The notes under the pieces are model-generated. The model was not told the origin of the DNA. It saw only the letters and a list, made by a program, of their open reading frames with translations, and made no database searches. DNA of 11,466 nt, taken from Candidatus Omnitrophota bacterium. GTDB taxonomy: Bacteria; Omnitrophota; Gorgyraeia; Zapsychrales; Fredricksoniimonadaceae. Positions 1-11,466 of the stretch are shown here, piece after piece. Numbering within the stretch: the stretch's first letter is position 1; each line of letters opens with the position of its first letter. The stretch is from NCBI GenBank assembly GCA_037141995.1, contig JBAXBM010000050.1, positions 1 to 11,466 of the forward strand. The letters run 5' to 3'. Both the position numbers and the translations under genes were made by a program.

Positions 1-7
1 GTCTTCA

Positions 8-721
8 ATGTCTATTTTGATGATGATGAATATATTGGGTTTTATTCTTTGTACTATTGGGACTGTGATTTATTTCTTGGTGCGATGGTGGCATCTTAGA
101 AAACAAGGACGAGAATCCTCACGGGAGATTGGCTATTTTAATCTTATTGGCATTGCTTCTTTTATAGCCGGATTGAGTTTGTTTCTTTTCTGGTATTGTC
201 CTGTTTGCCACCTTGCGAGTGTCATTTTTACGTTAAACTTTAAGGGCATTGAGCTAGCATTTCTAAATTCCTGCATGATGTCCGGATTAGTATTCTTGAT
301 TTTTAAATTAAAATCACGATGGCGTTTTTTGCTAGTGATTCCTGTCGTTTTGATTGTTGCGTTATATTTTCTTCAAATGAAAAAGACATATGCTTTTGTC
401 AATATCTTTGAAAGCGCACGTTATGGAGGAATATCATCGGAGAAATTCTTTCAGCTATTGAAAGCTGATGGGCGTGGCTATGAGTGGATCCTTTACAGAA
501 GTCTTGCGAAGAACACGGGCTCTGATGCCAAGATATTGAGATTCTTGTTTGAACAAAAGAATTTTGATATTGATCGCCTTTTGTTTGACAATCCCAGCAC
601 GCCGGAAGATATCATGAACGAATTTTTCAAGGGCCAGTCGCAATACACATTAGCCATGCGATCAAGCCTGGATGACACTACGAAGAAGTATCTTATTTCC
701 CAGATGTTGTTGCGAAGGTGA
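8..721 (+). CDS. Hypothetical integral membrane protein (about four N-terminal TM helices plus a ~110-aa soluble C-terminal region)
   Basis: 237-codon ORF. Hydrophobic stretches: ILGFILCTIGTVIYFLV, LIGIASFIAGLSLFLFWY, FLNSCMMSGLVFLIF, FLLVIPVVLIVALYFL. No family recognised. There is no in-frame stop between the window edge and the ATG at 8, so the true start may lie outside the window. Confidence 0.55.
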   Translation: MSILMMMNILGFILCTIGTVIYFLVRWWHLRKQGRESSREIGYFNLIGIASFIAGLSLFLFWYCPVCHLASVIFTLNFKGIELAFLNSCMMSGLVFLIFKLKSRWRFLLVIPVVLIVALYFLQMKKTYAFVNIFESARYGGISSEKFFQLLKADGRGYEWILYRSLAKNTGSDAKILRFLFEQKNFDIDRLLFDNPSTPEDIMNEFFKGQSQYTLAMRSSLDDTTKKYLISQMLLRR

Positions 722-761
722 TGTAAGGTATTTTAAGAATCACATGGTTTATTGGCCGTAG

Positions 762-783
762 GGGCGGGCCCATGTGTCCGCCC
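762..783 (+). terminator. GC-rich hairpin downstream of the first gene (possible weak intrinsic terminator)
   Basis: GGGCGGGC (762-769) pairs with GTCCGCCC (776-783): 8 bp including one G.U, with a 6-nt loop. It lies 41 nt after the stop at 721. It is followed by GAGAAAAAATTTATTT, so the T-run is displaced by an A-run and this is not a canonical terminator. The G.U pair only works on the + strand. Confidence 0.3.
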
Positions 784-827
784 GAGAAAAAATTTATTTA
801 ATCCTATGTGAAAGATCAATATAATAT

Positions 828-855
828 TTGACAATACCGTCGTATGTGTTAAATT
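828..855 (+). promoter_or_regulatory. Sigma70-like promoter candidate for the AAA+/DUF4143 gene
   Basis: Perfect -35 TTGACA (828-833), 16-nt spacer, -10-like TAAATT (850-855, 4/6 match to TATAAT). It lies ~80 nt upstream of the ATG at 934. Confidence 0.4.
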
Positions 856-878
856 TGCTAATTAGGATTAGCAAATTT
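851..878. promoter_or_regulatory. Perfect 12-bp inverted repeat, candidate operator overlapping the -10/start site
   Basis: AAATTTGCTAAT (851-862), spacer TAGG, ATTAGCAAATTT (867-878); the arms are exact reverse complements. The central AATTAGGATT (860-869) recurs at 916-925. Confidence 0.5.
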
Positions 879-933
879 GATAATCACAGTGAGCATATTT
901 ATTTATGACGGATTAAATTAGGATTTAGATACG

Positions 934-2130
934 ATGAATGTTACTTATTCGCATAGGGTTACAGAGATTCTTAGGAGCAGGCTTAAGGAGCCACGCAGGA
1001 CCATTCAAATTGTTCTTGGCCCACGGCAAGTGGGGAAATCAACCGCTGTTCGGGGGGTTCTAAAACAGCATGTTGGGCCGGTTGTTTATGCGTTAGCGGA
1101 TCAATCCATGCCACTAGGTTCAGAGTGGATCGCGCGTCATTGGGCTGAAGCGCGGTTGCAGGTTCAGAAAAATGAACGTGTGATCCTTGCGTTGGATGAA
1201 ATTCAGAAAGTCCCTGGTTGGACCAGTGATGTCAAGCGGCTTTGGGATGAAGATACATACAAAGAACGGGATATTCATGTTGTCCTGACGGGGTCTTCAG
1301 CGTTGACTTTGCAGAAAGGGCTTACGGAAAGTCTATTGGGGCGTTTTGAAGTGATCTGGATGCCGCATTGGTCTTTTGTAGAATGCCGGGATGCTTTCGG
1401 TTGGGGGCTTGAAGATTATTTCTTTTTCGGGGGATATCCTGGAGCAGTTGCTTATTGTCAGGATGAAGACCGTTGGCGTAATTATATGATGACGTCGATG
1501 ATCGAGCCGGTATTGACGCGTGATATCGCCCTGTTGACGACGGTACATAATCCCGCGCTATTGCGGAGATTATTGTTCCTGACGTGTGAATATGCTTCCC
1601 AGGAATTATCATACAGGAAAATCCAGGGAATATTTCAGGATGTCAGCAATACTGTGACGATCTCAGCCTATCAGCGAATGCTCGAACAGTCTTTCCTGAT
1701 AGCGGGTCTTCAGAAATGGTCGGGCGGTGCGCTTCAGAAACGAAATTCAAGCCCCAAGTGGCTGCCGTTGAACACCGGGCTTGTTACGGCTATTCAGAAT
1801 AAAAACAGAGCCGAGTTAAAGAATGATCCTGTATTCTTTGGTCGCCTCGTAGAAACGTCCATCGGGGCGCATCTTTTTAATCAGGCGATGCTTTTTAATT
1901 TTGAAGTTTATTATTGGCGTGACGGGAATATGGAGATTGACTTTATTTTCAGGAAAGGGAATAAACTGGTAGCCATTGAGGTGAAAAGTGGTTTGAATAG
2001 CGATACCAAGGCGTTTACAGTTTTTCTTAAGAAATATCCCGAGGCCAAAGTGATGCTTGTCGGAGGGCAAGGAATGCCTCTCGAAGAATTCCTAACAACA
2101 CCGATAAAAAGTTTTTTTGAGTCGATGTAG
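934..2130 (+). CDS. AAA+ superfamily ATPase, COG1373 type (AAA_14 N-terminal domain plus DUF4143 C-terminal domain)
   Basis: 398-codon ORF. Walker A GPRQVGKST, Walker B-like VILALDEIQ, and a central helical region typical of this family. The C-terminal EIDFIF...AIEVKSG resembles a D...E-x-K nuclease-fold motif. Confidence 0.88.
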   Translation: MNVTYSHRVTEILRSRLKEPRRTIQIVLGPRQVGKSTAVRGVLKQHVGPVVYALADQSMPLGSEWIARHWAEARLQVQKNERVILALDEIQKVPGWTSDVKRLWDEDTYKERDIHVVLTGSSALTLQKGLTESLLGRFEVIWMPHWSFVECRDAFGWGLEDYFFFGGYPGAVAYCQDEDRWRNYMMTSMIEPVLTRDIALLTTVHNPALLRRLLFLTCEYASQELSYRKIQGIFQDVSNTVTISAYQRMLEQSFLIAGLQKWSGGALQKRNSSPKWLPLNTGLVTAIQNKNRAELKNDPVFFGRLVETSIGAHLFNQAMLFNFEVYYWRDGNMEIDFIFRKGNKLVAIEVKSGLNSDTKAFTVFLKKYPEAKVMLVGGQGMPLEEFLTTPIKSFFESM

Positions 2131-2171
2131 GGATAAAGCGAAGGGGCAGGCATGACCATCAAGGAGAAATC

Positions 2172-2990
2172 ATGAAAATCATTCATAATCTGGTGTACTT
2201 TTTTTTATCAATAGCCCTGGCACAGTTGTTAACGGGAATTTTCATCCCAGCCTGTATCATCCTTTCTATTTATCTTCGAATGAAGAAAGGGATATCTCTT
2301 AAGGAATTCTGGAAGCATGTCCCTAACATTTATGTTTCTATGATTTCGAGTATTTACCCGTTGGTATTTCTGGGATTTCCCGCCTTGCGCCTGATGGCCA
2401 AGAATGCCGGGAAAGGCTCAGGCGGAACGGCCCCTTTTATCATCGATACGGCGAAGCTTCAGCCCGGGGATGTGATCCTGACGGGCAAGGAGCGTACGGG
2501 TGCGATACAGCTGGCGAATATCCTGTCGGCGGGGATCGAGCATTGCCAGTGGACGCATGCGTGCATTTATATCGGTGATGAAAAGGTCATTGAGGCCCAG
2601 GCCAATGGCAAGGGTGTTATTCAGACCAATCTGCGCACATTTTACCTGGACCAGGGGTATCGCCTGAAAGTTTTAAGGCATAAGTTTCTGCCGGTAGACA
2701 AGATGTCCAAAGTGCTTGCCTATTGTGCCCAGGAGAAGGATAAGAATGCTTCTTACGATACCTGGGGCGTTTCCTTTTATGTCCTTGCCGCCATGATCCC
2801 GCCCATGTTCAGCGCCTGGCTTGACGGTGATTTCGCCGAGAAGTTCTTTGATGTCAGGGATGCTTACTTTTGCTCCGAACTTATTGCCGACGCTTTCAAA
2901 GCCGCTGACTGTGCCGTATTCGGCGAAAAAAGCTGGCGTGTTAAGCCTTTGGATTTCGCCTTTAATCCGGTGTTTCATGAGGTGGTGTGA
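2172..2990 (+). CDS. Membrane-anchored permuted papain-like (NlpC/P60-related) hydrolase, YaeF/YiiX family (Pfam PF05708-like)
   Basis: 272-codon ORF with a strong SD (AAGGAG just upstream of ATG 2172). Two N-terminal hydrophobic helices. Then LQPGDVILTG...WTHACIYIGDEKVIEAQ...ASYD...YFCSELIADAF: the His precedes the Cys and the CSEL motif is present, as in the permuted YiiX family. It lies only 41 nt after the AAA+ gene. Confidence 0.78.
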   Translation: MKIIHNLVYFFLSIALAQLLTGIFIPACIILSIYLRMKKGISLKEFWKHVPNIYVSMISSIYPLVFLGFPALRLMAKNAGKGSGGTAPFIIDTAKLQPGDVILTGKERTGAIQLANILSAGIEHCQWTHACIYIGDEKVIEAQANGKGVIQTNLRTFYLDQGYRLKVLRHKFLPVDKMSKVLAYCAQEKDKNASYDTWGVSFYVLAAMIPPMFSAWLDGDFAEKFFDVRDAYFCSELIADAFKAADCAVFGEKSWRVKPLDFAFNPVFHEVV

Positions 2991-3000
2991 GGCGGTGGGG

Positions 3001-3069
3001 ATGAAATATTTTCATGGTTTTCTGCTTTTTTATGTGGCATACTTGTTTCTGGTGGGTTTTATCCAATAG
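3001..3069 (+). promoter_or_regulatory. Conserved intergenic element, copy 1 (shared with 4750-4817); candidate promoter/leader of the SPFH gene pair
   Basis: 3003-3069 aligns with 4753-4817 at roughly 83% identity (hand alignment, one 1-nt indel). It contains an AT-rich hairpin/palindrome ATGAAA-TAT-TTTCAT (3001-3015), a T-rich tract, and TGGCATACTTGTTTCT (3035-3050), a partial match to the sigma54 -24/-12 consensus TGGCAC-N5-TTGCW. There are exactly 17 nt from the end of the element to the ATG in both copies. Confidence 0.5.
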
Positions 3070-3086
3070 ACCAAAAGGACAGATAT

Positions 3087-4067
3087 ATGCAGAATGAACA
3101 GGGATTGATCTTTAAAGGGATATATGAGTTTGAAGATCCGCTTGGCGTTCTTGTTGCCGCTAAGGTTCCGTCGGTTGGTACCTTGGATCTTTATTCCGGG
3201 ACGGCTGTTTTGGTCAAGGCCAATCAGTGCGCGCTGTTTATTTATAACGGCAAGATCGCCGATATTTTGATGCAGGGCTTGCACGAGGTCAAGACCGAGA
3301 ATTTTCCGCTTTTAACGCGGCTGGCCAACTGGCAGTTTGGGTTTGAAAGTCCTCTCCGGTGTGAGGTATGGTTTTTTTCTGGCGCTGTTTACACCAACAG
3401 GCGCTGGGGAACGTCTCAGCCAGTGATCTGTGATTTTCCGGATCACGGGATAGTGCCGGTGAGGGCGTACGGGATCTTTAATGTGGTCATGCGTGATCCC
3501 AATAAATTTTTTATGACGTTGATCGGGACGCGCAATGCGTACGATATAACTGAACTTGAGGGTCTGGTTCAGGCTCAGATCACGGAAATTCTTCCTGCGG
3601 CCATGCATGTTGTCCCGTCACTTCAGGACTTAAACAAGTCACAGACGCTGGTGGCAAAAGAACTGCAGGGGTTGGTCAATAAAACGATCGAGCAATACGG
3701 CATTGAAATTGTGAGCCTGCAGGTGATCTCGATGATCCCGTCGAAAGAGATCATGGAGGCGCTCGATGCCAAGGCGTCCATGAACATCATCGGCAATAAA
3801 CAGGAATATCTGCTTTATAAGGCGGCCAACAGCTTGATCGGGAGTCATGAGGGTGGTCATGCGAAAGGTTCCAGTGATTCCATGCAGTTGATGATGGGGT
3901 TGATGCTCGGGAAAAGCCTCCTGGATGCCAAGGAAAAAGAGCACACCATGCTGCTGAAAACAGAAGAAGCGCCTCCGATGATTGAAACAAGGTCATGTTC
4001 AAAATGTAAAGCTGTTGTCAAAGCCAGCGACAAGTTTTGTGCGTCCTGCGGAACGGAGCTGAAATGA
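3087..4067 (+). CDS. SPFH/Band-7 family protein with C-terminal zinc ribbon (COG4260, Pfam Band_7_1, B. subtilis YdjI-like)
   Basis: 326-codon ORF with SD AAGGA about 8 nt upstream. N-terminal pattern GTAVLVKANQCALFIYNGKIADILMQGLHEVKTENFPLL...GFESPLRCEVWFFS...VRAYGIFNVVMRDPNKFF is typical of the YdjI-like SPFH family. The C-terminus CSKCKAVVKASDKFCASCGTEL is a CxxC...CxxC zinc ribbon. Confidence 0.85.
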   Translation: MQNEQGLIFKGIYEFEDPLGVLVAAKVPSVGTLDLYSGTAVLVKANQCALFIYNGKIADILMQGLHEVKTENFPLLTRLANWQFGFESPLRCEVWFFSGAVYTNRRWGTSQPVICDFPDHGIVPVRAYGIFNVVMRDPNKFFMTLIGTRNAYDITELEGLVQAQITEILPAAMHVVPSLQDLNKSQTLVAKELQGLVNKTIEQYGIEIVSLQVISMIPSKEIMEALDAKASMNIIGNKQEYLLYKAANSLIGSHEGGHAKGSSDSMQLMMGLMLGKSLLDAKEKEHTMLLKTEEAPPMIETRSCSKCKAVVKASDKFCASCGTELK

Positions 4068-4738
4068 ACTTTGATATCATATGCCCCAATTGTGGTGCGG
4101 CATCTTCCATTGTGGTGGGTGTTTGCCCGTATTGCAAGACGGTCTTGTCTATTAATTCTGAGAAAGGGGATCATTCTCTGTCGGCGGTGAAAGCAGCCCA
4201 TGAAGCCGGAAAAACGGACAGGTCTCTGTCACTGGTGACGGCACTTGAACAGGAAAAGCCGGAGCTGCTGGATAATATTGAATTTGTTTTGTTGTATACC
4301 AGAATTCTTTTTGAAGTGGATGGGCCTTCCAGCAAGATCAAGTCTTTGCTGACCAAAGCCCTGATCCTGGCGCCCGGTCATCCTGATGTGTTGGAATATC
4401 TGGAAGTGATCGAGGCCGAGTCCATGATGACCCGGGAGCCCAATGATGAAGGTGAACAGCGTCTCATGCGACTCATTCGCCGCTCGCCCAATAATGTTTA
4501 TGCGTTGTTTTTCCTCGGGAGTCATTTGTTTTGGGTTCAAGGAAACGGTGGTGCTGCCCTGAAGTATCTTGAGCCGTGCGTCAGGTTGCGCCCTAATTTT
4601 ATACGGGCCAAGGCCTGTTTGGCGATGATCTACAAGGAATTAAACAAGCCGGATATGGCTAAAAGATTTTTTGATGAGTGTGCCGCCAGCACATCGAGCA
4701 ATAGGACGAAGTCATTTTTCAAAAGGCTTACGGATTGA
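4064..4738 (+). CDS. Zinc-ribbon plus TPR-repeat protein
   Basis: I place the start at ATG 4064, forming an ATGA overlap with the upstream stop (TGA 4065-4067). The ORF track's 4037 start would add 9 codons overlapping the SPFH gene. N-terminus CPNCG...CPYCKTVL is a zinc ribbon. The C-terminal half has TPR-like helical repeats (ALKYLEPCVRLRPNFIRAKACLAMIYKELNKPDMAKRFFDECA). Confidence 0.8.
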   Translation: MNFDIICPNCGAASSIVVGVCPYCKTVLSINSEKGDHSLSAVKAAHEAGKTDRSLSLVTALEQEKPELLDNIEFVLLYTRILFEVDGPSSKIKSLLTKALILAPGHPDVLEYLEVIEAESMMTREPNDEGEQRLMRLIRRSPNNVYALFFLGSHLFWVQGNGGAALKYLEPCVRLRPNFIRAKACLAMIYKELNKPDMAKRFFDECAASTSSNRTKSFFKRLTD

Positions 4739-4749
4739 TGCTCTAGCGG

Positions 4750-4817
4750 CCAAAATATTTTTTGGTTTTTTGCCTTTCTATATGGCATACTTCTTTCGGG
4801 TGGATTTTATTCAATAG
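4750..4817 (+). promoter_or_regulatory. Conserved intergenic element, copy 2; candidate promoter/leader of the 703-aa gene
   Basis: Homologous to 3003-3069. Hairpin/palindrome CCAAAA-TATT-TTTTGG (4750-4765), a T-rich tract, and TGGCATACTTCTTTCG (4783-4798). There are 17 nt from the terminal CAATAG to ATG 4835, the same as copy 1. Confidence 0.5.
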
Positions 4818-4834
4818 TCTTAAGGGGGTTAAAG

Positions 4835-6946
4835 ATGTTGGAAAAACTGTATTCATTTGCCGGATTCCGGAAATTGATTTGTTGGTTGATGGCTGTTGTT
4901 TTTTTGACGGGATCAGTGATGCCCTTATATGCGCAGGGTGTGGCCGGCCTTTCATCTTCCGGGATGATGAACGTAAGCCGGACATTCACGCCGCCGATTG
5001 TCAGGGGGATGACGATTGATCCCAAGGATCCGTTTGCTTTTAAGTTTCTGATGGACCGCGGGGATGACAAGGGGTTGTCCCTGGAGGCTCGGACGGCAGT
5101 TTATGAGAAGTTGATCAAATATTTCATGGCGTCATTGGCGGTGCCGGAAGAAGATGTCTGGGTCAACCTTTCTCCCTATGAAGGGGATCGTTTGATCGCA
5201 GATAATTTTGGCATGACCGTTATGGGGCGCGACCTTCTGGAAATGGATTATGCGTTAAAGCGTGTCACGGCATCGTTATTTCATCCTGATCAGGAGCCGG
5301 GGAAGGCGTTCTGGAAGAAGGTTTATCAGGCGGCCTATGAACGTTATGGGACAACGGATGTGCCGGTCGATACGTTCAACAAGGTCTGGATCGTTCCGAG
5401 TGAGGCAAAGGTTTATGAGGACGGCAATTCTGTTATTCTGGTGAAAAGCCATCTCAAGGTCATGCTGGAGCAGGATTATTTGGCGCAGAAAAAGAATGCC
5501 GCGGTACACCCCGATAACAAGAATGATAAAGATTCCCAGTTTTCCCGCGATATTGTGCGTGAAGTCATGATTCCTATTCTTGAAAAAGAAGTCAATGACG
5601 GCGAAAATTTTGCAGTGTTACGTCAGATCACCGCATCGCTGATCCTTGCCACCTGGTATAAGAAAGCCTGGAAAGATGTTTTGTTGAACCAGGGATATAC
5701 GGATCATTCCAAGGTCAAAGGCGTTGACCAGGATCCTGCTAATAACCAGATTATCTACAACCAATATGTGGAAGCATTCAAGCAGGGCGCTGTGAATCTG
5801 GTCCGTGAAGAATATGATACGTTATCGCAGGAAATGATGCCACGGAAATATTTCTCCGGCGGTTACGGCACAAAGATGACAACAGATGATGGGCAGACAA
5901 CGTCTTTACAGCAACGATTAGAAGAAGTATCTCAGTCGCCGATGTTGGATCCAAAGAAAACGGAGTTGGTGGCGGCGTCTTTGATGCCAACGGCAAGAAC
6001 AACAGTTGCCGGGTTATTCCGACCTGTTTCACGCTTGGCGCTTCTTATTGTGTTGTGGACAGGGGCTTTCTTTCAACCAACGACAGCGGCTTTAGCAGAA
6101 TATAGAAGTACACAAAGTTTTACATATACGAACGGTTCTAGAACTCAAAAAATGGAGTTGATTGTTACTGATCCTGGCGTTGTTGTGACAGATGTGTGGG
6201 ATACTCAATCAAAGATGCTACGTGATTTCACGGATACTGTAAATACAGTAATTATAATGTCTAGGAGTAATGAGTTAGGGGCCTTAGATACACTTGGGAA
6301 GCTTGAAGCAAGAGTCAAAGCAGGGAAGGCCTCAGAAGAGGCGATATTGAAGGGGTTGGTTCAAAAGCAATTTGTTGCTTTATTAATGAATGGGAAAAAG
6401 CCTGTTGATATATCTCCGTTTCTTCAAGCGTATACTGATTGTTTGCAAGAGATAGGGCGGGTACGAAAGACTATAGACAACAATAATAAGATACGGGCTT
6501 ATAATGAAGCTGTGGAGCAGAATAATGCTAAAGCACGAGAATTCAATAAAAATCAAGCGAAGTATTCCTCTGTTGTGAAGGGGTATGTTGAGATTTTTAA
6601 TAAGAAGCAACGTGACCCAGTAGAAATGAAAAAATTATCGGTAAGCATAGGTCAACTTCTTGCGCAACCAGATTTGCCTTCAAATTTCAGGGCAACTCTT
6701 CAGCAAATTAAAACATGGATAGATAAGGCGGAGAATGTAAAGAAACCAAAGCTTGTGACAGATAAGAATCTTGGTGGTATTGATTTGAATGCCAATTCTT
6801 TTAACCTTGAGGTTGAATCGCGTAAGGAAGCCAGGGGCTTGGTGTCTCCTGTTTTGGTTGATCTTGTTGCCCTTGAAGGCTTGAGCCCACGGATATTGTC
6901 CGTCACGTCCGCCAGTGAATATGTAAAGATGTTTTCAGGAAAGTAA
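4835..6946 (+). CDS. Large secreted or membrane-associated protein of unknown function, with an N-terminal signal peptide and an internal hydrophobic segment
   Basis: 703-codon ORF with SD AAGGGGG 6-7 nt upstream. The N-terminus MLEKLYSFAGFRKLICWLMAVVFLTGSVMPLYAQG looks like a Sec signal peptide. A second signal-peptide-like segment lies at aa 384-421. The C-terminal third is Lys/Asn/Gln-rich and looks coiled-coil-like. No family recognised. Confidence 0.8.
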   Translation: MLEKLYSFAGFRKLICWLMAVVFLTGSVMPLYAQGVAGLSSSGMMNVSRTFTPPIVRGMTIDPKDPFAFKFLMDRGDDKGLSLEARTAVYEKLIKYFMASLAVPEEDVWVNLSPYEGDRLIADNFGMTVMGRDLLEMDYALKRVTASLFHPDQEPGKAFWKKVYQAAYERYGTTDVPVDTFNKVWIVPSEAKVYEDGNSVILVKSHLKVMLEQDYLAQKKNAAVHPDNKNDKDSQFSRDIVREVMIPILEKEVNDGENFAVLRQITASLILATWYKKAWKDVLLNQGYTDHSKVKGVDQDPANNQIIYNQYVEAFKQGAVNLVREEYDTLSQEMMPRKYFSGGYGTKMTTDDGQTTSLQQRLEEVSQSPMLDPKKTELVAASLMPTARTTVAGLFRPVSRLALLIVLWTGAFFQPTTAALAEYRSTQSFTYTNGSRTQKMELIVTDPGVVVTDVWDTQSKMLRDFTDTVNTVIIMSRSNELGALDTLGKLEARVKAGKASEEAILKGLVQKQFVALLMNGKKPVDISPFLQAYTDCLQEIGRVRKTIDNNNKIRAYNEAVEQNNAKAREFNKNQAKYSSVVKGYVEIFNKKQRDPVEMKKLSVSIGQLLAQPDLPSNFRATLQQIKTWIDKAENVKKPKLVTDKNLGGIDLNANSFNLEVESRKEARGLVSPVLVDLVALEGLSPRILSVTSASEYVKMFSGK

Positions 6947-6971
6947 TAGTGGCAGGGTATTGAATATTTCA

Positions 6972-6999
6972 TCGACAAAATCACAATCAACCTTATAAT
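6972..6999 (+). promoter_or_regulatory. Sigma70-like promoter candidate upstream of ygiQ
   Basis: -35 TCGACA (6972-6977, 5/6 match), 16-nt spacer, perfect -10 TATAAT (6994-6999). The predicted start near 7006 would put the 7053-7181 element in a ~175-nt leader. Confidence 0.4.
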
Positions 7000-7052
7000 G
7001 GCGCTGTTCAGGCGGGATTAATGGCTGGCGGCGCTATGAGAAAATCGTAGAT

Positions 7053-7181
7053 GTTTAGCGCCTTGTGTGCTCGCCGCGCCGAGCGCCGAGTGCTTTTTCG
7101 CCTGGAACGAGGGGGTTTATCCCCCGAGAGAAGCCGAAAGAGTGGCGCGGTATGGCAGGCGAGAAATCGAATGCGCTAAAC
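7053..7181 (+). repeat. 129-nt structured intergenic element, copy A (candidate cis-regulatory or REP-like structured RNA; family not recognised)
   Basis: About 82% identical to 8965-9095. Five nested stems: P1 7053-7061/7173-7181, P2 7070-7075/7158-7163, P3 7076-7080/7144-7148, P4 7093-7100/7135-7142, P5 7111-7115/7121-7125. Four compensatory changes relative to copy B. Confidence 0.7.
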
Positions 7182-8960
7182 ATGCATAAAAAAACTTCGT
7201 TTCTTCCCATGTATCTTGATGAGATGGCGGCTCGGGGGTGGGGTGAGCTGGACGTTATTATCATCAGCGGCGATGCGTATGTGGATCATCCTTCCTACGG
7301 CACGGCATTGATCGGGCGTCTCCTGGAAAGCAAGGGTTATCGCGTGGGTATTATCGCCCAGCCGGACTGGCGGTCGCTGGATGATTTTACGCGCCTGGGG
7401 CGTCCGCGTTTGTGCGTTTGTGTGACGGCGGGCAATGTGGATTCCATGGTTGCCCATTACACGGCCAACAAGCGGCGGCGGCAGGGGGATGATTTTGCGC
7501 CGGGCGGCAAGGACGGCTTGAGGCCGGATCGTGCGGCGATTGTGTATGCTAATCGTGCTAAGGCGGCATTCAAGGGCCTGCCGGTGATCCTGGGCGGTGT
7601 TGAGGCCAGCATGCGGCGCTTGGCGCATTACGATTACTGGGATGATGCGGTGCGGCGTTCGGTATTGATCGATGCCAAGGCGGACATGATCATTTACGGC
7701 ATGGCAGAGCGGCCTGTTGTGGAAGTGATGGCGCGGCTGGCGCAGGGTGAGGCGATCGCAGCGATCCGTGATGTGCGCGGCACCGTGGTGCGTGTGAAGC
7801 CGGCGGAATTTCCTGCGGGGACGATAGAATTGCCGTCGTTTGAAGATATCAGCCGTGACCCTGAAATTTTTAACCAGGCATTTCGCCTGGCTTATGCGGA
7901 AATGTCGCCGGAAGACGGCAAGCCTTTGGCCCAGCGGCATGCGGATCAGTGTGTGCTGCAATTGCCCCCGGCATTGCCATTGACACCTCAAGAACTTGAC
8001 GCCGGTTATGATCTGGCGTATGCGCGCACATGGCATCCGTCGTATGATGCCTTGGGCGGCGTGAAGGGTTTAGAGACAGTGCGCTGGTCGATCACAGCGG
8101 TGCGCGGCTGTCCCGGGGAGTGTCATTTTTGCGGGATCACGTTCCATCAGGGGCGGATCGTGCAGAGCCGGAGCGTGGCGTCCATTGTGCGGGAAGCTGA
8201 AGGCCTCGCGCGCGACCCGGCGTTTCGGGGGACGATTCAGGATGTGGGCGGGCCGACAGCGAATTTATACGGTGCCAGTTGTGCCAATTGGAATAAAGGC
8301 CGGGTATGCCGCGGCAAGCAGTGCCTGATGCCATCGAAATGCCCGTCGCTGGATCTGGGGTGCCGGGAAGCGGTTTCCTTGTATGAAGCGATACGGCGTG
8401 TGCCGGGCATAAAACATATGTTCGTGCAGAGCGGTTTGAGGTATGATCTCTTGCTCGAACCGGCGGCGCTCGATTATTTCAAGGTGTTATGCCGTTATCA
8501 TGTCAGCGGGCAGATGAAGGTGGCTCCCGAGCATACATCCGACGAGGTTTTAGCGCTCATGAACAAGCCGCCCTATGCGCGGTATGAGGCTTTTGTCCGG
8601 CTTTTCAATGAGATCAATGCGGGGCTTGGCAAGAAGCAGTTTCTGGTGAATTATTTTGTCAGCGCGCATCCCGGGGCAGGGCTTAAGGAAGCGTTTGATT
8701 GTGCGTCAATGCTTTTATCCCGCGGGATGCATCCGGAACAGGTGCAAGATTTTCTGCCTTTACCCATGACGGTATCGGCGTGCATGTATCACACGGGGAA
8801 GCATCCTCTGACGGGCAAGAGTGTTTATGTGCCGCGGAAAGACAATGAACGCGCGATGCAGAGGGCCCTTGTGCAGTCGCAGAATCCTGGTAATGCGCCC
8901 TTGATTGACAAGGCGCTTAATATTTTAGGTAAACAGGGAGTTAAGAAAAAATTTAAATAA
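7182..8960 (+). CDS. ygiQ: YgiQ-family radical SAM protein (UPF0313)
   Basis: The N-terminus KTSFLPMYLDEMAARGWGELDVIIISGDAYVDHPSYGTALIGRLLESKGYRVGIIAQPDW closely parallels E. coli YgiQ (FLPMSREEMDQLGW...VTGDAYVDHPSFG...RVGIIAQPDW). Radical SAM CxxxCxxC motif CPGECHFC at 8109-8132. The start is uncertain. The ORF track begins at 7065, but codons 1-39 are a read-through of the repeat element. ATG 7182 is the first Met after it, and ATG 7152 is an alternative. Confidence 0.88.
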   Translation: MHKKTSFLPMYLDEMAARGWGELDVIIISGDAYVDHPSYGTALIGRLLESKGYRVGIIAQPDWRSLDDFTRLGRPRLCVCVTAGNVDSMVAHYTANKRRRQGDDFAPGGKDGLRPDRAAIVYANRAKAAFKGLPVILGGVEASMRRLAHYDYWDDAVRRSVLIDAKADMIIYGMAERPVVEVMARLAQGEAIAAIRDVRGTVVRVKPAEFPAGTIELPSFEDISRDPEIFNQAFRLAYAEMSPEDGKPLAQRHADQCVLQLPPALPLTPQELDAGYDLAYARTWHPSYDALGGVKGLETVRWSITAVRGCPGECHFCGITFHQGRIVQSRSVASIVREAEGLARDPAFRGTIQDVGGPTANLYGASCANWNKGRVCRGKQCLMPSKCPSLDLGCREAVSLYEAIRRVPGIKHMFVQSGLRYDLLLEPAALDYFKVLCRYHVSGQMKVAPEHTSDEVLALMNKPPYARYEAFVRLFNEINAGLGKKQFLVNYFVSAHPGAGLKEAFDCASMLLSRGMHPEQVQDFLPLPMTVSACMYHTGKHPLTGKSVYVPRKDNERAMQRALVQSQNPGNAPLIDKALNILGKQGVKKKFK

Positions 8961-8964
8961 TGGT

Positions 8965-9095
8965 ATTCAGCGCCCTGTGTTTTCGCCGCGCCAAGCGCCG
9001 AGTGCCTTTCCGCCTGGAACGAGGGGGCCGCAGCCCCCGAGAGAAGCCGGAAGGGTGGCGCGATAAGGCAGGCGAAAAGATCTGATGCGCTGAAC
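8965..9095 (+). repeat. 129-131-nt structured intergenic element, copy B
   Basis: Same architecture as copy A: P1 8966-8973/9087-9094, P2 8980-8987/9071-9078, P3 8988-8992/9057-9061, P4 9005-9012/9048-9055, P5 9023-9027/9034-9038. It starts 5 nt after the ygiQ stop and ends 31 nt before the ABC-F start. Confidence 0.7.
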
Positions 9096-9125
9096 GTGTG
9101 CAATTAAACAAGAGAGGTAATCAGC

Positions 9126-10745
9126 ATGATCACGGTTAATAATGTTACGCTTCAATATGGCCAGCGGAAACTTTTTTCCGGTGTTAATATCAGTTTCTCC
9201 CAGGGTAATTGCTACGGCCTTATCGGCGCCAATGGATCCGGCAAATCAACGTTCCTGAAGATCTTGTCCGGCGAGATTGACTCAACCGAAGGTACAGTGG
9301 CCATTGATCCCGGCAAGCGCATGTCGGTGTTGCGCCAGGATCATTTTGCGTTTGATGAGCAGACGGTTTTGACAACGGTCATCATGGGGCACAAGCGGCT
9401 TTTTGATGTCATGCTGGAAAAAGACGCCATTTATGCCAAGGCAGATTTTACTGATGCCGACGGCATGCGTGTTTCCGAGCTGGAAGCCGAGTTTGCGGAA
9501 ATGGACGGGTGGAACGCGGAATCTGATGCCGGCAAACTCTTGGCGGAACTGGGGATCGCGACCTCAGCGCACACCCAGCAGATGAAACAGCTCGAGGGCG
9601 GCGACAAGGTGCGTGTGCTGTTGGCCCAGGCGCTTTTTGGCAATCCCGATATCCTTCTTCTCGACGAGCCGACGAACCATCTTGATGTCGAGACCTGCAT
9701 GTGGCTGGAGGAATTTCTTTCCCGTTTCGAGAATACGGCGATCGTTGTTTCCCATGACCGCCATTTTCTCGACAATGTGTGCACGCATATCGCCGACATT
9801 GATTTCGGGAAGGTTAAGATTTACTCCGGCAATTATACGTTCTGGTCGGAATCAAGCCGCCTCGCCGCAAAGCAGCGTAGTGAAGAGAATAAGAAGGTCG
9901 AGGACCGCCGCAAGGAATTGCAGGATTTCATCGCACGCTTCAGTTCCAATTTGTCAAAGTCGCGTCAGGCAACAAGCCGTAAAAAGATCCTCGAGAAACT
10001 TGTCATCGAGGACATTGAACCGTCTTCGCGTAAATATCCGTATGTGCATTTTGAGCAGGAACGCGAGGCCGGCAACGACCTCTTGGGGGTGGATGATCTG
10101 GCCAAATCTTTGGACGGGCAGGTCATGTTCAAGAAGTTATCATTTACGATTGAAAAGGGAGACAAGGTGGCTTTTGTGGGATCCAATGATCTGATCAAGA
10201 CGACACTTTTTCAGATTCTCATGGGCGAACTTCCGGCGGATAAAGGGACGTTCAAGTGGGGCTTCTCGACAAAGCGCGCCTATTTCCCGAAAGACAATGC
10301 CGAATATTTCAAGTCTGATCTCAGTGTCGTTGACTGGCTGAGGCAGTATTCCGAAGAGAAGGCCGAAGTTTTTATCCGCGGCTTTTTAGGCAAGATGCTT
10401 TTTACCGGTGAAGAATCCCAGAAACCGGCCAAGGTCCTTTCAGGCGGCGAGAAAGTCCGCTGTATGCTTTCACGCATGATGCTCATGAAGCCCAACGTTG
10501 TGATTCTCGACGAGCCGACCAGTCACCTGGATCTCGAGTCGATCACCGCACTCAATGAGGGGCTGAAGCGCTTTAAGGGCACGATCCTTTTCTCGTCGCA
10601 TGACCATGAGCTGGTGCAGACCGTCGCCAACCGCATCATCGAGATCACGCCGGCGGGCATGATCGACCGTACGGGTACAACGTTTGATGATTATCTGTCC
10701 GATGAACGCGTCAAAACCCTGCGGGCAGAGTTTGCCAGGGTTTAA
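9126..10745 (+). CDS. ybiT: ABC-F family ATPase with two nucleotide-binding domains, YbiT-like
   Basis: 539-codon ORF with SD GAGAGG about 8 nt upstream. NBD1 has Walker A GANGSGKST (9225-9251) and Walker B ILLLDEPTNHLD. A Lys/Arg-rich inter-domain linker (SRFSSNLSKSRQATSRKK) follows. NBD2 has signature LSGGEKVR and Walker B VVILDEPTSHLD. Overall collinear with E. coli YbiT (NVT.Q.G...YGLIGANGSGKSTF.KIL.G...LRQD.FAF.E.TVL.TVIMGHK). Confidence 0.88.
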   Translation: MITVNNVTLQYGQRKLFSGVNISFSQGNCYGLIGANGSGKSTFLKILSGEIDSTEGTVAIDPGKRMSVLRQDHFAFDEQTVLTTVIMGHKRLFDVMLEKDAIYAKADFTDADGMRVSELEAEFAEMDGWNAESDAGKLLAELGIATSAHTQQMKQLEGGDKVRVLLAQALFGNPDILLLDEPTNHLDVETCMWLEEFLSRFENTAIVVSHDRHFLDNVCTHIADIDFGKVKIYSGNYTFWSESSRLAAKQRSEENKKVEDRRKELQDFIARFSSNLSKSRQATSRKKILEKLVIEDIEPSSRKYPYVHFEQEREAGNDLLGVDDLAKSLDGQVMFKKLSFTIEKGDKVAFVGSNDLIKTTLFQILMGELPADKGTFKWGFSTKRAYFPKDNAEYFKSDLSVVDWLRQYSEEKAEVFIRGFLGKMLFTGEESQKPAKVLSGGEKVRCMLSRMMLMKPNVVILDEPTSHLDLESITALNEGLKRFKGTILFSSHDHELVQTVANRIIEITPAGMIDRTGTTFDDYLSDERVKTLRAEFARV

Positions 10746-10749
10746 CTAT

Positions 10750-11466
10750 CTATTTTAGTATTGTTATCAGTTCCTGCGGGGAAACGATGCGGACGAAATC
10801 GACGGCGCGGGGATGCTCGACCGGGCAGACACAATAACAGGGGACGTCAGGATATTCCGTGTGAAAGGCTTTAAGGCCTGTCAGGTCGCGCAGGCCAATA
10901 TGCGGGGTGGATTTGCATTCAATGGCATAGAGGATGGACGCTCCGCGGCTGATCAGCAGGTCAACTTCAGCTCCATTGTTTGTGCGCCAGAAGTTGAATT
11001 TCCAGTCGAGCTGGTGGTATTCATTGAGGTGTGTCAATTCCTGGATAACCCATTGTTCAAACAGTCGGCCTTGTTGGATCGGGTTGTTGTTGTCTCTAAG
11101 GGTTCCCAGGATCGAGCGGGTGACGCCATTATCAAAGAAGTAGAATTTCGGGCTATGGCTCATCCTTTGACGCAGGCTTTTCAAATAAGGGAAAATAAAA
11201 AAGCCGATGAGGGTATCTTCAAGGATGGCGTAATATTCCCGGACCGTTGATAATGAAACCTGGCATTCCCGGGAGACGGAAGAAAAATTGATCTGTTGGG
11301 CAAATTGAGCCGCCGCAATATCAAGAAAATTCTGAAACCCGTTAAGGTTTCGCACCAAAGCTTCGGCTTTGATTTCTTCGCTGAGGTAGGCAACGGTGTA
11401 GGCGCGCAGGAGATCTTGTGCCTGGTCCATTTTATTTTCCAGTAGCAGGCTGTAAATTCTTGGCAT
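10750..11466 (-). CDS. AAA+/DUF4143 ATPase paralogue, C-terminal ~238 aa only (the N-terminal ATPase domain probably lies beyond the window edge)
   Basis: The ORF runs to the window edge. YLSEEIKAEALVRNLNGFQNFLDIAAAQFAQQINFSSVSRECQVSLSTVREYYAILEDTLIGFF is the typical DUF4143 region. The C-terminal EVDLLI...AIECKST (10912-10968) repeats the D...E-x-K motif seen in the 934-2130 protein. No Walker A is visible, consistent with 5' truncation by the window. Confidence 0.82.
   Translation of the reverse strand: MPRIYSLLLENKMDQAQDLLRAYTVAYLSEEIKAEALVRNLNGFQNFLDIAAAQFAQQINFSSVSRECQVSLSTVREYYAILEDTLIGFFIFPYLKSLRQRMSHSPKFYFFDNGVTRSILGTLRDNNNPIQQGRLFEQWVIQELTHLNEYHQLDWKFNFWRTNNGAEVDLLISRGASILYAIECKSTPHIGLRDLTGLKAFHTEYPDVPCYCVCPVEHPRAVDFVRIVSPQELITILK

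Follow-up and report, generated by a model that had tools for sequence, protein, structure and literature searches.

The genes analysed here, which encode an AAA_14/DUF4143 ATPase, a YiiX-like hydrolase, an SPFH protein, a zinc-ribbon/TPR (ZnR-TPR) protein and a protein of 703 amino acids, probably form three juxtaposed units rather than one system, and the 69-nt repeat found in two of the gaps is, on this reading, a promoter with its leader. The first unit would comprise two genes 41 nt apart, one for an AAA/DUF4143 ATPase of PDC-S01 type and, after it, one for the YiiX-like hydrolase; the second would be a self-contained, deeply conserved two-gene SPFH/ZnR-TPR operon; and the third would be one member of a large 703-aa family specific to Omnitrophota. 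An attractive but unsupported four-gene system is thus replaced by a sharper, testable unit, the coupled SPFH/ZnR-TPR pair. The window (the whole stretch of DNA that was analysed, 11,466 nt) belongs to a contig of a Candidatus Omnitrophota MAG, and the features concerned are the following:

934–2130, + strand: ATPase gene with AAA_14 and DUF4143 domains (Pfam PF13173, PF13635)
2172–2990, + strand: YiiX/C92-like hydrolase gene (PF05708)
3010–3078, + strand: repeat copy 1, between the YiiX-like and SPFH genes
3087–4067, + strand: SPFH gene, product with C-terminal zinc ribbon (PF13421, PF13248)
4064–4738, + strand: gene of the ZnR-TPR partner (TPR and zinc-ribbon Pfam matches)
4758–4826, + strand: repeat copy 2, between the ZnR-TPR and 703-aa genes
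4835–6946, + strand: gene of the 703-aa protein (no Pfam match)

Along these five genes the spacing is 41, 96, −4 and 96 nt; ORF calls reproduced order, strand and gaps exactly as given in the first-pass annotation, and its domain assignments were borne out by Pfam and NCBIfam profile searches. Two of its more general statements stood in part. That all four products downstream of the ATPase act at or beyond the membrane agrees with hydropathy for the YiiX-like and 703-aa proteins, both of which have an N-terminal hydrophobic segment, but not for the SPFH and TPR proteins, which have none. Placement of the four genes in lower-GC sequence does not hold for the genes as such, as their GC (0.48–0.49, GC3 0.55–0.60) equals the contig mean (0.485); a clearly low GC is confined to the two leftmost genes and, at 0.415, to the C-terminal half of the 703-aa gene. 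The YgiQ and ABC-F genes have values of 0.567 and 0.516, respectively.

The two copies of the repeat are identical at 55 of 69 positions without gaps, and they stand in the same register to both downstream ATGs, as had been claimed for an element common to the two 96-nt gaps, and also to both preceding TGA stops. When 6.4e7 pairs of window 69-mers were compared, 50 or more matches occurred only in this repeat and in a second intergenic repeat (copies from 7047 and from 8959), which is unrelated to it. The most fitting interpretation of the 69-nt repeat is a putative sigma-70 extended −10 promoter (TTGGTT, 18 nt including TGn, CATACT) together with the first ~30 nt of the transcript:

3014–3019, 3035–3037 and 3038–3043, + strand: copy 1, −35-like ATGGTT, 18-nt spacer, TGn and −10 CATACT
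3074–3079, + strand: Shine-Dalgarno AAAGGA of copy 1, in which the −10 is followed by ~30 nt of leader common to both copies
4762–4767 and 4786–4791, + strand: copy 2, −35 TTGGTT, 18-nt spacer, TGn (TGG) and −10 CATACT

The architecture is that of a sigma-70 extended −10 promoter (a −35 TTG, 17–18 nt, TGn, and a hexamer with A2 and T6), with TTGGTT in copy 2 and ATGGTT in copy 1. The departure of copy 1 from TTGGTT is a weak point of this reading, as is the hexamer CATACT, which agrees with the consensus at 4 of 6 positions in both copies; a sigma-70 scan of the window called neither. At the same place before eight orthologous SPFH genes the arrangement TTG(G/A)nn, ~17–18 nt, TGnTATAnT is found. 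Anchored on the −10 hexamer, the window copies match each other at 27/33 nt upstream and 25/33 downstream, against averages of 16/33 and 11/33 for unrelated Omnitrophota promoters; only pairs of orthologous leaders come near them. No Rfam 15 family was matched in the whole window at E <= 1, and folding of both copies, whole or leader alone, gave z-scores from −0.3 to +0.5, that is, no signal. A 22-codon ORF in copy 1 (ATG 3001 to TAG 3069) was considered and rejected: copy 2 has no start there, four of the five differences within the 12 common codons alter the amino acid, and the ORF lies upstream of the predicted start site. The repeat was likewise dismissed as a terminator, there being no terminator-like site in either gap.

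If the promoter reading is right, copy 1 would be promoter and leader of the SPFH-TPR operon, at the pair's ancestral promoter position, and copy 2, before the 703-aa gene, would have arisen by local duplication or gene conversion. With promoter and leader so duplicated, one input probably acts on both the SPFH pair and the 703-aa gene in this genome, which makes the single regulatory input proposed in the first-pass annotation plausible; the link is probably lineage-specific.

Further copies may lie elsewhere in this genome, but it is unlikely that the repeat is instead a dispersed genomic element, such as the operator or box of a regulon, a MITE-like sequence or a cassette boundary, and hence says little about any specific link between the units. 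The second, unrelated repeat pair, by which this genome is seen to carry repeated intergenic elements, speaks for such an origin, as does the small imperfect inverted repeat TGG(G/A)T-TTT-AT(C/T)CA in the leader part; however, the 69-nt element has neither terminal inverted repeats nor a strong fold, and copy 1 occupies the orthologous promoter position. Further, when 185,579 species-representative genomes, a collection without the source MAG and its close relatives, were scanned for the exact pattern, only 5 matches came up, in unrelated taxa (Bacteroidota, Bacillota), where ~4 are expected by chance (2 x 596e9 / 4^19), and a scan of viral contigs gave none. Very unlikely, too, is a sigma-54 (−24/−12) promoter of the form TGGCAT-N5-TTTC, by which both units would come under an enhancer-binding protein. 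TGGCA with GG at the right spacing is indeed present in both copies, but the −12 element is TTTC and not TTGC in both; three of the orthologues have lost the GG at the corresponding position (TGCTAT, TGTTAT), and what orthologues keep instead is TGn with TATAnT and an upstream TTG at 17–18 nt. A gene for an enhancer-binding protein is absent from the window.

The putative promoter of copy 1 precedes the conserved part of the region. In 43 related loci from Omnitrophota, Bdellovibrio and others, the ZnR-TPR gene lies immediately downstream of the SPFH gene in every case where the DNA continues (43/43), as its proposed linkage would have it; in 42 loci the junction is intact, and these make 34 groups at 95% nucleotide identity. 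A 4-nt ATGA overlap joins the two genes at 37 of 41 junctions, that of the window included, the remainder having −1 or 0 nt. ORF clustering of the pair loci revealed no third conserved neighbour; integrase, HepT/MNT, LemA and housekeeping genes are found there in varying company. As these comparisons show, the two genes are passed on together, under a putative promoter of their own, in at least 34 distinct genomic backgrounds, and the conserved unit is, as far as gene sequences tell, a translationally coupled pair of a YdjI/SamI-type SPFH protein with zinc ribbon and a ZnR-TPR partner; the AAA_14/DUF4143 ATPase is, by the same kind of comparison, outside it. A description of the pair was not found in the literature on SPFH, zinc-ribbon and TPR operons or on PF13421.

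From its profile matches and composition the SPFH protein is of the YdjI/SamI type, that is, a cytosolic Band_7_1 protein with PF13421, no TM segment and a C-terminal C4 motif. PF13421 is matched with 153.6 bits (cut-off 24; E 7.5e-45) over profile positions 13–210 of 211, and PF13248 by the C-terminal zinc ribbon; a hydrophobic segment is absent, the maximum 19-residue hydropathy being 1.17. Among 40 homologues the four cysteines C304, C307, C318 and C321 of the C-terminal C4 are invariant, and so are M269, G271, M273, L274 and G275; the Met/Gly-rich segment reads MQLMMGLMLGK. Against PDB sequences the SPFH profile matched only QmcA, and that weakly. The partner has a TPR domain besides the C4 zinc ribbon at its N-terminus, again with no hydrophobic segment; M1, F3, C7, C10, C21 and C24 are invariant, as are the motifs RRSP.N and LG.H..W.

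It is highly improbable that all four genes serve as one envelope module (stress, remodelling or defence) with SPFH as the scaffold by which the YiiX-like hydrolase and a secreted 703-aa protein would be organised. The genes do have a common strand and short gaps; neither 96-nt gap holds a terminator-like site in the site scan of the window, so read-through over all four is possible; and a promoter/leader is common to SPFH-TPR and the 703-aa gene. Likewise a PADLOC candidate gene, PDC-S01, is directly upstream, and the closest YiiX-like homologue adjoins a methyltransferase and a ResIII helicase. However, homologues are scattered independently across the examined loci, the outcome named beforehand as speaking against the module, which is therefore unsupported: a YiiX-like, 703-family or AAA/DUF4143 neighbour was present at 0 of the 43 SPFH loci, and SPFH was absent from all four YiiX-like contexts and all three 703-family contexts examined. 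Searches with tblastn for the YiiX-like and AAA proteins and for both ends of the 703-aa protein gave zero matches in ~254 kb of DNA flanking the pairs (~137 kb on the upstream side, ~117 kb on the downstream side), and scans of IMG/VR for relatives of the YiiX-like protein and the 703-aa N-domain returned a few contigs, none with SPFH linkage. No defence model of PADLOC-DB 2.0 matched any of the four proteins at E <= 0.01, and the pair's neighbours are, as described above, variable. Comparative support for an SPFH scaffold organising an enzymatic effector, as the first-pass annotation had it, is thus nil. Among the SPFH relatives found, identity to the window protein goes no higher than 74%, so that the four-gene arrangement may still occur in very close relatives.

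Of the remaining units, the first begins with the ATPase, a match to the PADLOC candidate single-gene system PDC-S01 (E 4e-151) whose gene is preceded by a promoter-like site TTGACA-16-TAAATT at 828–855; one transcript may cover this gene and the YiiX-like gene that follows after 41 nt. The product of the latter is predicted to be a membrane-anchored permuted papain-like hydrolase (YiiX/YaeF, C92) with catalytic His, Glu and Cys kept; residues 7–25 form an N-terminal hydrophobic segment, and H129, E141 and C234 are invariant in the 26 homologues, the only ones found for this rare family. Neither this protein nor the 703-aa protein gave anything meaningful against PDB sequences.

The 703-aa protein matched nothing in Pfam, NCBIfam, PADLOC or PHROG, and no fold match was found for its N-domain; its family comprises 7,786 clusters at 50% identity in Omnitrophota. 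Its layout is as follows:

residues ~14–32: signal or anchor
residues ~11–343: N-domain
residues 448–634: variable, helical middle
residues ~645–703: C-terminal GGID tail

Common to the family, whose proteins are 300–2,300 aa long, are the signal or anchor, the N-domain of ~330 aa and the GGID tail of ~60 aa, placed around variable cargo (Fic, AvrB/AvrC, NUDIX, hexokinase, radical SAM and others). A very large Omnitrophota family without annotation or recognisable fold is hereby flagged, one that may help to explain how enzymes are deployed at or beyond the envelope in ultra-small, possibly host-dependent bacteria.

What the pair does can be sketched conditionally. The SPFH and ZnR-TPR proteins would be made in a fixed ratio and form a complex, the SPFH oligomer lying on the inner face of the membrane with the ZnR-TPR protein as its adaptor or recruiter; the model for this picture is B. 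subtilis SamI (YdjI), whose arrival at the membrane depends on YdjH and the zinc-ribbon protein YdjG. Taken together, the pair might be an undescribed, PspA-independent system of membrane surveillance or an adaptor, and the N-domain and GGID tail of the 703 family a unit for targeting, display or export of diverse cargo; this joint reading is speculative and we consider it rather doubtful. Should it be true, the copied promoter would put one protein of the 703 family under the envelope signal of the SPFH pair.

Among known systems, the multi-enzyme membrane proteins of long and giant size in Omnitrophota (bioRxiv 10.64898/2026.06.07.730766) resemble the 703 family in phylum, in the N-terminal signal peptide or TM segment and in cargo (methyltransferase, radical SAM, response regulator, glycosyltransferase, sugar-phosphate enzymes); the N-domain is not described in the passages of that preprint that were searched. 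In contrast to these proteins, members of the 703 family have the lengths given above and are defined by one N-terminal domain plus the GGID tail.

The hydrolase resembles YiiX/YaeF, the permuted papain-like amidases of Peptidase_C92, in that PF05708 is matched above the gathering score (37.1 bits, cut-off 27) and His precedes Cys as in the permuted NlpC/P60 fold. It differs in a match confined to the N-terminal half of the profile (positions 2–90 of 166), in scoring 36 bits against 279 with the YaeF equivalog NF008552, and in being a protein with an N-terminal membrane anchor from a rare family.

LapB (YciM) of E. coli combines TPRs with a C4 rubredoxin-type zinc domain and acts beside the FtsH-HflK/C SPFH assembly at the inner membrane. 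In 13 of 24 sequences of the ZnR-TPR partner the zinc ribbon has a weak match to PF18073 (Zn_ribbon_LapB), with a best E of 1.5e-4, but all matches are under the Pfam and NCBIfam cut-offs (18.3 bits against 474 for the equivalog NF008756). While LapB has an N-terminal TM segment followed by TPRs and a C-terminal rubredoxin domain, the order in the partner is reversed, with the ZnR N-terminal and no TM segment, and no FtsH gene is linked; the likeness, seen in sequence, may serve as a lead only.

A mark of the YdjI/SamI type is recruitment of PspA to the membrane. SamI (samGHI) and the window SPFH are alike in being Band_7_1-type proteins of ~325 aa without membrane anchor that end in a zinc ribbon and also contain a segment of low complexity or rich in Met/Gly (PMC8581546), and the proposed kinship with this type, a cytosolic SPFH protein with C-terminal zinc finger, agrees with that work; the homology considered is membership of a common Pfam family. 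In both cases a zinc ribbon starts the operon partner, MIISYKCPNC in YdjG (from a primer, PMC8581546) and MNFDIICPNC in the window. YdjG, however, has two zinc ribbons (bioRxiv 10.1101/2020.09.24.301986), an NTF2-like domain and a TM segment and is encoded upstream of SPFH, whereas the window partner is a soluble ZnR-TPR protein encoded downstream and translationally coupled. Unlike the B. subtilis pspA-ydjGHI operon, the window contains neither pspA nor TPM-domain YdjH, and the Pfam annotation available for five pair loci lists neither PspA nor a TPM domain. The SPFH/ZnR-TPR pair travels jointly over at least two phyla without PspA, and this spread suggests that the portable core of such systems is SPFH with its zinc-ribbon partner, not PspA.

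The window comprises one entire contig (11,466 nt, locus tags WCI27_) of a Candidatus Omnitrophota MAG, and its open reading frame map agrees exactly with the gene positions and gaps of the first-pass annotation, in which four neighbouring genes, encoding a YiiX-like hydrolase, an SPFH protein with a zinc ribbon, a zinc ribbon (ZnR)-TPR partner and a 703-aa protein, had been proposed to form one module:

934-2130, + strand, AAA_14/DUF4143 ATPase gene
2172-2990, + strand, YiiX/C92-like gene, 41-nt gap after the ATPase gene
3087-4067, + strand, SPFH gene, 96-nt gap after the YiiX/C92-like gene
4064-4738, + strand, zinc-ribbon/TPR gene, ATGA overlap with the SPFH gene
4835-6946, + strand, 703-aa gene, 96-nt gap after the zinc-ribbon/TPR gene
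10750-11466, - strand, second DUF4143 ATPase gene, at the right-hand contig end

The domain calls were likewise borne out by Pfam (PF13421, PF05708, TPR, zinc ribbons): the SPFH protein matches PF13421 (Band_7_1, 153.6 bits) and carries a zinc ribbon at its C-terminus, the YiiX-like protein matches PF05708 (37.1 bits), and the TPR partner matches TPR families and an N-terminal zinc ribbon; no Pfam family matches the 703-aa protein, and an NCBIfam scan added nothing specific. That all four products act at or beyond the membrane is borne out in part: hydropathy places an N-terminal hydrophobic segment in the YiiX-like and 703-aa proteins but none in the SPFH and TPR proteins. The proposed lower GC content is weak, the four genes (0.48–0.49) being at the contig mean; only the two genes at the left end and, within the 703-aa gene, the C-terminal half (0.415) are clearly low. 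PADLOC matched none of the four proteins; its sole match is the upstream ATPase, as the candidate single-gene defence system PDC-S01 (E 4e-151). This ATPase (934-2130), the complete copy of the two, shows weak PD-(D/E)XK/Csx1-like matches at its C-terminus; the two DUF4143 ATPases are distant relatives (26% identity over 149 aa) encoded in opposite orientation.

Full-length homologues of the SPFH protein, 45–74% identical, occur in Omnitrophota, in Pseudomonadota MAGs and in Bdellovibrio sp. HCB337 (CP178621.1), a cultivated bacterium with the pair. All proteins of the window served as tblastn queries against the contexts of these homologues (6 from assemblies, 39 metagenome loci). In all 43 loci with DNA beyond the SPFH gene, the ZnR-TPR partner lies directly downstream, so that this pairing is strongly borne out; two further loci (L016, L040) are outside the count because their DNA stops at the SPFH gene. 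The 43 include a degraded remnant in one metagenome locus (L050:8001-8482), where SPFH residues 182–257 are fused to TPR-partner residues 116–223, apparently by a deletion spanning the gene junction. The junction is intact in 42 loci, which fall into 34 groups at 95% nucleotide identity, and the ATGA overlap is found at 37 of 41 junctions, the remainder being spaced by -1 or 0 nt. No homologues of the YiiX-like, 703-family or AAA/DUF4143 proteins were detected by tblastn in the DNA flanking the pairs (~137 kb on the upstream side, ~117 kb on the downstream side); ORF clustering yielded no third conserved neighbour, and the flanks vary (integrase, HepT/MNT, LemA, exonuclease VII, MdoG, others). 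A LemA gene and a TPR/GIDE-like gene precede the pair in one Omnitrophota lineage (L003:4684-6887, L004:2-1125). LemA-type genes are often found with TPM-domain genes, an association which recalls YdjH, an operon partner of the Bacillus subtilis SPFH protein SamI (YdjI); the arrangement is not kept in other loci.

The converse search gave the same picture. The YiiX-like family is rare (26 homologues), and SPFH is absent from all four contexts examined, one following a methyltransferase and a ResIII helicase, three lying among unrelated genes. Just upstream of the gene for the closest YiiX-like homologue lie those for an N6/N4 methyltransferase and a ResIII/SNF2 helicase; the YiiX-like protein of the window (2172-2990) also matches the phage family phrog_1128 (E 3.9e-12), whose label “enoyl-CoA hydratase-like” is probably wrong. 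The closest homologue of the 703-aa protein (66% identity over the N-terminal 60%) neighbours secretin and two-component genes, and SPFH is absent from three IMG/VR loci with 703-family members. With no linkage in either direction, the single four-gene module is refuted on the first-pass annotation's own terms; its observations are confirmed, its interpretation supported only in part. The YiiX-like hydrolase and the ATPase are neighbours of the pair with no relation to it.

A genuine, but lineage-specific, local link joins the pair to the 703-aa gene. The shared upstream element is real: its copies before the SPFH gene (copy 1, 3010-3078) and before the 703-aa gene (copy 2, 4758-4826) are identical at 55 of 69 positions without a gap, in the same register to the start codons and to the preceding TGA stops. 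A comparison of 69-mers across the window (6.4e7 pairs) reached at least 50 matches for this repeat and one other intergenic repeat only. Orthologous SPFH genes have their own promoter-like site 35–60 nt before the ATG, TTG(G/A)nn, 17–18 nt, TGnTATAnT (comparison loci L002, L003, L014, L016, L018, L019, L023, L026), a pattern which both window copies fit:

copy 1: ATGGTT 3014-3019, 18 nt, CATACT 3038-3043, with TGG before it
copy 2: TTGGTT 4762-4767, 18 nt, CATACT 4786-4791

Aligned at the -10 element, the copies have 27/33 nt in common upstream and 25/33 nt downstream, while unrelated promoters average 16/33 and 11/33, respectively, and orthologous leader pairs alone approach the values of the copies; the copies are therefore homologous beyond a shared consensus, and the repeat is read as a putative duplicated promoter with a leader of ~30 nt. 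A sigma-54 promoter was rejected, since the -12 element TTTC fails and the GG is not kept in orthologues, as was a small ORF, that of copy 1 not being kept in copy 2. The repeat gave neither an Rfam family match nor an RNA fold signal, and the gaps contain no terminator-like site. An exact-pattern scan of representative genomes returned only chance-level matches in unrelated taxa, which shows that this collection does not include the source genome.

A second intergenic repeat (7047-7176 and 8959-9089; ~130 nt, 89% identical, G+C-rich) lies once in the leader of the radical-SAM gene YgiQ and once between the YgiQ and ABC-F genes. Either copy folds as a single long hairpin (-62 and -69 kcal/mol, z -4.0 and -4.4). 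Four or more of the sequence differences are compensatory, and stability is higher for the + strand than for the - strand. No Rfam family matches; a structured leader RNA and a palindrome of the REP/MITE type are possible readings. The longest YgiQ ORF begins at GTG 7065. As the repeat spans 7047-7176 and the family domain starts only at residue 46, translation more likely starts at ATG 7182 (MHKKTSFLPM...).

The most promising lead of the locus is the uncharacterised Omnitrophota family to which the 703-aa protein belongs. Residues 11–343 constitute a domain shared, at ~50% identity and invariably at the N-terminus, by thousands of proteins from Omnitrophota; a full HMMER scan retrieved 7,786 cluster representatives (50% identity) at E <= 1e-3 and 6,018 at E <= 1e-30. 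Members are 300–2,300 aa long, several occur per MAG as judged from locus tags, and the C-terminal tail GGIDLN...G..P is kept across the family and present in the 703-aa protein (G647, G648, I649, D650, G682 and P685 at least 90% conserved). Between these ends the content is very diverse: hexokinase, PGI, UDPGP, PPDK, radical SAM, adenosine deaminase, methyltransferases, NUDIX, GH26, Fic, AvrB/AvrC and HEAT, as well as receiver, glycosyltransferase and WD40 domains. The N-domain (~330 aa) has no recognisable fold, and the family, which comprises 7,786 or more clusters, is without annotation. A preprint of 2026 on the long proteins of Omnitrophota (bioRxiv 10.64898/2026.06.07.730766) reports similar cargo repertoires and, likewise, N-terminal signal or TM features; the passages searched contain no description of the N-domain.

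The real conserved feature is the SPFH-ZnR/ZnR-TPR pair, of the YdjI/SamI kind, for which literature searches found no description. Invariant in the SPFH protein are a Met/Gly-rich MQxMMGLMLGK and the C-terminal CxxC...FCxxCG. The TPR partner has the invariant N-terminus M.F...C..CGA.S....G.CP.CK; RRSP.N and LG.H..W are motifs of the TPR repeats that come after it. The profile of the partner matches generic TPR structures only, and there is a weak resemblance between its zinc ribbon and the rubredoxin domain of LapB. By analogy, the two proteins might form a complex of fixed ratio, in which the TPR protein would serve as adaptor of a sub-membrane SPFH assembly. [quoted passage not shown] The pair shares with the SamI system the SPFH architecture and a zinc-ribbon-bearing partner, but it comes without PspA, TPM or a membrane-spanning partner and differs in gene order and coupling.

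Follow-up and report, generated by a model that had tools for sequence, protein, structure and literature searches.

The window analysed here, a complete contig of 11,466 nt from the MAG of an uncultured bacterium of Candidatus Omnitrophota (locus tags WCI27_), raises the question of why two adjacent and unrelated genes are preceded by nearly the same stretch of noncoding DNA, and what this stretch does. All features described below lie on the forward strand. The first of the two genes (3087-4067) encodes a 326-aa SPFH protein (Band_7_1, E = 7.5e-45) with a C-terminal zinc ribbon. Its stop codon overlaps the ATG of a gene for a 224-aa zinc-ribbon/TPR protein (4064-4738) in an ATGA arrangement, so that the TPR gene is the second gene of the first operon. 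The same gene call was obtained in another sample (L001), and the SPFH-TPR pairing is conserved in SPFH orthologs. The second gene (4835-6946) encodes a 703-aa protein with a signal peptide. The first-pass annotation had treated the two genes as an SPFH pair, which is incorrect: only 3087-4067 codes for an SPFH protein, while the 703-aa protein has no Pfam, NCBIfam or PDB match and no SPFH similarity (best E = 0.64 between the two proteins). The genes upstream of the two copies do not align either (C92-like versus TPR protein, best E = 0.91).

The 703-aa protein is a member of a very large paralog family that is specific to Omnitrophota. It has 2786 database relatives, essentially all of them from this phylum and with several per genome. 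The N-terminal part of the family consists of a signal peptide and a domain of ~340 aa that is about 50% identical among members and carries motifs such as WVNLSPYE and PRKYFSGG. It is followed by a variable middle and a conserved C-terminal GGIDLN motif of ~50 aa. Elsewhere the contig encodes a DUF4143 ATPase (934-2130), a C92/YaeF-like amidase (2172-2990), a YgiQ-type radical SAM protein and an ABC-F ATPase. Upstream of the DUF4143 ATPase gene we noted TTGACA (828-833) and, after 16 nt, TAAATT (850-855), with TGTG at 845-848.

Extent and register of the repeat

The two upstream segments pair without gaps at an offset of 1748 nt. Copy A (3003-3069) and copy B (4751-4817) are identical at 53/67 positions (79%), and an ungapped comparison of 3010-3078 with 4758-4826 yields 55/69 (80%). 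The repeat had been described before as 3003-3069 and 4753-4817 with 83% identity. The repeat itself stands, but these values do not: copy B starts at 4751, and the higher identity is only reached with a small indel at the 5' edge. Outside the module the similarity drops to 25% in the upstream region and to 34% in the coding starts downstream. The 17 nt between module and ATG are 41% identical, in keeping with the earlier remark that they are unrelated apart from the Shine-Dalgarno sequence (in copy A, AAGGA at 3075-3079 for the ATG at 3087). For comparison, the best 69-mer self-match in the whole window reaches 57 matches, against 55 for the module pair, while the best 69-mer pairs in ten dinucleotide shuffles of the window had 37-41 matches. 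The string TGGCATACTTSTTTC occurs exactly at two sites in the window (3035 and 4783); with up to 3 mismatches allowed there are four matches, compared with 0.55 expected from shuffles.

Both copies sit in the same register. The intergenic region is exactly 96 nt long in each case, the distance from the preceding stop codon (TGA 2988-2990 and TGA 4736-4738) to the start of the copy is 13 nt, and the module occupies positions -84 to -18 relative to the ATG. As had been noticed on first reading, each copy ends in CAATAG followed by 17 nt and the start codon (ATG 3087 and ATG 4835), and a GG dinucleotide lies 51 nt upstream of each ATG. Differences between the copies stay clear of the promoter core, TATRTGGCATACTT being 13/14 identical. 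Copy A was found with identical sequence in two other samples (L001 and L002); ERZ4223863 and SRR8517161 are samples that contain this sequence. These results confirm that the repeat is real and sharply bounded. A coding origin of the repeat was rejected: the open reading frames over the copies (2821-3069 and 4762-5019) are short, spurious and in different frames, and the downstream proteins are unrelated. Exact-pattern scans of a metagenome collection with TTTCNGGTGGNTTTTATNCAATAG and TATATGGCATACTTN{4,8}GGTGGA returned no matches.

Predicted promoter elements in the module and in the paralog family

Comparison with upstream regions of 80 family members and six SPFH ortholog lineages in other Omnitrophota identifies the TGGCATACTT block as the extended -10 part of a promoter of the sigma-70 type, with the general form TTGnnn, ~17 nt, TATA(T/G)G-n-YATACT-T, and we consider it very likely that the module as a whole is a duplicated promoter of this type plus its leader. 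In copy A, the -10 hexamer CATACT (3038-3043), with A at position 2 and T at position 6, is followed by the near-invariant T3044. A TGTG of the TRTG type (3033-3036) lies one base before it, and a -35-like hexamer TGGTTT (3015-3020) is placed 17 nt upstream. Copy B has the same arrangement, with TGGTTT at 4763-4768, TATG at 4781-4784, CATACT at 4786-4791 and then T4792; both copies thus read T(G/A)TG-G-CATACT-T, and the 14-mer of copy B matches the family consensus TATATGGYATACTT at 14/14 positions. The first-pass annotation had found no convincing sigma-70 pair in the block, which is wrong in view of these elements. Its idea that the element signals transcription and keeps a fixed register to the two genes is supported, and its fallback, a binding site for another sigma factor, proved essentially correct.

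The -35 element of the module is weak. TGGTTT agrees with TTGACA at only 2/6 positions and with the family variant TTGTTT at 5/6, and because of this weak -35 a generic sigma-70 scan of the window called neither site. Extended -10 promoters tolerate weak -35 elements; they have been described for Bacillus subtilis and other Gram-positives. The module resembles them in its CATACT, in the T(G/A)TG one base upstream and in an A/T-rich tract upstream of the -35. This tract, a near-palindrome GAAATATTTT (3003-3012) that is conserved between the copies, might act like an UP element; in the window block the possible UP-like tract upstream of the -35-like hexamer reads AAATATTTT. From the -10 assignment it follows that GAAATATTTT would cover about -48 to -39 relative to the predicted start.

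The TRTG/TG element (-16 region, extended -10) is used here as defined in PMC12641261, and according to the same source start sites are centred 7 bp beyond the -10 element. Transcription of copy A is accordingly predicted to begin at 3050-3052, 7-9 nt after the -10, with G3051 or G3052 as the likeliest base, and by the same reasoning that of copy B at 4798-4800. In the mechanism we propose, TGGTTT at -35, T(G/A)TG at -17 to -14 and CATACT at -12 to -7 would be the contacts of an RNA polymerase holoenzyme that most likely carries the primary sigma factor and would start at about G3051 in copy A and G4799 in copy B. The resulting leaders of ~36 nt would begin with GGUGG(G/A)UUUUAU(C/U)CAAUAG and continue into gene-specific Shine-Dalgarno sequences. 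The corresponding conserved leader 5' ends are GGTGGGTTTTATCCAATAG (3051-3069) and GGTGGATTTTATTCAATAG (4799-4817), and 3045-3069 is 21/25 identical to copy B. Both the sigma-factor identity and the start sites are predictions.

The paralog family provides a comparative test of this assignment. We lined up the upstream regions of 80 loci that encode family members in other Omnitrophota genomes. About 60 of the 80 carry a version of TATATGGYATACTT, and in many TTGACA, TTGTTT or TTGATT precedes the YATACT hexamer by about 17 nt. As a guard against circularity, the regions were re-anchored on exact ATACTT alone, which leaves the flanks unselected. This string lies within 150 nt upstream at 37/80 family loci, compared with a chance expectation of 0.044 per locus (p = 8e-29). 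Within the family promoters, conservation is strongest over YATACT-T. In the ATACTT-anchored set, conservation is also seen over TATA(T/G) at -19 to -15 (-8 to -4 from the anchor, 0.5-1.0 bit) and, with a 17-nt spacer, over (C)TTG plus a T-run at -35 (-25 to -17 from the anchor, 0.3-0.7 bit). At the position of the -35 in the window, homologous promoters read TTG(A/T)(C/T)(A/T), and 21/39 anchored family promoters, among them TTGACA and TTGACT, have a TTG with a spacer of 16-18 nt. TG at -15/-14 is present in only 9/39 of them, T-17 in 82% and A-16 in 70% of the anchored homologs. A position weight matrix built from the family promoters scores copy A at 25.0 bits and copy B at 29.3 bits; these are the only hits in the window that reach at least 14 bits. 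The class departs from textbook sigma-70 promoters in its preference for YATACT followed by an almost invariant T (-6), in that TATA at -19 to -16 is more conserved than TG, and, in the window, in a -35 that reads only TGGTTT.

Seven homologs show an arrangement that is especially telling for the -10 box. Their ATG lies 5 nt (L011, L023, L072 and L075) or 7 nt (L013, L044 and L080) after ACTT, that is, 6-8 nt after the hexamer, which implies a leaderless mRNA with the A of the ATG as +1. None of the seven has a Shine-Dalgarno sequence, and their N-termini are signal-peptide-like. In-frame stop codons lie 3-27 nt upstream, except in L080, where the nearest is 96 nt upstream. The geometry of these homologs fixes the identity of the -10 box, and the leaderless layout fits YATACT in this role, with a start ~7 nt downstream. 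These loci thus resemble the promoters of leaderless mRNAs, unlike the two window genes, which are predicted to have ~36-nt leaders and carry Shine-Dalgarno sequences. The promoter class also shares with sigma-70 promoters a TTG-type -35 ~17 nt upstream and, in these homologs, a start codon ~7 nt after the hexamer, as expected for a start site at that distance.

The same comparison bears on the original headline claim, a sigma-54 promoter in which RpoN holoenzyme would bind TGGCAT-N5-TTTC and an enhancer-binding protein would activate it to give a leader of ~25 nt. Sigma-54 recognizes TGGCAC-N5-TTGC, with GG at -24 and GC at -12, the first bases of the two being 11 nt apart, and transcription starts about 12 nt downstream of the GC and about 24 nt after the GG. 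The module does contain TGGCAT-N5-TT-C, identical in both copies and at a plausible distance from the genes, where the geometry of a sigma-54 start would be possible. The likeness is superficial, however. While the GG is present, the -12 GC is TC in both copies, a mismatch (T for G) that had been rightly pointed out, and neither dinucleotide is conserved in the homologous promoters. Among the 39 ATACTT-anchored ones, six have GG at -24, none has GC at -12 and none has both; information content is 0.11 and 0.04 bit at the two GG positions and does not exceed 0.28 bit in the -12 region. In many homologs the sequence is TATAGTATACTT or TGTAATACTT, without any GG, and what is conserved are TATA and ATACTT, elements that sigma-54 does not read. 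In the seven leaderless-type homologs the distance from the would-be -24 GG to the ATG is about 16-18 nt, which puts the ATG upstream of a sigma-54 start and makes such a promoter geometrically impossible there. We found no gene for RpoN or an enhancer-binding protein within the 11,466-nt contig, and a literature search on sigma-54 in the phylum gave nothing relevant. The sigma-54 promoter is refuted on these comparative and geometric grounds, and we regard it as extremely improbable.

SPFH orthologs and the question of a dedicated factor

The promoter class occurs throughout Omnitrophota, where it precedes most members of the huge family of secreted paralogs, with a closely related form, TTGACT-17-TGTGnTATATT, in front of SPFH-TPR operons. 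We retrieved six other SPFH-TPR lineages, whose proteins are 62-73% identical to the window protein. In five of the six, TTGACT or TTGGnn is followed after 17-18 nt by T(A/G)TG-n-TAT(A/T)(C/T)T; the ATG lies about 30-40 nt further on. TTGACT-17-TATATT occurs after TTTTATGTGC in L086 and L091 and after TTTTATGTGG in L095 and L096, and TTTTATGTGG is common to L095 and copy A. The promoter reads TATGGTATTCT in L092 and L094, CATGTTATACTT in L083 and GTATGCTATATT in L084. As the orthologs have the same kind of promoter, that of the SPFH operon is taken to be ancestral and of the sigma-70 type. Conservation does not extend to the GGTGG...CAATAG leader in these lineages.

It is conceivable that the class is read by a dedicated sigma-70-family factor and/or a regulator of TATA-N3-YATACTT, whose regulon would comprise the paralog family and the SPFH operon. 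YATACTT precedes 30/77 family members but only 2/85 neighbouring genes (p = 1e-9), and ATACTT shows the same bias (35/77 versus 5/85 upstream regions, p = 3e-9), while the neighbouring genes are instead enriched for TATAAT (9 forward versus 2 reverse). The near-invariant T at -6 and the stronger conservation of TATA at -19 to -16 than of TG also favour this idea, as does a palindrome, GAAA(A/G)CG(T/C)TTTC, that is present in 16/61 related promoters at a fixed distance of -44/-45 from the TATA block (p = 5e-17). Its centre lies about -61 from the predicted start, and it resembles a class-I activator site. The GAAAACGTTTTC palindrome is absent from the window, though common in related promoters. 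On the other hand, the TTG of the -35, the 17-nt spacer, the -16 region and the hexamer with A-11 and T-7 are all compatible with a primary sigma factor. The same architecture with TATAAT or TATATT precedes SPFH orthologs and other genes, some of which have clear TGTGnTATAAT and TTGACT-...-TATGTTAATTT promoters. A simpler account of the family bias is that the promoter was inherited with the N-terminal module when the paralogs were duplicated. We see in the data a single sigma-70 grammar with a hexamer variant that is typical of the family and would have been passed on with the N-terminal gene module, and a dedicated factor seems rather unlikely to us. For tRNA promoters as a housekeeping reference, the loci contain only three tRNAs, too few for the purpose; the one in L060 reads TTGACA-17-TACTAT.

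A wider form of the same idea is a phylum-wide regulon, in which a dedicated sigma factor or activator would read TTGnnn-17-TATA(T/G)G-n-YATACT-T as a specialised grammar and co-regulate the secreted paralogs and the SPFH-TPR operon, with the GGUGG leader as a signal at the mRNA level. We think this unlikely. Such a leader could for example be a ribosome-binding 5' stabiliser; many genomes have promoters of this kind with the GAAAACGTTTTC palindrome centred near -61 and GGUGGA at the 5' end of the leader.

Similarity of the two copies and its meaning

A shared promoter class does not by itself account for the likeness of the two copies. As a baseline, 1830 pairs of family promoters were aligned on their -10 boxes, and these share 26.2 +/- 4.2 positions out of 69, compared with 55/69 for the window pair (z about 6.9). 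The highest family-promoter pair, an orthologous one, reaches 62, and the next 43. The excess identity of the window pair is found in the spacer (17/22 versus 7.3) and in the leader (21/24 versus 6.9). Constraint on the promoter class alone is thus insufficient to explain the pair, and identity above the class norm points to shared ancestry or to extra constraint. Probably the two transcription units, which lie 1.75 kb from each other, came to share the whole module by copying or homogenisation, in which case both units should receive the same expression signal. The direction and mechanism of copying, like any role of the conserved leader, are matters of inference.

The propagation and reuse of promoters in prokaryotes has been described as putative mobile promoters, PMPs (Matus-Garcia et al. 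2012, PMC3488235; PMC3575422), for which an alignment of at least 50 nt at 80% identity or more and non-aligning neighbouring CDSs are required (PMC3488235). The module satisfies the conceptual definition: within one genome, 55/69 positions are identical upstream of non-homologous CDSs, and the upstream genes are non-homologous too. It differs in other respects. The PMP screen used the fragment from -150 to -50 (PMC3488235), and only about half of the module, at -84 to -18, falls inside it. Only two copies of the module are known, they are adjacent, and they include the 5' end of the leader. With the copies just 1.75 kb apart, mobilisation and local gene conversion are equally likely.

The proximity of the copies could also suggest a functionless remnant of a segmental duplication or of a small mobile or repeat element with no regulatory role, and the fact that only two copies are known, on the same strand and in intergenic regions of equal length, would agree with this. 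We nevertheless find this explanation scarcely credible. The mismatches spare the promoter core, both copies are in exact register with their start codons, both match a promoter consensus that was derived independently from other genomes, and neither terminal inverted repeats nor target duplications were reported next to them. A cis-acting RNA element in the 5'-UTR (GGUGGRUUUUAUYCAAUAG), either structured or bound by a protein, an sRNA or the ribosome, that controls stability or translation could be the real cause of the conservation, as 21/25 positions of the leader part are identical where unrelated promoters of the class share about 7/24. GGTG[GA], often extended to GGTGGAGGTCGT, occurs at the predicted 5' end of 9/61 related promoters, compared with 2.1 expected (p = 2e-4). 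Either copy allows a hairpin of 5 bp (UGGGU-UUU-AUCCA in A, UGGAU-UUU-AUUCA in B), whose pairing is kept at both differences between them; two copies give no power to detect covariation. However, this hairpin is the minimum-energy fold for copy A only, the fold of copy B being different, and the folds are no better than those of shuffles (z = +0.72 and -0.53 for the two copies, and -0.25 and -0.36). Rfam gave no match at E <= 1, and the segment is not conserved in SPFH orthologs. A structured 5'-UTR RNA, the other alternative offered in the first-pass annotation, was therefore rejected for want of a shared fold and an Rfam match. An RNA element would in any case add to the promoter reading rather than replace it, and we hold it to be an unlikely cause of the repeat. 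The conservation of the 19-nt leader and the recurrence of GGTG[GA] make it possible, as far as the sequence can tell, that this segment has a function at the 5' end of the RNA or in the initially transcribed DNA.

The duplicated sigma-70-type promoter itself is an ordinary one, and its value is a practical one. Omnitrophota lack both a cultured model and mapped transcription starts (a full-text literature search on Omnitrophota promoters gave nothing relevant), and, as far as this search showed, the consensus presented here is the first comparative, position-resolved one for the phylum. It includes evidence for many leaderless genes in one family. The locus is a clean example of a promoter and leader common to unrelated adjacent operons, and also a cautionary case, as an extended -10 region that contains TGGCA can mimic a sigma-54 site. 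If the bias of YATACTT towards the paralog family does reflect dedicated regulation, it would point to the control of the most expanded, and so far uncharacterised, protein family of the phylum.

A second, hairpin-forming repeat and further promoter-like sites

The window also contains a second pair of direct repeats, both on the forward strand, whose two copies of about 135 nt (7051-7185 and 8963-9097) are 89% identical and form a stronger repeat than the promoter repeat upstream of the SPFH gene and its paralog-family neighbor. The first copy lies in the 5' region of a gene for a YgiQ radical-SAM protein, the real start of which is probably the ATG at 7184, and the second is located upstream of an ABC-F gene (ATG at 9126). 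For each copy the predicted structure is a single extended hairpin with imperfect pairing, in which 42 pairs form at -64 kcal/mol; between the copies 6 pairs are altered on both sides. A search of Rfam gave no match for either copy, and a covariance model found zero additional copies in 96 related loci that were scanned. We consider the element a candidate for a structured leader RNA or for a REP/MITE-like palindromic repeat.

Two other promoter-like sites on the forward strand of the window follow the same grammar as the proposed promoter in the repeat at 3003-3069 and 4751-4817. One is found upstream of the DUF4143 ATPase gene at 828-855, where TTGACA (828-833) is separated from TAAATT (850-855) by 16 nt that include TGTG (845-848). 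The other (8941-8965; TTAAGA-17-TATTCA with ATGG) is situated directly 5' of the hairpin repeat (at 8966).

An upstream palindrome and the leaders of family promoters

The Omnitrophota-specific family of secreted paralogs has members at loci in other genomes of the phylum (designated by L numbers), and 16 of 61 of its promoters carry the palindrome GAAA(A/G)CG(T/C)TTTC, versus 0.013 expected per locus (L003, L017, L019, L028, L029, L031, L037, L039, L043, L045, L047, L054, L059, L062, L066 and L078). It keeps a constant spacing of -44/-45 to the first T of TATATGG, which centers it at about -61 relative to the predicted transcription start. It looks like a class-I-positioned transcription-factor site. 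The palindrome is absent from the window.

In a subset of the family (L003, L004, L017, L030, L034, L036 and L039), the leader opens, exactly at the predicted transcription start, with the common extended motif GGTGGAGGTC(G/T)T, which resembles an SD sequence yet has no start codon at suitable spacing. At seven loci (L011, L023, L072, L075, L013, L044 and L080), the start codon follows 5–7 nt past the -10 box, without an SD; all of these except L080 have an in-frame stop 3–27 nt upstream of the start. Many family members are probably translated from leaderless mRNAs.

Probably duplicated upstream cassettes

The intergenic regions that hold the two promoter-repeat copies (2991-3086 and 4739-4834) are equal in length, 96 nt each, and in both of them the copy starts 13 nt past the upstream TGA. 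The entire 96-nt intergenic unit may be homologous, with diverged ends.

Elsewhere in the family, near-identical upstream cassettes precede the paralogs at L033 and L046 within one MAG (OFTM38), and another near-identical pair (L056 and L073, 62/69 identical) is shared between related genomes. From these pairs, duplication of a promoter together with the 5' end appears to be common in this Omnitrophota paralog family.

What the first reader, a model, noticed from the sequence alone, without database searches (positions are those of the whole stretch)
3087..4738. YdjI-like SPFH/zinc-ribbon gene translationally coupled to a zinc-ribbon/TPR gene, with no PspA partner in view
The stop of the SPFH gene (TGA 4065-4067) overlaps the start of the next gene (ATG 4064-4066), the classic ATGA coupling that implies stoichiometric co-production. 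Both proteins carry a CxxC...CxxC zinc ribbon: C-terminal in the SPFH protein (CSKC...CASC) and N-terminal in the TPR protein (CPNC...CPYC). In B. subtilis the homologous SPFH protein YdjI is encoded with PspA and the zinc-ribbon protein YdjG. YdjI is needed to localise PspA at the membrane. Here no PspA/IM30-like coiled-coil gene is present in the window, and a TPR protein occupies the zinc-ribbon partner position. This suggests a variant of that stress module with a different client.
Basis: partly seen in the sequence, partly recalled or inferred. Interest (0 to 1): 0.55.

Follow-up and report, generated by a model that had tools for sequence, protein, structure and literature searches.

The report
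Soluble SPFH scaffold with dedicated zinc-ribbon/TPR partner
Two overlapping genes in this Omnitrophota contig encode a membrane-scaffold-type (SPFH) protein and a small zinc-ribbon/TPR adaptor that always travel together in two bacterial phyla, which makes them a previously undescribed, PspA-independent variant of a known family of membrane-organising modules.

Summary
ORF 3087-4067 is a Band_7_1 SPFH protein (Pfam E=7.5e-45) with a C-terminal CxxC-x10-CxxC zinc ribbon. Its TGA stop overlaps the ATG (4064) of a 224-aa protein with an N-terminal zinc ribbon and a TPR solenoid.

The pair is an autonomous two-gene module:
- In 23 non-redundant loci from Omnitrophota and Bdellovibrionota (including Bdellovibrio sp. 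HCB337), only these two genes are conserved.
- The NTGA start/stop overlap is kept in 23/23 loci, even with TTG or GTG starts.
- The two proteins co-diverge (Mantel r=0.86).
- Flanks are varied housekeeping genes. No PspA gene was annotated within 6-10 kb in the eight loci with Pfam calls.

A sister TPR family that lacks the zinc ribbon is never next to an SPFH gene (0/4), so I infer that the ribbon is the coupling element.

Other Band_7_1 genes have other partners: YdjG/YdjH/PspA in Bacillus, and ZnR-DUF4178 with SpeD in Ralstonia and Gemmatirosa.

Best reading: a soluble SPFH scaffold plus a co-translated adaptor that recruits an unknown client. This is inferred, not shown. Novelty: new variant of a known kind. 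Interest is moderate.

The parts
3010..3078 (+). Promoter-like region and 5' leader of the SPFH operon; copy 1 of a 69-nt direct repeat. It contains an extended -10-like TGGCATACT (3035-3043).
   Evidence: 80% identical to 4758-4826; the motif aligns with TGnTATACT upstream of SPFH genes in L003, L009, L010, L014 and L021. Function is inferred.
3087..4067 (+). Gene for the 326-aa soluble SPFH protein (Band_7_1 family) with a C-terminal zinc ribbon.
   Evidence: AF2 model pLDDT 76.8. Foldseek hits to stomatin, prohibitin, HflK/C, flotillin and QmcA at E down to 4e-9. No 19-residue window reaches a Kyte-Doolittle mean of 1.6 (maximum 1.17).
3195..3785 (+). SPFH/Band_7_1 domain (residues 37-233).
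   Evidence: Pfam PF13421, E=7.5e-45, profile positions 13-210 of 211.
3876..3923 (+). Conserved Met/Gly-rich hydrophobic helix DSMQLMMGLMLGKSLL (residues 264-279, with a GxxxG motif). Candidate membrane-dipping or oligomer-packing segment.
   Evidence: M269, G271, M273, L274 and G275 are invariant in 35 homologues. Equivalent Gly/Ala/Met-rich segments occur in the Ralstonia, Nocardia, Butyrivibrio and Gemmatirosa Band_7_1 proteins. AF2 confidence is low here. Role is inferred.
3984..4061 (+). C-terminal zinc ribbon of the SPFH protein (residues 300-325; C304, C307, C318, C321).
   Evidence: Pfam Zn_ribbon_3, 31.1 bits. The four Cys are invariant. pLDDT is about 82.
4055..4058 (+). GGAG Shine-Dalgarno-like motif for the downstream gene, lying within the last codons of the SPFH gene, just after the ribbon's final CxxCG knuckle.
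   Evidence: an SD-like 4-mer lies 7-16 nt upstream of the partner's start in 22 of 23 loci.
4064..4067 (+). ATGA start/stop overlap (translational coupling junction).
   Evidence: NTGA in 23/23 non-redundant loci.
4064..4738 (+). Gene for the 224-aa zinc-ribbon/TPR partner.
   Evidence: AF2 pLDDT 86.8, all-alpha solenoid from residue 39. Profile against PDB consensus TPR gives E=2e-14. No transmembrane segment.
4076..4144 (+). N-terminal zinc ribbon of the partner (residues 5-27; C7, C10, C21, C24). Proposed SPFH-coupling element.
   Evidence: The Cys are invariant. The sister family without this ribbon is not linked to SPFH genes.
4178..4732 (+). TPR-type helical solenoid (residues 39-223) with the family signature RRSPxNxxALFxLGSHLFW and RPNFxRAxACL.
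4758..4826 (+). Copy 2 of the 69-nt promoter/leader repeat, in front of the next gene (4835-6946, a 703-aa protein with an N-terminal hydrophobic anchor). It suggests shared regulation. That gene is not a conserved part of the module.

Best explanation
The two genes form an autonomous, translationally coupled operon. It encodes a soluble Band_7_1 SPFH scaffold and its dedicated adaptor.

Shown:
- family membership of both proteins;
- absence of transmembrane segments in both;
- strict conservation of the pair and of its NTGA junction across two phyla;
- co-divergence of the two proteins;
- a perfect association between the partner's N-terminal zinc ribbon and linkage to an SPFH gene.

Inferred:
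- The SPFH protein oligomerises like other SPFH proteins. It sits at the cytoplasmic face of the inner membrane through its SPFH domain and the conserved Met/Gly-rich GxxxG helix.
- The partner is made in similar amounts by termination-reinitiation at ATGA. It docks on the scaffold through its N-terminal zinc ribbon, perhaps against the scaffold's own C-terminal ribbon of identical CxxC-x10-CxxC spacing.
- The TPR solenoid then presents a peptide-binding surface that recruits or restrains an unidentified client within the SPFH assembly.

The arrangement parallels YdjI/SamI with YdjG-YdjH, HflK/C with FtsH, and QmcA with YbbJ. It does not require an adjacent pspA.
For: - Band_7_1 153.6 bits and zinc ribbon 31.1 bits; TPR_19 and TPR_14 above their cut-offs.
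- SPFH fold confirmed against stomatin, prohibitin, HflK/C, flotillin and QmcA. TPR fold confirmed.
- No transmembrane segment in either protein.
- The pair is present in every assessable related locus. Only these two genes are shared by 23 non-redundant loci.
- NTGA overlap in 23/23 loci with ATG, TTG or GTG starts; SD-like motif in 22/23.
- Pairwise identities of the two proteins correlate at r=0.86, and 0 of 2000 Mantel permutations reached that value.
- The ZnR-less sister TPR family is homologous over the whole TPR body (hhalign 99.9%, E=5e-32). It has no Cys ribbon in any of 35 listed members. It has no SPFH gene called within 6 kb in 4/4 loci, and a tblastn check of three of them (L036-L038) found none either.
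- All 35 aligned SPFH partners keep the four ribbon Cys.
- Band_7_1 proteins in other contexts pair with other proteins that begin with a zinc ribbon: DUF4178 in Ralstonia and Gemmatirosa, and YdjG in B. subtilis (PMC11237479). After family members, the best hits of an HMM of this partner's ribbon among 1536 ORFs were those two DUF4178 proteins (12-13 bits).
- YdjI is soluble and needs partner proteins for membrane recruitment (PMC8581546). SamI acts independently of PspA in development (bioRxiv 10.64898/2026.02.06.704340).
Against: - No physical interaction, localisation or phenotype data exist for these proteins.
- Neither protein has a membrane anchor, so membrane association is only assumed from the family.
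- The Ralstonia Band_7_1 protein has a SHOCT domain in place of a ribbon, yet still pairs with a ZnR-DUF4178 protein. A ribbon-to-ribbon contact is therefore not a general rule.
- The similarity between this partner's ribbon and the DUF4178 ribbons is weak (E=0.01 in a small database).
- The ZnR-less control rests on only four loci. Whether those genomes encode an SPFH protein of this family elsewhere is unknown.
- No client is identified.
- AF2 confidence is low for both the partner's ribbon (residues 1-35) and the scaffold's tail (254-298).
Confidence: 0.5

Rival explanations
1. It is still a PspA module. pspA/IM30 is encoded elsewhere in these genomes. The SPFH-TPR complex recruits PspA to the membrane as YdjI does, with the TPR protein replacing YdjG/YdjH as the bridge.
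For: Same SPFH family as YdjI, which binds PspA and is needed for PspA foci (PMC8581546). Band-7 proteins associate repeatedly with PspA systems, and abbreviated operons are proposed to work with a PspA encoded elsewhere (PMC11237479).
Against: No PF04012 gene was called within 6-10 kb in eight annotated loci, and none lies in the window. In the polyamine-type operons the Band-7 protein replaces the PspA dyad rather than accompanying it. SamI has PspA-independent functions. Genome-wide presence of pspA in the carriers could not be tested.
Confidence: 0.15
2. It is a protease- or turnover-regulating module. The SPFH ring corrals a membrane protease such as FtsH, as HflK/C does. The ZnR-TPR protein acts as a LapB-like substrate adaptor.
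For: Foldseek places the SPFH model next to HflK/C-FtsH structures. The partner gives weak hits to Zn_ribbon_LapB (E=0.0026) and to the LapB NCBIfam model (18.3 bits). LapB likewise combines TPRs with a rubredoxin-type metal site (family knowledge).
Against: The LapB score is far below its cut-off (18.3 vs 474). The domain order is reversed and there is no transmembrane anchor. No ftsH or other protease gene is conserved nearby. The SPFH protein lacks the transmembrane helix and the long coiled-coil wall of HflK/C.
Confidence: 0.12
3. It is a mobile anti-phage defence or toxin-antitoxin-like pair.
For: It is a compact two-gene cassette with variable flanks. A PADLOC candidate gene (PDC-S01, AAA_14/DUF4143) lies upstream in the window, in L003 and in L020.
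Against: Neither protein hits PADLOC. The partner has no match in 72,556 plasmids, and the SPFH protein has a single weak match in 50,697 phage records. Flanks are core genes: rpsF-rpsR-rplI-dnaB, groES/EL, nusA-infB-rbfA-truB. The two genes co-diverge, and their divergence follows the phylum split.
Confidence: 0.04
4. The adjacency has no functional meaning. It is only tight gene packing in small genomes, and the two proteins work separately.
For: 4-nt ATGA overlaps are the commonest overlap type in bacteria (general knowledge). Omnitrophota genomes are compact.
Against: Linkage in 23/23 loci across two phyla while every other neighbour changes. The overlap is retained with non-ATG starts. 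The proteins co-diverge. Linkage is lost exactly in the ribbon-less sister family.
Confidence: 0.04

Closest known systems
B. subtilis PspA-YdjGHI (PspA-SamGHI) operon; YdjI/SamI is the SPFH component
   Same: Same Pfam family (Band_7_1). Both are soluble SPFH proteins with a hydrophobic low-complexity segment and a C-terminal zinc finger. Both are encoded with a partner that begins with a CPNC-type zinc ribbon at about residue 7; the ydjG primer sequence in PMC8581546 reads MIISYKCPNC. SamI acts as a scaffold or brake on its partners, and part of its function does not need PspA.
   Different: There is no pspA here. There is no YdjH (TPM-domain membrane protein). The partner has one ribbon plus TPRs, where YdjG has two ribbons, an NTF2-like domain and a transmembrane segment. 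The partner gene lies downstream and overlaps, where ydjG lies upstream. Neither protein is membrane-integral. The carriers are Omnitrophota and Bdellovibrionota, not Firmicutes.
Polyamine-type Band_7_1 operons (DUF350 - Band_7_1 - ZnR-DUF4178 - SpeD), seen here in Ralstonia and Gemmatirosa and described in PMC11237479
   Same: A Band_7_1 SPFH protein with a Gly/Ala/Met-rich segment and a C-terminal adaptor (ZnR or SHOCT), followed by a partner whose N-terminus is a CPxCGA...CxxC(K/R)S zinc ribbon. These operons contain no pspA.
   Different: The partner's body is a DUF4178 beta-rich domain (with a C-terminal hydrophobic segment in the Ralstonia protein), not TPRs. These operons also carry DUF350 and AdoMet decarboxylase genes. 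The genes do not overlap. The SPFH proteins score much higher against PF13421 (244-250 bits, against 154 here).
HflK/C-FtsH and QmcA-YbbJ (SPFH-NfeD) assemblies
   Same: SPFH fold (Foldseek E 1e-6 to 2e-8; QmcA profile hit E=5e-5). The SPFH gene is co-transcribed with a dedicated partner. The general logic is a ring or cage that organises a client.
   Different: Those SPFH proteins have N-terminal transmembrane anchors and long coiled-coil walls, and their partners are membrane proteins (FtsH, NfeD). This pair has no anchor, no NfeD and no protease gene.
LapB (YciM)
   Same: It combines TPRs with a Cys4 rubredoxin-type metal site and works at the cytoplasmic face of the inner membrane as an adaptor. 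Weak Pfam and NCBIfam hits were obtained.
   Different: Scores are far below the cut-offs. The metal site is C-terminal in LapB and N-terminal here. LapB has an N-terminal transmembrane helix and about nine TPRs. LapB is not linked to an SPFH gene.

Membership tests
Pfam Band_7_1 (PF13421) / COG4260-type SPFH proteins | Significant match to the family HMM above the gathering score | tested here: met
   153.6 bits against a cut-off of 24, E=7.5e-45, profile positions 13-210 of 211. The score is lower than for the Ralstonia and Gemmatirosa members (244-250 bits), so this is a divergent subfamily.
Pfam Band_7_1 (PF13421) / COG4260-type SPFH proteins | SPFH alpha/beta fold | tested here: met
   AF2 model with pLDDT 87-97 over most of the SPFH core, dipping to 69 around residues 81-90. 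Foldseek hits to stomatin, prohibitin, HflK/C, flotillin, erlin and QmcA.
Pfam Band_7_1 (PF13421) / COG4260-type SPFH proteins | No transmembrane anchor; hydrophobic low-complexity segment followed by C-terminal zinc ribbon(s) or SHOCT | tested here: met
   Maximum KD19 of 1.17. The MQLMMGLMLGK helix and the C304/C307/C318/C321 ribbon are invariant. Other family members show the same layout, and so does YdjI.
PspA-YdjGHI / SamGHI envelope-stress module | pspA (PspA_IM30) gene in the same operon | tested here: not met
   No PF04012 hit for any window ORF. None was called within 6-10 kb in eight annotated related loci.
PspA-YdjGHI / SamGHI envelope-stress module | YdjG-type partner: two zinc ribbons + NTF2-like domain + transmembrane segment | tested here: not met
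   The partner has one ribbon and a TPR solenoid, with no transmembrane segment. Only the N-terminal CPNC ribbon resembles YdjG (primer sequence). No YdjG sequence was available for a direct alignment.
PspA-YdjGHI / SamGHI envelope-stress module | YdjH-type TPM-domain membrane protein | tested here: not met
   No TPM_phosphatase hit in the window or in the annotated loci.
PspA-YdjGHI / SamGHI envelope-stress module | Induction by envelope stress (sigma-W regulon) and PspA recruitment to the membrane | not testable with these tools
   This needs expression and localisation experiments. Only a sigma-70-like extended -10 motif is seen upstream.
TPR proteins | TPR HMM matches and a helical-hairpin solenoid | tested here: met
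   TPR_19 29.2 bits (cut-off 25) and TPR_14 24.0 bits (cut-off 23.5). The family profile matches consensus TPR structures at E=2e-14 and MamA at 1e-8. AF2 predicts 12 helices with pLDDT above 90. Foldseek hits OGT, MamA, PEX5 and APC subunits.
LapB/YciM | Match to the equivalog model; N-terminal transmembrane helix; C-terminal rubredoxin after the TPRs | tested here: not met
   NCBIfam 18.3 bits against a cut-off of 474. No transmembrane segment. The ribbon is N-terminal.
SPFH-NfeD / HflK-HflC operons | Membrane-anchored SPFH protein with an NfeD or a second SPFH paralogue as partner | tested here: not met
   No transmembrane segment. No NfeD or second Band_7 gene in the window or in related loci.
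Polyamine-type Band_7_1 operon | DUF350, DUF4178 and AdoMet decarboxylase genes next to the SPFH gene | tested here: not met
   None of these families is present in the window. They are present in the Ralstonia comparison locus, and DUF4178 and an AdoMet-decarboxylase-like ORF in the Gemmatirosa one.
Known anti-phage defence systems (PADLOC) | Match to a PADLOC model | tested here: not met
   No hit for either protein at E<=0.01.

The most novel reading that the evidence does not exclude
Band_7_1 SPFH proteins may be a general soluble scaffold chassis whose client is chosen by a swappable partner. Each partner would plug in through a short N-terminal CPxCGA...CxxC zinc ribbon and carry a different working module: NTF2-like + TM in YdjG, DUF4178 in the polyamine operons, TPR here. 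The Omnitrophota/Bdellovibrionota pair would be the minimal, fully soluble, PspA-free form of this system. It is restricted to two lineages that are described as predatory, where it could organise a membrane process specific to that lifestyle.
Probability: 0.25. Interest if true: 0.6.

Novelty: new variant of a known kind. Interest (0 to 1): 0.42.

Why it matters
SPFH proteins are universal membrane organisers. How the soluble Band_7_1 branch (YdjI/SamI) finds its partners and clients is still unclear.

This module reduces the problem to two small soluble proteins. It also offers a natural control: a sister TPR family that lost both the zinc ribbon and the SPFH linkage. If the ribbon is the docking element, that gives a testable rule for how Band_7_1 scaffolds are wired to different partners. 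It would also show that the family works without PspA.

One carrier, Bdellovibrio sp. HCB337, has a complete genome and appears to be an isolate, so experiments are possible. The practical significance remains modest until a client or phenotype is known.

Tried and rejected
1. Sigma-54 promoter. The TGGCAT-N5-TTTC in both copies of the 69-nt repeat looked like a -24/-12 element. The pattern is not enriched (6 matches against 4.4 expected). It lacks the -12 GC. It aligns with the extended -10 TGnTATACT of relatives' upstream regions. Rejected.

2. Further copies of the promoter/leader element. Two metagenome scans found nothing.

3. Rfam scan of the window at E<=1: no hits.

4. Defence or mobile-element origin. 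No PADLOC hits for the pair. No plasmid match for the partner. One weak phage match for the SPFH protein.

5. A third conserved gene. All-against-all clustering of flanking ORFs from 23 loci found none. AAA_14/DUF4143 recurs in only 3 loci, and MsrA/MsrB in only 2.

6. Met-rich helix as a TPR-specific ligand. Weakened, because similar Gly/Ala/Met-rich segments occur in Band_7_1 proteins that have other partners.

7. Fused SPFH-TPR proteins. None appeared among the 150 best of 1.84 billion representatives. L027 looks like a deletion pseudogene or a misassembly.

8. Co-folding the pair was not possible with the tools. The afdb50 fold library was unavailable.

9. Direct alignment with YdjI/YdjG and a genome-wide pspA search in carrier genomes were not possible.
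Full report
**Source and observation.** The partner protein is 100% identical to an NCBI entry from a Candidatus Omnitrophota MAG whose longest contig is 11,466 nt.
- An ATG at 3087 opens a 326-codon ORF that ends at TGA 4065-4067.
- ATG 4064-4066 opens a 224-codon ORF that ends at 4738, so the junction reads ATGA.
- The ORF listing offers an upstream TTG (4037). However, 24 homologues all start at the residue that corresponds to ATG 4064.
- Both Cys4 patterns are present and invariant: C304/C307/C318/C321 in the first protein and C7/C10/C21/C24 in the second.

**Identity of the two proteins.**
- Pfam places the first protein in Band_7_1 (153.6 bits, cut-off 24) with a C-terminal Zn_ribbon_3 (31.1 bits).
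- Its AF2 model (pLDDT 76.8, SPFH core mostly 87-97) matches stomatin, prohibitin, HflK/C, flotillin, erlin and QmcA. The family profile hits QmcA by sequence.
- The second protein passes the TPR_19 and TPR_14 cut-offs. Its family profile matches consensus TPR structures at E=2e-14.
- Its AF2 model (pLDDT 86.8) is a 12-helix solenoid preceded by a low-confidence ribbon. Fold matches are generic peptide-binding TPRs: OGT, MamA, PEX5, APC subunits.
- Neither protein has a transmembrane segment (maximum KD19 of 1.17 and 1.53).

**Conservation of the pair.**
- The partner family is small and sharply bounded. A word-indexed search found 84 close homologues. Among 1.84 billion representatives, only 33 clusters score E<=1e-30 before generic multi-TPR proteins take over, and there are no fusion proteins.
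- Every related locus that can be assessed has the SPFH gene immediately upstream. The carriers are Omnitrophota and Bdellovibrionota (Bdellovibrionia, Oligoflexia), including Bdellovibrio sp. HCB337 with a 4.28-Mb chromosome (L028).
- Clustering all flanking ORFs from 23 non-redundant loci shows that only these two genes are shared.
- Flanks are diverse core genes: rpsF-rpsR-rplI-dnaB, groES/EL, nusA-infB-rbfA-truB.
- The NTGA overlap is kept in 23/23 loci, including two TTG and two GTG starts. A GGAG-like motif within the last codons of the SPFH gene, at or just after the ribbon's CxxCG knuckle, lies 7-16 nt upstream of the partner's start in 22/23.
- Pairwise identities of the two proteins correlate at r=0.86, and 0 of 2000 Mantel permutations reached that value. 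The genes are therefore inherited and diverge together.

**The discriminating control.** The representative search also revealed a sister family of about 224 aa.
- It is homologous over the whole TPR body (hhalign 99.9%, E=5e-32).
- Its N-terminus has no cysteine ribbon in any of 35 listed members.
- In four of four loci these genes stand alone. No SPFH gene is called within 6 kb, and a tblastn check of three of them (L036-L038) found none either.
- Ribbon presence and SPFH linkage therefore coincide perfectly: 23/23 against 0/4.
- This is the strongest available evidence that the ribbon is the coupling element. It is correlative, and the control is small.

**Wider family context.** The plasmid collection shows Band_7_1 genes in other settings.
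- In the Ralstonia megaplasmid the order is DUF350, Band_7_1 (with a C-terminal SHOCT), ZnR-DUF4178, SpeD. In Gemmatirosa a Band_7_1 protein with a C-terminal ribbon is followed by a SpeD-like ORF and ZnR-DUF4178.
- These match the polyamine-type operons of Ravi et al. (PMC11237479), in which the Band-7 protein replaces the CesT/Tir-PspA dyad.
- The same paper describes the Bacillus operon as PspA + YdjG (two ribbons, NTF2-like, TM) + YdjH (TPM) + a Band-7/ZnR protein.
- All these SPFH proteins share a Gly/Ala/Met-rich hydrophobic segment after the SPFH domain. Here it is the invariant MQ(L/M)MMGLMLGK helix with a GxxxG motif. That segment is thus a family feature, not a TPR-specific ligand.
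- The partners in all three contexts begin with a CPxCGA...CxxC ribbon. An HMM of the present partner's ribbon, searched against 1536 ORFs from all loci, finds the two DUF4178 proteins as the best non-family hits (12-13 bits). It does not find the SPFH C-terminal ribbons. This is suggestive only.

[quoted passage not shown] It needs YdjG and YdjH for membrane recruitment and is required for PspA foci (PMC8581546).
- A 2026 preprint renames the proteins SamGHI and shows a PspA-independent role for SamI as a brake on SamG-SamH.
- The present module shares the SPFH family and the zinc-ribbon theme. It fails every other defining feature of that operon: no pspA, no TPM protein, no NTF2-like or transmembrane partner, and a different gene order.
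- It works like a Band_7_1 scaffold-plus-partner system. It is not a member of the PspA-YdjGHI module.

**Mechanism.**
- Shown: family assignments, solubility, obligatory linkage, the coupling signal, co-divergence, and the ribbon-linkage correlation.
- Inferred: the SPFH protein oligomerises at the inner face of the membrane. The partner is co-produced by termination-reinitiation and docks through its ribbon. The TPR surface recruits or restrains an unknown client.
- Rivals: a remote pspA, a LapB/HflKC-like protease-adaptor role, a defence cassette, and meaningless adjacency. The last two are disfavoured. The first two cannot be excluded.

**Regulation and side observations.**
- A 69-nt repeat (80% identical) precedes both the SPFH operon and the next gene, which encodes a 703-aa protein with an N-terminal hydrophobic anchor and no family hits.
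- The TGGCATACT in that repeat aligns with extended -10 motifs upstream of related SPFH genes. It is not a credible sigma-54 site.
- The 703-aa gene is not a conserved neighbour. A homologous segment does occur in a 1391-aa protein 3 kb upstream of the pair in L003.

**Novelty and score.** I found no paper describing an SPFH/ZnR-TPR pair, and database names are generic. It is a new variant of a known kind: a Band_7_1 scaffold with a new, lineage-restricted partner. Both carrier phyla are described as predatory (bioRxiv 10.1101/2023.11.21.568195; PMC10469934 and PMC12724312 for Bdellovibrionota). That may be coincidence, shared ancestry or gene transfer, and no test was possible. Interest is moderate (0.42). 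The comparative signal is clean and gives a testable docking rule, but no function or client is known.

Noticed in passing
window 3010-3078 and 4758-4826: A 69-nt direct repeat (80% identical) lies just upstream of the SPFH operon and of the 703-aa gene. It contains an extended -10-like TGGCATACT and a conserved leader, GGTGGRTTTTATYCAATAG. This suggests shared regulation or a recent promoter duplication. No other copies were found in two metagenome scans.
   Followed up: partly
window 7054-7165 and 8966-9078: A GC-rich repeat of about 112 nt (89% identical) lies upstream of the ygiQ radical-SAM gene and the ABC-F gene. RNAalifold predicts a long hairpin (-51.8 kcal/mol; 3 of 35 pairs compensatory between the two copies). 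There is no Rfam match. It could be a REP/MITE-like element or an undescribed leader RNA.
   Followed up: partly
window 4835-6946: A 703-aa protein has an N-terminal hydrophobic anchor or signal and no Pfam, NCBIfam or PADLOC hit. Residues 18-348 are 48% identical to part of a 1391-aa protein that lies 3 kb upstream of the SPFH pair in the Omnitrophota locus L003.
   Followed up: partly
window 934-2130 and 10750-11466 (-): An AAA_14/DUF4143 ATPase gene matches the PADLOC candidate defence family PDC-S01 at E=4e-151. A second gene, cut by the contig end, carries the DUF4143 domain only. A homologue also sits upstream of the pair in L003 and L020.
   Followed up: no
window 7065-8960: The listed YgiQ ORF starts at GTG 7065, inside the GC-rich repeat. 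The Pfam match begins at residue 46, so the true start is more likely the ATG near 7185 (MHKKTSF...).
   Followed up: no
L027 4188-4669: In a 'Planctomycetales' MAG contig, SPFH residues 182-266 run straight into partner residues 116-223 in another frame. An internal deletion spans the gene junction, so this is a pseudogene or a misassembly.
   Followed up: partly
L013 3444-4445: The SPFH gene of this Bdellovibrionales MAG is interrupted by an in-frame TAA at 3996-3998, while the partner gene is intact. This is a pseudogene or a sequencing error.
   Followed up: no
L036 4426-6675, L038 4468-6675, L030 9170-12244: The ZnR-less sister TPR genes lie divergently next to rmuC in two of four loci. 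rmuC also lies about 1 kb downstream of the SPFH/ZnR-TPR pair in L030. This may be a remnant of shared synteny.
   Followed up: no
L003 1415-1921 and 8657-8824; L028 11642-12235: Methionine sulfoxide reductase genes (MsrB/SelR, MsrA) flank the pair in two loci. This is intriguing given the invariant Met-rich helix of the SPFH protein, but the genes are not conserved in the other 21 loci.
   Followed up: partly
window 2172-2990: A 272-aa protein combines N-terminal hydrophobic helices with a permuted papain-like C92 (YaeF/YiiX) amidase domain. It lies directly upstream of the SPFH operon and is not conserved next to the pair elsewhere.
   Followed up: no

Follow-up and report, generated by a model that had tools for sequence, protein, structure and literature searches.

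Promoters of the extended -10 class, known from E. coli galP1 and from many Gram-positive bacteria, and UP elements of the rrnB P1 type, the proximal subsite of which occupies positions -45 to -37 (PMC2613000), are the described systems closest to the element reported here. A short inverted repeat near a gene start can also be compared with intrinsic (Rho-independent) terminators, CRP/FNR-type class II activator sites, and the -24/-12 promoters of sigma-54. A literature search turned up no paper on Omnitrophota promoters. We analyzed an 11,466-nt stretch of DNA (the window), which is a complete contig of a Candidatus Omnitrophota MAG (locus tags WCI27_) and in which an AT-rich dyad recurs upstream of two genes. 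The dyads lie in an ~80-nt cassette copied between neighbouring intergenic regions, through which an SPFH/TPR membrane operon and a probably secreted protein of an Omnitrophota-specific family would share a promoter.

The large genes of the contig are on the + strand, except the last one; the coordinates of the features are collected in Table 1. The N-terminus of the 703-aa protein resembles a signal peptide. The protein also contains a conserved ~330-aa domain found in >2,700 proteins, of which nearly all lack an annotation and many bear the name Omnitrophota/Omnitrophica; their C-terminal parts vary, and they have no Pfam domain. The syntenic counterpart of the 703-aa protein in a related genome (L017; gene 4051-6570) is 47% identical, as against 86% for the adjoining YgiQ, suggesting that the family is fast-evolving and secreted.

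Table 1. Features of the window and of comparison loci (positions refer to the window unless a locus is named).
Feature	Position	Strand	Remarks
AAA_14/DUF4143 ATPase gene	934-2130	+	
C92/NlpC-type amidase gene	2172-2990	+	stop TGA 2988-2990
Cassette, copy 1	2991-3086	+	between amidase stop (2990) and SPFH start (3087)
Dyad, copy 1: ATGAAA-TAT-TTTCAT	3001-3015	.	abuts/overlaps -35 box
-35-like box ATGGTT(T), copy 1	3014-3020	+	18-nt spacer
Extended -10, copy 1: TGTGG + CATACT	3033-3043	+	lineage pattern
Shine-Dalgarno AAGGA, copy 1	3075-3079	+	7 nt before ATG 3087
SPFH (Band_7_1) protein gene, with zinc ribbon	3087-4067	+	ATG 3087
TPR protein gene	4037-4738	+	overlaps SPFH gene; stop TGA 4736-4738
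Cassette, copy 2	4739-4834	+	between TPR stop (4738) and 703-aa start (4835)
Dyad, copy 2: CCAAAA-TATT-TTTTGG	4750-4765	.	right arm overlaps -35 box
-35-like box TTGGTT(T), copy 2	4762-4768	+	18 nt (as TGGTTT, 17 nt) upstream of -10 hexamer
Extended -10, copy 2: TATGG + CATACT	4781-4791	+	lineage pattern TRTGn-YATAYT in 12 promoters
Predicted transcription start, copy 2	4796-4800	+	from promoter geometry, ~7 nt past -10
Shine-Dalgarno AAGGGGG, copy 2	4822-4828	+	6 nt before ATG 4835
703-aa protein gene	4835-6946	+	ATG 4835; very large Omnitrophota-specific family, no Pfam domains
YgiQ radical-SAM protein gene	7182-8960		
ABC-F ATPase gene	9126-10745		
SPFH promoter, L030			CTGGCG-18-TATGG-TATACT
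SPFH promoter, L029			TTGGCG-18-CATGT-TATACT
SPFH promoter, L031			TTGGCT-18-TATGC-TATATT
Dyad CGATAA-TT-TTATCG, L029	2655-2700		after TPR-orthologue stop
Dyad AAAATA-TCAT-TATTTT, L009	1840-1860		after TPR-orthologue stop
Dyad GAAAA-CATTA-TTTTC, L010	6010-6030		after TPR-orthologue stop

The two intergenic spacers are each exactly 96 nt long and align gap-free (MAFFT) at an offset of 1748 nt, with an identity of 80% over 69 nt and 85% over 55 nt. Their homology is detectable from ~3004/4752, at the shared core AAATATTTT, to the ribosome-binding site, and upstream of 3004 only 5 of 13 positions match. An nhmmer profile of the cassette matched copy 2 at E=6.5e-15, and E was ~1e-14 for each of three copies, the third being that of L017 described below. 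The three-copy profile revealed no further copy in ~200 kb of related Omnitrophota loci, and the exact pattern TGGCATACTTNTTTCNGGTGG was absent from IMG/VR and matched GTDB species genomes only five times, by chance and in coding sequence (Bacteroidota, Bacillaceae). Local similarity of the two copies to orthologue flanks was marginal and failed correction for 12 tests (best uncorrected values: p~0.02 for copy 1 against the L029 TPR flank, p~0.04 for copy 1 against the L030 upstream region). The similarity between copies 1 and 2 (80% over ~75 nt, leader included) is far above that of copy 1 to orthologous SPFH promoters, suggesting a copy or conversion event within the lineage. Such an event between the two intergenic regions would have put both transcription units under the same promoter; its direction is one that we infer. 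Alignment and profile search thus bear out the claim of the initial annotation that the 703-aa gene stands under the same signal as the SPFH/TPR pair, as the same promoter and leader cassette is found ahead of both.

Copy 2 probably provides the 703-aa gene with its promoter, of the sigma-70-family extended -10 type, and with a short leader, and copy 1 is a paralogous cassette copy predicted to drive the SPFH/TPR operon. A predicted extended -10 promoter is present in both copies, in keeping with the earlier proposal that the element includes a promoter for the downstream gene. The string TGGTTTT is invariant across copies 1 and 2 and the L017 copy; the -35 boxes ATGGTT and TTGGTT agree with TTGACA at 2-3 of 6 positions, and the spacer of 18 nt is T-rich. 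Copies 1 and 2 were missed by a generic promoter scan (matches at 3 of 6 positions for the -35, 4 of 6 for the -10). All three copies of the cassette sit directly upstream of genes, and each has the TG one base before a hexamer with A2 and T6 that marks an extended -10 element. Within this motif the sole difference between copies 1 and 2 is G3034/A4782, at the R of TRTG. The string TGGCAT, which begins 19 nt past the right arm of the dyad in copy 1 and 17 nt past it in copy 2 and had been taken for a core signal in its own right, is the end of the predicted TRTGn and the start of the predicted -10 hexamer CATACT, and we do not treat it as a separate signal.

The leader of the 703-aa mRNA would be ~37 nt long and unstructured, with a Shine-Dalgarno sequence. 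Predicted leaders fold no better than shuffles (z = +0.1 to +0.9), and on these values a small leader hairpin, UGGRU-UUU-AUYCA, was dropped. The whole intergenic regions were likewise without significant RNA structure (z = -0.4 and -0.3), and no Rfam family matched the window at E<=1, with no more than noise on 2980-3100 at E<=10.

For comparison we used SPFH orthologue loci from metagenomes, together with relatives reached via YgiQ and SPFH homologues. Related Omnitrophota promoters, of SPFH orthologues and of other genes, have the form TTGxxx-16/18-TRTGn-TATAxT, into which copy 1 (TTATGTGGCATACT) and copy 2 (CTATATGGCATACT) fit. Gene fronts of the relatives include TTGACC-17-(TGTGT)TATATT, TAGACA-17-(ATGT)TATACT, TTGACA-16-(TGTGT)TAAATT, and TCGACA-16-TATAAT. 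The closest SPFH orthologues (69-74% identity) have promoters in L030, L029, and L031, all with an 18-nt spacer, and the TTGGYK -35 box recurs in all three. The CATACT hexamer is used with a canonical TTGACG -35 (17-nt spacer) ahead of YgiQ in L025. This YgiQ promoter of L025 (9955-10003) lies only 8 nt before the annotated ATG, which suggests a near-leaderless or leaderless YgiQ mRNA in that relative.

The third copy of the cassette is informative about which of its parts are conserved. In L017 the promoter core is found ahead of an 839-aa member of the 703-aa family, the gene of which lies directly upstream of YgiQ in the same synteny as in the window. This copy (ATGGTTTTTTCTTATATATATGGCATACTTGTGCCTGTTGGATTT) keeps the -35 TGGTTTT, the T-rich spacer, TATGGCATACTT (TATGG-CATACT), and the downstream TGGATTT, and it has no co-directional upstream gene, its neighbour being a divergent ArsR-type gene. 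Because the T-rich tract is kept with nothing upstream to terminate, it would belong to the promoter and not to a terminator tail. Upstream of the -35, where the dyad would be, L017 has the GC-rich ACACAGGCCTGCAGGA (38% A+T), and no AT-rich dyad was found in this copy, the best inverted repeat being 3 bp with a loop and 4 bp without. Conservation of this promoter therefore does not extend to the AT-rich dyad, and the A+T-rich tract is not essential to it.

As for the dyads themselves, the description in the initial annotation is exact: both palindromes, the T-rich tracts after them, and their distance of at most 12 nt from the stop were recovered, the dyads beginning ~10-12 nt past it. With the -35 hexamer numbered -35 to -30, they span about -49 to -34, and the core (copy 2: 4753-4761) falls at about -45 to -37. 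In 11 of 12 lineage promoters A+T makes up 62-88% of the 16 nt preceding the -35, compared with 44-60% for the loci overall; copies 1 and 2 have 69-75% A+T over these proximal 16 nt, and the distal position is G-rich. In the YgiQ promoter, AATATTTCA, which is similar to ATATTTTCA in copy 1, abuts the -35 both in the window and in L017, and a T-run is present directly 5' of the -35 in 5/5 SPFH-type promoters. The dyad is best read as an UP-like A+T-rich tract, with a symmetry that is incidental or at most weakly selected, and we would give this reading about an even chance. The tract, just upstream of the -35, would lie at the site contacted by the RNA polymerase alpha C-terminal domain, a contact with the dyad core that we infer, and would act, if at all, by helping a promoter with a poor -35. 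The palindromic look would come largely from an A-run followed by a T-run, which, being self-complementary by construction, supply 3-4 of the 6 "pairs"; the outer complementary bases (2-3) are non-homologous between the copies.

The differences between the two dyads had originally been taken as covariation of the arms, each change being mirrored in the opposite arm. The mirrored changes show only when the arms are compared by rank, and they are absent column by column. In ungapped and in optimal gapped alignments, the left arms can be put in register, and the right arms lie 1-2 nt out of register. When the 44 nt from the stop to TGGCAT are aligned globally, the optimum has one gap on each side of the shared core. 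Copy 1 has its right arm at 3010-3015; in copy-1 numbering the right arm of copy 2 would be 3011-3017. The invariant GG of the TGGTTT box supplies the outer G4764/G4765 of copy 2; their counterparts in copy 1, G3016/G3017, are unpaired and outside the copy-1 hairpin, and the outer left-arm bases (ATG and CCA) lie outside the homologous block. Since the right arms and the outer bases are not homologous columns, the copies contain two dyads in slightly shifted registers and not three compensatory substitutions. Apparent covariation between only two AT-rich copies is, as a caution, no evidence of structure.

Of the alternatives to an UP-like tract, a weak terminator combined with the promoter survives best, although we consider it rather unlikely. 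The dyad would then form an A-U-rich hairpin, and the U-rich stretch, which is also the -35 and the spacer, would bring about partial termination or a protective 3' end. The dyads lie shortly after the stop and directly before the -35, and in L031 a canonical terminator occupies exactly the place of the copy-1 dyad before the SPFH promoter, a positional analogy. Canonical terminators follow the TPR gene in L008, L010/11, L029, and L031, and none does so in the window, where the dyads are therefore the only hairpins available for termination; moreover, such dyads are uncommon by chance, and that of copy 2 extends to 8 bp with two G-U pairs, followed by U6. The energies argue against this reading. 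The hairpin of copy 1 has only -1.0 to -1.7 kcal/mol, with a U-run that begins 2 nt past the stem, and that of copy 2 has -3.7 to -4.3 kcal/mol (-6.4 kcal/mol with the two G-U pairs), whereas the terminators after the orthologous TPR gene have -15.2 (L010) and -17.6 (L008) kcal/mol, and GC-rich hairpins with T-runs follow TPR in L029 and L031 as well. At -1 to -4 kcal/mol against -15 to -18 kcal/mol, the window hairpins are roughly an order of magnitude weaker than the terminators of the clade, and the weak terminator hairpin of the initial annotation is not supported by this comparison. The dyads are absent from the list of the terminator scan, and after-stop dyads do not recur significantly in TPR orthologues once composition is controlled for. 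The T-tracts that had been read as terminator U-tracts are probably the -35 box and spacer, and they are retained in L017, which has no co-directional upstream gene and nothing to terminate.

The L031 junction (5895-5945), where a predicted canonical terminator (GACGGCTC...GAGCCGTC + T6) runs straight into the SPFH -35 TTGGCT, is a true compact terminator-promoter layout in a relative. In the window, a G+C-rich hairpin at 762-783, after the gene at 8-721 (GGGCGGGC-CCATGTGT-CCGCCC, -16.7 kcal/mol), precedes an A-run that gives way to T-rich sequence, and exemplifies a stable terminator-type hairpin in the contig.

We next consider whether the symmetry is more than chance. In shuffles of the 30 nt after the stop, a perfect inverted repeat of 6 bp or more with a loop of 3-8 arose in 0.1-0.9% of cases for copy 1 and in 1-5% for copy 2; the frequency of such a repeat in real Omnitrophota intergenic DNA was 6% of 30-nt windows (409/6872), and it was present in 4/69 of the other after-stop segments. 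Each dyad is thus uncommon by chance, and may reflect a weak hairpin function or selection for symmetry. The two are not independent, because their core is common by descent; both copies complete a 6-bp dyad with different outer bases, which could be a sign of selection for symmetry. Dyads are also found after the stop of TPR orthologues in L029, L009, and L010 (Table 1), 0-5 nt past it, with a separate canonical terminator following in L029 and L010. Counted raw, after-stop dyads of at least 5 bp occur in 4/6 TPR orthologues, compared with 7/69 in the background; with composition control and the discovery window excluded, this enrichment is not significant (Fisher p 0.024-0.066), and the L031 TPR flank is negative for an after-stop dyad (p 0.58). 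It is quite unlikely that the stop-proximal dyad is itself under selection, that is, that Omnitrophota lineages keep a 5-6-bp AT-rich repeat with unrelated arms 0-11 nt past the TPR stop and that copy 1 completed its own independently. If true, the selected dyad would be a structural signal apart from canonical terminators, either an RNA 3'-end or processing mark or a protein site read by shape.

A role as operator or activator site, in which a dimeric protein would bind the dyad, in a class II-like manner or as a repressor overlapping the -35, and would co-regulate the SPFH/TPR operon and the 703-aa gene, is in our view very unlikely. The dyad centres, at about -42 (copy 1) and -40.5 (copy 2), put the symmetry of both copies at a class II-like position; the poor -35 could require an activator, and the YgiQ promoter too has TGAA-TAT-TTCA abutting its -35. 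However, the half-sites ATGAAA and CCAAAA differ at 3 of 6 positions, the spacing is 3 nt in one and 4 nt in the other, and the centres differ by 1.5 nt; one homodimer is unlikely to tolerate these differences, as the same half-site at the same spacing would be expected. Only AAA/TTT is common to both copies, which is little information, and no regulator gene is adjacent within the window. Together with the third copy, which has no dyad, the mismatched half-sites and spacing speak against the dimeric-regulator site shared by both genes that had been offered as a second reading of the element.

A far better candidate for a strong operator-like site than either dyad is found at 851-878, a perfect palindrome with 12-bp arms (AAATTTGCTAAT-TAGG-ATTAGCAAATTT) that overlaps the -10 (TAAATT, 850-855) and the predicted start of the AAA_14/DUF4143 promoter TTGACA(828)-16-TGT-TAAATT.

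A sigma-54 promoter, with TGGCAT as the -24 box, TTTC as the -12 box, and the dyad as an IHF or enhancer-related site, is scarcely credible and was rejected: TGGCAT-N5-TTTC resembles TGGCAC-N5-TTGC and occurs with 0 mismatches only at the two copies, but the GC at -12 is missing in both (GG-N10-TC) and out of register in L017 (TGGCAT-ACTTG-TGCC, one position early), and the invariant positions, TRTGn and CATACT, fit a -10 element, the sigma-70-type promoters of relatives having TGT or TGC for TGG.

A second duplicated upstream element, which we judge to be of more interest than the AT-rich dyad, was observed in the 5' leaders of YgiQ and ABC-F (7054-7181 and 8966-9095). The two copies are G+C-rich and ~86-89% identical, and each folds as one long imperfect hairpin (MFE -60 and -69 kcal/mol; z = -3.8 and -4.9) that 0/200 shuffles matched in stability. 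Of the 39 pairs that they have in common, four show compensatory double changes and not one is broken, and Rfam gave no match to the element. Four related genomes lack the element, YgiQ and ABC-F overlapping there by 14 nt, and the 240-nt YgiQ-ABC-F gap of L025 is likewise without it. Its absence in these five genomes points to both copies being insertions in the lineage. The element could be either a structured mobile or MITE-like repeat, or a newly acquired cis-regulatory RNA.

The dyad in itself matters little: it would form part of a normal extended -10 promoter with an A+T-rich tract, in a phylum from which no characterised promoters are known. The wider result is a first sketch of promoter architecture in this lineage, TTGxxx-16/18-TRTGn-YATAYT with an A+T-rich tract upstream.

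Set beside the known systems, the cassette resembles a sigma-54 -24/-12 promoter in that TGGCAT is close to the -24 TGGCAC, and differs from it in having no GC at -12. It recalls CRP/FNR-type class II activator sites, which are centred near -41.5, in that the dyad centre is close to this position and the dyad overlaps the -35; unlike them, it has no common half-site beyond AAA/TTT and a variable spacing, and it is not conserved in L017. As in an intrinsic terminator, an inverted repeat comes soon after a stop codon and is followed by T-rich sequence, but the stem is almost all A-T, at -1 to -4 kcal/mol, and the T-tract is kept in L017 and would belong to the promoter. The likeness to an UP element of the rrnB P1 type lies in the A+T-rich core, which falls exactly at the proximal subsite, whereas the distal subsite is missing (this stretch is G-rich and borders on the coding end), the sequence differs from the E. 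coli consensus, and the tract is missing in the L017 copy. From extended -10 promoters of the galP1 type the predicted promoter of the cassette differs in a hexamer that starts with C (CATACT) and in a TTGGTT-like -35. It shares with this class the TRTGn directly 5' of a hexamer that keeps A2 and T6, as in galP1 and many Gram-positive promoters, together with a poor -35, a spacer of 17-18 nt, and a site 40-45 nt before the start codon.

What the first reader, a model, noticed from the sequence alone, without database searches (positions are those of the whole stretch)
5984..6840. 703-aa ORF looks mosaic: an internal, complete signal-peptide-like segment followed by an AT-rich interior
Seen directly: in frame at codon 384 (ATG 5984) the protein reads MPTARTTVAGLFRPVSR-LALLIVLWTGAFF-QPTTAALA-EY. 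This has a basic n-region, a hydrophobic core (6035-6073) and an AxA-type cleavage motif ending at 6097. It is a textbook Sec signal peptide in the middle of a protein that already has one at its N-terminus. From about 6060 to 6840 my hand counts of 60-nt lines give mostly 32-43% GC, with one line at 52%. Upstream in the same ORF the range is 40-55%, and the line 6841-6900 is about 50% again. Together these suggest either an in-frame fusion of two formerly separate secreted-protein genes or an exchangeable internal cassette between conserved N- and C-terminal parts. Internal translation initiation yielding a second secreted product is also possible. It could equally be a single central TM helix, in which case the topology would place the two halves on opposite sides of the membrane.
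Basis: partly seen in the sequence, partly recalled or inferred. Interest (0 to 1): 0.5.

Follow-up and report, generated by a model that had tools for sequence, protein, structure and literature searches.

The report
Swappable payload in Omnitrophota secreted proteins
The gene really is a mosaic: it belongs to a very large, undescribed family of exported proteins found almost only in Omnitrophota bacteria, in which constant front and tail modules flank a payload that differs from copy to copy, and the odd internal "signal peptide" marks the start of that payload.

Summary
ORF 4835-6946 (703 aa) has a Sec-type N-terminus. Codons 384-421 read as a second complete signal-peptide-like segment. 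GC then drops to 39% (6060-6840). The drop lies at synonymous sites: GC3 is 0.57 in the N part and 0.33 in the middle, while GC2 is equal.

The ORF belongs to an unannotated family of at least 2,786 protein clusters, almost all from Candidatus Omnitrophota and multi-copy per genome. No Pfam, NCBIfam, PDB or fold match was found. Every member has a cleavable signal peptide (…[ASVG]-[YF]-A|Q) and a ~310-aa conserved N-module. A middle of 100 to about 2,000 aa follows, usually unrelated between members. About 80% end in a ~55-aa C-module (GGIDLN…).

Pairs with 74-85% identical N-modules and 48-88% identical C-modules share nothing in between. Identity stops at about residue 360-400, where this ORF's internal segment begins. 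Signal-peptide-like segments (Sec, Tat-like, lipobox types) are 5.6-fold enriched at that junction. Lower GC3 in the middle is family-wide (62 of 67 genes).

The "exchangeable cassette" reading is supported. Internal initiation is not. A stop-transfer helix is not excluded. Function is unknown.

The parts
4835..4933 (+). N-terminal Sec-type signal peptide, aa 1-33, predicted cleavage YA|Q between A33 and Q34
   Evidence: K4/R12/K13, then an 18-residue hydrophobic stretch, then P-L-Y-A|Q. Family N-termini carry the same layout, with xxA|Q in 65 of 93 aligned and -3 = A/S/V/G in 56 of those 65. Strong SD (AAGGGGG, -10.9 kcal/mol) before ATG 4835.
4934..5863 (+). Conserved N-module (aa 34-343; WVNLSPYE ... 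YFSGG), the family-defining domain of unknown fold
5864..5983 (+). Linker after the N-module (aa 344-383), conserved only within the closest subfamily
   Evidence: Homologue coverage falls from 119 to about 13 across aa 341-400. It aligns with P0002, P0008 and P0040. In other pairs the N-side identity ends at residue ~360-400.
5984..6097 (+). Internal signal-peptide-like leader at the 5' edge of the variable cassette (aa 384-421: n-region R388/R396/R400, core 401-413, A-L-A 419-421)
   Evidence: Sequence read directly. KD 19-mer 1.54. Flagged by the SP heuristic. AF2 helix 399-412 with pLDDT < 50. Hydrophobic character conserved at the same position in P0002, P0008 and P0040. M384 is not conserved in P0002.
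6098..6763 (+). Orphan, AT-rich cargo: short beta-hairpin (aa 428-441) and a long helical bundle (aa 448-634)
   Evidence: GC 0.383, GC3 0.333. AF2 helices 448-634 at pLDDT ~70-90. phmmer against 1.84e9 representatives gave 0 hits. Only P0002 aa 818-975 aligns, in an HSP (query 448-703) of 29% identity that runs on through the C-module.
6764..6943 (+). Conserved C-module (aa 644-703; GGIDLN at 647-652 ... EGLSPRILSV), a divergent subfamily variant
   Evidence: Motif GGIDLNxxNLxLQIKRDGxGVPLP...GLVPxILxIxP ends most homologues. This ORF's variant is shared with P0002/4/5/6/8/40. GC3 returns to 0.45. C-module identity tracks N-module identity (rho 0.68, Mantel 0/500).

Best explanation
ORF 4835-6946 is a genuine single gene. 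It belongs to a very large, undescribed protein family found almost only in Omnitrophota, with several copies per genome.

Each member is built as: cleavable Sec signal peptide, constant ~310-aa N-module, variable payload cassette, constant ~55-aa C-module.

The finding's interval (5984-6840) is the payload cassette of this copy. It begins with its own signal-peptide-like hydrophobic leader (aa 384-421) and continues as an orphan helical domain.

Shown here:
- The N- and C-modules are inherited or co-adapted together, while the middle is replaced wholesale between otherwise close relatives.
- The replacement boundary lies where this ORF's internal leader starts.
- Such leaders recur at that junction in about 12-18% of members.
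- Lower third-position GC in the payload is a family-wide property.

Inferred:
- The N-terminal signal peptide takes the whole chain to the Sec translocon, so the N-module is extracytoplasmic.
- The internal leader entered with the payload, when a gene for an exported or membrane-anchored protein was captured between the two constant modules. It was then retained in this subfamily as a hydrophobic, membrane-interacting segment. It does not act as an N-terminal, independently translated signal peptide.
- The AT-rich synonymous sites reflect weaker codon constraint, or less recombination, in the fast-turnover payload than in the constant modules. They need not mean recent foreign origin.

What the constant modules do (sorting, anchoring or assembly of the payload) is not known.
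For: - Family size and taxonomy: at least 2,786 hits, named ones all Candidatus Omnitrophota/Omnitrophica. At least 595 genomic matches; the 80 best loci are nearly all labelled Omnitrophota or Omnitrophica, about a fifth carry TPA-assembly labels 'uncultured Planctomycetales' (unchecked, possibly mislabelled), and one each is labelled 'uncultured bacterium' and Candidatus Elulimicrobium sp..
- Copy number: tandem same-strand copies in 12 of 80 loci. At least 9 copies in one MAG.
- Architecture: all listed homologues cover aa 11-343 and few cover 400-640. The C-terminal motif is present in 59 of 72 complete genes, lengths 403-2336 aa.
- N-terminal signal peptides with a conserved A|Q site.
- Mosaicism: 664 pairs have N-modules at least 70% identical, and only 16 of them share any middle similarity. 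Identity of 74-85% runs from residue 1 to about 356-406 and resumes at or just before GGIDL at 48-88% in seven of eight example pairs.
- N and C identities are correlated: rho 0.68, Mantel 0 of 500.
- Junction leaders: SP-like patterns occur at 1.07 per 1000 aa in the 110 aa after the N-module against 0.19 elsewhere, Poisson p = 1.4e-9. They include Tat-like SRRNFIKGLL and GRRQFLSKLG and a lipobox VTGC.
- Their hydrophobicity and charge asymmetry resemble the family's N-terminal signal peptides.
- The same RR-leader plus cargo occurs in a non-family protein.
- The leader is conserved in position and character in P0002, P0008 and P0040.
- GC3 averages: N-module 0.55, middle 0.44, C-module 0.54. 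N exceeds the middle in 62 of 67 genes, Wilcoxon p = 6e-12.
- Not an assembly artefact: P0002, from independent assemblies, has the same N-module, leader, helical domain and C-module order.
Against: - No dedicated topology or signal-peptide predictor could be run, so export of the N-module rests on the -3/-1 rule and on motif conservation.
- The leader's conservation across four diverged subfamily members argues that it has a function, and I cannot name that function. If it is a stop-transfer anchor, the C-module would be cytoplasmic here but extracytoplasmic in most paralogues, which is awkward for a common role.
- No stand-alone relative of this ORF's payload exists in the databases searched, so 'capture' of this particular cassette is not demonstrated.
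- In the one pair examined at DNA level, N-modules differ at about 45% of third positions. That exchange is old, and no recombination mechanism or site was identified.
- Some payloads are domains normally cytoplasmic (REC, NUDIX, HATPase, methyltransferase, GT2) with no intervening hydrophobic segment. This fits uneasily with simple Sec export.
Confidence: 0.65

Rival explanations
1. The internal segment is an ordinary stop-transfer transmembrane helix. After the N-terminal signal peptide is cleaved, it is the only anchor. The N-module then sits in the periplasm and the helical domain plus C-module in the cytoplasm.
For: Aa 401-421 is a 21-residue uncharged stretch. The hydrophobic character is conserved at the same position in P0002, P0008 and P0040 despite sequence drift. 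From general knowledge of sequential membrane insertion, the next hydrophobic segment after a signal peptide tends to stop transfer. AF2 gives an isolated low-confidence helix at 399-412, as is common for membrane segments.
Against: The truly hydrophobic core is only 13 residues, followed by Q-P-T-T. The KD 19-mer score of 1.54 is below the 1.6 cut-off used. A position-independent sum on the Hessa scale over LALLIVLWTGAFFQPTTAA is about +3.9 kcal/mol by my own hand calculation; family junction segments have median +3.0, like cleaved N-terminal signal peptides at +2.8. Arginines lie on the N-side (3 against 1), opposite to the positive-inside expectation for an N-out/C-in helix. About 80% of family members have no such segment, so their N- and C-modules share one compartment. 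A TM helix here would separate two modules that co-evolve.
Confidence: 0.22
2. ATG 5984 is a second, internal translation start. A 320-aa product with its own cleavable signal peptide (cleaved after A-L-A 421) is made alongside the full-length protein.
For: In-frame ATG directly before a complete n-h-c signal-peptide layout. Several paralogues also have a Met just before their junction leader, for example L058 MGRRQFLSK and L032 MRFPLKAM. Among 21 internal in-frame ATGs, 5984 has the second-best anti-SD pairing.
Against: That pairing is only -4.9 kcal/mol, against -10.9, -8.7 and -8.3 at three of the five ATG gene starts tested in the window (the other two are -5.5 and -4.0). The SD-like GGTGG/GGAG sit 11-18 nt upstream. 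The closest homologue P0002 has no Met at the aligned position, and P0008 has none near its leader. Met is generally enriched at cassette borders as part of a D.AM peptide motif, which explains many junction Mets without invoking initiation.
Confidence: 0.05
3. A recent, locus-specific in-frame fusion of two complete, formerly separate secreted-protein genes (loss of a stop codon between them), with the AT-rich half recently acquired from a foreign genome.
For: Two signal-peptide-like segments in one ORF, and a sharp GC3 drop from 0.57 to 0.33 after the second one. Split versions of family genes exist in other MAGs.
Against: P0002, only 66% identical, already has the same fused order, so the arrangement is old. 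The C-terminal 60 aa belong to the same family as the N-module rather than to an independent gene. No separate-gene homologue of aa 422-645 exists among 1.84e9 representatives. The split versions examined are frameshifts at G-runs or in-frame stops inside one reading frame, not independent genes with their own starts. The GC3 drop is the family norm, seen in 62 of 67 genes.
Confidence: 0.05
4. Artefact: a chimeric contig or mis-assembly joined unrelated sequences, or the ORF is a chance open frame.
For: The source is a MAG contig with heterogeneous GC, 0.35-0.63 across the window.
Against: The exact protein is on record from two contigs/sources. Independent assemblies carry P0002 with the same module order. 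Thousands of homologues keep the frame open across the junction.
Confidence: 0.02

Closest known systems
Flagellin (FliC) architecture: conserved N- and C-terminal regions around a hypervariable central domain
   Same: Constant termini that evolve together. A middle that differs completely in length and fold between close relatives and can hold enzyme domains. This is the same 'constant handle, variable insert' logic (the flagellin comparison rests on general knowledge).
   Different: No Pfam hit of any kind, so no Flagellin_N/C match. This family has a cleavable Sec signal peptide, whereas flagellin is exported without one. The N-module is a ~310-aa alpha/beta domain and the C-module only ~55 aa. 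Polymerisation is not shown.
Cargo proteins of sorting systems with a C-terminal tag domain (T9SS CTD, PEP-CTERM/exosortase, LPXTG/sortase)
   Same: Many paralogues per genome that share a Sec signal peptide and a short conserved C-terminal domain, with diverse payloads in between.
   Different: No NCBIfam or Pfam sorting-tag model matches. The C-module lacks the motif-plus-TM-helix-plus-basic-tail layout of PEP-CTERM or LPXTG. It nearly always co-occurs with a large N-module, which known tag systems do not need. No sortase-like neighbour was found.
Polymorphic toxin/effector families (Rhs, CdiA, MafB, LXG) and the mosaic fibre proteins of predatory Bdellovibrio
   Same: Conserved N-terminal region, payloads replaced wholesale between close relatives, multi-copy, in a phylum suspected of predatory or parasitic lifestyles (PMC10066038).
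   Different: In those families the variable part is the extreme C-terminus and is usually followed by an immunity gene. Here a conserved C-module closes the protein, no conserved downstream partner exists, and 103 of 120 listed family proteins, this ORF included, have no recognisable Pfam domain at all, toxin or other.
Internal signal sequences and signal-anchors (viral polyproteins, type II membrane proteins)
   Same: An n-h-c layout inside a polypeptide, with positive charges on the N-side of the hydrophobic core.
   Different: Those act where the upstream part stays cytoplasmic. Here the upstream N-module has its own cleavable signal peptide, so the same mechanism would not apply without further assumptions.

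Membership tests
Omnitrophota N-module / C-module modular family (undescribed; defined here) | Conserved ~310-aa N-module with the WVNLSPYE ... YFSGG motifs | tested here: met
   Aa 34-343 align to all 119 listed homologues. The invariant columns include W109-V-N-L-S-P114, E116 and Y339-F340.
Omnitrophota N-module / C-module modular family (undescribed; defined here) | N-terminal cleavable Sec signal peptide ending [ASVG]-[YF]-A|Q | tested here: met
   Query ends ...VMPLYA|QG. The -3 residue here is L, seen in only 3 of 65.
Omnitrophota N-module / C-module modular family (undescribed; defined here) | C-terminal ~55-aa GGIDLN module | tested here: met
   GGIDLN at aa 647-652, with G647, I649 and G682 invariant. 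It is a divergent variant shared with P0002/4/5/6/8/40.
Omnitrophota N-module / C-module modular family (undescribed; defined here) | Middle unrelated to that of most other members | tested here: met
   0 hits in 1.84e9 representatives. Only P0002, and weakly P0113, match within the family set.
Functional N-terminal Sec signal peptide (SPase I type), for aa 384-421 | Basic n-region, 7-15-residue hydrophobic core, small residues at -3/-1 | tested here: met
   R388/R396/R400; core LALLIVLWTGAFF (13 aa); A419-L-A421.
Functional N-terminal Sec signal peptide (SPase I type), for aa 384-421 | Located at the N-terminus of a translated product (own start codon with ribosome-binding site, conserved in relatives) | tested here: not met
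   It lies 383 residues into the ORF. SD pairing is -4.9 kcal/mol, within the range of other internal ATGs. The Met is absent in P0002.
Functional N-terminal Sec signal peptide (SPase I type), for aa 384-421 | Cleavage by signal peptidase in vivo | not testable with these tools
   Needs N-terminomics or an in-vitro processing assay.
Stop-transfer transmembrane helix, for aa 384-421 | About 19 or more consecutive hydrophobic residues with favourable insertion energy | tested here: inconclusive
   21 uncharged residues but only a 13-residue hydrophobic core. KD 19-mer 1.54. Crude Hessa-scale sum about +3.9 kcal/mol by hand calculation; junction median +3.0. No dedicated predictor was available.
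Stop-transfer transmembrane helix, for aa 384-421 | Positive-inside charge bias consistent with N-out/C-in | tested here: not met
   Three Arg within 13 residues upstream. Only R424, with E422, within 15 downstream. The family junction segments show the same N-side bias.
T9SS C-terminal sorting domain / PEP-CTERM / LPXTG tags | Match to the curated tag models | tested here: not met
   No NCBIfam or Pfam family at E <= 0.01 for the protein, and none at E <= 10 for aa 644-703 alone.
Flagellin | Flagellin_N and Flagellin_C domains | tested here: not met
   No Pfam hit. No PDB sequence or fold match.

The most novel reading that the evidence does not exclude
The N-module and C-module together form a constant handle of a system found almost only in Omnitrophota. 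This handle would export, anchor or display hundreds of different payloads per lineage. The payloads include captured pre-proteins that still carry their Sec, Tat or lipoprotein leaders, and enzymes that normally work in the cytoplasm (receiver, NUDIX, kinase-type ATPase, methyl- and glycosyltransferase domains). That would amount to an effector or surface-display arsenal for the host- or prey-dependent lifestyle proposed for these nanobacteria. The ORF in this window would be one such payload carrier, with an orphan helical payload.
Probability: 0.2. Interest if true: 0.85.

Novelty: new variant of a known kind. Interest (0 to 1): 0.6.

Why it matters
Omnitrophota are uncultured, mostly ultra-small bacteria suspected of living on other cells, and most of their proteins are unannotated.

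This single odd-looking ORF exposes a family of thousands of exported proteins with several copies per genome. They share two constant modules with no match in any domain or structure library searched here, and they carry interchangeable and mostly orphan payloads.

If the constant modules are a sorting, anchoring or assembly device, the family would define much of the cell-surface or secreted repertoire of the phylum. It would also give a handle for finding the proteins that mediate host or prey contact.

The leaders fossilised at the module junction (Sec, Tat-like, lipobox) offer a rare direct record of how whole pre-protein genes are captured into a scaffold.

For annotation, it shows that an internal signal-peptide call in these genomes marks a module boundary, not a missed gene start.

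Tried and rejected
- Domain libraries: Pfam, NCBIfam, PHROGs and PADLOC scans of the whole protein, plus a permissive Pfam scan of its three parts, gave nothing significant.
- The afdb50 library was not available.
- Conserved neighbourhood: the P0002 locus shares no neighbours with the window. Clustering flanking ORFs of 80 loci gave only an antisense shadow ORF, response regulators and ABC-F paralogues in 9 loci each. No positional orthologue of the window's SPFH/TPR/YgiQ/ABC-F context was found. Close N-module pairs P0025 and P0063 sit in different contexts.
- Recent gene conversion between tandem paralogues was rejected. Tandem copies are only 41-65% identical in the N-module, and P0025/P0063 differ at about 45% of third positions.
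- Correlating internal leaders with secreted-type payloads failed. Of 16 leader-bearing members, only one had a Pfam domain passing its gathering threshold (GH26); a second had a sub-threshold HEAT_2 match.
- Viral origin is very unlikely: only 3 relatives in 2.9 million viral contigs.
- Literature: no paper in the library mentions the motifs, and three Omnitrophota papers do not describe the family.
- The C-module profile search returned only short fragments. The three on long contigs that I followed up were two split genes and one stand-alone remnant.
Full report

Yes. The window holds one long ORF at 4835-6946 on the + strand, 703 aa. Codon 384 is ATG at 5984. The peptide from there reads MPTARTTVAGLFRPVSRLALLIVLWTGAFFQPTTAALAEY.

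The true N-terminus is also signal-peptide-like: K4/R12/K13, then LICWLMAVVFLTGSVMPL, then YA|Q.

The 60-nt lines from 6061 to 6840 give 0.32-0.43, with 0.52 at 6301-6360 and 0.50 at 6841-6900.

The drop is not a by-product of amino-acid content. Second-position GC is the same in both parts (0.335 and 0.338). Third-position GC falls from 0.566 (aa 1-343) to 0.333 (aa 422-643). On the aa 41-343 span GC3 is 0.574, and the contrast with 0.333 gives Fisher p = 6e-8.

The interval 6060-6840 lies in the lowest 3.6% of same-size windows of this compositionally uneven contig.

**2. What the gene is**

The exact protein is on record as a hypothetical protein of a Candidatus Omnitrophota MAG. It has no Pfam, NCBIfam, PHROG or PADLOC match.

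It nevertheless has at least 2,786 homologous protein clusters and at least 595 genomic matches. The named protein hits are all Candidatus Omnitrophota/Omnitrophica. The 80 best genomic loci are nearly all labelled Omnitrophota or Omnitrophica. About a fifth carry TPA-assembly labels 'uncultured Planctomycetales' (unchecked, possibly mislabelled), and one each is labelled 'uncultured bacterium' and Candidatus Elulimicrobium sp.

Mapping the 119 listed homologues onto the query shows a sharp pattern. All of them cover aa ~11-343. Coverage collapses between 343 and 420 and is essentially nil from 440 to 620. It rises again over the last 60 residues.

Nearly all full-length homologues end in one motif, GGIDLNxxNLxLQIKRDGxGVPLPxxQQxLxxIxIDGLVPxILxIxP. 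The query carries a divergent version at aa 647-703, which it shares with its closest relatives.

In 72 complete genes taken from genomic loci, lengths run from 403 to 2,336 aa, and 59 have the C-terminal motif.

The family is multi-copy. Tandem same-strand copies occur in 12 of 80 loci. One MAG (nHGRbin18) has at least 9 copies among the few sequences I retrieved. This window's own MAG has at least two.

**3. The constant parts**

Family N-termini are textbook Sec signal peptides. They have a basic n-region, a 12-15-residue core, a proline, then [A/S/V/G]-[Y/F]-A|Q. The xxA|Q site is present in 65 of 93 aligned sequences. I therefore infer that the N-module is exported.

C-module identity tracks N-module identity across members (Spearman 0.68; 0 of 500 Mantel permutations reach it).

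In 80 loci the C-module was never found in a gene independent of an N-module gene. The three apparent exceptions are one reading frame broken by a frameshift at a G-run or by an in-frame stop. A later search turned up one stand-alone remnant.

**4. The variable part is replaced, not merely diverged**

Among 664 pairs whose N-modules are at least 70% identical, only 16 share any detectable similarity in the middle.

In eight example pairs, identity of 74-85% runs from residue 1 to about residue 356-406. In seven of them it then vanishes for hundreds of residues and resumes at or just before GGIDL at 48-88%. In the eighth (P0010/P0013) a weaker 32% match resumes earlier.

So the family has a cassette with defined borders, and the 5' border falls where this ORF's internal segment begins (aa 384-400).

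Most cassettes are dark: 103 of 120 listed proteins have no Pfam domain. The rest carry very different domains, including WD40, FN3, receiver, HATPase, NUDIX, methyltransferase, GT2, GT5, HD and PPDK_N.

The query's own cassette (aa 422-645) has no relative among 1.84 billion representative proteins. Only P0002 aligns to it, in an HSP covering aa 448-703 at 29% identity, after a ~400-aa stretch that the query lacks. AlphaFold models the cassette as a long helical bundle.

**5. The internal signal-peptide-like segment is a recurrent junction feature**

Hydrophobic 19-mers (KD >= 1.5) occur in 10% and 9% of proteins in the two 50-aa bins after the N-module. Later bins show 2-7%.

With a stricter heuristic (basic n-region, uncharged core, small-x-small), such patterns occur at 1.07 per 1000 aa in the junction against 0.19 elsewhere. 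That is 20 of 172 proteins, a 5.6-fold enrichment, Poisson p = 1.4e-9. The same heuristic recovers 131 of 172 true N-termini.

The junction leaders are of different kinds:
- Sec type with AxA-like sites, such as SSAQA|L, AQA|S, ALA|I and SFA|A.
- Two with a twin-arginine consensus, SRRNFIKGLL and GRRQFLSKLG.
- One with a lipobox, VTGC.

Their hydrophobicity and N-side positive charge match the family's real signal peptides.

The RR-leader of one member travels with its GH76-like cargo in a protein that lacks the N-module.

Within the query's subfamily the leader is kept at the same place in P0002, P0008 and P0040, although its sequence has drifted. This argues for retention by selection.

The simplest account is that cassettes were recruited from genes for exported or membrane-anchored proteins together with their leaders. 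Some lineages then kept the leader as a hydrophobic element.

**6. The AT-rich interior**

Lower GC3 in the cassette is the rule in this family. Means are 0.55 for the N-module, 0.44 for the middle and 0.54 for the C-module. N exceeds the middle in 62 of 67 genes (Wilcoxon p = 6e-12). The query's difference of 0.24 lies in the top tenth.

In the window, GC3 also tracks conservation between genes: YgiQ 0.63, ABC-F 0.64, and the poorly conserved first ORF 0.43.

I therefore read the shift as weaker codon-level constraint, or less recombination-linked GC bias, in fast-turnover sequence. Recent foreign origin is not excluded.

**7. Rivals**

Internal initiation at 5984:
- The Met is not conserved in P0002.
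- The anti-SD pairing is -4.9 kcal/mol, inside the range of the other 20 internal ATGs. It is weaker than at three of the five ATG gene starts tested in the window, including this ORF's own start at -10.9.
- Met is in any case enriched at cassette borders as part of a D.AM motif.

A stop-transfer TM helix remains possible:
- For it: 21 uncharged residues and conserved hydrophobicity.
- Against it: the core is short, the charge bias is the wrong way round, and the C-module would end up on the opposite side of the membrane from its position in the roughly 80% of members that have no such segment.

A recent two-gene fusion at this locus is contradicted by P0002 having the same order, and by the C-terminal 60 aa belonging with the N-module.

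Assembly artefact is contradicted by independent assemblies.

**8. Comparison with known systems**

In logic it is closest to flagellin (constant, co-evolving termini around a hypervariable insert) and to cargo families of C-terminal-tag sorting systems. In turnover it resembles polymorphic effector families.

It is a member of none of these. No model or fold matches. It has a Sec signal peptide, a large N-module and a closing C-module. No conserved partner gene was found.

I found no description of it in the paper library.

**9. Verdict**

'Fusion' is right only as the likely evolutionary origin of the cassette's leader.

The function of the constant modules and the fate of the internal leader remain open, and I list the experiments that would settle them.

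I rate it a new variant of a known kind (modular exported proteins with constant handles), with moderately high interest.

Noticed in passing
family-wide; e.g. P0007 aa ~345-350, P0018 just before GGIDL; absent as such in window ORF 4835-6946: The tetrapeptide D-x-A-M occurs 8.5 times more often than composition predicts (1.12 against 0.13 per 1000 aa). It clusters 0-60 aa after the N-module (63 of 172 proteins within 120 aa) and 0-30 aa before the GGIDL motif (34 of 154 within 60 aa), that is, at both cassette borders. It could be a linker, a processing site or a recombination scar.
   Followed up: partly
L063 ~7317-7377, L061 ~11258-11301, L024 7177-7179, L086 4020-4022 and 4992-4994, L087 ~4932-5004: Several family genes in other MAGs are split by frameshifts at homopolymeric G-runs (GGTGGGGGGGGGGGAG; GGGGGGG) or by in-frame stop codons (TAG in L024 and at the second L086 site, TAA in L088; the first L086 stop was not read). 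The same reading frame continues into the C-module. These may be pseudogenes, sequencing errors, phase variation or recoding.
   Followed up: partly
L088 4551-5243: An 80-aa ORF consisting only of a C-module sits directly after a 128-aa receiver-domain gene, in the same frame with one TAA between. No N-module lies within 5 kb upstream. It is the one case seen of a C-module without an N-module.
   Followed up: no
P0121 aa ~205-240 compared with L025 2673-4148: A protein without the N-module carries the same twin-arginine-type leader (TRRDFIKGVAG) and GH76-like domain as family member L025_1494. Here too the leader is internal, after ~210 aa of other sequence. The record also lists kinase Pfam domains.
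   Followed up: partly
family members P0054, P0079, P0099, P0103, P0104, P0034, P0080, P0107: Domains that normally act in the cytoplasm (NUDIX, receiver, HATPase, methyltransferase, GT2) sit behind a Sec signal peptide and the N-module. No hydrophobic segment (KD 19-mer >= 1.6) lies just after the N-module, and most of these proteins have none anywhere downstream; P0099 and P0107 do have later ones (at 886-904, and at 770-788 and 940-958), but domain positions within these proteins were not mapped.
   Followed up: no
window 6972-6999 and 7065-7200: A near-consensus promoter-like site (TCGACA-16-TATAAT, 11 of 12) lies between the ORF's stop and the YgiQ radical-SAM gene. The YgiQ family match starts at residue 46 of the GTG-7065 ORF, which has no SD, so the real start is probably ATG 7152 or later.
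   Followed up: no
window 6832-6851: A terminator-like hairpin followed by a T-run lies inside the C-module coding region, about 100 nt before the stop. Four such sites were found in the 2.6 kb scanned against 2.0 expected, so it is probably chance.
   Followed up: no
window 3087-4067 and 4037-4738: Upstream neighbours are an SPFH/Band-7 protein ending in a zinc ribbon and an overlapping TPR protein starting with a zinc ribbon. The TPR gene's listed TTG start has no SD, so ATG ~4064 is more likely.
   Followed up: no
window 934-2130 (+) and 10750-11466 (-): Two AAA_14/DUF4143 ATPase genes lie in one 11.5-kb window. The second runs off the window's end.
   Followed up: no
window, whole: Composition is very uneven (GC 0.35 at the 5' end, 0.62 in YgiQ). 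GC3 follows protein conservation: YgiQ 0.63, ABC-F 0.64, first ORF 0.43, cassette 0.33.
   Followed up: partly

Follow-up and report, generated by a model that had tools for sequence, protein, structure and literature searches.

Hairpin repeats beside ygiQ in an Omnitrophota genome very probably belong to an apparently undescribed MITE family

Results

Two related hairpins flank ygiQ

The window (the whole stretch of DNA analysed here, 11,466 nucleotides from a Candidatus Omnitrophota bacterium) contains ygiQ at 7182-8960 (+), a frame of 592 aa with Radical_SAM_N and DUF3362 domains whose start ATG is proposed, followed by the gene of an ABC-F ATPase at 9126-10745 (+). A sigma-70-like promoter for ygiQ lies at 6972-6999 (+), with TCGACA and TATAAT separated by a 16-nt spacer (11 of 12 consensus positions), and it is conserved in a related contig, L040. 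At its two ends, on opposite strands, the window has genes for paralogous ATPases of the DUF4143 family (934-2130, +, and 10750-11466, -); the first also has an AAA_14 domain, and the second runs past the window end. Elsewhere in the window, two upstream regions (3010-3078 and 4758-4826) share about 80% identity across about 70-80 nt, and each ends just before a gene start: that of the gene at 3087, which encodes an SPFH/Band 7 protein with a zinc ribbon, and that of the gene at 4835, whose 703-aa product has no Pfam match. The motif TGGCATACTT(G/C)TTTC, which resembles a sigma-54 promoter, is present in both, and the two regions may represent a shared promoter or operator.

Two segments on either side of ygiQ, 7053-7181 (copy A) and 8965-9095 (copy B), had been described in a first-pass annotation as copies of a structured element of ~129 nt that align end to end and share one fold on the + strand. 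Both observations were borne out. From P1 to P1 the copies are 83% identical (89% in ungapped blocks and in the wider alignment), and each forms a nested hairpin of stems P1 to P5. The + strand folds have energies of -62.2 kcal/mol for copy A (z = -4.7 against dinucleotide shuffles) and -69.4 kcal/mol for copy B (z = -5.3, likewise). The - strand folds almost equally well (-54.1 and -64.3 kcal/mol, z about -4). We also recovered, at the positions claimed, the four compensatory stem changes that distinguish the copies: T7056-A7178 to C8968-G9092 in P1 (alignment columns 10/138), C7070-G7163 to T8982-A9076 in P2 (columns 27/122), and two pairs in P4 (columns 51/100 and 55/96). The internal loop around P5 is the same in both copies and the apical loop differs, again as described. 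The reported lack of a known RNA family was confirmed as well, since a search of Rfam 15 gave no match at gathering thresholds and a permissive search returned noise (E above 1), its sole match being ClpQY_promoter at E about 1-3.

The size of the unit, in contrast, had to be revised. The hairpin span was correctly delimited, but copy-to-copy similarity reaches 6 nt past P1 on each side. From family alignments, a matrix of target-site duplication (TSD) offsets and an alignment with empty sites, we placed copy A at 7047-7187 (+), a unit of 141 nt with termini GTAGAT...ATGCAT around hairpin 7053-7181. Copy B occupies 8959-9101 (+), 143 nt, with termini AATGGT...GTGTGC around hairpin 8965-9095. 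Neither copy contains a transposase gene.

The repeats form a family in Omnitrophota

We scanned one genome per species with the two halves of the conserved internal loop as patterns. Of the 25 loci found, 13 hold full-length copies (14 copies in all), and all 13 come from Candidatus Omnitrophica MAGs; the other 12 are chance matches whose flanks have no similarity. A scan of metagenomes returned the same AM4_bin-704 loci again together with four contigs of SESG01. The SESG01 assembly derives from the window's own organism: its contig L027 matches window positions 7193-11466 with one mismatch. At least 18 distinct full copies are thus present across four Omnitrophota genomes or metagenomes, and the alignment used below comprises 18. 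At least 11 of them are on different contigs of AM4_bin-704, 5 belong to the window organism and SESG01, and Umea1p4_bin-199 and MJ-2014-D6_bin-075 contribute one each.

L027, an independent assembly, begins immediately after copy A, which marks the repeat as the point where assembly was interrupted. Over 4,274 nt it differs from the window at one position only, in copy B (window 8977, G vs T), and this mismatch may come from reads of other copies.

Family members are about 135-146 nt long and fall into two subfamilies, neither of which is restricted to one genome. Subfamily A includes copy A together with L028, L037, L039 and L014, and subfamily B includes copy B, the AM4_bin-704 copies and L015. 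The identity of copy B to the AM4_bin-704 copies is 89% on average (mostly 89-92%, range 86-92%), compared with only 83% to copy A. The ygiQ DNA of the window is 72-80% identical to that of three orthologous loci with empty sites, a figure that serves as a rough yardstick of divergence only, these three loci being without the element.

Two products of decay were found. The copy at L037:2657-2789 is one 7-nt GCGCCGA unit short in the tandem GCGCC repeat of its 5' arm, as replication slippage could produce, and an internally deleted MITE remnant at L035:9270-9330 has lost the centre, retaining the 3' third as well as the 5' end (CATGTT). When the collected loci were searched with nhmmer for copies with an altered central loop, only the pattern-selected copies and one deleted remnant were returned. 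Among viral contigs, one pattern gave 20 GC-rich chance matches and the other none, so that no real copy was seen there, and blastn found no match in plasmids or in 5,426 E. coli genomes.

Individual copies lie in varied surroundings. One (L025:6278-6408) ends about 15 nt upstream of a tRNA-Val gene (6424-6497). In L006 (the same as L026), inverted copies at 3634-3765 (+) and 5140-5271 (-) flank a single ORF of about 415 aa, and the GTG at the terminus of the first copy is in the frame of this ORF; the two copies may have been inserted independently or may form a composite mobile unit.

Ends, target-site duplications and orientation

The ends of the repeat are terminal inverted repeats (TIRs), 5' G-N-N-CAT-GTTTAGCGCC and 3' GGCGCTAAAC-NTG-N-N-C, with the consensus GTTCAT-GTTTAGCGCC ... 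GGCGCTAAAC-NTGTNC; the ends can also be given as GNNCATGTTTAGCGCC. Nearly the whole interior is an imperfect palindrome, and the element as a whole is a fold-back. In many MITEs the termini are better conserved than the interior. Here the interior is the better conserved part, a comparison biased by the 22 interior columns that the search patterns had fixed.

We compared the 8-mers of both flanks at every pair of offsets in the 18 copies. The resulting matrix has a single sharp peak, located 6 nt outside P1 on both sides, where matches occupy 93 of 144 positions (background 43 +/- 10). At this offset the flanking 8-mers agree in at least 6 of 8 positions in 11 of the 18 copies. In the control, which paired the left flank of one copy with the right flank of another, 1.3% of pairs reached 6/8. 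The duplication is perfect (8/8) in L037 (CATTCTTT) and also in L005 once shifted by 1 nt (TCTTGATT); in 7 of the 18 copies it is weak or unrecognisable. Target sites are AT-rich. In the window, copy A is flanked by AGAAAATC (7039-7046) and AAAAAAAC (7188-7195), which match at 6 of 8 positions, and copy B by ATTTAAAT (8951-8958) and AATTAAAC (9102-9109), both pairs placed by the offset matrix and the empty-site alignment.

Between co-directional genes, six copies are in sense and five in antisense orientation, and further copies lie between convergent or divergent genes. The genes adjoining the copies are unrelated and show no association with a gene class. One copy between divergent genes (L015:1793-1946), whose TSD is weak (4/8), has ORFs of 520 and 241 aa in frame with the ATGs of both its termini. 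Across the family, there was no clear enrichment of the terminal NTG as a recurrent start codon, long outward ORFs being in frame 0 at about 6 ends and in the other two frames combined at about 7.

An imperfect intergenic palindrome of about 130 nt, present in two same-orientation copies around one gene of the window, could in principle belong to another palindromic class, namely REP/BIME repeats mobilised by a RAYT transposase, integron attC sites, or ERIC. REPs are 20-40 nt long, and substrates of HUH transposases, REPs included, leave no 8-bp duplications; the unit described here has 141 nt and an 8-bp TSD. Sites of the attC type keep one orientation within cassette arrays, whereas the present copies occur in both orientations, dispersed among housekeeping genes on many contigs. 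We therefore rejected REP and attC for reasons of orientation, size and TSD, and, given the blastn result in E. coli noted above, the repeat is not ERIC. Taken as a group, these classes have a negligible chance of providing the explanation.

The insertion sites are empty in relatives

Homologues of YgiQ that are 86%, 74% and 73% identical to that of the window were traced to contigs L040/L041, L042/L043 and L044-L046. At all three orthologous ygiQ loci, both insertion sites are empty and each target 8-mer is present once. There ygiQ has a short leader that lacks the repeat and a start codon of its own (in L040 also its own Shine-Dalgarno sequence), and ygiQ and the ABC-F gene overlap by 14 nt. 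At site A, L040 reads AAAAAATC once and L042 and L044 read AAAAAAAC once, where the window has AGAAAATC and AAAAAAAC. At site B, L042 reads ATTTAAAC once, and the insert in the window is flanked by ATTTAAAT and AATTAAAC. At both sites, the window sequence minus the element and minus one TSD is the sequence of the relatives. The empty-site comparison is confined to the two window copies because no orthology between MITE-bearing loci of different MAGs was found.

We considered whether the two copies had carried ygiQ between them as a composite transposon. This was rejected, because each copy has its own TSD and the order of ygiQ and the ABC-F gene is ancestral; ygiQ was not moved as a composite unit.

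The first-pass annotation had favoured a dedicated structured cis-regulatory RNA of the + strand, of a riboswitch or leader type, as a control on translation of the gene that follows. Several observations fit such an RNA: the stable fold (z about -5), the covarying pairs described below, two G.U pairs fixed on the + strand, and the end of copy A at the ygiQ ATG, with the A and U of this codon paired in an extended stem. However, the TSDs that flank the element, the presence of copies in both orientations relative to transcription beside unrelated genes, and the orthologous ygiQ leaders that use their own start without the element all speak against it, as do the lack of an Rfam match and the position of copy B, which lies downstream of ygiQ and 24 nt before the ribosome-binding site of the ABC-F gene. 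The empty sites and the mixed orientation largely refute a dedicated RNA, and we give this explanation very little credence. The annotation had itself named a MITE- or REP-type repeat as the finding that would count against an RNA, and the repeats are of that kind.

Small size (under about 400 bp), TIRs, a TSD of fixed length, many dispersed copies in either orientation and filled versus empty sites were all found for the repeat. The published definition of bacterial MITEs comprises small size, TIRs, direct repeats, a stable stem-loop and filled/empty sites (PMC3184786; PMC10969869). It is therefore very probable that the hairpin repeats are a MITE family of Omnitrophota, apparently undescribed, within a well-known class of elements, and that the structure at 7053-7181 and 8965-9095 is that of a mobile fold-back and not of a regulatory RNA with a dedicated function.

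Consequences for ygiQ and the ABC-F gene

Copy A was inserted after the 11th base (codon 3) of the ancestral ygiQ frame. With the insert removed, the start of ygiQ reads ATGAGAAAATCTTCGTTTCTTCCCATG, and the same place in L040 reads ATGAAAAAATCTTCCTTTCTTCCCATG. The ancestral start codon, ATG 7036-7038, now opens a stub (7036-7050, +) encoding MRKS*, and its stop codon, TAG 7048-7050, lies in the MITE terminus. ATG 7182, in turn, consists of the first three bases of the 3' terminal hexamer of the element and is thus part of the repeat itself. The ygiQ frame is also open back through the element, with an in-frame ATG at 7152 inside the MITE. Most likely, the present ygiQ start is an ATG that the element contributed, with 7182 and 7152 as the candidates. 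The database protein P0001 (602 aa), which is the same as YgiQ of the window, is called from ATG 7152, adding 10 residues encoded by the element; this N-terminal extension may be real or an artefact of gene calling.

That copy A lies next to the ygiQ start codon and within the predicted ygiQ transcript was stated correctly in the annotation: given the promoter at 6972-6999, the copy would fall inside the ygiQ mRNA. In the predicted fold of this leader, the A and U of ATG 7182 are paired in the extended P1. The proposal that the fold gates ygiQ translation did not hold, as ATG 7182 lies in the terminus of the element; it abuts the hairpin because the element was inserted into the coding start of ygiQ and its own terminus carries an ATG, not through evolution towards translational control.

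Copy B was inserted into the 14-nt overlap of ygiQ and the ABC-F gene and has split the two genes. The present ygiQ stop codon, TAA 8958-8960, is made of the last base of the left TSD (T) and the first two bases of the element (AA), and roughly ten codons at the end of ygiQ have been lost. Downstream of the right TSD of copy B, the ribosome-binding site of the ABC-F gene (AAGAGAGG) is retained. On the basis of the predicted promoter and gene order, both copies probably lie within a ygiQ/ABC-F transcript, with their hairpins present as RNA. Such hairpin RNA would be a by-product of insertion and not a dedicated riboregulator.

Compensated pairing in the family

The annotation had called for covariation to be examined in more copies, and the larger set bore out its expectation of covariation. 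Standard pairs make up 98.2% of cells in the 18-copy alignment, and 8 of the 38 pairs have changed on both sides compared to an expected 3.9, a number reached in 0 of 500 shuffles. The signal was lost when the 3' partners were slid by 1-3 columns. Compensated stem changes are therefore commoner than neutral drift predicts, and some force keeps the pairing.

Most of the compensated changes mark subfamilies (for example both P4 pairs, with 13 C-G vs 5 U-A) or arose in source lineages. One-sided stem changes private to single copies, on the other hand, comprise 6 G.U, 9 A.C (which is G.U on the other strand) and 3 others. These private changes show no bias for pairing or strand. From these two patterns we infer that pairing is maintained in lineages that are still propagating, whereas individual copies, once inserted, would drift neutrally. 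Selection on the fold-back, or template-switch correction within the quasi-palindrome, could be what keeps it.

The same counts bear on the argument that G.U pairs identify a + strand RNA. The 6 G.U and 9 A.C private changes prefer neither strand, in particular not pairing on the + strand as a dedicated RNA would suggest, and we dropped strand assignment by G.U pairs as uninformative. Two G.U pairs are fixed on the + strand throughout the family, and the strand argument comes down to these two. More generally, covariation does not tell a cis-regulatory RNA from a fold-back transposon.

The fold-back pairing may nevertheless have a role at the RNA level, and the element could be mobile and yet have been co-opted, its hairpin serving the host in mRNA stabilisation or processing, attenuation or translation restart, or binding a protein through its purine-rich loop. 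Pairing compensated beyond shuffle expectation would agree with this, as would the placement of both window copies, probably in one transcription unit after a conserved promoter. Repeats of the ERIC, Correia and bcr1 types have documented functions of this sort (PMC3184786). All 18 copies have the same internal loop around P5, an invariance that is biased because the search patterns required this loop. Against co-option, orientation is random and mutations in single copies look neutral. We regard a MITE with an acquired host function as rather improbable overall. Co-option of the hairpin as RNA, either for translation restart in the ygiQ leader or for protein binding at the G.A-rich loop, is unlikely.

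A more specific version can be proposed from the leader fold. The hairpin would bring the stub stop codon TAG 7048-7050 beside ATG 7182, across the base of P1, and ribosomes ending on the stub might restart, or shunt across the 130-nt hairpin. By extension, the whole family might be a portable translation-restart cassette, with the tandem G.A loop beside P5 as a protein-binding RNA module; we offer this as speculation to which we attach only a slight probability.

Discussion

The evidence is best accounted for by a MITE family. A transposase encoded elsewhere would move the element in trans, making staggered cuts 8 bp apart in AT-rich targets, and repair would then leave the 8-bp direct repeats. 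Compensated changes would have come to separate the subfamilies or source lineages, and copies, once inserted, would drift. At the ygiQ locus, insertion of copy A would have left the original ATG to open a 4-codon stub, with the ygiQ start taken over by an ATG of the element, and insertion of copy B would have shortened ygiQ, given it a new stop codon and broken the overlap with the ABC-F gene. In about 170 kb of Omnitrophota DNA, we found no autonomous IS with matching ends, no solitary terminal repeat and no larger element.

In Correia elements, the target duplication is a TA dinucleotide and an IHF site is present. The Omnitrophota element, in contrast, duplicates 8 bp, has no sequence similarity to Correia/NEMIS and occurs in a different host phylum. 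It is nevertheless like these repeats of Neisseria in being a non-coding fold-back with TIRs, of about 100-160 bp in their case, that is present in many copies and in either orientation (PMC3184786). Correia/NEMIS elements also lie near gene boundaries, as do the copies here, and are co-transcribed with their neighbours as long hairpins (PMC3184786), which is predicted for the present element as well. ERIC is likewise an imperfect palindrome, of about 127 bp, in transcribed intergenic regions, transcription again being a prediction for the present element; the two differ in host phylum and termini, and no similarity was found in the 5,426 E. coli genomes.

Closer parallels in behaviour can be drawn with other repeats. 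The bcr1 element of the Bacillus cereus group is mobile, about 150 bp long and flanked by direct repeats, and it shows a strain-variable distribution and compensatory changes that preserve its predicted structure (PMC3184786). It has 5-bp direct repeats and a cruciform-like fold of two hairpins, however, whereas the Omnitrophota element has 8 bp and a single nested hairpin. Rickettsia palindromic elements insert into coding sequences and leave the gene intact, so that an ORF acquires a 5' or 3' end derived from the repeat (PMC3184786). Here, insertion at codon 4 was apparently rescued by a candidate ATG in the terminus and not by in-frame read-through. For Nezha of cyanobacteria, mobility was recognised, as here, from filled and empty sites in related genomes (PMC3184786), but its sequence is unrelated, its host differs, and its partner IS is known. 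Both compensatory changes and ORF fusions are documented for bacterial MITE-type repeats in general (PMC3184786; PMC10969869).

For the reading of genomes, the result removes a false lead: the covarying "new RNA motif" is in all probability the fold-back of a transposon, and compensated stems alone are insufficient to identify a functional RNA. Repeats of this kind also break assemblies and mislead gene callers, as with the database protein that starts inside the element.

To our knowledge, the mobile elements of Omnitrophota have been little studied, and a limited check of full-text literature found no earlier description of a MITE in Omnitrophica. The repeats thus add, for this uncultured phylum, a MITE family that duplicates 8 bp of its target and is apparently undescribed. 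At the ygiQ locus, copy B has separated a translationally coupled gene pair, ygiQ and the ABC-F gene. Copy A offers a natural case of gene repair, in which a conserved radical-SAM gene lost its original start and apparently gained a new one, an ATG from the terminus of the element.

Follow-up and report, generated by a model that had tools for sequence, protein, structure and literature searches.

A probable MITE family of long imperfect palindromes in Candidatus Omnitrophica, with two independent insertions in a ygiQ/ABC-F operon

The stretch of DNA analysed here (11,466 nt of a Candidatus Omnitrophota contig; hereafter the window) carries a GC-rich repeat twice on its + strand, once on either side of ygiQ. 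We conclude that this repeat is very probably a MITE, that is, a non-coding, non-autonomous DNA transposon built as an imperfect palindrome. The diagnosis rests on its small size, lack of coding capacity, inverted termini, 8-bp target-site duplications (TSDs), dispersal, division into sequence subfamilies and the presence of empty sites in relatives. A literature search on Omnitrophica MITEs returned no papers, and the family is a previously undescribed one in Candidatus Omnitrophica. Coordinates of the two copies, their duplications, the surrounding genes and other features mentioned below are given in table 1.

Table 1. Location of the repeat copies, their duplications and other features. 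Positions refer to the window unless another locus (L number) is named.
Feature	Position	Strand	Basis
MITE copy A, full element 141 bp, subfamily 1	7047..7187	+	alignment, boundary/TSD analysis, fold
MITE copy B, full element 143 bp	8959..9101	+	17-copy alignment, boundary/TSD analysis, fold
Left TSD, copy A, AGAAAATC	7039..7046		raw sequence, TSD analysis
Right TSD, copy A, AAAAAAAC	7188..7195		raw sequence, TSD analysis
Left TSD, copy B, ATTTAAAT	8951..8958		raw sequence, TSD analysis
Right TSD, copy B, AATTAAAC	9102..9109		raw sequence, TSD analysis
ygiQ (YgiQ-family radical SAM)	7182..8960	+	Pfam PF08497/PF04055/PF11842, homologues, C-terminal translations
ABC-F ATPase gene	9126..10745	+	start overlaps ygiQ stop by 14 nt in relatives
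Sigma-70-like promoter match, TCGACA-16-TATAAT, 11/12	6972..6999	+	consensus scan
hp2 copy	L005 3405-3515	+	
hp2 copy	L005 5011-5116	-	
hp2 copy	L012 8790-8891	-	
AAA_14 + DUF4143 gene	934-2130	+	
AAA_14 + DUF4143 gene	10750-11466	-	
AAA_14 + DUF4143 gene	L001 3558-4709	-	
AAA_14 + DUF4143 gene	L001 4890-6095	+	
AAA_14 + DUF4143 gene	L019 1-283		

The sequence at 8965-9095 repeats that at 7053-7183 on the same strand, with 89% identity in ungapped blocks, and each copy forms a single long imperfect hairpin (MFE -63.9 and -69.4 kcal/mol). Compared with dinucleotide shuffles, the hairpins have z-scores of -5.4 and -5.3, and 0 of 200 shuffles folded equally well. This bears out the original prediction, made from the letters of the window, of a structured element present in two copies; its remark that the fold is followed by no T-run was also correct, as neither a T-run nor a terminator was seen after the fold at either window copy. 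Rfam covariance models gave 0 matches at E<=1 over the whole window on both strands. The apical loop varies in length by 1-3 nt among copies, which breaks any common reading frame, and the element is non-coding. A protein-coding reading was considered, with an ORF open through the subfamily-2 copies, but it was rejected on account of these loop-length differences. The peptide read from the ATG of the element matched no long protein among 5.8 billion, only two spurious calls of 41-46 aa.

When 185,579 species genomes were searched with a pattern based on the hairpin apex, three copies came to light, in two Candidatus Omnitrophica MAGs; a looser pattern matched 14 stretches of metagenome contigs, most of them from Ga0114951 and SESG01, the latter of which includes the contig of the window. 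MAGs with the element include AM4_bin-704 and Umea1p4_bin-199, along with bins from Ga0114951 and SESG01. After removal of duplicates, 17 distinct copies were aligned. An 18th, located between sufB and sufC, surfaced through a spurious 46-aa ORF that gene callers predict in the element. Wherever a match fell in a named genome, that genome was a Candidatus Omnitrophica MAG, and the total stands at 18 insertion sites at unrelated loci on freshwater Candidatus Omnitrophica contigs. The neighbouring genes have nothing in common: they include pyrF/tRNA-Val, cinA, an FtsJ-like methyltransferase, a PIN-domain gene, sufB/sufC and others, and a further neighbourhood comprises a GAF-ANTAR regulator beside a type III glutamine synthetase. 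Most copies lie 5-45 nt from a gene end, and those situated between co-directional genes are in the sense orientation in eight cases and antisense in four. The suggestions that the repeat is dispersed and that the genome would hold further copies were thus well founded.

Paired positions separate the copies into two subfamilies, with GCTTTTTCG/CGAAAGAG in one and GCCTTTCCG/CGGAAGGG in the other. The nearest relative of copy A lies on another contig (L018; 91.5% identity), whereas copies A and B share 79% identity, and we conclude that the insertions in the window took place independently of each other. A local tandem duplication giving rise to copy B from copy A was rejected on the same grounds (79% identity, and copy A closer to the L018 copy), along with the different TSDs of the two copies. 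The case in which these would be the only two copies, made by local duplication, had been put forward as one that would overturn the idea of a dispersed repeat; with 18 sites and independent window copies, it does not hold. Presence or absence of single copies could mark populations in the source lake metagenomes. In one locus (L014 9283-9332) we also observed a remnant of about 50 nt, in which an internal deletion has fused the 5' tip CATGTT of the MITE with its 3' third; a gene begins downstream of it, near 9358.

Gene calls of 41 and 46 aa within MITE copies (P0121 and P0122; L001 1768-1893) are spurious, and the 602-aa YgiQ model (P0001; window 7152-8960) starts at an ATG inside copy A. 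For annotation, the consequence of the family in Omnitrophica genomes is thus a supply of spurious small ORFs and a mis-called ygiQ start.

Similarity begins and ends abruptly in the 17 aligned copies, whose flanks are unrelated. On the basis of this alignment and a check of the flanks, the ends of the element were set 7 nt before TT(T/C)AGCG and 6 nt after CT(A/G)AAC. In the alignment, bases are conserved past the hairpin, with a consensus of GTnnATG before TTTAGCG and nTGTnC after CTAAAC. With the ends corrected in this way, element length ranges from 134 to 145 bp across copies. The termini read GTnnATGTTTAGCGCC... and ...GGCGCTAAACnTGTnC, each the reverse complement of the other, and the fold-back takes in the entire element, with the terminal stem paired in 15-17 of the 17 copies. 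The tips of copy A read GTAGATG... and ...ATGCAT, and those of copy B AATGGTA... and ...GTGTGC, so that 8965-9095 corresponds to the hairpin core of copy B. By this alignment, the element had originally been drawn 6-7 nt too far inward at its ends, and the hexamers quoted as its flanks (GTAGAT/ATGCAT for copy A and ATGGTA/GTGTGC for copy B) are the element's own tips. This is why the initial reading reported no TSD at either copy.

Once the ends are corrected, 8-bp direct duplications are found to flank the element. The match between left and right flanks averages 5.24/8 over the 17 copies, versus 2.46/8 in controls in which flanks of different copies were paired together, a mean that was reached by 0 of 20,000 permutations. 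At least 6 of the 8 positions match in 10/17 copies, compared with 1.5% of controls. Two duplications are perfect (8/8), with CATTCTTT on either side of the L016 copy and TGAACCGA on either side of the sufB/sufC copy (L024). Many others are imperfect (5-7/8), including those of copies A and B, which each match at 6/8. The L015 copy matches at 2/8 when 8 nt are compared, but has a 9-bp duplication matching at 8/9. In four of the 17 copies (L002, L004, L005m and L017) the flanks match at 2-3/8 only and the duplication is absent; L005m directly adjoins another repeat. That the copies might have flanking duplications and a cognate transposase had been named beforehand as the sign of an ordinary MITE, and of these two features the duplications are in place.

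The duplications bear directly on the first of two explanations favoured in the original prediction, a REP/BIME-like repeat, considered here as a REP/BIME- or REPIN-like repeat mobilised by RAYT, an IS200-like tyrosine transposase. The element shares with such repeats its palindromic, intergenic and dispersed character, and a REPIN doublet is of roughly similar length. To our knowledge, however, IS200/IS605-type and RAYT-type mobilisation leaves no TSD, and the 8-bp duplications speak against this origin. REP-type repeats also consist of palindromic units of 20-40 nt, often in tandem, and occur in very high copy number, whereas the element described here is apparently a single unit of 141-145 bp in modest copy number. 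By eye, no short unit is repeated within the arms in the alignment; the profile scan returned single dispersed copies with no tandem BIME-like clusters; and the inferred density, roughly one further copy for every 55 kb of flanking sequence, is far under a typical REP load. We therefore regard mobilisation of this type as very improbable. Both this explanation and the second one, a shared leader, had rested on the supposed lack of TSDs, which arose because the boundaries were mis-set.

Relatives that carry the same genes at the same place offer an independent view of the two insertions. YgiQ homologues with 86% (L019/L020), 74% (L026/L027) and 73% (L021) identity were traced to their contigs. 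In each of these relatives the ygiQ/ABC-F pair is present with a 14-nt overlap and copy B is absent; copy A is absent from L019, L021 and L026. The spacer upstream of ygiQ in L019 is 72 nt long without the element, a profile search detected no copy of the element in L019-L021, and none was seen when the region upstream of ygiQ in L026 was read directly. The comparison of orthologous ygiQ-ABC-F spacers proposed at the outset thus shows three relatives with neither copy.

The insertion junctions were read from the raw sequence. The site of copy A reads ATGAAAAAATCTTCC in L019, where the target AAAAAATC occurs once, while in the window the element lies between ATGAGAAAATC and AAAAAAACTTCG. Copy A thus reads as an insertion just after the ygiQ start codon that duplicated AAAAAATC. 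At the site of copy B, L019 reads TATTTCAAACAGAGAGGCAGCAGGCATG, with a single related stretch, TATTTCAAACAGAGAGG, at the position of the left TSD; in the window the related AAATTTAAAT precedes the element and AATTAAACAAGAGAGGTAATCAGCATG follows it.

These empty sites weigh against the second explanation, in which the repeat would serve ygiQ and the ABC-F gene as a common cis-regulatory leader or as a small-RNA gene in its own right; as first proposed, the leader would be bound by a common trans factor. Both window copies do lie upstream of a co-oriented gene and both fold stably. The element is nonetheless missing from the same operon in three relatives, in which the two genes overlap, and other copies have unrelated genes as neighbours, lie at 3' ends or run antisense. 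Any leader or riboswitch is disfavoured by the missing element in orthologous operons and by the mixed orientation, and the earlier view that the element is not a metabolite riboswitch was right for these reasons and for the unrelated neighbours. Also counting against this explanation are the lack of a terminator after the element, of a promoter-like site inside or immediately upstream of either window copy (the nearest being the ygiQ site about 50 nt before copy A), of a conserved promoter block shared by the 17 upstream flanks as judged by eye, and of any Rfam match. We give almost no credence to either form of this explanation. As a MITE, the element is an ordinary genomic parasite and not a regulatory RNA.

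The element resembles known bacterial MITEs in being small (under about 500 bp) and non-coding, in its terminal inverted repeats, fixed-length TSDs and dispersed copies, and in having sequence subfamilies and empty sites in relatives. It differs in being near-palindromic throughout, rather than consisting of two short repeats around an unrelated core. In size and in its long-hairpin shape it comes close to the ERIC/IRU elements of Enterobacteriaceae and Vibrio, imperfect palindromes of about 127 bp, which likewise enter transcribed spacers in either orientation and keep their hairpin through paired changes. The host phylum is different, however, and no sequence similarity emerged in the plasmid collection against which the element was compared; the TSD is 8 bp here and at most very short for ERIC. 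The Correia elements of Neisseria (CREE/NEMIS) are also MITEs, of 100-155 bp, with long inverted repeats that form hairpins in mRNA; they often lie a few bases from the starts or stops of genes and can alter gene ends and expression. Correia elements duplicate TA rather than 8 bp, and they contain IHF and promoter motifs, whereas no such motifs were found in the Omnitrophica element.

A non-autonomous element would depend on a transposase encoded elsewhere, presumably the DDE enzyme of an IS with matching ends, that binds the inverted termini. Such an enzyme would cut its target with an 8-bp stagger and insert the element, and repair would leave the 8-bp direct duplication. The targets would be short and in many cases rich in A+T, most of them no more than a few tens of bases from the start or stop of a gene. 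The repeat family, its ends and duplications, the empty sites and the independence of the insertions are shown directly by the sequences; the transposase, its cut-and-paste or copy-and-paste chemistry and any effect of the element on expression are matters that we infer. An nhmmer profile run over the 205 kb of fetched loci returned short copies only and no parent IS or transposase with these termini; the terminal-repeat pattern likewise gave no parent IS in viral contigs, and blastn of the element against plasmids produced only chance-level matches. No transposase family is present among the Pfam-annotated genes of L019-L027, L002-L018 being partly annotated. Two clues to the parent family are the length of the duplications, 8 bp and in one case 9 bp, and the consensus GTnnATG at the tips. 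The IS66/ISBst12, IS256, ISL3, IS1595, IS6, IS1 and ISH6 groups, which we take to generate duplications of 8 or 8-9 bp, are leads on this basis.

In the window, members of the two different subfamilies entered the ygiQ/ABC-F operon independently: copy A landed just 3' of the start codon of ygiQ, and copy B where the two genes overlapped by 14 nt. The former ygiQ ATG (7036-7038) is now a relic heading a 4-codon ORF that ends at a TAG (7048-7050) in the tip of the element, and the in-frame ygiQ ATG (7182) is supplied by the 3' tip of copy A, ATGCAT. At the other end of the gene, the ygiQ stop codon TAA (8958-8960) is made up of the last base of the duplication and the first two bases of the element, and the C-terminus of YgiQ in the window is 9 aa shorter than that of L019. 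The GAGAGG Shine-Dalgarno sequence (9112-9117) and ATG (9126) of the ABC-F gene are intact to the right of copy B; these two positions and that of the ygiQ stop had been correctly assigned from the start. The operon would have survived because the tips supply an in-frame ATG and complete a stop codon, and the ABC-F ribosome binding site was left intact. The window is thus an example of a MITE at a start codon and in a gene overlap that did not kill the operon.

The stop/start overlap is exactly 14 nt in the three relatives examined, represented by five contigs (L019 7790-7803, L021 7775-7788 and L026 2043-2056). Its conservation implies that the radical-SAM enzyme is translationally coupled to the ABC-F translation factor, a coupling that insertion would have undone in the window.

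The sigma-70-like promoter match upstream of ygiQ has the same hexamers and spacing in L019. Given this conservation, both MITE copies probably lie inside the ygiQ/ABC-F transcript, if the predicted promoter is used. The RNA hairpin carried in that transcript would be a by-product of the palindromic DNA.

Another way to read the same family is as a MITE in origin whose inner hairpin has come under selection, as a processing or stabilising stem-loop or a protein-binding site comparable to those of Correia and ERIC elements. In the subfamily-2 copies the inner stems are 96-98% identical, versus 70-76% for roughly the outermost 25 nt on either side. Neutral decay of a MITE would not give this contrast, which ascertainment explains only partly: the search pattern lies centrally in the element and inflates central conservation. 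Eight of 38 predicted pairs keep their pairing through changes on both sides, some of them far from the termini and some seen in single copies (such as L012, L017, winB and L024). The deep paired changes hint at constraint on the hairpin itself. Imperfect palindromes are, however, 'corrected' by template switching, which can yield paired changes with no need for selection. The sense strand folds better in 17 of the 18 copies because of two near-invariant G-U pairs, which may equally be inherited from a founder. Both window copies are co-oriented with the operon and downstream of the promoter-like site, but 4 of the 12 copies between co-directional genes are antisense, and the relatives do well without the element.

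Given ascertainment, the possibly inherited G-U pairs and template switching, we think it unlikely that the hairpin is a selected module. The same small chance is allowed to the wider proposal that the inner two-thirds of the element constitute a structured-RNA or protein-binding module, spread through Omnitrophica operons on a MITE chassis. The family would pose a new biological question only if the conserved inner hairpin proves functional. Its internal loop is invariant and purine-rich (GGAACGA / GAGAGAAG). Two specific identities were examined by eye and set aside: a sigma-54 promoter in the conserved TGGAACGA...GC, for which the GG-N10-GC spacing misfits most copies, and a K-turn at the internal loop, where the tandem G-A pairs abut the apical helix and there is no 3-nt bulge.

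A second palindromic repeat, unrelated to the first and designated hp2, was observed in the fetched loci. It is about 105-110 nt long, runs from GGNTTGCGGCATGCCTTG to CAAGGCATGCCNCAANCC, and its copies are about 90% identical. All three copies present in the 205 kb lie within 100 nt of a MITE copy, one of them directly abutting it, and the L012 copy has ACCGGT at both flanks. This repeat is probably another MITE family, and the inner hairpin, if it is a module, might act together with it. The L005 locus also contains two inverted MITE copies (3612-5257) that bracket a GAF-GAF-ANTAR regulator gene (3771-4994). This regulator gene directly precedes one for a type III glutamine synthetase (5337-7565). 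Paired RNA hairpins are the targets of ANTAR regulators.

Two further observations concern the window as a whole. Positions 3010-3078 and 4758-4826 share an upstream block of about 69 nt with 80% identity, which ends about 9 nt before the ATGs of an SPFH/Band-7 protein (3087) and of a 703-aa protein of unknown function (4835). The invariant core of the block, ATGGCATACTT, is also found upstream of an 839-aa gene in L019 (3279-3323). The block resembles a promoter or leader common to these genes; its spacing does not match that of a canonical sigma-54 -24/-12 site. Finally, paralogous ATPase genes with AAA_14 and DUF4143 domains cluster around the operon; a segment of about 15 kb of the source genome contains at least four.
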